NCBI GenBank assembly: GCA_964016885.1
Contig: OZ024766.1
Location: 20,026,001-20,090,000 of the forward strand
Source: Eledone cirrhosa
Taxonomy: Eukaryota
Reading direction: 5' to 3'
Length of the DNA stretch: 64,000 nucleotides
Each line of letters begins with the position of its first letter. The first letter of the stretch is position 1. The position numbers and the translations under genes were made by a program. Shown here one piece after another: positions 1 to 64,000 of the stretch. Below the pieces are notes generated by a model. The model had not been told where the DNA came from and ran no database searches. It was given only the letters and a program-made list of their open reading frames with translations.

Positions 1-243
1 GAACTTTAGTCTTAGACAAGTTAACTTTAAGGCCTTTTGATTCTAGGCCATGCTTCCATGTTTAGAATTTCTTATCTAGTTCAGCTGTTAGATAATCTGT
101 GTATCGAAGTTCCCATGGGCAGTCAGTCTTAAACTCCTCTGTTTTAGCCTGAAGGGCAATAATAAATAGGAGGGGGCTAAGGACAGTGCTTTGATGAACA
201 CCAACTTTTATACTAAATTCTTCACTGTATTCATTGGTAATTC
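1..243 (-). mobile_element. RTE-type LINE reverse transcriptase fragment (tail of the preceding array unit)
   Basis: Minus-strand translation EEFSIKVGVHQSTVLSPLLFIIALQ...CPWELRYTD matches the GVxQG/LSPLLF and YADD regions of non-LTR RT, degenerate. Same fragment recurs at ~9.6k, 23.4k and 30.0k. Confidence 0.85.
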
Positions 244-285
244 TATATATATATATATGTATATACACATATTTACGTGTATATA

Positions 286-899
286 TGGTGGCTGCCAACT
301 CGTTTTCGAGTACGGCCACTACTTTATATCCATGTAGGAGAACCCCTACCGATGCGCTGAACAAGTGTGACTTTTTAGTCCAGCCAGCGACTTGAATACT
401 CTGGTACAAACACTACACTTGTGACAATTACTGACACATAGTGCTGGGCCCATGGTACCATGTGACGACAAGTGCAGAGAGATCTCCAGATATAAAGCAA
501 TGCCTGTGCCGTGAAGCTTTTATAGTGAGCAAAGGCACTGCACAAAGCCAGTCCCACTCTCTTAACCAAGATGATATTTACCAAAAAGAAGAACAAGTCA
601 ACATCATTGGATACCATCAGGGTTGCAGGTGTTATATCAGAGTTTTCCTTCTCCTAGAATTCTGCCTTGACAAAGGCTAAGGGGTCATCTCTCCCGGTGA
701 TTTTGGATGGCCATTGACTCTTAAGAGCTCCTTTGCCCTTTGACAGGTTTTGTTTTTAGTCCTGCAGGATGTCCAAAGTCACCCTCCTCACCAAGAAACC
801 TTGGTGGGGTTGCCAGTTTAGTCGCCAACGACCCGACCATGGGACAGGTTGTACTGGGATACATGTTACCAGTAGCACCAACTGGTGACCTGACACAAC
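286..899 (-). mobile_element. Non-autonomous ~600 bp element resembling an RTE LINE 5' UTR, inserted in (TA)n
   Basis: Near-identical copies at 31026-31602 (opposite strand) and 57957-59815. Contains CTAGGAGAAGGAAAACTCTG on the minus strand, which I recognise from RTE 5' regions. Confidence 0.6.
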
Positions 900-1737
<838 letters not shown>

Positions 1738-1857
1738 AACGAAGGAAATGTGGTAAGAAACCAGGTGGACCATAACGCACCAAAGTACTCAATACTTAGG
1801 GTAGTAGAGTGGGTAATAGGAACAAGTAAGACCCCGGGGGGTCTTACTTGTTCCTAT
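1738..1857 (-). mobile_element. Short Penelope-like pLTR fragment with terminal 42-bp palindrome
   Basis: ataggaacaagtaagacccc-gg-ggggtcttacttgttcctat. Copies at ~10128-10246 and ~16854-16972, longer version at 25657-25837. Confidence 0.55.
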
Positions 1858-2413
1858 GTGTATATATATATACACATATTTATGTGTATATATATATATA
1901 CACATATTTATTTGTATGTATATATATATATATACACATATTCATGTGTATACATATATATATTTACTACTCCACATTCTTCGTCTAAGTATAAATTGTA
2001 ATGTTATTTACAAAACTCGGAATAAAATAATTCTTGAGATATTCACTGCGAACCTGTACTTTCTCTATATCTTTTTCGGACCTGGTGTGTGTATATACAT
2101 ATATATATATACGTATATATTTTTTTTATCTATTTCATATTTGTAATGTCATTTCTTCAACCAGGAATAAAATAATTCTTACTCTAAACCTTACCATTCA
2201 CTGCGAGACTCTACTGTCTTTACTTCCTGTTCCTGCCCCACCTACTTTCGTTCATTCATTAATTTACTTCAAACTCAATCAATTCCTGTCTCTTTCTTCT
2301 ATATTTTATATTTTCAAGGTATTTCAACAATTTTTCTGTTTTACGTTTCTTTCATTAATTTATTCCGTTTTATATTTAAAATATTTCTGACTAATTTTTC
2401 CCGTCTTTATTGT

Positions 2414-4495
2414 CTCAGTAGATGTGTGTGTAACTCAGTAGATGTGTGTGTAACTCAGTAGATGTGTATGTATCTCAGTAGATGTGTGTGTAACTCAGTA
2501 GATGTGTGTGTAACTCAGTAGATGTGTGTGTAACTCAGTAGATGTGTGTGTAACTCAGTAGATGTGTGTAACTCAGTAGATGTGTGTGTAACTCAGATGT
2601 GTGTATAACTCAGTAGATGTGTGTGTAACTCAGTAGATGTGTGTAACTCTGTAGATGTGTGTATAACTCTGTAGATGTGTGTGTAACTCTGTAGATGTGT
2701 GTGTAACTCAGTAGATGTGTGTGTAACTCAGTAGATGTGTGTAACTCAGTAGATGTGTGTGTAACTCAGATGTGTGTATAACTCAGTAGATGTGTGTGTA
2801 ACTCAGTAGATGTGTGTAACTCTGTAGATGTGTGTATAACTCAGTAGATGTGTGTGTAACTCTGTAGATGTGTGTGTAACTCTGTAGATGTGTGTGTAAC
2901 TCAGTAGATGTGTGTGTCACTCAGTAGATGTGTGTGTAACTCTGTAGATGTGTGTGTAACTCAGTAGATGTGTGTGTAACTCAGTAGATGTGTGTGTAAC
3001 TCAGTAGATGTGTGTGTAACTCAGTAGATGTGTGTAACTCAGTAGATGTGTGTGTAACTCAGATGTGTGTATAACTCAGTAGATGTGTGTGTAACTCAGT
3101 AGATGTGTGTAACTCTGTAGATCTGTGTATAACTCTGTAGATGTGTGTGTAACTCTGTAGATGTGTGTGTAACTCAGTAGATGTGTGTGTAACTCAGTAG
3201 ATGTGTGTAACTCAGTAGATGTGTGTGTAACTCAGATGTGTGTATAACTCAGTAGATGTGTGTGTAACTCAGTAGATGTGTGTAACTCTGTAGATGTGTG
3301 TATAACTCAGTAGATGTGTGTGTAACTCTGTAGATGTGTGTGTAACTCTGTAGATGTGTGTGTAACTCAGTAGATGTGTGTGTCACTCAGTAGATGTGTG
3401 TGTAACTCTGTAGATGTGTGTGTAACTCAGATGTGTGTAACTCAGTAGATGTGTGTGTAACTCAGTTAATGTGTGTGTAACTCAGTAGATGTGTATGTAA
3501 CTCAGTAGATGTGTATGTATCTCAGTAGATGTGTGTGTAACTCAGTAGATGTGTGTGTCACTCAGTAGATGTGTGTGTAACTCAGATGTGTGTATAACTA
3601 AGTAGATGTGTGTGTAACTCAGTAGATGTGTGTGTAACTCAGTAGATGTGTGTGTAACTCAGTAGATGTGTGTGTAACTCAGTAGATGTGTGTAACTCAG
3701 TAGATGTGTGTGTAACTCTGTAGATGTGTGTGTAAGTCAGTAGATGTATGTGTAACTCAGATGTGTGTATAACTCAGTAGATGTGTGTGTAACTCAGTAG
3801 ATGTGTGTAACTCTGTAGATGTGTGTATAACTCAGTAGATGTGTGTGTAACTCTGTAGATGTGTGTGTAACTCTGTAGATGTGTGTGTAACTCAGTAGAT
3901 GTGTGTGTCACTCAGTAGATGTGTGTGTAACTCTGTAGATGTGTGTGTAACTCAGTAGATGTGTGTGTAACTCAGTAGATGTGTGTGTAACTCAGTAGAT
4001 GTGTGTGTAACTCAGTAGATGTGTGTGTAACTCAGTAGATGTGTGTGTGACACTGTAGATGTGTGTATAACTCAGGAGATGTGTGTGTAACTCAGATGTG
4101 TGTATAACTCACTAGCTGTGTGTAACTCTGTAGATGTGTGTGTAACTCAGTAGATGTGTGTGTAACTCTGTAGATGTGTGTGTAACTCAGTAGATGTGTG
4201 TGTAACTCTGTAGATGTGTGTGTAACTCAGTAGATGTGTGTGTAACTCAGTAGATGTGTGTGTAACTCAGTAGATGTGTGTGTAACTCAGTAGATGTGTG
4301 TATAACTCAGTAGATGTGTGTGTAACTCTGTAGATATGTGTATAACTCAGTAGATGTGTGTGTAACTCTGTAGATGTGTGTGTAACTCAGTAGATGTGTG
4401 TGTAACTCTGTAGATGTGTGTGTAACTCTGTAGATCTGTGTGTAGATGTGTGTGTAACTCTGTAGATGTGTGTATAACTCATGTGTGTGTGTAGC
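2414..4495. repeat. 20-bp minisatellite (actcagtagatgtgtgtgta)n, about 100 copies
   Basis: Direct inspection. Shorter arrays sit at the same position in the other four units. Confidence 0.97.
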
Positions 4496-4776
4496 TCAAA
4501 TGATTGTCCCCCACCCTCACTTTTGTCTCAAATAATTGTCCCCTACCCTCGCTTAGGTCTCAAATAATTTTTCGGCACCCTCATTTAATATTCAGATTTT
4601 TCACACCACCACCCCACTCTTAATTTACCCCACCCATAGAAAATAAATAGGATGGGTTGGGGTCTCATTAAGTAAACTAAATAACTAATTCTGGTTTTCT
4701 ATCTCTGGTGAAATTTATATGTATATATATATATAGATATCTATACATATGTACATATATATAAATATCTATATAT

Positions 4777-5074
4777 GCCCCCCACACCCCACACCGCAAG
4801 TTGGTCGTGGAGGTGCCACGGCAAAAAAGCTCCCAGCCCACACTGTAAAGTGGGCGTGTAGGCGCCACGAAAAAGCACCCAGCACTCACTGTAAATGAGG
4901 TTGGTGTTAGGAAGGGCATCCAGCTGTAGAAATCAAGCCAAATGAGTTACTGTATGAGCATGGCATGGTCAGCCGACCAGACACTGCCCACAACAGGACA
5001 ACCCGTCTAACCCATGCTAGCGTGGAAGAACGGACGTAAAACGGTGATGATTATGATGAAGATGACATATGTAT
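4777..5074 (+). mobile_element. SINE-like element with (ATG)n tail
   Basis: ggttggtgttaggaagggcatccagctgtagaaa...cggacgtaaaacggtgatga. Related copies at 37980, 49337, 56430 and 63495. Absent from the equivalent site in units 2-5. Confidence 0.75.
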
Positions 5075-5659
5075 ATATATATATATGTATGTATATATAT
5101 ATGTATGTATATGAGCTCTTAAGTCCATTAAAATAACCTCTCTAGTGCCACAAACAATACACCCAGTCCTTGCTGTAAAGTGGTTGATGAGTGGAAAGGC
5201 ATCCAAACAGAAAAGAAAAAAAATAACGCTAAAATTATGGAAAGCCCTATTAAAAAAAATTCCCACTAATTATGTCTACAAGCCTAACACAAGTCATGTT
5301 ATTGGGGTGCCTAGGGTAGCCATGTGTGAGAATCCTTTGACTGTTATCAAGCAATTACACAGCACTTTTCCCCTTCCAGGTAGAAAGAACTGTTACTCAA
5401 GGAACTGTCAAGTTACACATCTCAGGTCTCAGACAATTACCATGTTAGAATGTCATATAAGAATGAAGTTCTTGGGTAAAGGCTATAGAGCAGACCTCCC
5501 AAGAGTTAGAAGGATATAGTTTATAGAGCATCGTGGAATATCACTGCTTACATTGGAGAGAATAACTCTGGACAGGAAAGTTGATATCTACAGTTTATCA
5601 ATATAGAAATATAAAATTTCCAATGTTAAATCTATCTCTGTTTCTAAAGTATTCTCTAT

Positions 5660-5688
5660 TATCTCATACTGTTTCTTTCTTATTTCAG
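5660..5688 (+). promoter_or_regulatory. Putative splice acceptor of the ZNF coding exon
   Basis: Polypyrimidine tract plus TTTCAG (ctcatactgtttctttcttatttcag), conserved upstream of all five ZNF ORFs. Confidence 0.6.
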
Positions 5689-6075
5689 AATATCAGATGA
5701 CATTGGGATAAAATTATTTTTTAATCTTGAATACATCCCCTCTATTTATCATCATTTCAAGACTAAAGCTTTTCATACGGAACTCATATAACACTGTTTA
5801 TATAAATCTATGGCAGAATTAGTGTGAAATATTTCCTCAGAACTGTGTGTCTTGGAAAAATTCTTGGAAAAGTATTGTTTCATCACCATCTGAAATATTT
5901 ACAAGATGATTTTGAATCTTAACTAAACTTGGATCAGAAAGAAGTTTGCATCATCTTCAGATCTTGACTGAGATCACCGTTGCCGGAAATATAACAGAAG
6001 AAATATCTTCAGGAATATAATATATAAAATAAGACAAGAATAACATCTGTAAATTCTGCCAAGGGAAGAAGAAAC

Positions 6076-7521
6076 ATGGAAACTAAATTGAGTGAGAAGA
6101 AGATTAAATGTGAAACATCGTCTAGAGATATGGCTATTCCAGCAGAGATGCCAAAGTCTAGAAGAGAGAAACCATATCACTGTGATGTCTGTGGTAAATC
6201 ATTCTCTAAAAGTGGTCACTTAATTCCACACAAACGTACCCATACAGGAGACAAGCCATACCACTGCGAAATCTGTGGTAAATCATTCTCTCAAAGTAGT
6301 CATTTAACTTGCCACAAACGTATACATACAGGAGACAAGCCATACCACTGTGATATCTGTGGTAAATCATTCTCTGATAGTAGTACCTTAACTAAACACA
6401 AACGGACCCATACAGGAGACAAGCCATACCACTGCAATATCTGTGGTAAATCATTCTCTGTTAGTGGTACCTTAACTACACATTTACGTACCCATACTGG
6501 AGACAGGCCATACCACTGTGATATCTGTGGTAAATCATTCTCTGAAAGTAGTACCTTAACTACACACTTACGTACCCATACAGGAGACAAGCCATACCAC
6601 TGTGATATCTCTGGTAAATCATTCTCTGAAGGTGGTACCTTAACTAAACACTTAGGTACCCATACTGGAGACAAGCCATACCACTGTGATATCTCTGGTA
6701 AATCATTCTCTCAAAGTAGTCATTTAACTACCCACAAAGTTATACATACAGGAGACAAGCCATACCATTGCAACATCTGTGGTAAATCATTCTCTCGAAG
6801 TAGTCACTTAACTAGCCACAAACATATACATACAGGAGAGAAGCCATACCATTGTGATATCTGTGGTAAATCATTCTCTCTAAGTAATGGTTTAACCAGC
6901 CACAAACGTATACATACAGGAGACAAGCCATACCACTGCGACATCTGTGGTAAATCATTCTATATAAGTAGTAACTTAACTAGACACAAACGTATACATA
7001 CAGGAGACAGGCCATACCACTGTGATATCTGTGGTAAATCATTCTCTGATAGTAGTACGTTAACTATACACAAACGTACCCATACAGGAGACAAGTCATA
7101 CCACTGTGATATCTGTGGTAAATCGTTCTCTGTATCAAGTAGTTTAACTACACACAAACGTACCCATACAGGAGACAAGCCATACCACTGTGATATCTGT
7201 GGTAAATCATTCTTTATAAGTAGTTACTTAACTATACACAAACGTACCCATACAGGAGACAAGCCATACCACTGTGATATCTGTGGTAAATCATTCTCTG
7301 CAAGTAGTTACTTAACTAAACACTTACGTACCCATACAGGAGACAAGCCATACCACTGTGATATCTGTGGTAAATCATTCTCCGATAGTAGTTACTTAAC
7401 TAAACACTTACGTACCCACACAGGAGACAAGTCATACCACTGCGATATCTGTGGTAAATTATTCTCTGTATCAAGTAGTTTAACTAGACACAAATATACC
7501 CATATGGGTGAGAACCCATAA
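6076..7521 (+). CDS. C2H2 zinc-finger protein, 481 aa, 16 tandem fingers (6 and 7 have Cys-to-Ser)
   Basis: 33-aa leader plus 16 x 28-aa CxxC-x12-HxxxH repeats with TGDKP linkers. No KRAB/BTB/SET domain visible. Confidence 0.93.
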
Positions 7522-8175
7522 CCAAAAAAATATCTCATTGTCTGACAATGGTGAATTAAACACAAATACATTCATATGAGAAGCCATGCCACTGTGCTAT
7601 TCTCTTTCATTGCTACTTAACTTCATACAAACATATATATACTGGAGAAAAGCCATATCACTGTAATATTTGTGGCAAATTTTTATCCATGATAGCTTGT
7701 TCAATTAGACACAAACATATACATACAGGAGAGAAACCATATCACTGTGATATCTGTGGGAAATCATTCTCTGAAATAACTCACTTCATTCGGCACTAAC
7801 ATTTACAGGAGAGGAACTATATCACTGTGATGTCTGCAGTAAATCCTTCTCTAAATGTTGTGGCTTCACTAGACACTAACATTTACAGGAGAGGAACTAT
7901 ATCACTGTAATGTCTGCAGTAAATCCTTCTCTAAATGTTGTGGCTTCACTAGACACTAACATATACAGAAGAGGAACTATATCACTGTGATGTCTGTGGT
8001 AAATCATTCTCTAAATGTTGTGGCTTCACTACACACTAACATATACAGGAGAGGAACTATATCACTGTGATGTCTGTGGTAAATCATTGTCTAAATGTTG
8101 TGGCTTCACTAGACACTAACATTTACAGGAGAGGAACTATATCACTGTGATGTCTGTGGTAAATCATTCTCTTGT
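7522..8175 (+). pseudogene. Degenerate zinc-finger repeats in the 3' UTR, including about 5 copies of an 80-bp frameshifted finger unit
   Basis: Finger-like DNA continues after the stop with indels and stops. The 80-bp period is seen at 7801, 7881, 7961, 8041 and 8121. Confidence 0.85.
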
Positions 8176-8454
8176 AAAGATTACTTTCAGACAAGATAAA
8201 AACCATACCACTCACCCAAAATAGTGCCACCAATGTTGTTAATATTTTCAATAAAACTGTTTTACTAAGAAATTCTTCTCCTTTCATTTTATTTGTAGAA
8301 GTTGTAACCAAGACTTGTGCTGACAAATCTGTAGCGTTCAGAATTTACATACGCTATATATATGTGAATGTATGTGTGTAGAAATTTGTGTCCCCTTTTG
8401 TTTGTTGCATATGTAGTGGATAAATGTATTCTTTTGTGTATGAATGATAAAAAG

Positions 8455-8540
8455 AATAAAGCCAGAATTGTGATGTTGACAATGTTTATTTTACAATAAC
8501 AATATTAACTTGTTGCTACATTGAATATCAAGTAATAAAA
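8455..8540 (+). terminator. Candidate polyadenylation signals
   Basis: Two AATAAA hexamers about 0.9-1.0 kb past the stop. The second is conserved in all five units. Confidence 0.35.
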
Positions 8541-9174
8541 ATTGTGACAGGAATTATCACTACATCAATTTTCTGACTAGCTACTTCGAGCTAGCGTGTA
8601 TGTATGTATCAATACAACGATACACGAGAAGTGATTCAACAGGAAAACAAAAGAATAGATAAAACCCAGAAGTAAACAGTATAATGAAACCTACGGAGTG
8701 TGTGTGTATCCTTAGTATTTGTTATTCCTCTCAAGGACTGCTGCTTCGGTCTCACTTGTTTGGTGGCGTAGTCTGTGGCCAAGAAGGTGAGAGCCAGTAA
8801 GGCCAGGAGAGAGAGATAGAGTAAAAGGTCAGTAGAAGTCTGTAGACCCCAAGAGGTCTGTAGAACGTGAATGTTTCACATCATTATTCCCTCAAGCACT
8901 ACTGCTTCGTGGTCTGGCTGCTGGATTCCCTTTGTACTTGTATTTATAATAACCCTATAGCTAGAAGGATGTGTATACAGGGTTGATTTATGAGTAGCCA
9001 TGTGAGGTTCAGCTATCTTGAAGCTGGGGTCACAGGTCAAGTGGCATGTATGTTTATCATTGTTGTCTCTTGACAGGACAATGGTGGGAAACTCGCAACG
9101 ATAGGTGGTCCCAGATGCGAGAACTTTTAGATTCAGTTTCGAAACTTCGCCAGGTAATTTATAGGAGAATTCCG

Positions 9175-9345
9175 TTACACATCTATTAATGACATAGATG
9201 GCAACTTAAAGAGTGTCACAGTACTGAAATATGCAGATGACATCAAGCTGTCCCTTGAGATAAAAAGGACAGATCCTGAACACTATAGATCTGGACACAA
9301 TGCAGCAATGGACCACGGACTGGCAACTCAAGCTGGCTGTGTACA
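9175..9345 (+). mobile_element. CR1/L2-clade LINE RT fragment
   Basis: Hand translation gives INDIDGNLKSVTVLKYADDIKL and, after a frameshift, DLDTMQQWTTDWQLKL. Copies near 23020 and 29615. Confidence 0.75.
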
Positions 9346-9594
9346 TGTGTACAACCATGCATTTATCTATCTATTTAAAGCTGTAAATAGCTATGGTGCG
9401 GCCACACTTAGAATTTGCATTACCAGTCTGGAACACCTATCTTGCTCAGATCATTGATCTGGAAATTGTTTAGAGACGTGCAACCAAGTGAATACGCTCC
9501 ATCAACCATCTACCATACTCTGAATGCCTTGCCTCCCTGGGTATGGATACATTGAAGGTCCGACGTCTGGAACTTGCTACTTATTGCACCTGAG

Positions 9595-10020
9595 CATCAG
9601 CCACATATAAAATCTACGTTCTTAGATAGCTGGCCTGTGTTCCCAGTACGTCTGTTATGTACCCATAGTTTGTATTTGGGACATAAAATGGAATTTCTAC
9701 CTACTCCTTTCCTACACACTGAACATGGCCATTTCCCAGAGTGCACCTGTGCCCTATTTTCCTTCCTACAAACTAGAACTTTAGTCTTAGACAAGTTAAC
9801 TTTAAGGCCTTTTGATTCTTGGCCATGCTTCCATGTTTAGAATTTCTTAGCTAGTTCAGCTGTTAGATCATCTGTGTATAGAAGTTCCCATGGGCAGCCA
9901 GTCTTAAACTCCTCTGTTTTAGCCTGAAGTGCAATAATAAATAGGTGGGGGCTAAATACAGAGCCTTGATGAACACCAACTTTTATACTAAATTCTTCAC
10001 TGTATTCATTGGTAATTCTA
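9595..10020 (-). mobile_element. RTE-type LINE RT fragment
   Basis: VGVHQGSVFSPHLFII...WELLYTDDL followed by the Cys-rich WPCSVCRKGVGRNSILC segment, with stop codons. Confidence 0.85.
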
Positions 10021-10451
10021 TATATATATTTATATATATACACATGTTTATGTGTATATATATATACACATATTTATGTGTATGTATATATATATATATA
10101 TATACACATATTTATGTGTATATATATAACGAAGGAAATGTGGTAAGAAGCCAGGTGGACCATAACGCACCAAAGTACTCAATACTTAGGGTAGTAGAGT
10201 GGGTAATAGGAACAAGTAAGACCCCGGGGGTCTTACTTGTTCCTATGTGTATATATATATACACATATTTATTTGTATGTATATATATATATATATACAC
10301 ATATTTATGTGTATATATATATATATTTACTACTCCACATTCTTCGTCTAAGTATAATTTGTAATGTTATTTACAAAACTAGGAATAAAATAATTCTTGA
10401 GATATTCACTGCGAACCTGTACTTTCTCTATATCCTTTTCGGACCTGGTGT

Positions 10452-10495
<44 letters not shown>

Positions 10496-11194
10496 GTATA
10501 TATATTTTTATCTATTTGATATTTGTGCTATTTGTAATGTTATTTATACAACCAGGAATAAAATAATTCTTACTCTAAACCTTACCATTCACTGCGAGAC
10601 TCTACTGTCTTTACTTCCTGTTCCTGCCCCACCTACTTTCGTTCATTCATTAATTTATTTCAAACTCAATCAATTCCTGCCTCTTTCTTCTATATTTTAT
10701 ATTTTCAAGGTATTTCAACAATTTTTATCTTTTTTTACGTTTCTTTCATTAATTTATTCCGTTTTATATTTAAAATATTTCTGACTAATTTTTCCCGTAT
10801 TTTCTGTCTAAATATTTATATACTTTATATATATAAAGTATATATATATATATATATATAAAGTATATATATATATATATATATAAAGTATATATATATA
10901 TAAAGTATATATAAATATATGTCTATATATATATATGTATTCATGTAAATATGCATATATATGTGTTTATATATATTGTATATATACATACATACATTAT
11001 ACATACTAGACAAGATAATACACCTACACATCTGTTATAAGAATACGGATAGGCTATGTAGCCGGTAAAACCAAAAGGGGTGAAACACACATATTGCTAT
11101 AGTGTTTCACCAGCTCTTCCTCAATCATTCATAGATGTGAGTGTATATAATAATTATTTTGTATAATGTGTCTATTTATAAATATATATGATTA

Positions 11195-11470
11195 GATGTG
11201 TGTATAACTCTGTAGATGTGTGTATAACGCAGTAGATGTGTGTATAACTCAGTAGATGTGTGTAACTCTGTAGGTGTGTGTATAACTCAGTAGATGTGTA
11301 TGTAACTCTGTAGATGTGTGTGTAACTCAGTAGATGTGTGTGTAACTCAGTAGATGTGTGTGTAACTCAGTAGATGTGTATATAACTCAGTAGATGTGTG
11401 TGTAACTCAGTAGATGTGTGTGTAACTCAGTAGATGTGTGTATAACTCAGTAGATGTGTGTGTAACTCAA
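11195..11470. repeat. 20-bp minisatellite, about 14 copies (unit 2)
   Basis: Same monomer as 2414-4495. Confidence 0.93.
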
Positions 11471-12800
11471 ATAATTGTCCCCCAGTCTCACTTTTTTCTG
11501 AAATAATCGTTCACCCTCACTTTTTTCTGAAATAATCGTACCCCACCCTCGCTTAGGTCTCAAATAATTGTCCCCGACCCTCGTTTAGGTCTCAAATAAT
11601 TTTCCCCCACCCTCACTCATTTAATTTTCAGATTTTTTACACCACCACACCACTGTTAATTCACCCCACCCATTTAAAATAAATAGGATGGGTTGTTGTC
11701 TCATTATGTAAACTAAATGACTAATTCTGGTTTTCTATCTCTAGTGAAATTTATATGTATATATATATATATATGTATAGATATACAAATATCTATGCAT
11801 ATGTATATATATATAAATATATATATGTATGTATATGAGCTCTTAAGACCAGTAAAATAACCTCTCTAGTGCCACAAACAATACACCCAGTCCTTGCTGT
11901 AAAGTGGTTGATGAGTGGAAAGGCATCCAAACAGAAAAGAAAAAAAAATAACGCTAAAATTATGGAAAGCCCTACGAATAAAAACTCTTACAAATTGTGT
12001 CTACAAGCCTAACACAAGTCATGTTATTGGGGTGCCTAGGGTAGCCATGTGTGAGAATCCTTTGACTGTTATCAAGCAATTACACAGCACTTTTCCCCTT
12101 CCAGGTAGAAAGAACTGTTACTCAAGGAACTATCAAGTTACACATCTCAGGTCTCAGACAATTACCATGTTAGAATGTCATATAAGAATGAAGTTCTTGG
12201 GTAAAGGCTATAGGGCAGACCTCCCAAAAGTTAGAAGGATATAGTTTATAGAGCATCGTGGAATATCACTGCTTACATTGGAGAGAATGACTCTGGACAG
12301 GAAAGTTGATATCTACAGTTTATCAATATAGAAATATAAAATTTCCAATGTTAAATCTATCTCTGTTTCTAAAGTATTCTTTATTATCTCATACTGTTTC
12401 TTTCTTATTTCAGAATATCAGATGACATTGGGATAAAGTTATTTTCTAATCTTGAATACATCCCCTCTATTTATCATCATTTCAAGACTAAAGGTTTTGA
12501 TACGGAACTCATATAACACTGTTTATATAAATCTATGGCAGAATTAGTGTGAAATATTTCCTCAGAACTGTGTGTCTTGGAAAAATTCTTGGAAAAGTAT
12601 TGTTTCATCACCATCTGAAATATTTACAAAATTATTTTGAATCTTAACTAAACTTGGATCAGAAAGAAGTTTGCATCATCTTAAGATCTTGACTGAGATC
12701 ACCGTTGCCTGAAATATAGCAGAAGATATATCTTCAGGAATATAATATATAAAATAAGACAAGAATAACATCTGTAAATTCTGCCAAGGGAAGAAGAAAC

Positions 12801-15296
12801 ATGGAAACTAAATTGAGTGAGAAGAAGATTAAATGTGAAACATTGTCTAGAGATATGGCTATTCCAGAAGAGATACCAAAGTCTAGAGGAGAGAAACCAT
12901 ATCACTGTGATGTCTGTGGTAAATCATTCTCTAAAAGTGGTCAGTTAATTCCACACAAACGTACGCATACAGGAGACAAGCCATACCACTGCGATATCTG
13001 TGGTAAATCATTCTCTCAAAGTAGTCACTTAACTAGACACAAACGTACACATATAGGAGACAAGCCATACCACTGCGATATTTGTGGTAAATCATTCTCT
13101 CAAAGTGGTAACTTAACTAGCCACAAACGTACACATACAAGAGACAAGCCATACCACTGTGATATCTGTGGTAAATCATTCTCTGAGAGTAGTCACTTAA
13201 CTTGCCACAAACGTACCCATACAGGAGACAAGCCATACCACTGTGATATCTGTGGTAAATCATTCTCTTATAGTAGTACCTTAACTAAACACTTGCGTAC
13301 CCATACTGGAGACAAGCCATACCACTGTGATATCTGTGGTAAATCATTCTCTGTATCAAGTAGTTTAACTACACACAAACATACCCATACAGGAGACAAG
13401 CCATACCACTGTGATATCTGTGGTAAATCATTCTTTATAAGTAGTTACTTAACTATACACAAACGTACCCATACAGGAGACAAGCCATACCACTGTGATA
13501 TCTGTGGTAAATCATTCTCTGTAAGTTGTAACTTAACTAGGCACAAACATATACATACAGGAGACGAGCCATACCACTGCAACATCTGTGGTAGATCATT
13601 CTCTGATAGTAATCACTTTACTAGACACAAACGTATACATACAGGAGACAAGCCATACCACTGCGACATCTGTGGTAAATCATTCTCTGTAAGTAGTAAC
13701 TTAACTAAACACTTACGTACCCATACAGGACACAAGCCATACCACTGCGACATCTGTGGTAAATCATTCTCTGTAAGTAGTTATTTAACTAGCCACAAAC
13801 GTATACATACAGGAGACAAGCCATACCACTGCAACATCTGTGGTAAATCATTCTCTCGAAGTAGTAACTTAACTAGCCACAAACATATGCATACAGGAGA
13901 GAAGCCATACCACTGTGATATCTGTGGTAAATCATTCTCTCAAAGTAGTTATTTAACTAGCCACAAACGTATACATACAGGTGACAAGCCATACCACTGC
14001 GACATCTGTGGTAAATCATTCTATATAAGTAGTAACTTAACTAAACACTTACGTATACATACAGGAGACAGGCCATACCACTGTGATATCTGTGGTAAAT
14101 CATTCTATGATAGTAGTACCTTAACTATACACAAACGTACCCATACAGGAGACAAGTCATACCACTGTGATATCTGTGGTAAATCGTTCTCTGTATCAAG
14201 TAGTTTAACTACACACAAACGTACCCATACAGGAGACAAGCCATACCACTGTGATATCTGTGGTAAATCATTCTTTATAAGTAGTTACTTAACTATACAC
14301 AAACGTACCCATACAGGAGACAAGCCATACCACTGTGATATCTGTGGTAAATCATTCTCTGCAAGTAGTTACTTAACTAGCCACAAACATATACATACAG
14401 GAGAGAAGCCATACCACTGTGATATCTGTGGTAAATCATTCTCTGCAAGTAGTTACTTAACTAGCCACAAACATATACATACAGGAGAGAAGCCATACCA
14501 CTGTGATATCTGTGGTAAATCATTCTCTCTAAGTAATGGTTTAACTAGCCACAAACGTATACATACAGGAGACAGGCCATACCACTGCGACATCTGTGGT
14601 AAATCATTCTCTACAAGTAGTAACTTAACTAGACACAAACGTATACATACAGGAGACAGGCCATACCACTGTGATATCTGTGGTAAATCATTCTCTGATA
14701 GTAGTACCTTAACTACACACAAACGTACCCATACAGGAGACAAGTCATACCACTGTGATATCTGTGGTAAATCGTTCTCTGTATCAAGTAGTTTAACTAC
14801 ACACAAACGTACCCATACAGAAGACAAGCCATACCACTGTGATATCTGTGGTAAATCATTCTTTATAAGTAGTTACTTAACTATACACAAACGTACCCAT
14901 ACAGGAGACAAGCCATACCACTGTGATATCTGTGGTAAATCATTCTCTGCAAGTAGTTACTTAACTAAACACTTACGTACCCATACAGGAGACAAGCCAT
15001 ACCACTGTGATATCTGTGGTAAATCATTCTTTATAAGTAGTTACTTAACTATACACAAACGTACCCATACAGGAGACAAGCCATACCACTGTGATATCTG
15101 TGGTAAATCATTCTCTGCAAGTAGTTACTTAACTAAACACTTACGTACCCATACAGGAGACAAGTCATACCACTGTGATATCTGTGGTAAATTATTCTCT
15201 GTATCAAGTAGTTTAACTAGACACAAATATACCCATAACCAAAAAAATATCTCATTGTCTGACAATGGTGAATTAAACACAAATACATTCATATGA
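12801..15296 (+). CDS. C2H2 zinc-finger protein, 831 aa, 28 fingers, altered C-terminus
   Basis: 33-aa leader plus 28 fingers. A 16-bp deletion at the end extends the frame by [19 protein letters not shown]. Confidence 0.93.
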
Positions 15297-15820
15297 GAAG
15301 CCATGCCACTGTGCTGTTCTCTTTCATTGCTACTTAACTTCATACAAACATATATATACTGGAGAAAAGCCAATCACTGTAATATTTGTGGCAAATTGTT
15401 ATCCATGATAGCTTGTTCAATTAGACACAAACATATACATACAGGAGAGAAACCATATCACTGTGATATCTGTGGGAAATCATTCTCTGAAATAACTCAC
15501 TTCATTCGGCACTAACATTTACAGGAGAGGAACTATATCACTGTGATGTCTGCAGTAAATAATTCTCTAAATGTTGTGGCTTCACTAGACACTAACATTT
15601 ACAGGAGAGGAACTATATCACTGTAATGTCTGCAGTAAATTATTGTCTAAATGTTGTGGCTTCACTACACACTAACATATACAGGAGAGGAACTATATCA
15701 CTGTGATGTCTGTGGTAAATCATTGTCTAAATGTTGGGGCTTCACTAGACACTAACATATACAGGAGATGAACTATATCACTGTGATGTCTGTGGTAAAT
15801 CATTCTCTTGTAAAGATTAC
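15297..15820 (+). pseudogene. Degenerate 3' zinc-finger repeats (about 4 x 80-bp unit)
   Basis: Paralogous to 7522-8175. Confidence 0.8.
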
Positions 15821-17904
15821 TTAATGCAACACAATCAGACAAGATAAAAACCATACCACTCACCCAAAATAGTGCCACCAATGTTAATATTTTCAATAAA
15901 ACTTTTACTAAGAAAATCTTCTCCTTTCATTTTATTTGTAGAAGTTGTAACCAAGACTTGTGCTGACAAATCTGTATCGTTCAGAATTTACACACGCTAT
16001 ATATATGTGAATGTATGTGTGTAGAAATTTGTGTCCCCTTTTGTTTGTTGCATATGTAGTGGATAAATGTATTCTTCTGTGTATGAATGATAAAAAGAAT
16101 AATGCCAGAATTGTGATGTTGACAATGTTTATTTTACAATAACAATATTAACTTGTTGCTACATTGAATATCAAGTAATAAAAATTGTGACAGGAATTAT
16201 CACTACATCAATTTGCTGACTAGCTACTTCGAGCTAGCGTGTATGTATGTATCAATACAATGATACACGAGAAGTGATTCAACAGGAAGACAAAGAATAG
16301 ATAAAACCCAGAAGTAAACAGTATAATGAAACCTACTGAGTGTGTGTGTATCCTTAGTATTTGTTATTCCTCTCAAGGACTGCTGCTTCGGTCTCTCTTG
16401 TTTGGTGGTGTAGTCTGTGGCCAAGAAGGTGAGAGCCAGTAAGGCCAGGAGAGAGAGATAGAGTAAAAGGTCAGTAGAAGTCTGTAGACCCCAAGAGGTC
16501 TGTAGAATGTGCATGTTTCATATCGTTATTCTCTTAAGGACTACTGCTTCGTGGTCTGGCTGCTGGATTCCCTTTGTACTTGTATTTATAATAACCCTAT
16601 AGCTAGAAGGATGTGTATACGGGGTTGATTTATGAGTAGCCATGTGAGGTTCAGCTATCTTGAAGCTGGGGTCACAGGTCAAGTGGCATGTATGGTTATC
16701 ATTGTTGTCTCTTGACTAAATTCTTCACTGTATTCATTGGTAATTCTATATATATATTTATATATATACACATATTTATGTGTATATATATATACACATA
16801 TTTATGTGTATGTATATATATATTTATACACATATTTATGTGTATATATATATAACGAAGGAAATGTGGTAAGAAACCAGGTGGACCATAACGCACCAAA
16901 GTACTCAATACTTAGGGTAGTAGAGTGGGTAATAGGAACAAGTAAGACCCCGGGGGTCTTACTTGTTCCTATGTGTATATATATATATATACACATATTT
17001 ATTTGTATGTATATATATATATATACACATATTTATGTGTATATATATATATATTTACTACTCCACATTCTTCGTCTAAGTATAATTTGTAATGTTATTT
17101 ACAAAACTAGGAAGAAAATAATTCTTGAGATATTCACTGCGAACCTGTACTTTCTCTATATCCTTTTCGGACCTGGTGTGGATATATATATATATATATA
17201 TATATACGTATATATTTTTTTATCTATTTCATATTTGTGCTATTTGTAATGTTATTAATACAACCAGGAATAAAATAATTCTTACTCTAAACCTTATCAT
17301 TTACTGCGAGCCTGTAATGTCTTTATTTCCTGTCCCTGCCCCACCTACTTTCGTTCATTCATTAATTTACTTCAAACTCAATCAATTCCTGTCTCTTTCT
17401 TCTATATTTTATATTTTCAAGGTATTTCAACAATTTTTATCTGTTTTACGTTTCTTTCATTAATTTATTCCGTTTTATATTTAAAATATTTCTGACTAAT
17501 TTTTCCCGTATTTTCTGCCTAATACTTATATACTTTATATATATAAAGTATATATATATAAATATATATATATAAAGTATATATATATATATAAAGTATA
17601 TATATATATATAAAGTATATATAAATATATGTCTATATATATATATATATGTATTCATGTATATGTGCATATATATATATGTGTATATATATTGTATATA
17701 TACATACATACATACGTTATACATACTAGACAAGATAATACACCTTCACATCTGATATAAGAATACGGATAGGCTATGTAGCCGGTAAAACCAAAAGGGG
17801 TGAAACACATATTGCTATAGTGTTTCACCAGCTCTTCCTCAATCATTCATAGATGTGAGTGTATATAATAATTATTTTGTATAATGTGTCTATAAATATA
17901 TATG

Positions 17905-18105
17905 AGTAGATGTGTGTATAACTCTGTAGATGTGTGTGTAACTCTGTAGATGTGTGTGGAACTCAGTAGATGTGTGTGGAACTCAGTAGATGTGTGTGGA
18001 ACTCAGTAGATGTGTGTGTAACTCAGTAGATGTGTACATAACTCAGTAGATGTGTACATAACTCAGTAGATGTGTGTATAACTCAGTAGATGTGTGTGTA
18101 ACTCA
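17905..18105. repeat. 20-bp minisatellite, about 10 copies (unit 3)
   Basis: Same monomer. Confidence 0.93.
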
Positions 18106-19396
18106 AATAATTGTCCCCCAGTGTCACTTTTTTCTGAAATAATCGTACCCCACCCTCGCTTAGGTCTGAAATAATTGTCCCCTACCCTCGCTTAGGTCTC
18201 AAATAATTTTCCCCCACCCTCACTCATTTAATTTTCAGATTTTTTACACCACCACTCCACTGTTAATTCACCCCACCCATTTAAAATAAATAGGATGGGT
18301 TGTTGTCTCATTATGTAAACTAAATGACTAATTCTGGTTTTCTATCTCTTGTGAAATTTATATGTATATATATATATGTATAGATATACAAATATCTATG
18401 CATATGTATATATATATAAATATATATATGTATGTATATGAGCTCTTAACACCAGTAAAATAACCTCTCTAGTGACATAAACAATACACCCAGTCCTTGC
18501 TGTAAAGTGGTTGATGAGTGGAAAGGCATCCAAACAGAAAAGAAAAAAAATAGCGCTAAAATTATGGAAAGCCCTACGAATAAAAACTCTTACAAATTGT
18601 GTCTACAAGCCTAACACAAGTCATGTTATTGGGGTGCCTAGGGTAGCCATGTGTTAGAATCCTTTGACTGTTACCAAGCAATTACACAGCACTTTTCCCC
18701 TTCCAGGTAGAAAGAACTGTTACTCAAGGAACTGTCAAGTTACACATCTCGGGTCTCAGACAATTACCATGTTAGAATGTCATATAAGAATGAAGTTCTT
18801 GGGTAAAGGCTATAGAGCAGACCTCCCAAAAGTTAGAAGGATATAGTTTATAGAGCATCGTGGAATATCACTGATTACGTTGGAGAGAATAACTCTGGAC
18901 AGGAAAGTTGATATCTGGTTTATCAATATAGAAATATAAAATTTCCAATGTTAAATCTATCTCTGTTTCTAAAGTATTCTTTATTATCTCATACTGTTTC
19001 TTATTTCAGAATATCAGATGACATTGGGATAAAATTCTTTTTTTATCTTGAATACATCCCCTTTATTTATCATCCTTTCAAGACTAAAGCTTTTCATACA
19101 GAACTCATATAACACTGTTTATATAAATCTATGGCAGAATTAGTGTGAAATATTTCCTCAGAACTGTGCGTCTTGGAAAAATTCTTGGAAAAGCATTGTT
19201 TTATCAGCATCTGAAATATTTACAAGATGATTTTGAATCTTAACTAAACTTGGATCAGAAAGAAGTTTGCATCATCTTCAGATCTTGACTGAGATCACCG
19301 TTGCCGGAAATATAGCAGAAGAAATATCTTCAGGAATATAATATATAAAATAAGACAAGAATAACATCTGTAAATTCTGCCAAGGGAAGAAGAAAC

Positions 19397-21514
19397 ATGG
19401 AAAATAAATTGAGTGAGAAGAAGATTAAATGTGAAACATTGTCTAAAGATATGGCTATTCCAGAAGAGATGTCAAAGTCTAGAGGAGGGAAACCATATCA
19501 CTGTGATGTCTGTGGTAAATCATTCTCTAAAAGTGGTCAGTTAATTCCACACAAACGTACGCATACAGGAGACAAGCCATACCACTGTGTTGTCTGTGGT
19601 AAATCATTCTCTTATAGTAGTCACTTAACTAAACACTTACGTACCCATACTGGAGAGAAGCCATACCACTGTGATATCTGTGGTAAATCATTCTCTGAGA
19701 GTAGTCACTTAACTAAACACTTACGTACCCATACTGGAGAGAAGCCATACCACTGTGATATCTGTGGTAAATCATTCTCTGAGAGTAGTCACTTAACTAA
19801 ACACTTACGTACCCATACTGGAGAGAAGCCATACCACTGTGATATCTGTGGTAGATCATTCTCTGAGAGTAGTACCTTATCTAGACACAAACGTACCCAT
19901 ACAGGAGACAAGCCATACCACTGTGATATCTGTGGTAAATCATTCTCTGTAAGTAGTAACTTAACTAAACACTTACGTACCCATGCAGGAGACAAGCTAT
20001 ACCACTGTGATATCTGTGGTAAATCATTCTCTGTAAGTAGTAGCTTAACTAAACACGTACGTACCCATATTGGAGACAAGCCATACCACTGCGATATCTG
20101 TGGTAAATCATTCTCTCGGAGTAGTAACTTAACTAGGCACAAACATATACATACAGGAGACAGGCAATACCACTGCAACATCTGTGGTAAATCATTCTCT
20201 GATAGTAATCACTTAACTATACACAAACGTATACATACAGGAGACAAGCCATACCACTGCGACATCTGTGGTAAATCATTCTCTGTAAGTAGTAACTTAA
20301 CTAAACACTTACGTACCCATACAGGAGACAAGCCATACCACTGCGACATCTGTGGTAAATCATTCTCTGTAAATAGTAACTTAACTAAACACTTACGTAC
20401 CCATACAGGAGACAAGCCATACCACTGTGATATTTGTGGTAAATCATTCTCTGATAGTGGTACCTTAACTATACACAAACGTATACATACAGGAGACAGG
20501 CCATACCACTGTGATATCTGTGGTAGATCATTCTCTGAGAGTGGTAACTTAACTAGACACAAATATACCCATACAGGAGACAAGCCATACCACTGTGATA
20601 TCTGTGGTAAATCATTCTCTCATAGTAGTACCTTAACTAGCCACAAACCTACCCATACTGGAGACAAGTCATACTACTGTGATATCTGTGGTAAATCATT
20701 CCTTATAAGTAGTTACTTAACTATACACAAACGTACCCATACTGGAGACAAGCCATACCACTGTGATATCTGTGGTAAATCATTCTCTCGAAGTAGTCAC
20801 TTAACTAGACACAGACGTATACATACAGGAGACAAGCCATACCACTGCGATATCTGTGCTAAATCATTCTCTGAAAGTAGTAACTTAACTATACACAAAC
20901 GTACCCATACAGGAGACAGGCCATACCACTGTGATATCTGTGGTAAATCATTCTCTCATAGTAGTACCTTAACTAGCCACAAACCTACCCATACTGGAGA
21001 CAAGTCATACCACTGTGATATCTGTGGTAAATCATTCTCTGCAAGTAGTTACTTAAATCAACACTTACGTACCCATACTGGAGACAAGCCATACCACTGT
21101 GATATCTGTGGTAAATCATTCTCTGCAAGTAGTTACTTAAATCAACACTTACGTACCCATACTGGAGACAAGCCATACCACTGTGATATCTGTGGTAAAT
21201 CATTTTCTGCAAGGAGTTACTTAAATCAACACTTACGTACCCATACTGGAGACAAGCCATACCACTGTGATATCTGTGGTAAATCATTCTCTCAAAATAG
21301 TCACTTAACTAGACACAGACGTATACATACAGGAGACAAGCCATACCACTGCGATATCTGTGGTAAATTATTCTCTGTAAGTAGTAACTTAACTCAACAC
21401 TTACATACCCATACAGGAGACAAGTCTTACCACTGCGATATCTGTGGTAAATTATTCTCTGTATCAAGTAGTTTAACTAGACACAAATATACCCATATGG
21501 GTGAGAACCTATAA
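19397..21514 (+). CDS. C2H2 zinc-finger protein, 705 aa, 24 fingers
   Basis: 33 + 24 x 28 aa, ending KYTHMGENL. Confidence 0.93.
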   Translation: MENKLSEKKIKCETLSKDMAIPEEMSKSRGGKPYHCDVCGKSFSKSGQLIPHKRTHTGDKPYHCVVCGKSFSYSSHLTKHLRTHTGEKPYHCDICGKSFSESSHLTKHLRTHTGEKPYHCDICGKSFSESSHLTKHLRTHTGEKPYHCDICGRSFSESSTLSRHKRTHTGDKPYHCDICGKSFSVSSNLTKHLRTHAGDKLYHCDICGKSFSVSSSLTKHVRTHIGDKPYHCDICGKSFSRSSNLTRHKHIHTGDRQYHCNICGKSFSDSNHLTIHKRIHTGDKPYHCDICGKSFSVSSNLTKHLRTHTGDKPYHCDICGKSFSVNSNLTKHLRTHTGDKPYHCDICGKSFSDSGTLTIHKRIHTGDRPYHCDICGRSFSESGNLTRHKYTHTGDKPYHCDICGKSFSHSSTLTSHKPTHTGDKSYYCDICGKSFLISSYLTIHKRTHTGDKPYHCDICGKSFSRSSHLTRHRRIHTGDKPYHCDICAKSFSESSNLTIHKRTHTGDRPYHCDICGKSFSHSSTLTSHKPTHTGDKSYHCDICGKSFSASSYLNQHLRTHTGDKPYHCDICGKSFSASSYLNQHLRTHTGDKPYHCDICGKSFSARSYLNQHLRTHTGDKPYHCDICGKSFSQNSHLTRHRRIHTGDKPYHCDICGKLFSVSSNLTQHLHTHTGDKSYHCDICGKLFSVSSSLTRHKYTHMGENL

Positions 21515-22000
21515 CCAAAAAAATATCTCATTTTCTGAAAATGGTGAATTAAACACAAATACATTCATATGAGAAGCCATGCCACTGTGCTATTCTCTTT
21601 CATTGCTGCGTTAACTTCATGCAAACATATATATACTGGAGAAAAGCCATATCACTGTAATATTTGTGGTAAATTGTTATCCATGATAGCTTGTTCAACT
21701 AGACACAAGCATATACATACAGGAGAGAAACCATATCACTGTGATATCTGTGGGAAATCATTCTCTGAAATAACTCACATCATTCGGCACTAACATTTAC
21801 AGGAGAGGAACTATATCACTGTGATGTCTGGTAAATCCTTCTCTAAATGTTGTGGCTTCACTAGACACTAACATTTACAGGAAAGGAACCATATCACTGT
21901 GATATCTGCAGTAAATCATTGTCTAAATGTTGGGGCTTCACTACACACTAACATATACAGGAGAGGAACTATATCACTGTGATGTCTGTGGTACATCATT
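21515..22000 (+). pseudogene. Degenerate 3' zinc-finger repeats
   Basis: Paralogous to 7522-8175. Confidence 0.8.
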
Positions 22001-23439
22001 CTCTTGTAAAGGTTACTTAATGGAACACAATCAGACAAGATAAAAACCATATCACTCACCCAAAATAGTGCCACCAATGTTAATATTTTGAATAAAACTG
22101 TTTTACTAAGAAATTCTTCTTTCATTTTATTTGTAGAAGTTGTAACCAAGACTTGTGCTGACAAATCTGTATCGTTCAGAATTTCCATACGCTATATATA
22201 TGTGAATGTATGTGTGTAGAAATTTGTGTCCCCTTTTGTTTGTTGCATATGTAGTGGATAAATGTATTCTTTTGTGTATGAATGATAAAAAGAATAAAGC
22301 CAGAATTGTGATGTTGACAATGTTTATTTTACAATAACAATATTAACTTGTTGCTACATTGAATATCAAGTAATAAAATTTGTGACAGGAATTATCACTA
22401 CATCAATTTGCTGACTAGCTACTTCGAGCTAGCGTGCATGTATGTATCAATACAACGACACAAGAGAAGTGATTCAACAGAAAGACAAAAGAATAGATAA
22501 AACCCAGAAGTAAACAGTATAATGAAACTTACTGAGTGTGTGTGTATCCTTAGTATTTGTTATTCCTCTCAAGGACTGCTGCTTCGGTCTCTCTTGTTTG
22601 GTGGTGTAGTCTGTGGCCAAGAAGGTGAGAGCCAGTAAGGCCAGGAGAGAGAGATAGAGTAAAAGGCCTGTAGACGTCAGTAGAAGTCTGTAGACACCAA
22701 GAGGTCTGTAGAACGTGAATGTTTCATATCGTTATTCTCTTAAGGACTACTGCTTCGTGGTCTGGCTGCTGGATTCCCTTTGTACTTGTATTTATAATAA
22801 CCCTATAGCTAGATGTGTATACAGGGTTGATTTATGAGTAGCCATGTGAGTTTCAGCTATCTTGAAGCTGGGGTCACAGGTCAAGTGGCATGTATGTTCA
22901 TCATTGTTGTCTCTTGACAGGACAATGGTGAGAAACTCGCAACGATAGGTGGTCCCAGATGCGAGAAGTTTTAGATTCGGTTTTGAATCTTCGCCAGGTA
23001 ATTTATAGGAGAATTCCGTTACACATCTATTAATGACATAGATGGCAACTTAAAGAGTGTCACAGTACTGAAATATGCAGATGACATCAAGCTGTCCCTT
23101 GAGATAAAAAGGACAGATCCTGAACACTATAGATCTGGACACAATGCAGCAATGGACCACGGACTGGCAACTCAAGCTGGCTGTGTACATGTGTACAACC
23201 ATGCATTTATCTATCTATTTAAAGCTGTATATAGCTATGGTGCGGCCACACTTAGAATTTGCATTACCAGTCTGGAACCCCTATCTTGCTCAGATCATTG
23301 ATCTGGAAATTGTTTAGAGACGTGCAACCAAGTGAATACGCTCCATCAACCATCTACCATACTCTGAATGCCTTGCCTCCCTGGGTATGGATACATTGAA
23401 GGTCCGACGTCTGGAACTTGCTACTTATTGCACCTGAGC

Positions 23440-23865
23440 ATCAGCCACATATAAAATCTACTTTCTTAGATAGCTGGCCTGTGTTCCCAGTACGTCTGTT
23501 ATGTACCCATAGTTTGTATTTGGGACATAAAATGGAATTTCTACCTACTCCTTTCCTACACACTGAACATGGCCATTTCCCAGAGGGCACCTGTGCCCTA
23601 TTTTCCTTCCTACATACTAGAACTTTAGTCTTAGACAAGTTAACTTTAAGGCCTTTTGATTCTAGGCCATGCTTACATGTTTGGAATTTCTTATCTAGTT
23701 CAGCTGTTAGATCATCTGTGTATCGAAGTTCCCATGGGCAGCCTGTCTTAAACTCCTCTGTTTTAGCCTGAAGGGCAATAATAAATAGGAGGGGGCTAAG
23801 GACAGTGCCTTGATGAACACCAACTTTTATACTAAATTCTTCACTGTATTCATTGGTAATTCTAT
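23440..23865 (-). mobile_element. RTE-type LINE RT fragment
   Basis: ORF 23441..23881: GVHQGTVLSPLLFII...YTDDL...GLKVNLSKTKVL. Confidence 0.87.
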
Positions 23866-24082
23866 ATATATATATATACAAATTTATGTGTATATATATA
23901 TATATAGAAATTTATGTGTATATATATATATATATACACATATTTATGTACATATATATATTTACTACACCACATTCTTCGTCTAAGTATAATTTGTAAT
24001 GTTATTTACAAAACTAGGAATAAAATAATTCATGAGATATTCACTGCGAACCTGTACTTTCTCTATATCTCTTTTGGACCTG

Positions 24083-24119
<37 letters not shown>

Positions 24120-24121
<2 letters not shown>

Positions 24122-24327
24122 AAAGTACTATTAAAATTGTTGGGATACAACAAACAAATATTTTTATAACTGAATATAAAGCACTCAACAAGTATTTGGA
24201 GTAAACATACGATATTAACAAATGGAAACTATATTTATAAAATCATATCTATTTTATGATACATATTTGAAATATGTATAATAAAATAGATATGGTTTTA
24301 TAAATATAGTTTTCATTTGTTAATATC
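24120..24327 (-). mobile_element. Penelope-like pLTR fragment with a 117-bp imperfect palindrome (24211-24327)
   Basis: Arms are homologous to the 40681-40978 palindrome and the centre is catattt-g-aaatatg. Duplicated at 30665-30871. Confidence 0.55.
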
Positions 24328-24461
24328 ATATATATATATATCTGTGTATATATTTTTTTATCTATTTGATATTTGTAATGTTATTTATGCAACCAGGAAT
24401 AAAATAATTCTTGAGATATTCACTGCGAACCTGTACTTTCTCTATATCTTTTTCGGACATG

Positions 24462-24529
<68 letters not shown>

Positions 24530-24871
24530 CGTATATATTTTTTTATCTATTTCATATTTGTGATATTTGTAATGTTATTTATACAACCAGGAATAAAATA
24601 ATTCTTACTCTAAACCTTACCATTCACTGCGAGACTCTACTGTCTTTACTTCCTGTTCCTGCCCCACCTACTTTCGTTCATTCATTAATTTACTTCAAAC
24701 TCAATCAATTCCTGTCTCTTTCTTCTATATTTTATATTTTCAAGGTATTTCAACAATTTTTATCTGTTTTACGTTTCTTTCATTAATTTATTCCGTTTTA
24801 TATTTAAAATATTTCTGACTAATTTTTCCCGTATTTTCTGTCTAAATATTTATATACTTTATATATATAAA

Positions 24872-24949
<78 letters not shown>

Positions 24950-25259
24950 ATATATATATATAAAGTATATATAAATATGTATATATAAATATATATGTAT
25001 ATATATATGTATTCATGTATATATGCATATATATATGTGTATATAGATTGTATATATACATTATACATACATTATACATACTAGACAAGATAATACACCT
25101 TCACATCTGATATAAGAATACGGATAGGGTATGTAGCCGGTAAAACCAAAAGGGGTGCAACATACATATTGCTATAGTGTTTCACCAGCTCTTCCTCAAT
25201 CATTCATAGATGTGAGTGTATATAATAATTATTTTGTATAATGTGTCTATAAATATATA

Positions 25260-25445
25260 TGAGTAGATGTGTGTGTAACTCTGTAGATGTGTGTGTAACT
25301 CAGTAGAAAGTGTGTATAACTCTGTAGATGTGTGTGTAACTCAGTAGATGTGTATGTAACTCAGTAGATGTGTATGTAACTCAGTAGATGTGTATGTAAC
25401 TCAGTAGATGTGTGTGTAACTCAGTAGATGTGTGTGTAACTCAAA
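25260..25445. repeat. 20-bp minisatellite, about 9 copies (unit 4)
   Basis: Same monomer. Confidence 0.93.
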
Positions 25446-25656
25446 TAATTGTCCCCTACAATCGCTGAGGTGTCAAATAATTTTCCCCCACCCCCACTCA
25501 TCTAATTTTCAGATTTAATACACCACCACCCCACTCTTAATTCACCCCACCCATTTAAAATAAATAGGATGGGTTGTGATCTCATTATGTAAACTAAATG
25601 ACCAATTCTGGTTTTCTATGTCTTGTGAAATTTATATGTATATATATATGTATATA

Positions 25657-25837
25657 ACGAAGGAAATGTGGTAAGGAACCAGGTGGACCATAACGCACCA
25701 AAGTACTCAATACTTAGGGTAGTAGAGTGGGTAATAGGAACAAGTAAGACCCTGACGGCTGAGCTCAAGCCGTTTCGACGGCTAATTCGCCGTCGAAATG
25801 GCTTGAGCTCAGCCGTCGGGGTCTTACTTGTTCCTAT
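25657..25837 (-). mobile_element. Penelope-like pLTR fragment with a 49-bp-arm hairpin containing the 3' half of an HHR
   Basis: Arms 25734-25782 and 25789-25837, 2 mismatches, 6-nt loop. Minus strand reads GAAA-CGGC-ttgagctca-GCCG-TC. Confidence 0.6.
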
Positions 25838-26843
25838 ATATGTATAGATATATAAATATCTATGCATATGTATATATAAGAGCTCTTAAGACCATTAAAA
25901 TAACCTCTCTAGTGACACAAACAATACACCTAGTCCTTGCTGTAAAGTTGCTGATGAGAGGAAAGGCATCCAAACAGAAAAGAAAAAAAATAGCGCTAAA
26001 ATTATGGAAAACCCTACGAATTAAAATTTCTAATAATTGTGTCTACAAGCCTAACACAAGTCATGTTATTGGGGTGCCTAGGGTAGCCTTGTGTGAGAAT
26101 CCTTTGACTGTTACCAAGCAATTACACAGCACTTTTCCCCTTCCAGGTAGAAAGAACTGTTACTCAAGGAACTATCAAGTTACACATCTCAGGTCTCAGA
26201 CAATTACCATGTTAGAATGTCATATAAGAGTGAAGTTCTTGGGTAAAGGGTATAGGGCAGACCTCCCAAAAGTTAGAAGGATATAGTTTATAGAGCATCA
26301 TGGAATATCACTGCTTACATTGGAGAGAATAACTCTGGACAGGAAAGTTGATATCTACAGTTTATCAATATAGAAATATAAAATTTCCAATGTTAAATCT
26401 ATCTCTGTTTCTAAAGTATTCTCTATTATCTCATACTGTTTCTTTCTTATTTCAGAATATCAGATGACATTGGGATAAAAAAAGATTTTTAATCTTGAAT
26501 ACATCCCCTCTATTTATCATCATTTCAAGACTAAAGCTTTTGATACGGAACTCATATAACACTGTTTATATAAATCTATGGCAGAATTAGTGTGAAATAT
26601 TTCCTCAGAACTGTGTGTCTTGGAAAAATTCTTGGAAAAGTATTGTTTCATCAGCATCTGAAATATTTACAAGATGATTTTGAATCTTAACTAAACTTGG
26701 ATCAGAAAGAAGTTTGCATCATCTTCAGATCTTGACTGAGATCACCGTTGCCGGAAATATAGCAGAAGAAATATCTTCAGGAATATAATATATAAAATAA
26801 GACGAGAATAACATCTGTAAATTCTGCTAAGGGAAGAAGAAAC

Positions 26844-28289
26844 ATGGAAACTAAATTGAGTGAGAAGAAGATTAAATGTGAAACATTGTCTAGAGATATG
26901 GCTATTCCAGAAGAGATGTCAAAATCTAGAGGAAAGAAACCATATCACTGTGATGTCTGTGGTAAATCATTCTCTAAAAGTGGTCAGTTAATTCCACACA
27001 AACGTACTCATACAGGAGACAAGCCATACCACTGCGATATCTGTGGTAAATCATTCTCTCAAAGTAGTCACTTAACTAGCCACAAACGTATACATACAGG
27101 AGACAAGCCATACCACTGTGATATCTGTGGTAAATCATTCTCTCGAAGTAGTCACTTAACTTGCCACAAACGTATACATACAGGAGACAAGCCATACCAC
27201 TGTGATATCTGTGGTAAATCATTCTCTGATAGTAGTACCTTACCTAGACACAAACGTATCCATACAGGAGACAAGCCATACCACTGCGATATCTGTGGTA
27301 AATCATTCTCTGAAAGTGGTACCTTAACTTCACACTTACGTACCCATACTGGAGACAAGACATACCAGTGTGATATCTGTGGTAAATCATTGTCTCGAAG
27401 TAGTAACTTAACTAGACACAAACGTATCCATACAGGAGACAAGCCATACGACTGTGATATCTGTGGTAAATCATTCTCCGTAAGTAATAGCTTAACTAAA
27501 CACTTACATACCCATACTGGAGACAAGCCATACCACTGTGATATCTGTGGTAAATCATTCTCTCATAGTAGTGACTTACCTAGACACAAACGTACCCATA
27601 CAGGAGACAATCCATACCACTGTGATATCTGTGGTAAATCATTCTCTCAAAGTAGTCACTTAACTAGACACATACGTATACATACAGGAGACAAGCCATA
27701 CCACTGTGATATCTGTGGTAAATCATTCTCTGATAGTAGTACCGTAACTATACACAAACGTACCCATACTGGAGACAAGCCATACCACTGTGACATCTGT
27801 GGTAAATTATTCTCTGCATCAAGTAAGTTAACTACACACAAATATACCCATACAGTAGACAAGCCATACCACTGTGATATCTGTGGTAAATCATTCTCTC
27901 GAAGTAATCACTTTACTAGACACAAACGTATACATACAGGAGACAAGCCATACCACTGTGATATCTGTGGTAAATTATTCTCTGATAGTAGTACCTTAAC
28001 TATACACAAACGTATACATACAGGAGACAAGCCATACCACTGTGATATCTGTGGTAAATCATTCTCTGATAGTAGTGCCTTAACTAGACACAAACGTATA
28101 CATACAGGAGACAAGCCATACCACTGTGATATCTGTGGTAAATCATCCTCTGTAAGTGGTAATTTAACTAGACACTTACATACCCATACAGGACACAAGC
28201 CATACCACTGCGATATCTGTGGTAAATCATTCTCTGTATCAAGTAGTTTAACTAGACACAAATATACCCATATGGGTGAGAACCCATAA
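26844..28289 (+). CDS. C2H2 zinc-finger protein, 481 aa, 16 fingers
   Basis: 33 + 16 x 28 aa, ending KYTHMGENP. Confidence 0.93.
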
Positions 28290-30029
28290 CCAAAAAAATA
28301 TCTCATTGTCTGAAAATGGTGAATTAAACACAAATACATTCATATGAGAAGCCATGCCACTGTGCTATTCTCTTTCATTGCTGCATTAACTTCATACAAA
28401 CATATATATATTGGAGAAAAGCCATATCACTGTAATATTTGTGGTAAATTGTTATCCATGATAGCTTGTTCAACTAGACACAAACATATATCACTGTGAT
28501 GTCTGCGGTAAATCATTGTTTAAATGTTGGGGCTTCACTAGACACTAACATATACAGGAGAGGAACTATATCACTGTGATGTCTGTGGTAAATCATTCTC
28601 TTGTAAAGATTACTTATTGCAACACAATCAGACAAGATAAAAACCATATCACTGACCCAAAATAGTGCCACCAATGTTGTTAATATTTTGAATAAAACTG
28701 TTTTACTAAGAAATTCTTCTCCTTTCATTTTATTTGTAGAAGTTGTAACCAAGACTTGTGCTGACAAATCTGTAGCGTTCAGAATTTACATACGCTATAT
28801 ATATGAGTATGTATGTGTGTAGAAATTTGTATCCCCTGTTGTTTGTTGCATATGTAGTGGATAAATGTATTCTTTTGTGTATGAATGATAAAAAGAATAA
28901 TGCCAGAATTGTGATGTTGACAATGTTTATTTTACAATAACAATATTAACTTGTTGCTACATTGAATATCAAGTAATAAAAATTGTGACAGGAATTATCA
29001 CTACATCAATTTGCTGACTAGCTACTTCGAGCTAGCGTGTATGTATGTATCAATACAACGATACACGAGAAGTGATTCAACAGGAAGACAAAAGAATGGA
29101 TAAAACCCAGAAGTAAACAGTATAATGAAACCTACTGAGTGTGTGTGTATCCTTACTATTTGTTATTCCTCTCAAGGACTGCTGCTTCGGTCTCTCTTGT
29201 TTGGTGGTGTAGTCTGTGGCCAAGAAGGTGAGAGCCAGTAAGGCCAGGAGAGAGAGATAGAGTAAAAGGTCAGTAGAAGTCTGTAGACCCCAAGAGGTCT
29301 GTAGAACGAGAATGTTTCATATCGTTATTCTCTGAAGGACTACTGCTTCGTGGTCTGGCTGCTGGATTCCCTTTGTACTTGTATTTATAATAACCCTATA
29401 GCTAGAAGGATGTGTATACGGGGTTGATTTATGAGTAGCCATGTGAGTTTCAGCTATCTTGAAGCTGGGGTCACAGGTCAAGTGGCATGTATGTTCATCA
29501 TTTTCTCTTGACAGGACAATGGTGGGAAACTCGCAACGATAGGTGGTCCCAGATGCGAGAACTTTTAGATTCAGTTTCGAATCTTTGCCAGGTAATTTAT
29601 AGGAGAATTCCGTTTACACATATATTAATGACATAGATGGCAACTTAAAGAGTGTCACAGTACTGAAATATGCAGATGACATCAAGCTGTCCCTTGAGAT
29701 AAAAAGGACAGATCCTGAACACTATAGATCTGGACACAATGCAGCAATGGACCACGGACTGGCAACTCAAGCTGGCTGTGTACAAGTGTACGACCATGCA
29801 TTTATCTATCTATTTAAAGCTGTAAATAGCTATGGTGCGGCCACACTTAGAAATTGCATCACCAGTCTGGAACCCGTCTTGCTCAGATCATTGATCTGGA
29901 AATTGTTTAGAGACGTGCAACCAAGTGAATACGCTCCATCAACTATCTACCATACTCTGAATGCCTTGCCTCCCTGGGTATGTATACATTGAAGGTCTGA
30001 CATCTGGAACTTGCTACTTATTGCACCTG

Positions 30030-30455
30030 AGCATCAGCCACATATAAAATCTACGTTCTTAGATAGCTGGCCTGTGTTCCCAGTACGTCTGTTATGTACC
30101 CATAGTTTGTATTTGGGACATAAAATGGAATTTCTACCTACTCCTTTCCTACACACTGAACATAGCCATTTCCCAGAGTGCACCTGTGCCCTATCTTCCT
30201 TCCTACATACTAGAACTTTAGTCTTTGACAAGTTAACTTTAAGGCCTTTTGATTCTAGGCCATGCTTCCATGTTTGGAATTTCTTATCTAGTTCAGCTGT
30301 TAGATAATCTGTGTATAGAAGTTCCCATGGGCAGCCTGTCTTAAACTCCTCTGTTTTAGCCTGAAGGGCAATAATAAATAGGAGGGGGCTAAGGACAGAG
30401 CCTTGATGAACACCAACTTTTATACTAAATTCTTCACTGTATTCATTGGTAATTC
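30030..30455 (-). mobile_element. RTE-type LINE RT fragment
   Basis: Paralogous to 9595-10020. Confidence 0.85.
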
Positions 30456-31025
30456 TATATATATATACACATATTTATGTGTACATATATATATACACAT
30501 ATTTATGTACATATATATATTTACTACACCACATTCTTCGTCTAAGTATAATTTGTAATGTTATTTACAAAACTAGGAATAAAATAATTCATGAGATATT
30601 CACTGCGAACCTGTACTTTCTCTATATCTCTTTTGGACCTGGTGTGTATATATATATATATATATGCAAAAGTTCTATTTAAATTGTTGGGATACAACAA
30701 ACAAATATTTTTATAACTGAATATAAAGCACTCAACAAATATTTGGAGTAAACATACGATATTAACAAATGGAAACTATATTTATAAAACCATATCTATT
30801 TTATACATATTTGAAATATGTATAATAAAATAGATATGGTTTTATAAATATAGTTTCCATTTGTTAATATCATATATATATGTGTGTGTATATATTTTTT
30901 TATCTAATTGATATTTGTAATGTTATTTATGCAACCAGGAATAAAATAATTCTTGAGATATTCACTTCGAACCTGTACTTTCTCTATATCTTTTTCGGAC
31001 CTGGTGTGTATATATATATATATAT

Positions 31026-31599
31026 GTATCCCAGTACAACCTGTCCCATGGTCGGGTCGTTGGCGACTAAACTGGCAACCCCACCAAGGTTTCTTGGTGA
31101 GGAGGGTGACTTTGGACATCCTGCAGGACTAAAAACAAAACCTGTCAAAGGGCAAAGGAGCTCTTAAGAGTCAATGGCCATCCAAAATCACCGGGAGAGA
31201 TGACCCCTTAGCCTTTGTCAAGGCAGAATTCTAGGAGAAGGAAAACTCTGATATAACACCTGCAACCCTGATGGTATCCAATGATGTTGACTTTTTCTTC
31301 TTTTTGGTAAATATCATCTTGGTTAAGAGAGTGGGACTGGCTTTGTGCAGTGCCTTTGCTCACTATAAAAGCTTCACGGCACAGGCATTGCTTTATATCT
31401 GGAGATCTCTCTGCACTTGTCGTCACATGGTACCATGGGCCCAGCACTATGTGTCAGTAATTGTCACAAGTGTAGTGTTTGTACCAGAGTTTTCAAGTTG
31501 CTGGCTGGACTAAAAAGTCACACTCGTTCAGCGCATCGGTAGGGGTTCTCCTACATGGATATAAAGTAGTGGCCGTACTCGAAAACGAGTTGGCAGCCA

Positions 31600-31602
<3 letters not shown>
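31026..31602 (+). mobile_element. RTE-5'-like non-autonomous element in (TA)n
   Basis: Reverse complement of 286-862. Confidence 0.65.
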
Positions 31603-31642
<40 letters not shown>

Positions 31643-31810
31643 CAAATATATATATATATATATATATATACGTATATATATTTTTATCTATTTCATATCT
31701 TTGATATTTGTAATGTTATTTATACAACCAGGAATAAAATAATTCTTGAGATATTCACTGCGAACCTGTACTTTCTCTATATCTTTTTCGGACATGGTAT
31801 GTATATATAT

Positions 31811-31842
<32 letters not shown>

Positions 31843-31989
31843 CGTATATATTTTTTTATCTATTTCATATTTGTGATATTTGTAATGTTATTTATACAAT
31901 CAGGAATAAAATAATTCTTCCCCTAACTCTTACCATTCACTGCGAGACTGTACTTGCTGTACGGACCTGAGATATATATATATATATAT

Positions 31990-32036
<47 letters not shown>

Positions 32037-32719
32037 TATATATATATATATATTTTCTACAGCACATTATTTGTCTCAGTATAATTTGTAATGTTATTTA
32101 TACAACCAGGAATAAAATAATTCTTACTCTAAACCTTACCATTCACTGCGAGACTGTACTGTCTTTACTTCCTGTTCCACCTACTTTCGTTCATTCATTA
32201 ATTTACTTCAAACTCAATCAATTCCTGTCTCTTTCTTCTATATTTTATATTTTCAAGGTATTTCAACAATTTTTATCTTTTTTTACGTTTCTTTTATTAA
32301 TTTATTCCGTTTTATATTTAAAATATTTCTGACTAATTTTTCCCGTATTTTCTGCCTAAATATTTATATACTTTATATATATAAAGTATATATATATATA
32401 AAGTATATATATATATAAAGTATATATATATATATATATAAGGTATATATATATTACAGGGAAAAATGCGGCCGCATGTAAAGAAATATTCTTAAATAAC
32501 TAAACCTAGAAAAGTAAAGGACAAGAAAACTTCTTAAAATATTGCAATTAAAGTCTAAATTATGAAAAAAAATATTTAGATTATAAAACTGAAAATAAAT
32601 AATTATAAGTTAATTATAAGTTAATTGTTAAAAATGACTGTCTTATAGGGAGAGTTTGACTACTGTATACTTAATTTTTTTCTTGGTGTATACAAATTAA
32701 TCTTTTTAAAATAAAATTT

Positions 32720-35700
32720 GTACAATAATTAATTAATAATAATAATAATTAATATGTACAATTTATTAATTTATGTTATAAGATATTTAAAAATTTTCAC
32801 TCTTAATCAAATTATTAATTAATAATAATAATAATAATTAATATGTACAATTTATTAATTTATGTTATAAGATATTTAAAAATGTTCACTCTTAATCAAA
32901 TTATTAATTAATAATAATAATAATAATTAATATGAACAATTTATTAATTTATGTTATAAGATATTTTAAAATGTTCACTCTTAATCAAATTATTAATTAA
33001 TAATAATAATAATTAATATGTACAATTTATTAATTTATGTTATAAGATATTTAAAAATTTTCACTCTTAATCAAATAATTAATTAATAATAATAATAATA
33101 ATTAATATGTACAATTTATTAATTTATGTTATAAGATATTTAAAAATGTTCACTCTTAATCAAATTATTAATTAATAATAATAATAATTAATATGTACAA
33201 TTTATTAATTTATGTTATAAGATATTTAAAAATTTTCACTCTTAATCAAATTATTAATTAATAATAATAATAATTAATATGAACAATTTATTAATTTATG
33301 TTATAAGATATTTAAAAATTTTCACTCTTAATCAAATTATTAATTAATAATAATAATAATAATTAATATGTACAATTTATTAATTTATGTTATAAGATAT
33401 TTAAAAATGTTCACTCTTAATCAAATTATTAATTAATAATAATAATAATTAATATGTACAATTTATTAATTTATGTTATAAGATATTTAAAAATTTTCAC
33501 TCTTAATCAAATAATTAATTAATAATAATAATAATAATTAATATGTACAATTTATTAATTTATGTTATAAGATATTTAAAAATGTTCACTCTTAATCAAA
33601 TTATTAATTAATAATAATAATAATTAATATGTACAATTTATTAATTTATGTTATAAGATATTTAAAAATTTTCACTCTTAATCAAATTATTAATTAATAA
33701 TAATAATAATTAATATGAACAATTTATTAATTTATGTTATAAGATATTTAAAAATGTTCACTCTTAATCAAATTATTAATTAATAATAATAATAATTAAT
33801 ATGTACAATTTATTAATTTATGTTATAAGATATTTAAAAATTTTCACTCTTAATCAAATAATTAATTAATAATAATAATAATAATTAATATGTACAATTT
33901 ATTAATTTATGTTATAAGATATTTAAAAATGTTCACTCTTAATCAAATTATTAATTAATAATAATAATAATTAATATGTACAATTTATTAATTTATGTTA
34001 TAAGATATTTAAAAATTTTCACTCTTAATCAAATTATTAATTAATAATAATAATAATTAATATGAACAATTTATTAATTTATGTTATAAGATATTTAAAA
34101 ATGTTCACTCTTAATCAAATTATTAATTAATAATAATAATAATAATTAATATGTACAATTTATTAATTTATGTTATAAGATATTTAAAAATTTTCACTCT
34201 TAATCAAATAATTAATTAATAATAATAATAATTAATATGTACAATTTATTAATTTATGTTATAAGATATTTTAAAATGTTCACTCTTAATCAAATAATTA
34301 ATTAATAATAATAATAATTAATATGTACAATTTATTAATTTATGTTATAAGATATTTAAAAATGTTCACTCTTAATCAAATTATTAATTAATAATAATAA
34401 TAATTAATATGTACAATTTATTAATTTATGTTATAAGATATTTAAAAATTTTCACTCTTAATCAAATTATTAATTAATAATAATAATAATTAATATGTAC
34501 AATTTATTAATTTATGTTATAAGATATTTAAAAATGTTCACTCTTAATCAAATTATTAATTAATAATAATAATAATTAATATGTACAATTTATTAATTTA
34601 TGTTATAAGATATTTAAAAATGTTCACTCTTAATCAAATTATTAATTAATAATAATAATAATTAATATGTACAATTTATTAATTTCATGTTATAAGATAT
34701 TTAAAAATTTTCACTCTTAATCAAATTATTAATTAATAATAATAATAATTAATATGAACAATTTATTAATTTGTTATAAGATATTTAAAAATGTTCACTC
34801 TTAATCAAATTATTAATTAATAATAATAATAATAATTAATATGTACAATTTATTAATTTATGTTATAAGATATTTAAAAATTTTCACTCTTAATCAAATA
34901 ATTAATTAATAATAATAATAATTAATATGTACAATTTATTAATTTATGTTATAAGATATTTTAAAATGTTCACTCTTAATCAAATAATTAATTAATAATA
35001 ATAATAATTAATATGTACAATTTATTAATTTATGTTATAAGATATTTAAAAATGTTCACTCTTAATCAAATCATTAATTAATAATAATAATTAATATGTA
35101 CAATTTATTAATTTATGTTATAAGATATTTAAAAATGTTCACTCTTAATCAAATAATTAATTAATAATAATAATAATTAATATGTACAATTTATTAAGAT
35201 ATTTAAAAATGTTCACTCTTAATCAAATTATTAATTAATAATAATAATAATTAATATGAACAATTTATTAATTTATGTTATAAGATATTTAAAAATGTTC
35301 ACTCTTAATCAAATTATTAATTAATAATAATAATAATTAATATGAACAATTTATTAATTTATGTTATAAGATATTTAAAAATGTTCACTCTTAATCAAAT
35401 TATTAATTAATAATAATAATAATTAATATGAACAATTTATTAATTTATGTTATAAGATATTTAAAAATTTTCACTCTTAATCAAATTATTAATTAATAAT
35501 AATAATAATTAATATGTACAATTTATTAATTTATGTTATAAGATATTTAAAAATTTTCACTCTTAATCAAATTATTAATTAATAATAATAATAATAATTA
35601 ATATGTACAATTTATTAATTTATGTTATAAGATATTTAAAAATTTTCACTCTTAATCAAATTATTAATTAATAATAATAATAATTAATATGTACAATTTA

Positions 35701-37295
35701 TTAATTTATGTTATAAGATATTTAAAAATGTTCACTCTTAATCAAATAATTAATTAATAATAATAATAATTAATATGTACAATTTATTAATTTATGTTAT
35801 AAGATATTTAAAAATGTTCACTCTTAATCAAATTATTAATTAATAATAATAATAATAATAATTAATATGTACAATTTATTAATTTATGTTATAAGATATT
35901 TAAAAATGTTCACTCTTAATCAAATTATTAATTAATAATAATAATAATTAATATGAACAATTTATTAATTTATGTTATAAGATATTTAAAAATGTTCACT
36001 CTTAATCAAATTATTAATTTATGTTATAAGATATTTAAAAATGTTCACTCTTAATCAAATCATTAATTAATAATAATAATTAATATGTACAATTTATTAA
36101 TTTATGTTATAAGATATTTAAAAATGTTCACTCTTAATCAAATTATTAATTAATAATAATAATAATAATTATGTACAATTTATTAATTTATGTTATAAGA
36201 TATTTAAAAATGTTCACTCTTAATCAAATTATTAATTAATAATAATAATAATTAATATGTACAATTTATTAATTTATGTTATAAGATATTTAAAAATGTT
36301 CACTCTTAATCAAATAATTAATTAATAATAATAATAATTAAAATGTACAATTTATTAATTTATGTTATAAGATATTTAAAAATGTTCACTCTTAATCAAA
36401 TTACTAATTAATAATAATAATAATTAATATGTACAATTTATTAATTTATGTTATAAGATATTTAAAAATTTTCACTCTTAATCAAATTATTAATTAATAA
36501 TAATAATAATTAATATGAACAATTTATTAATTTATGTTATAAGATATTTAAAAATGTTCACTCTTAATCAAATTATTAATTAATAATAATAATAATAATT
36601 AATATGTACAATTTATTAATTTATGTTATAAGATATTTAAAAATTTTCACTCTTAATCAAATAATTAATTAATAATAATAATAATTAATATGTACAATTT
36701 ATTAATTTATGTTATAAGATATTTTAAAATGTTCACTCTTAATCAAATAATTAATTAATAATAATAATAATTAATATGTACAATTTATTAATTTATGTTA
36801 TAAGATATTTAAAAATGTTCACTCTTAATCAAATCATTAATTAATAATAATAATTAATATGTACAATTTATTAATTTATGTTATAAGATATTTAAAAATG
36901 TTCACTCTTAATCAAATAATTAATTAATAATAATAATAATTAATATGTACAATTTATTAATTTATGTTATAAGATATTTAAAAATGTTCACTCTTAATCA
37001 AATTATTAATTAATAATAATAATAATTAATATGTACAATTTATTAATTTATGTTATAAGATATTTAAAAATGTTCACTCTTAATCAAATTATTAATTAAT
37101 AATAATAATAATAATTAATATGAACAATTTATTAATTTATGTTATAAGATATTTAAAAATTTTCACTCTTAATCAAATTATTAATTAATAATAATAATAA
37201 TTAATATGAACAATTTATTAATTTATGTTATAAGATATTTAAAAATGTTCACTCTTAATCAAATTATTAATTAATAATAATAATAATTAATATTT
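32720..37295. repeat. AT-rich satellite, 86/89-bp monomer, about 50 copies
   Basis: tgtacaatttattaatttatgttataagatatttaaaaatgttcactcttaatcaaattattaatt(aat)n-taata; length variants differ by one AAT. Confidence 0.97.
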
Positions 37296-37742
37296 TACTA
37301 TTTTACCTGTTTCAGCCATCCGGCTGAGGCCATGCTGGAGCACCGGCCTTGTACAAATTATTAATTTATGTTATAAGATATTTAAAAATTTTCCCTCTTA
37401 ATCAAATTATATTTTTAAAAATTTAGTTATAAAATAATGCAGTAAAATAAATCAAAAACAGTGCATCATATAATTGCACTTTTTATAAGTATTACAGATT
37501 TTTTTAATAATATAGTAAAATTCAACATCTCAAGGGGCAAAATTAGGTAAAAATCAATTCATCAATTATTCATTTATAGTGAATTCATCAATTCATTAGA
37601 TGAACGGTTGAATTAGACAATGTTTAATTGTTAATTGTAGTCTAATTATACTCTACCTAAAAATGTAGATTGGTTATTTTGATCTCTGACAGGTCTTAAA
37701 TTTCATTATTAAACAATTATAATTAGTTATTATTTATCATTA

Positions 37743-37954
37743 CAGTTGGCTCCCTAATTAATTATTAATTAATTGTTAGTGTCATTTACAAGCCAAAATT
37801 TTGTTTATAATTGTCACTCATTTTTTCAGTCCCATTTAGTAAAGTAAAATAAAGTATATTTATTTAATGACCCAACCACTATGGTGTAAATTAGGATCAC
37901 AAAATTAAATAAATGATCATAAATTAGTATTATTATCAATTAGAGAGTCAACTG
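37743..37954. mobile_element. MITE with CAGT termini and TA flanks (pogo/Tc1-like)
   Basis: TA-cagttggctccctaatt ... aattagagagtcaactg-TA, a 17-bp TIR with 2 mismatches. Confidence 0.55.
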
Positions 37955-37979
37955 TATTAGAATTTATCACTTTCTATGT

Positions 37980-38700
37980 ATCATCATCATCATCATCAAC
38001 GTTTAACGTCCGTGTTCCACGCTTGCATGGGTTTGGACGGGAGTTTTCCCACTTGAGGCAAGAGTGGTTGTCTTGCTCGCATAGGACTGTCTGGCGGGTT
38101 TTCTACAGCTGGATGCCCTTCCTAACACCAACCACATTTACAGTGTGGGGCTGGGAGGTTTTTACCGTGTTGCCTACACGGCCACATTACAGCGTGGACT
38201 GTCTGGCGGGTTTTCTACAGCTGGATGCCCTTCCTAACACCAACCACATTTACAGTGTGGGATTGGGAGGTTTTTACCGTGTTGCCTACACGGCCACATT
38301 ACAGCGTGGACTGTCTGGCGGGTTTTCTACAGCTGGATGCCCTTCCTAACACCAACCACATTTACAGTGTGGGACTGGGAGGTTTTTACCGTGTTGCCTA
38401 CACGGCCACATTACAGCGTGGACTGTCTGGCGGGTTTTCTACAGCTGGATGCCCTTCCTAACACCAACCACATTTACAGTGTGGGACTGGGAGGTTTTTA
38501 CCGTGTTGCCTACACGGCCACATTACAGCGTGGACTGTCTGGCGGGTTTTCTACAGCTGGATGCCCTTCCTAACACCAACCACATTTACAGTGTGGGGCT
38601 GGGAGGTTTTTACCGTGTTGCCTACACGGCCACATTACAGCGTGGACTGTGTGTTTTTTTGTTGTGACACCTACACGACCTCATTTGTTTCGGGCTGGAT
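37980..38700 (-). mobile_element. SINE-like element with an internal 112-bp unit amplified about 5x
   Basis: (CAT)n tail. The ggactgtctggcgggttttctacagctggatgcccttcc unit repeats over ~38085-38650. A matching single-copy segment lies at 56430-56580. Confidence 0.8.
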
Positions 38701-39116
38701 GTTGTGGTACCAACATAACTTTACATTGAAAGGGATGGTGTGGGACGGGGGTGTATTTTGTTAGAGATGCCTACTGGCTGTAGTAGGTTTTATTTTGTAT
38801 TTAGGTAAGGCGGGTCTTCTCTATTACTGAGTACCACCAAAGGTCTCGGTCCAGTGACATTGTCTTGGAGAGGTGTAAGTGTGTGAGGTCAGAATTTATC
38901 AGCTCGTATATTTAAATCAAATATTTTTTATTATTCAAATTTAGACTTTAGCTGCAATATTTTAAGAAGTTTTCTTGTCCTTTACTTTTCCAGGTTTATT
39001 AATTTAAGAATATTTCTTTACATGCGCCCGCATTTTTCCCTGTAATCCACTTTTCTTCCAAGCAATGCAAGGATATTATATTAATAAAAATATTTATCAA
39101 CAAATAAGTTAAATAA

Positions 39117-39420
39117 TTGTTTCTACTTAGTCACAAGGCCAGCAATAACCCAGTGCATTACTGGTACTTTATTTTATCGACCCCGTAAGGATGAATGGCA
39201 AAGTTAACCTCGGCGGAATTTGAACTCAGAATGGCAAGGGTCGTAACTCTATACGTCAAATATGGCATCCGACCCTCTACCAATACTGCCAATCCACAAA
39301 TAATAATAATAATAATAAATAATAATTGTTTCTACTTTAGGCACAAGGCCAGCAATTACCCAGTGCATTACTGGTACTTTATTTTATCGACCCTGTAAGG
39401 ATGAAAAGCAAAGTCAACCT
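39117..39420 (-). mobile_element. tRNA-derived SINE (one near-complete copy plus one partial)
   Basis: Minus strand has an A-box-like TGGCAGTATTGG, a B-box GAGTTCAAATTC and the body ctttgcc.ttcatccttacggggtcgataaaataaa.gtaccagt. Confidence 0.75.
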
Positions 39421-39444
39421 AGGAAGAAGTGCAGATAGGAAAAG

Positions 39445-39517
39445 TAATCAGGGTGGGAATCGAACTCACGACCTTCGGATTGCCGGTGCGCTGCTCTACC
39501 AACTGAGCTACCTGACC
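39445..39517 (-). pseudogene. tRNA-like sequence (pseudo-tRNA or SINE head; GGC at the anticodon position)
   Basis: 73 nt: GGTCAGG-TA-GCTC-AGTTGGTA-GAGC...GTGAG-TTCGATT-CCCAC-CCTGATT-A. Acceptor, D and T arms pair, but the anticodon stem has two mismatches and C33. Confidence 0.7.
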
Positions 39518-39550
39518 ACAATTCACTATTGCACAATATATCACTATTTT

Positions 39551-40568
39551 GGCGATATCCAATTTTAGGGGCCTAAATGCCGCTTACGTGCTGCAGTTGC
39601 TGCTTACTTCAATGTATGAGGCTATTCCAACAAATTTACATTCCCCTCTTTTTTAGCCGTTAAAAGAAATATAGATTTTTTTTTTTTTTTTTTTTTGCGA
39701 TTTATTTGCCCCTTTTTTATTTGTTTGTTTTTTGGGGTCACACACACCCCCGTAGAAAGTGTGCGACCTTTCTGCCAGGGAGTACAGAGATGGGGGGAGG
39801 GGTGCTCCCTTCTTCTCTTACCTGTACAAGCCAATATAGAGAGATGGCTCACTTACACGGGCCATTATTGCTACTTTCACCCGAAAAAGGCACTCAGTCC
39901 CAGCCAATTCCATGAAAGATGGGTGAAAGTAGCAATAATGGCCCGTGTAAGTGGGTCATCTCTCTATATCGGCTTGTACAGGTAAGAGAAGAAGGGAGCA
40001 CCCCCACCCCGCCCTCTCTCTGTGCTCCCTGGCAGAAAGGTCGCAGACTTTCTACGGGGGCGTGTGACCCCAAAAGGCTAATAAATCGCAAAAAAAACAA
40101 ACAAACAAAAAAGGGGCAAATAAAGAAATCTATGGCAAATAAATCGCAAAAAAACAAACAAACAAAAAAGGGGCAAATAAAGAAATCTATGGCAAATAAA
40201 TCGCAAAAAAACAAACAAACAAAAAAGGGGCAAATAAAGAAATCTATGGCAAATAAATCGCAAAAAAACAAACAAACAAAAAAGGGGCAAATAAAGAAAT
40301 CTATGGCAAATAAATCGCAAAAAAACAAACAAACAAAAAAGGGGCAAATAAAGAAATCTATGGCAAATAAATCGCAAAAAAACAAACAAACAAAAAAGGG
40401 GCAAATAAAGAAATCTATGCCCCAGTGGCAAATAAATCGCAAAAAAATAAAAATAAATAAATCTATATTTCTTTTAACGGCTAAAAAAAAGGGGGAATGT
40501 AAATTTGTTGGAATAGCCTCATACATTGAAGTAAGGCAGCATTTAGGCTGCTAAAATTGGATATCGCC
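39551..40568. mobile_element. Foldback DNA transposon, non-autonomous, Merlin-like ends
   Basis: GGCGATATCC...GGATATCGCC termini, exact 8-bp TSD ACTATTTT (39543-39550 and 40569-40576), inverted arms over 300 bp around a 38-bp spacer. Confidence 0.85.
40080..40420. repeat. 57-bp tandem repeat x6 in the right arm of the foldback element
   Basis: aaataaatcgcaaaaaaacaaacaaacaaaaaaggggcaaataaagaaatctatggc. Confidence 0.93.
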
Positions 40569-40680
40569 ACTATTTTAATGTATGAGAAATTAGAAACAAA
40601 CTAAGCGTTACTTATGTAAATATTTTATAACCGATATAAAGCACTCGACAAGTTTTTGGAGTAGATATACGATATTAGAC

Positions 40681-40978
40681 AAATGGAAACTATATTTATA
40701 AAACCATATTTATTTCAGGGATACCATATTAAAAATATGGTATGCCTTCGTCAGATAAAATACAATATATAAACAGTTTTATAAATAATTTTGACGTACC
40801 ATAAATATAAGCGACCATTAAATTTAATGGTCGCTTATATTTATGGTACGTCAAAATTATTTATAAAACTGTTTATATATTGTATTTTATCTGACGAAGG
40901 CATACCATATTTTTAATATGGTATCCCTGAAATATGTATAATGAAATAAATATGGTTTTATAAATATAGTTTCCATTT
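40681..40978. repeat. Spacerless palindrome with 142/156-bp arms
   Basis: Centre ccattaaa|tttaatgg at 40822/40823. The left arm lacks 14 bp. Confidence 0.92.
40883..40948 (+). ncRNA. Minimal type I hammerhead ribozyme motif
   Basis: TATTTTAT-CTGACGA-AGGcATACCATATT-ttt-AATATGGTATcCCT-GAAA-TATGTA-TA^ATGAAATA: complete core, 8-bp stem I, long stem II, minimal stem III, AUA cleavage triplet. Confidence 0.72.
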
Positions 40979-41277
40979 ATTAATATCGTATGTGTGTATA
41001 TATATATATATATGTATTCATGTATATATGCATATATATATATATATATATGTGTATATATATTGTATATATGCATACATACATTATACATACTAGACAA
41101 GATAATACACCTACACATCTGATATAAGAATAGAGATAGGCTATGTAGCCGGTAAAACCAAAAGGGGTGCAACACACATATTGCTATAGTGTTTCACCAG
41201 CTCTTCCTCAATCATTCATAGATGTGAGTGTATATAATAATTATTTTGTATAATGTGTCTATTTATAAATATGTATG

Positions 41278-41965
41278 AGTAGATGTGTGTATAACTCAGT
41301 AGATATGTGTGTGTAACTCAGTAGATGTGTGTGTAACTCAGTAGATGTGTGAGATGTGTGTGTAACTCAGTAGATGTGTATGTAACTCAGTAGATGTGTG
41401 TAACTCAGTAGATGTGTGTGTAACTCAGTGGATGTGTGTGTAACTCTGTGGATGTGTGTGTAACTCTGTGGATGTGTGTGTAACTCTGTGGATGTGTGTG
41501 TAACTCAGTAGATGTGTGTATAACTCAGATGTGTGTGTAACTCAATAGATATGTGTGTATAACTCAGTAGATATGTGTGTATAACTCAGTAGATATGTGT
41601 GTATAACTCAGTAGATATGTGTGTATAACTCAGTAGATATGTGTGTATAACTCAGTAGATATGTGTGTATAACTCAGTAGATATGTGTGTAGCTCAGTAG
41701 ATGTGTGTGTAACTCAGATGTTTGTGTAACTCAGATGTGTGTGTAACTCTGTAGATGTGTGTAACTCAGTAGATGTGTGTGTAACTCTGTAGATGTGTGT
41801 GTAACTCTGTAGATGTGTGTGTAACTCTGTAGATGTGTGTGTAACTCTGTAGATGTGTGTGTAACTCTGTAGATGTGTGTGTAACTCAGTAGATGTGTGT
41901 GTAGCTCAGTAGATGTGTGTATAACTCAGATGTGTGTATAACTCTGTAGATGTGTGTGTAACTCA
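41278..41965. repeat. 20-bp minisatellite, about 35 copies (unit 5)
   Basis: Same monomer with 22-bp variants. Confidence 0.93.
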
Positions 41966-42936
41966 AATAATTGTCCCCCACCCTCACTTTGATCTCAAAT
42001 AATTGTCTCCTACCCTCGCTTAGGTCTCAATTAATTTTCCCCCACCCTCACTCATTTAATTTTCAGATTTTTTACACCACCACCCCACTCTTAATTCACC
42101 CCACCCATTTAAAATAAATAGGATGGGTTGTGGTCTCATTATGTAAACTAAATGACTAATTTTAATGGTCTTAAGAGCTCATATACATACATATGTATAT
42201 ATATATATGTATATATATGAGCCCTTAAGACCAGTAAAATAACCTCTCTAGTGACACAAACAATACACCCGGTCCTTGCTGTAAAGTGGTTGATGAGAGG
42301 AAAGGCATCGAAACAGAAAAGATAAAAAATAGTGCTAAAATTATGTAATCCCTACGAATAAAAATTCTTACTAATTGTGTCTACAAGCCTAACACAAGTC
42401 ATGTTAACGGGGTGCCTAGGGTAGCCATGTGTGAGAATCCTTTGACTGTTACTAAGCAATTACACAGCACTTTTCCCCTTCCAGGTAGAAAGAACTGTTA
42501 CTCAAGGAACTGTCAAGTTACACATCTCAGGTCTCAGACAATTACCATGTTAGAATGTCATAAGAATGAAGTTCTTGGGTAAAGGCTATAGGGCAGACCT
42601 CCCAAAAGTTAGAAGGATATAGTTCATAGAGCATCGTGGAATATCACTGCTTACTTTGGAGAGAATAACTCTGGACAGGAAAGTTGATATCTACAGTTTA
42701 TCAATATAGAAATATAAAATTTCCAATGTTAAATCTATCTCTGTTTCTAAAGTATTCTCTATTATCTCATACTGTTTCTTTCTTATTTCAGAATATTAGA
42801 TGACATTTGCATCATCTTCAGATCTTGACTGAGATCACCGTTGCCGGAAATATAGCAGAAGAAATATCTTCAGGAATATAATTTATAAAATAAGACGAGA
42901 ATAACATCTGTAAATTCTGCCAAGGGAAGAAGAAAC

Positions 42937-45405
42937 ATGGAAACTAAATTGAGTGAGAAGAAGATTAAATGTGAAACATTGTCTAGAGATATGGCTATTC
43001 CAGAAGAGATGTCAAAATCTAGAGGAGGGAAACCATATCACTGTGATATTTGTGGTAAATCATTCTCTCAAAATGGTCACTTAATTTCACACAAACGTAC
43101 CCATACAGGAGACAGGCCATACCACTGTGATATCTGTGGTAAATCATTCTCTCGAAGTAGTGACTTAACTAGACACAAACGTATACATACAGGAGACAAG
43201 CCATACCACTGTGATATCTGTGGTAAATCATTCTGTGATAGTAGTAACTTGACTTGCCACAAACGTACACATACAGGAAACAAGCCATACCACTGCAACA
43301 TCTGTGGTAAATCATTCTATGTTTGTAGTACCTTAACTAGACACAAACGTATACATACAGGAGACAAGCCATACCACTGTGATATCTGTGGTAATTCATT
43401 CTCTGATAATGGTACCTTAACTAGCCACAAACGTACCCATACAGGAGACAAGCCATACTACTGTGATATCTGTGGTAAATCATTCTCTAAAAGTAGTCAC
43501 TTAACTATACACAAACGTATACATACAGGAGACAAGCCATACCACTGTGATATCTGTGGTAAATCATTCTCTGTTAGTGAAAGCTTACGTATACACAAAC
43601 GTACCCATACAGGAGACAAGCCATACCACTGTGATATCTGTGGTAAATCATTCTCTCTAAATAGTCACTTAACTATACACAAACGTATACATACAGGAGA
43701 CAAGCCATACCACTGTGATATCTGTGGTAAATCATTCTCTGTAAGTTATGCCGTAACTAGCCACAAACGTACCCATACAGGAGACAAGCCATACCACTGC
43801 GATATCTGTGGTAAATCATTTTCTCAAAGTTGTCACTTAACTAGACACAAACGTACCCATACAGGAGACGAGCCATACCACTGTGATATCTGTGGTAAAT
43901 CATTCTCTGCAAGTCATCACTTAACTAGACACAAACGTATACATACAGGAGAGAATCCATACCACTGTGATATCTGTGGTAAATCATTCTCTGTAAGTTA
44001 TGCCTTAACTAAACACAAATATACCCATACCGGAGACAAGCCATACCACTGTGATATCTGTGGTAAATCATTCTTTATAAGTGCTAACTTAACTAGACAC
44101 AAACGTATACATACAGGAGAGAAGCCATACCACTGTGATATCTGTGGTAAATCATTCTCTGTAAGTGCTAACTTAACTAGACACAAACTTACCCATAATG
44201 GAGACAAGCCATACCACTGTGATATCTGTGGTAAATCATTCTCTAAATCAGATAGCTTAACTATACACAAACGTATACATACAGGAGACAAGCCATATCA
44301 CTGTGATATCTGTGGTAAATCATTTTCTGATAGAAGTGACTTAACTAAACACAAACGTACCCATACAGGAGACAAGCCATACCACTGTGATATCTGTGGT
44401 AAATTATTCTCTCAAAGTAGTCACTTAACTAGCCACAAATATACCCATACAGGAGACAAGCCATACCACTGTGATATCTGTGGTAAATCATTCTTTACAA
44501 GTAGTGACTTAACTAGACACAAACGCATACATACAGGAGACACGTCATACCACTGTGACATCTGTGGTAAATTATTTTCTGCATCAAGTTATTTAACTAG
44601 ACACAAATATACCCATACAGGATACAAGCCATACCACTGTGATATCTGTGGTAAATCATTCTCTCAAAGTAGTACCTTAACTAGACACAAACGTATACAT
44701 ACAGGCGACAAGCCATACCACTGTGATATCTGTGGTAAATTATTTTCTGCATCAAGTAATTTAACTACGCACAAATATACCCATACGGGAGACAAGCCAT
44801 ACCACTGTGATATCTGTGGTAAATCATTCTTTATAAGTGGTAAATTAACTAGACACAAACGTATACATACAGGAGACAAGCCATACCACTGCGATATCTG
44901 TGGTAAATTATTCTCTGTATCAAGTAGTTTAACTAGACACAAAAATACCCATACAGGAGACAAGCCATACCACTGCGATATCTGTGGTATATCATTCTCT
45001 GATAGTAGTACCTTAACTAAACACTTACGTACCCATACAGGAGACAAGTCATACCACTGCGATATCTGTGGTAAATTATTCTCTGTATCAAGTAGTTTAA
45101 CTAGACACAAAAATACCCATACAGGAGACAAGCCATACCACTGCGATATCTGTGGTATATCATTCTCTGATAGTAGTACCTTAACTAAACACTTACGTAC
45201 CCATACAGGAGACAAGCCATACCACTGTGATATCTGTGGTAAATCATTCTCTGTAAGTAATAACTTAACTAGACACAAACGTATACATACAGGAGACAAG
45301 CCATACCACTGTGATATCTGTCGTAAATCATTCTCTGCAAGTAGTAACTTAACTAAACACTTACGTACCCATACAGGAGACAAGTCTTACCACTGCGATA
45401 TCTGA
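42937..45405 (+). CDS. C2H2 zinc-finger protein, 822 aa, 28 fingers, 29th truncated by TGT-to-TGA
   Basis: 33 + 28 x 28 + YHCDI*. The remainder of the terminal finger is visible after the stop. Confidence 0.9.
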
Positions 45406-45945
45406 GGTAAATTATTCTCTGTATCAAGTAGTTTTAGACACAAATATACCCATATGGGTGAGAACCCATAACCAAAAAAATATCTCATTGTCTGACAATG
45501 GTGAATTAAACACAAATACATTCATATGAGAAGCCATGCCACTGTGCTATTCTCTTTCATTGCTACTTAACTTCATACAAACATATATATGTTTGGTAAA
45601 TATATATTTGTGGTAAATTGTTATCCATGATAGCTTGTTCAACTAGACACAAACATATACATACAGGAGAGAGACCATATCACTGTGATATCTGTGGGAA
45701 ATCATTCTCTGAAATAACTCCATTCGGCACTAACATTTACAGGAAAGGCACTATATCACTGTAATGTCTGCAGTAAATCCTTCTCTAATTGTTGGGGCTT
45801 CACTACACACTAACATTTACAGGAGAGGAACTATATCACTGTGATGTCTGGTAAATCATTCTCTAAATGTTGGGGCTTCACTAGACACTAACATATACAG
45901 GAGAGGAACTATATCACTGTGATGTCTGTGGTAAATCATTCTCTT
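45406..45945 (+). pseudogene. Degenerate 3' zinc-finger repeats
   Basis: Paralogous to 7522-8175. Confidence 0.8.
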
Positions 45946-46897
45946 GTAAAAATTACTTAATGCAACACAATCAGACAAGATAAAAACCATATCACTCACC
46001 CAAAATAGTGACACCAATGTTGTTAATATTTTGAATAAAACTGTTTTACTAAGAAATTCTTCTCCTTTCATTTTATTTGTAGAAGTTGTAACCAAGACTT
46101 GTGATGACAAATCTGTATCGTTCAGAATTTACATACGCTATATATATGTGAATGTATGTGTGTAGAAATTTGTGTCCTCTTTTATTTGTTGCATATGTAG
46201 TGGATAAATGTATTCTTTTGTGTATGAATGATAAAAAGAATAATGCCAGAATTGTGATGTTGACAATGTTTATTTTACAATAACAATATTAACTTGTTGC
46301 TACATTGAATATCAAGTAATAAAAATTGTGACAGGAATTATCACTACATCAATTTGCTGACTAGCTACTTCGAGCTAGCGTGCATGTATGTATCAATACA
46401 ACGATACACGAGAAGTGATTCAACAGGAAGACAAAAGAATAGATAAAACACAGTAGTAAACAGTATAATGAAACCTATTGAGTGTGTGTGTATCCTTAGT
46501 ATTTGTTATTCCTCTCAAGGACTGGTGCTTCGGTCTCTCTTGTTTGGTGGTGTAGTCTGTGGCAGAGAAGGTGAGGGCCAGGAGAGAGATAGAGTAAAAG
46601 GTCAGTAGAAGTCTGTAGACCCCAAGAGGTCTGTAGAATGTGAATGTTTCACATCATTATTCTCTTAAGGACTACTGCTTCGTGGTCTGGCTGCTGGATT
46701 CCCTTTGTACTTGTATTTATAATAACCCTATAGCTAGATGTGTATACAGGGTTGATTTATGAGTAGCCATGTGAGTTTCAGCTATCTTGAAGCTGGGGTC
46801 ACAGGTCAAGTGGCATGTATGTTCATCATTGTTGTCTCTTGACAGGACAATGGTGGGAAACTCGCAACGATAGGTGGTCCCAGATGCGAGAACTTTT

Positions 46898-47147
46898 AGA
46901 GTGATGGTCATATTTGGAGGGGAAAGATCTTAGACATGTGTTTATAGAGTGATGGTCACATTTGGAGAGAGACTCAACACCTGTCTTTATAGAGTGATGG
47001 TCATATTTGGAGAGGAGAGACAACTTGTCTTTATAGAGGCATGGTCATATCTGGAGAGGAAAGACCATATATTTGTTTTTACAGAGGGATGGTCACATTT
47101 GGAGAGGGGAGACAACTGTTGTCTTTATAAAGGGATGGTCACATCTG
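46898..47147. repeat. Diverged ~44-bp tandem repeat x6 at the end of the segmental array
   Basis: agagtgatggtcatatttggagaggagagacaacttgtctttat variants. Confidence 0.8.
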
Positions 47148-47519
47148 GATATTATACCGGGGTGGGGGGAGATGGACAGGAGCGGCTGTTATATTCTGTA
47201 GAGATGGCCATGTCTGGATTTCGTTAGAAAAGGAACAAAGGTGACCCCAATGTGGGGGGGGGGGTTCTTTTTCTATAAAATTTGTTCAGCCATGAGTTGT
47301 CTCCCTTGAATTTGTGTTTTTTTGTTTATTTTATATATTTTTGTAGGTATGTATATATGTTATTTAACCCTCGGTCGGTCCTGGTACAGGAGAGAAACAC
47401 TTTGGATCAAAGGTTTTCCAGCCGTGACCATCTAGGCTTTTATTCAAACAAAGTGTATCTAGAACTTGTATAATATATACATATATGTATGATGTATATA
47501 TATGCATACATTATATAAA

Positions 47520-49260
47520 TAAAATTTGGTTGAGGGCTTCCTGTATTTGGGAGCAAAGACTGGGAATACGGAAGATGATGTGGTTGAGAGGAAGAGCAAG
47601 GCCTGGGCGGCGTGCCACAGCTTCAGATCGGTGTGGAAGTCAGACCTGAAAATCTGCCTCTTCATCGTTGAAGTGGAGTCTATGCTGCTGTACAGGTCTG
47701 AGACTTGGACACTGGCCAAGAAACTCACTCAGATGGTGGATGGGTGCTACACGAGAATGCTGAGGATGGCTCGTTGCTGTAGTGGAGTCTGTGCTGCTGT
47801 ACGGGTCTGAGACTTGGACACTGACCAAGAAACTCACTCAGATGGTGGATGGGTGCTACACGAGAATGCTGAGGATGGCTCGTTGTTGTAGTGGAGTCTG
47901 TGCTGCTGTACGGGTCTGAGACTTGCACACTGACCAAGAAACTCACTCAGATGGTGGATGGGTGCTACACGAGAATGCTGAGGATGGCTCGTTGTTGTAG
48001 TGGAGTCTGTGCTGCTGTACGGGTCTGAGACTTGGACACTGGCCAAGAAACTCACTCAGATGGTGGATGGGTGCTACACGAGAATGCTGAGGATGGCTCG
48101 TTGTTGTAGTGGAGTCTGTGCTGCTGTACGGGTCTGAGACTTGGACACTGGCCAAGAAACTCACTCAGATGGTGGATGGGTGCTACACGAGAATGCTGAG
48201 GATGGCTCGTTGTTGTAGTGGAGTCTGTGCTGCTGTACGGGTCTGAGACTTGGACACTGGCCAAGAAACTCACTCAGATGGTGGATGGGTGCTACACGAG
48301 AATGCTGAGGATGGCTCGTTGTTGTAGTGGAGTCTGTGCTGCTGTACGGGTCTGAGACTTGCACACTGACCAAGAAACTCACTCAGATGGTGGATGGGTG
48401 CTACACGAGAATGCTGAGGATGGTTCGTTGTTGTAGTGGAGTCTGTGCTGCTGTACGGGTCTGAGACTTGGACACTGGCCAAGAAACTCACTCAGATGGT
48501 GGATGGGTGCTACACGAGAATGCTGAGGATGGCTCGTTGTTGTAGTGGAGTCTGTGCTGCTGTACGGGTCTGAGACTTGGACACTGGCCAAGAAACTCAC
48601 TCAGATGGTGGATGGGTGCTACACGAGAATGCTGAGGATGGCTCGTTGTTGTAGTGGAGTCTGTGCTGCTGTACGGGTCTGAGACTTGGACACTGGCCAA
48701 GAAACTCACTCAGATGGTGGATGGGTGCTACACGAGAATGCTGAGGATGGCTCTGAACATTAATCAGTATACACTGAGGATGAAAAACTCAAAGCTGTAT
48801 GGGAGCCTCCCAAAAGTCAGCTCAAAAGTGACACAGAGGAGACTGAGGTTAGCTGGACATGCTCACCGACATCCAGAGTTGACACTGGACTGTGCTCCTG
48901 TGGGAGCCCCTGCATGGACACACTGGAAGAGGGAGACTGAGGTTAGCTGGACATGCTCACCGACATCCAGAGTTGACACTGGACTGTGCTCCTGTGGGAG
49001 CCCCTGCATGGACACACTGGAAGAGGGAGACTGAGGTTAGCTGGACATGCTCACCGACATCCAGAGTTGACACTGCACTCAGTGCTCCTGTGGGATCCCC
49101 TACATGGACACACTGGAAGAGGAAGACCAAGGTTAACGTATGTTGAGGCACTAAGGACAGACACTGGTCTGTTGGAGACGCAGGACATAGCAGCGATAAT
49201 GAGGGACAGAGACTGCTGGAGAGAACTCGTCCATGGATCTCGAGAATTTTACCCGCCTTA
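47520..49260 (+). mobile_element. 3' part of an RTE-clade LINE ORF with internal tandem expansions (109 bp x ~10, 94 bp x 3)
   Basis: FLYLG...ESVLLYGSETWTL...DGCYTRMLRMALNI...RRLRLAGHAHRH...GRGRPRLTY...MRDRDCWR, the typical RTE C-terminus. Confidence 0.88.
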
Positions 49261-49336
49261 CATATAGATGTATATATTTATATTTATGTGTATATATATA
49301 TTATACATACATATATATTTTAATGTATAGACAATA

Positions 49337-49558
49337 TGCCCCCACTGCAAGGTGGTCGTGGAGGTACCACAGTAAAAAAGCACACAGCACTCACTGTAAG
49401 TGAGGTTGGTGTTAGGAAGGGCATCCAGCTGTAGAAATCAAGCCAAATTAGTTCCTGTATGAGCAAGGCATGGTCAGCCCATCAGACAATGCCCACAACA
49501 GGACTACCCGTCTAACCCATGCTAGCGTGGAAGAACGGACGTAAAACGGTGATGCTGA
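49337..49558 (+). mobile_element. SINE-like element (same family as 4777-5074)
   Basis: Aligns by eye to 4790-5050. Confidence 0.75.
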
Positions 49559-50132
49559 TATGTATTATATATATAGATGTATATATTTATATTTATGGGT
49601 ATATATATATATTATACATACATATACATCTATATATATATGTAATATATATATAGATGTATATATTTATATTTATGTGTATATATATTATACATACATA
49701 TTTTAATGTATTATATATATATGTAATATATATATATATATTTATATTTATATGTATATATATATATATATTATACATACATATATATTTTAATGTATTA
49801 TATATATGTAATATATATATATATAGATGTATATATTTATATTTATGTGTATATATATTATAATATATATACATATATAAATATACATTATATATATGTT
49901 ATAATATATATAATAATTATTTTATTTATTTACTTATACGAAACAAGGAACAAGTGGTGTATATATAATATATAATACATATGATACGTATATATAATAT
50001 ATACATATATATATATATATATATGAATATATATAACAATTATTTTAATTAATTACTCATATAAAACAAGAAACAAGTTGGCAAGAATGAATTTATTTAA
50101 AAAAATCTGCCGTCGTTAAAAATAATAAAATT

Positions 50133-50160
50133 CCGCCATTGCTTCTCCCATGATGCAACG
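50133..50160. promoter_or_regulatory. YY1-like and ZNF143/Staf-like motifs in a CpG-containing patch
   Basis: CCGCCATT at 50133-50140 next to TTCTCCCATGATGCAACG at 50143-50160. Confidence 0.4.
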
Positions 50161-50564
50161 GGGCAGGTAAATTATTTGACGCTTTAGCGACATCAGTTCC
50201 TTGACTTTGTCCAACACGAAATCTCAAGAACGATAACTCCGTCTTTACTTAATCGCAAAAATGGGTGAAAAAAAGTTTTTTAATGAAGGCAAATTTTTTT
50301 AAAATTTCTTTCTCATCAACTTGTTCCTTGTTTTATATGAGTAATTAATTAATTAATTAATTAAAATGATTGTTATATATATTATATTTATTATTATTTC
50401 TATTATATATATATATTTATAATATATATATATATATTTCTATTATATATATATATATTATAAATATATAATATATATATATATATATATACGTATGTCC
50501 CGGGTTGAGTCGGAGATAACCACAGTAAGTAAGGTACTCAATACATGGCAGAGTAAAATTCTTT

Positions 50565-50680
50565 TATTTTATAGAAGGAGCTTCTACAGGACTAGTACTG
50601 TTTCATTCAGATTAAATCTTCAGGAAGCTGAAGATTTAATCTGAATGAAACAGTACTAGTCCTGTAGAAGCTCCTTCTAT

Positions 50681-50686
<6 letters not shown>
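50565..50686. repeat. Perfect hairpin, 59-bp arms, 4-nt loop
   Basis: 50565-50623 is the exact reverse complement of 50628-50686. Confidence 0.93.
50579..50629 (-). ncRNA. Type I hammerhead ribozyme motif (weak stem II, U-U at its base)
   Basis: AGCTTC-CTGAAGA-TTTAATCTGAAT-GAAA-CAG-tactagtc-CTG-TA^GAAGCT. Confidence 0.62.
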
Positions 50687-50716
<30 letters not shown>

Positions 50717-50718
50717 TG

Positions 50719-50769
50719 AGATTCTACAGGGCTAGAACTGTTTCATTCTTTAGAAATCATCAGGAATCT
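50719..50769 (-). ncRNA. Type I hammerhead ribozyme motif (U-U at the base of stem II)
   Basis: AGATTC-CTGATGA-T-TTC-taaa-GAA-T-GAAA-CAG-ttctagcc-CTG-TA^GAATCT. Stem I covaries with the 50579 copy. Confidence 0.68.
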
Positions 50770-51264
50770 GGGTATCAAAAAATAAATATGGTATTTATAG
50801 GTCTCTACAAGTGGTAGAAGAGGGTGGGGAGTGGGATGGGTGTAGGTCATTGGTTGATAGAAAAGGGAATTCATTAAAAGCTAATTCTACAAAGCTATAG
50901 TTTATTTTTATTTATATTTATTTATGTTTTTAGAGTAACAAGGGCAGACAGAACTCCATAAACAGGTTCCGGATGGCATACCATTCCTTGTCAATAAGTT
51001 TCTCTTAAGCTAACAGATGTCTATAAGATCAGTGGGGGGTCAGTCATGGTAGATAGATTTAAAGGAAAGGGACATTCTTTAAAAGCTAAAATCATTAAGG
51101 TTCCACTAAGTGACAAAGGTTTAGAGAATTCTGTAGACATAATACGTATATATTTAATATATATATATATATATATTTATATACAGCCAGAGTAAACCTC
51201 TTCAAATGAAGTCGGTGTTATAACGGTATGTCGAACCTATTTGTCTATAAAACTGTTTATATTG

Positions 51265-51330
51265 TATTTTGTCTGATGAAGGCATAGCATATTGTTAATA
51301 TGATATCCCCGAAATATATATAATGAAATA
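51265..51330 (+). ncRNA. Minimal hammerhead motif, diverged copy of the 40883 family
   Basis: TATTTTGT-CTGATGA-AGGcATAgCATATT-gtt-AATATGaTATcCCC-GAAA-TATATA-TA^ATGAAATA. Confidence 0.62.
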
Positions 51331-51407
51331 AATATGGTTTTATAAATATAGTTTTCCATTTATTTAATATTGTATATTTATATAATATATATATATGTAA
51401 TATATAC

Positions 51408-51455
<48 letters not shown>

Positions 51456-51532
51456 GCACATATATATATATATAATATATACATGTAACATACGTATTAT
51501 ATATTTAATATATGTTACATGTATATATTATG

Positions 51533-51568
<36 letters not shown>

Positions 51569-51649
51569 CGTATATATTACATATATATATATATTATATA
51601 AATATATATATATATATATTTTTATAATATATATATATGTAATATATAC

Positions 51650-51692
<43 letters not shown>

Positions 51693-52017
51693 TGTTACAT
51701 GTATATATTATATATATCTGTGTGTGTGTGTGTATCAATCTATCTGTGTGTGTGTTTTAATGTGTCAAAACATTTCCTTATCACCGACTGGGTCTCGCAC
51801 AACGCCTGACAATCCCAAGTCAATTTAAGAGCCTTATCAATATTTCAAACAACATTTGGTCTGATTCACATCCAACTTATCAAACACACTGAATTGAAAA
51901 CCTACCCTTGACCTGGTACCCTGGTGCAGTCTGTCACTCACCCCGGCCCTGCTGCATTTCGGGCCCAAGGGTGTAAACTCTCCAAATATCCTGATTTTGG
52001 TGGCTCTCTGACAGGTT

Positions 52018-64000: not shown

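Follow-up and report, generated by a model that had tools for sequence, protein, structure and literature searches.

The 64,000-nt stretch of DNA that we analyzed (the window; positions 20,026,001 to 20,090,000 of the forward strand of contig OZ024766.1, from Eledone cirrhosa assembly GCA_964016885.1) raises the question of whether two hammerhead motifs that lie close together on one strand work as a unit and, if they do not, how they came to be neighbours. The preliminary description of this DNA had reported two variant hammerheads on the same strand, 140 nt apart, and our scan of both strands bears this out. The two motifs, which we will call A and B, are:

50579 to 50629, minus strand: hammerhead A, type I, with U10.1-U11.1 and a GUA triplet; predicted cut at 50585/50584; the third pair of stem II is mutated.
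50719 to 50769, minus strand: hammerhead B, type I, with U10.1-U11.1 and a GUA triplet; predicted cut at 50725/50724.

We are fairly confident, from sequence comparisons, that A and B are hammerheads from the pseudo-LTRs of two Penelope-like families, that they arrived as separate insertions into (TA)n and probably do not act together, and that the RNA start and reverse transcription proposed below would account for such insertions.

Both motifs fit the type I hammerhead: they have CUGANGA (CUGAAGA and CUGAUGA in the two window motifs), GAAA, an NUH triplet (GUA), and three stems with stem I open, with one broken stem II pair in A. Each has a 6-bp stem I, a 3-bp stem II above a U-U mismatch with a 4-nt loop II, and a 4-bp stem III (ACAG/CTGT) with an 8-nt loop III that contains CUAG. 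The U-U replaces the usual but non-obligatory G10.1-C11.1 pair. The identical stem III and GUA, the CTAG in loop 3, and the U-U at 10.1-11.1 had all been described before, and all are present. Stem I (AGCTTC/GAAGCT versus AGATTC/GAATCT) had been said to show a double compensatory change; it is altered on both sides, but at a single pair (2.4-1.4, C-G to A-U), not two. The third pair of stem II, C-G in a family copy, is an A-G mismatch in window A; in window B, loop III is changed. The Rfam hammerhead models gave no match at the gathering level across the window, and none with E up to 10 within 50300-51500. The motifs do not occur by chance, since their pattern has 24,538 exact matches in their own 3.0-Gb genome and the reversed control has 0. 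For family A, the pattern matches exactly at 1,925 sites genome-wide.

The route to a parent element led from the sequence upstream of B to an inverted and direct pair of copies with an endonuclease end, which was then used as the search query. Among 20 loci that were selected for long frames, 13 have a 758-codon frame. Hammerhead B lies immediately upstream of this frame in all 13, and a second direct copy lies 4.7–6.3 kb away in 12 of them. The order of a full-length family-B element is hammerhead, short leader, a 713-amino-acid ORF with reverse transcriptase (RT) and GIY-YIG endonuclease, long 3' UTR, hammerhead, and tail. The ORF has 1,173 relatives. Its motifs are DKT at 116, RWR (which is RWK-like), YRDD, CxCx5C at 566, a GIY-YIG-like stretch, CxxC at 666 before a glutamate (E), and CxH after an asparagine (N). 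Pfam gave a GIY-YIG match below threshold only (E = 0.016) and no RT match for this ORF. A single ORF with both RT (YRDD) and a GIY-YIG-like stretch is what defines Penelope-like elements (PLEs), and so are pseudo-LTRs with a hammerhead, inverted 5' copies, and a tail at one end, which we also found. The Hydra clade of PLEs is defined by ORF motifs such as DKT, the RWK-like motif, CxCx5C, and the CxxC and CxH around E and N (Craig et al. 2021, PMC8557442), all of which this ORF has. The flanks, judged by eye, show the clade's preference for insertion into (TA)n. As for the CCHH endonuclease motif, which the clade lacks, no canonical CxxC precedes the YIG in this ORF, as judged by eye and without alignment to the reference clades. 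Our assignment to the Hydra clade is by these motifs. The ORF of family A is identical to that of family B at 515 of 695 positions (74%), and hammerhead A follows the ORF in one locus (L264). By these comparisons, A and B are the hammerheads of the pseudo-LTRs of sister Penelope-like families with Hydra-clade motifs.

Another candidate for the parent of A (L012/L035) proved to be chimeric and was dropped. Among 30 loci with its endonuclease, 29 have no copy of the motif within 1.5 kb and run on into different sequence. In L035 (G000:C1:2774545-2777931), the ORF of another Penelope-like family is fused, within its 3' UTR, to a family A 3' end.

In the window, the two families have left these features:

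About 50492 to 50686, minus strand: the whole family-A insertion, a 195-bp fold-back with a long-tailed arm (about 50492-50627) head to head with a short inverted arm.
50565 to 50686, no strand: a perfect palindrome with 59-bp arms and a 4-nt loop (50624-50627).
50628 to 50672, plus strand: an inverted copy of core A, without its own 5' strand of stem I.
50687 to 50710, no strand: the (TA)n tract that separates the two insertions; in sequence, this is the elements' preferred target.
50710 to 51139, minus strand: the family-B insertion, a 5'-truncated fragment of 3' UTR and pseudo-LTR that terminates at the short end.
50792 to 50799, minus strand: a TATA box, the putative promoter, 30 nt above the first base of B's stem I.

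The antisense copy of A, which sits between motifs A and B, was overlooked in the preliminary description. The family-A insertion aligns to L265, a natural copy of that family, with 95% identity over 183 nt, part of which is (TA)n flank, and the family-B insertion matches the full-length copy L082 at 92% over 430 nt. A TATA box is also found upstream of family-A copies. As judged from these alignments and boundaries, A and B are two separate insertions, from two sister families, in one (TA)n tract. Just past B's truncated end, 51140-51152 looks like the final bases of the long tail in reverse orientation and is perhaps a remnant of a second arm of B. A MITE-like element of about 500 bp with imperfect terminal inverted repeats (49961-50457) adjoins insertion A.

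A perfect 59-bp palindrome at a locus that is known from the assembly alone could be a fold-back artefact of sequencing or assembly. However, insertions with the head-to-head layout of A are found at many loci, and their junctions vary. In 39 of 41 head-to-head pairs a long 3' end is matched with a short one, and the arms differ from each other in the recurring loci. Inverted 5' copies are also a described feature of PLEs (Craig et al. 2021, PMC8557442). We think that an artefact is highly improbable.

The two motifs had been proposed to act as a dimeric ribozyme or as the source of a small RNA: one transcript would either fold into a dimeric hammerhead or be cut twice to release a 140-nt RNA or circle. 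They do share a strand at this short spacing, B has kept its TATA box so that a read-through RNA is possible, and loop III duplexes have predicted energies of −11 to −15 kcal/mol, versus −1.4 kcal/mol for the hairpin. But in the predicted fold of RNA that reads through from B into A, the antisense arm locks A into a 59-bp hairpin, and A's stem II pair is broken, so a tandem dimer or a 140-nt product is unlikely. Furthermore, none of the six same-strand pairs within 1.2 kb among 236 other motif contexts is an A-B pair (their spacings are 318–1,109 nt), and the ribozymes of full elements are 4.7–6.3 kb apart. The proposal is not supported, given this fold, these pairs, and the separate origins of the insertions, and we would be very surprised if the pair were a functional tandem. 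Judging from sequence, the window neighbours are likely a chance pair of dead copies and no special tandem unit. For the family in general, dimerization via loop III is still plausible, as modelled.

Elsewhere in the genome, G000:C1:83679803-83688435 has at least 9 same-strand copies of hammerhead B about 1.07–1.11 kb apart, in a retrozyme-like tandem array. Family-B matches that retain upstream sequence are also imbalanced by strand (3,736 versus 1,590), which hints at a far larger array elsewhere.

Is the ribozyme itself maintained? To assess conservation we used 90 loci that were picked by their tails, not by the ribozyme, among the 100 matches listed of 15,882; these have 94 motif copies, some of which are the two arms of one insertion. 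In this sample, U10.1 is kept in 93 of the 94 copies and U11.1 in all 94. The core, stem II, and loop III are each conserved in 85–94 of the copies, loop II takes more than 10 forms, and N7 and the flanks also vary while the catalytic positions and GUA stay. Only 10 matches genome-wide have both U's changed (this counts double changes). One subfamily, represented by two rows of the tail-picked sample, has a C-A mismatch in stem I.

The preliminary description had inferred a structurally selected, non-canonical hammerhead family. That this is a repeated family with a conserved U-U and signs of selection holds up; that the U-U makes it a new family does not, because the U-U is natural in the hammerheads of Perreault et al. 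2011 and in 14 of 26 Hydra-clade rows of File S2 of Craig et al. 2021. Specifically, Perreault et al. (PMC3088659) describe natural U10.1-U11.1 hammerheads and find U-U to be the most active and best tolerated mispair, and the 14 rows (PMC8557442) have a U before and a U after stem II. In the machine-read text of Fig. S3 of Cervera and de la Pena 2014 (PMC4209133), the Hydra magnipapillata row also reads U-stem-U.

We also considered that the motif might be a dead ribozyme: it might be maintained as an RNA fold that lies near the promoter or binds protein, or might merely be inherited from a few master copies. The minimum-energy fold of each isolated motif is not the hammerhead (z = −1.23 and −0.36), the 3-bp stem II stands upon a U-U mismatch, there is no excess of insertions that begin at the cut site (see below), and metazoan PLE hammerheads had very low activity in vitro (Cervera and de la Pena 2014, PMC4209133). 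By inspection, stem I alone differs between families by a change on both sides; stems II and III show invariance rather than covariation. On the other hand, the catalytic positions and GUA are all kept while N7, loop II, and the flanks vary, and the core is retained by families that are 26% apart in protein. A second family in the genome has G-C, G-U, or U-U at 10.1-11.1 around an intact core, and Perreault et al. 2011 (PMC3088659) rank the U-U as the best tolerated mispair. Overall, we think it quite unlikely that the ribozyme is dead across the family.

That second family (L223-L232; 1,033 matches) varies at 10.1-11.1 across its subfamilies: by a hand count among the 100 matches listed of 1,033, about 59 are U-U, 34 are G-C, 3 are G-U, and 4 are other. 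A third hammerhead family in the genome has U-U too. Another type I family in the window, whose stem II is long and whose stem III is palindromic and of the TATATA type, lies at 40883-40948 and 51265-51330 (both on the plus strand). Inverted repeats at 40711-40934 and 30758-30871 are similar to it in sequence, and it has relatives in many of the loci that we examined; it is probably another Penelope-like family. A scan of metagenomes with the motif pattern gave 7 matches, none with a PLE protein match. Rfam gave no match at these seven sites, and weak matches elsewhere in one contig (L221) only. By eye, 4 of the 7 are type III-like and 3 are not; these four contigs (L216, L217, L218, and L221) have apparent type III hammerheads whose stem II likewise reads U-UUC-loop-GAA-U.

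The junctions of the family's insertions bear on how its RNA is made and copied. We counted 5,326 family-B matches that retain upstream sequence, 2,284 genome-wide with a base other than C before stem I (the junction pattern excluded C at that position), 176 with an altered base at the cut site, and 188 with an altered base at a control site two bases away. Breaks at the first base of stem I, 30 nt below the TATA box, are about 12 times more common than at the cut site or the control. The cut site shows no excess of ends (176 versus 188), and 15 of 30 that we examined are point mutations. Among the matches listed, the base preceding stem I is G in 76 of 100, by a hand count. Of 76 junctions that were examined, 6 belong to long copies. 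Either the inverted arm or a simple repeat could have supplied the template for another 25, of which 18 have G, and G is present in 39 of the remaining 45; templating was judged by a 6-mer test, and microhomology of under 6 bases could explain part of the extra G.

Tail-bearing copies were also aligned. At a threshold of 90% identity to a natural A or B copy, 70 of 89 aligned, and the 19 that were dropped are mostly from other subfamilies. Among the 70, 27 end at the first bases of stem I, 31 end further in, 12 continue upstream (one spuriously), and in none is the cut site the furthest point reached. The two arms have the same loop II in 29 of 30 head-to-head pairs, versus a mean of 7.6 and a maximum of 16 after shuffling (this sample is enriched for family A); such identity could also stem from gene conversion or from fold-back copying of a single cDNA.

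Because breaks at the first base of stem I are about 12 times more common and usually come with an extra G, the junctions suggest that a capped RNA begins at the ribozyme and is mostly copied uncleaved. Other reverse transcriptases are known to add a G by copying the cap. Among the titles listed by a literature search, whose coverage did not extend to subscription journals, none is on the cap or on this junction pattern.

Since the CAG found where stem I starts is similar to a 3' splice site, we considered that the boundary might instead be the end of a leader intron, as in Drosophila Penelope. Several subfamilies have a pyrimidine-rich run and CAG ahead of the core, and Cervera and de la Pena 2014 (PMC4209133) place the end of the D. 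virilis intron at the 5' end of helix I. However, the junctions keep the AG, gain one G, and then diverge copy by copy with no shared upstream exon, and a TATA box lies 30 nt upstream. We consider the splice site to be an improbable explanation.

Instead of splicing, we propose that transcription from the TATA box would start at the first base of stem I and that the RNA would be capped. The element's RT would start at two internal sites, about 20 and about 85 nt past the ribozyme, with one start for each end of a cut in (TA)n, and its template would be mostly uncleaved RNA. A start near the 5' end would give tiny head-to-head products such as A, and a start in the 3' repeat would give 5'-truncated copies such as B. 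In vitro, the Poseidon element PAc of Anolis has two RT starts, its main template is uncleaved RNA, and its cleavage needs protein (Frangieh et al. 2024, PMC11167929). The ribozyme in our elements is likely slow and conditional, helped by a loop III dimer, by protein, or by both.

Why keep a ribozyme if the template is mostly uncleaved? The TATA box is absent from the linear capped RNA, so copies that regain a promoter need a circle, strand transfer, or read-through RNA. The most likely role, which we put forward tentatively, is that cutting at both repeats would give a unit-length RNA that can circularize, and from it copies that regain the promoter. Cutting at two repeats to make a circle was proposed by Cervera and de la Pena 2014 (PMC4209133). 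We saw no excess of copies that start at the cut site, which would have been direct support for this role. It is less probable that the motif acts as a protein-bound fold with cleavage being minor, and we also think it unlikely that the ribozyme decaps the element's own mRNA and so limits the output of protein. A broader reading, which is perhaps somewhat short of an even bet, is that the thousands of tiny head-to-head insertions are a fossil record of one capped RNA that was copied twice, with the cap becoming an extra G and the strong-stop cDNAs being joined head to head; in this reading the ribozyme under the cap would be a switch between translatable RNA and cut, circle-competent RNA, with only the latter regenerating a promoter.

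The rest of the window is also rich in repeats. A cluster of C2H2 zinc-finger arrays (6050-45405) has over 110 copies of an 84-nt repeat, including an 838-codon frame at 42889-45405 (plus strand). A tRNA-like sequence at 39445-39517 (minus strand) scores 51 bits with mismatched stems and is possibly the head of a SINE. Tandem arrays of 109, 94, 79, 315, and 96 nt occur at 47667-49135, 52017-54935, 58072-59646, and 60016-60797; when translated, the 109, 94, and 96-nt units look like what we take to be pieces of a LINE reverse-transcriptase tail. One hairpin with 18-bp arms occurs three times (1816-1857, 10206-10246, and 16932-16972).

What drew attention to this locus is nothing unusual: two dead copies from a known clade of retroelements, with a hammerhead variant that is already known. 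The value is in the family, which has tens of thousands of recent copies and was overlooked by the Rfam models in the window. The family's junctions point to where the RNA starts, to two RT start sites, and to the rarity of cleaved templates. And since one genome has intact ORFs along with natural G-C, G-U, and U-U variants, the role of the hammerhead in PLEs is directly testable.

How do these elements compare to known systems? Cervera and de la Pena reportedly described non-LTR retrozymes in 2020. These are head-to-tail repeats of a single unit, each with a hammerhead; the window pair has type I hammerheads in common with them, but its two members come from different families and are separated by an antisense arm and (TA)n. 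Non-LTR retrozymes have tandem type I hammerheads that derive from PLE pseudo-LTRs (Li et al. 2026, bioRxiv 10.64898/2026.07.22.740005). The hammerheads of Perreault et al. 2011 (PMC3088659) have the identical mismatch, in a passage that gives neither a PLE context nor a copy number. The PLEs of Cervera and de la Pena 2014 (PMC4209133) share the type I motif in both pseudo-LTRs, a palindromic loop III that suits dimers, and, as here, many truncated and opposite-strand copies. However, in their consensus 10.1-11.1 is G-C, A9 is followed by an additional base, helix II is long, and helix III is nearly absent, while our motifs have a short helix II and a helix III of 4 pairs.

PAc (Frangieh et al. 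2024, PMC11167929) resembles our families in its two internal RT starts, which set the tail, in its AT-rich target, and in its uncleaved template; both strands are extended, and the data presented have no reads at the cut site. It differs in being from another clade and in having an ORF that begins inside the ribozyme, and the sections of the report that we draw on mention neither a capped start at stem I nor an extra G.

The closest match is to the Hydra-clade PLEs of Craig et al. 2021 (PMC8557442; Penelope-1 to -18_HM, Hydra-1/2_aJap, Hydra-1_cRog, and Hydra-1_oBim), which have the same C-terminal GIY-YIG, the DKT, the CxCx5C linker, the CxxC and CxH around E and N, (TA)n targets, inverted 5' copies, and a type I hammerhead. 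Those elements are given as under 3 kb, versus about 5–6 kb here with a microsatellite-rich 3' UTR. Their hammerheads have mostly 4-bp stems and 1–3-nt loops, versus a 3-bp stem II, an 8-nt loop III, and a 65-nt tail here, and the hammerhead that is listed for Hydra-1_oBim is unlike the window motifs in sequence. Four of the Hydra rows in their File S2 share the ACAG/CTGT stem III of A and B.
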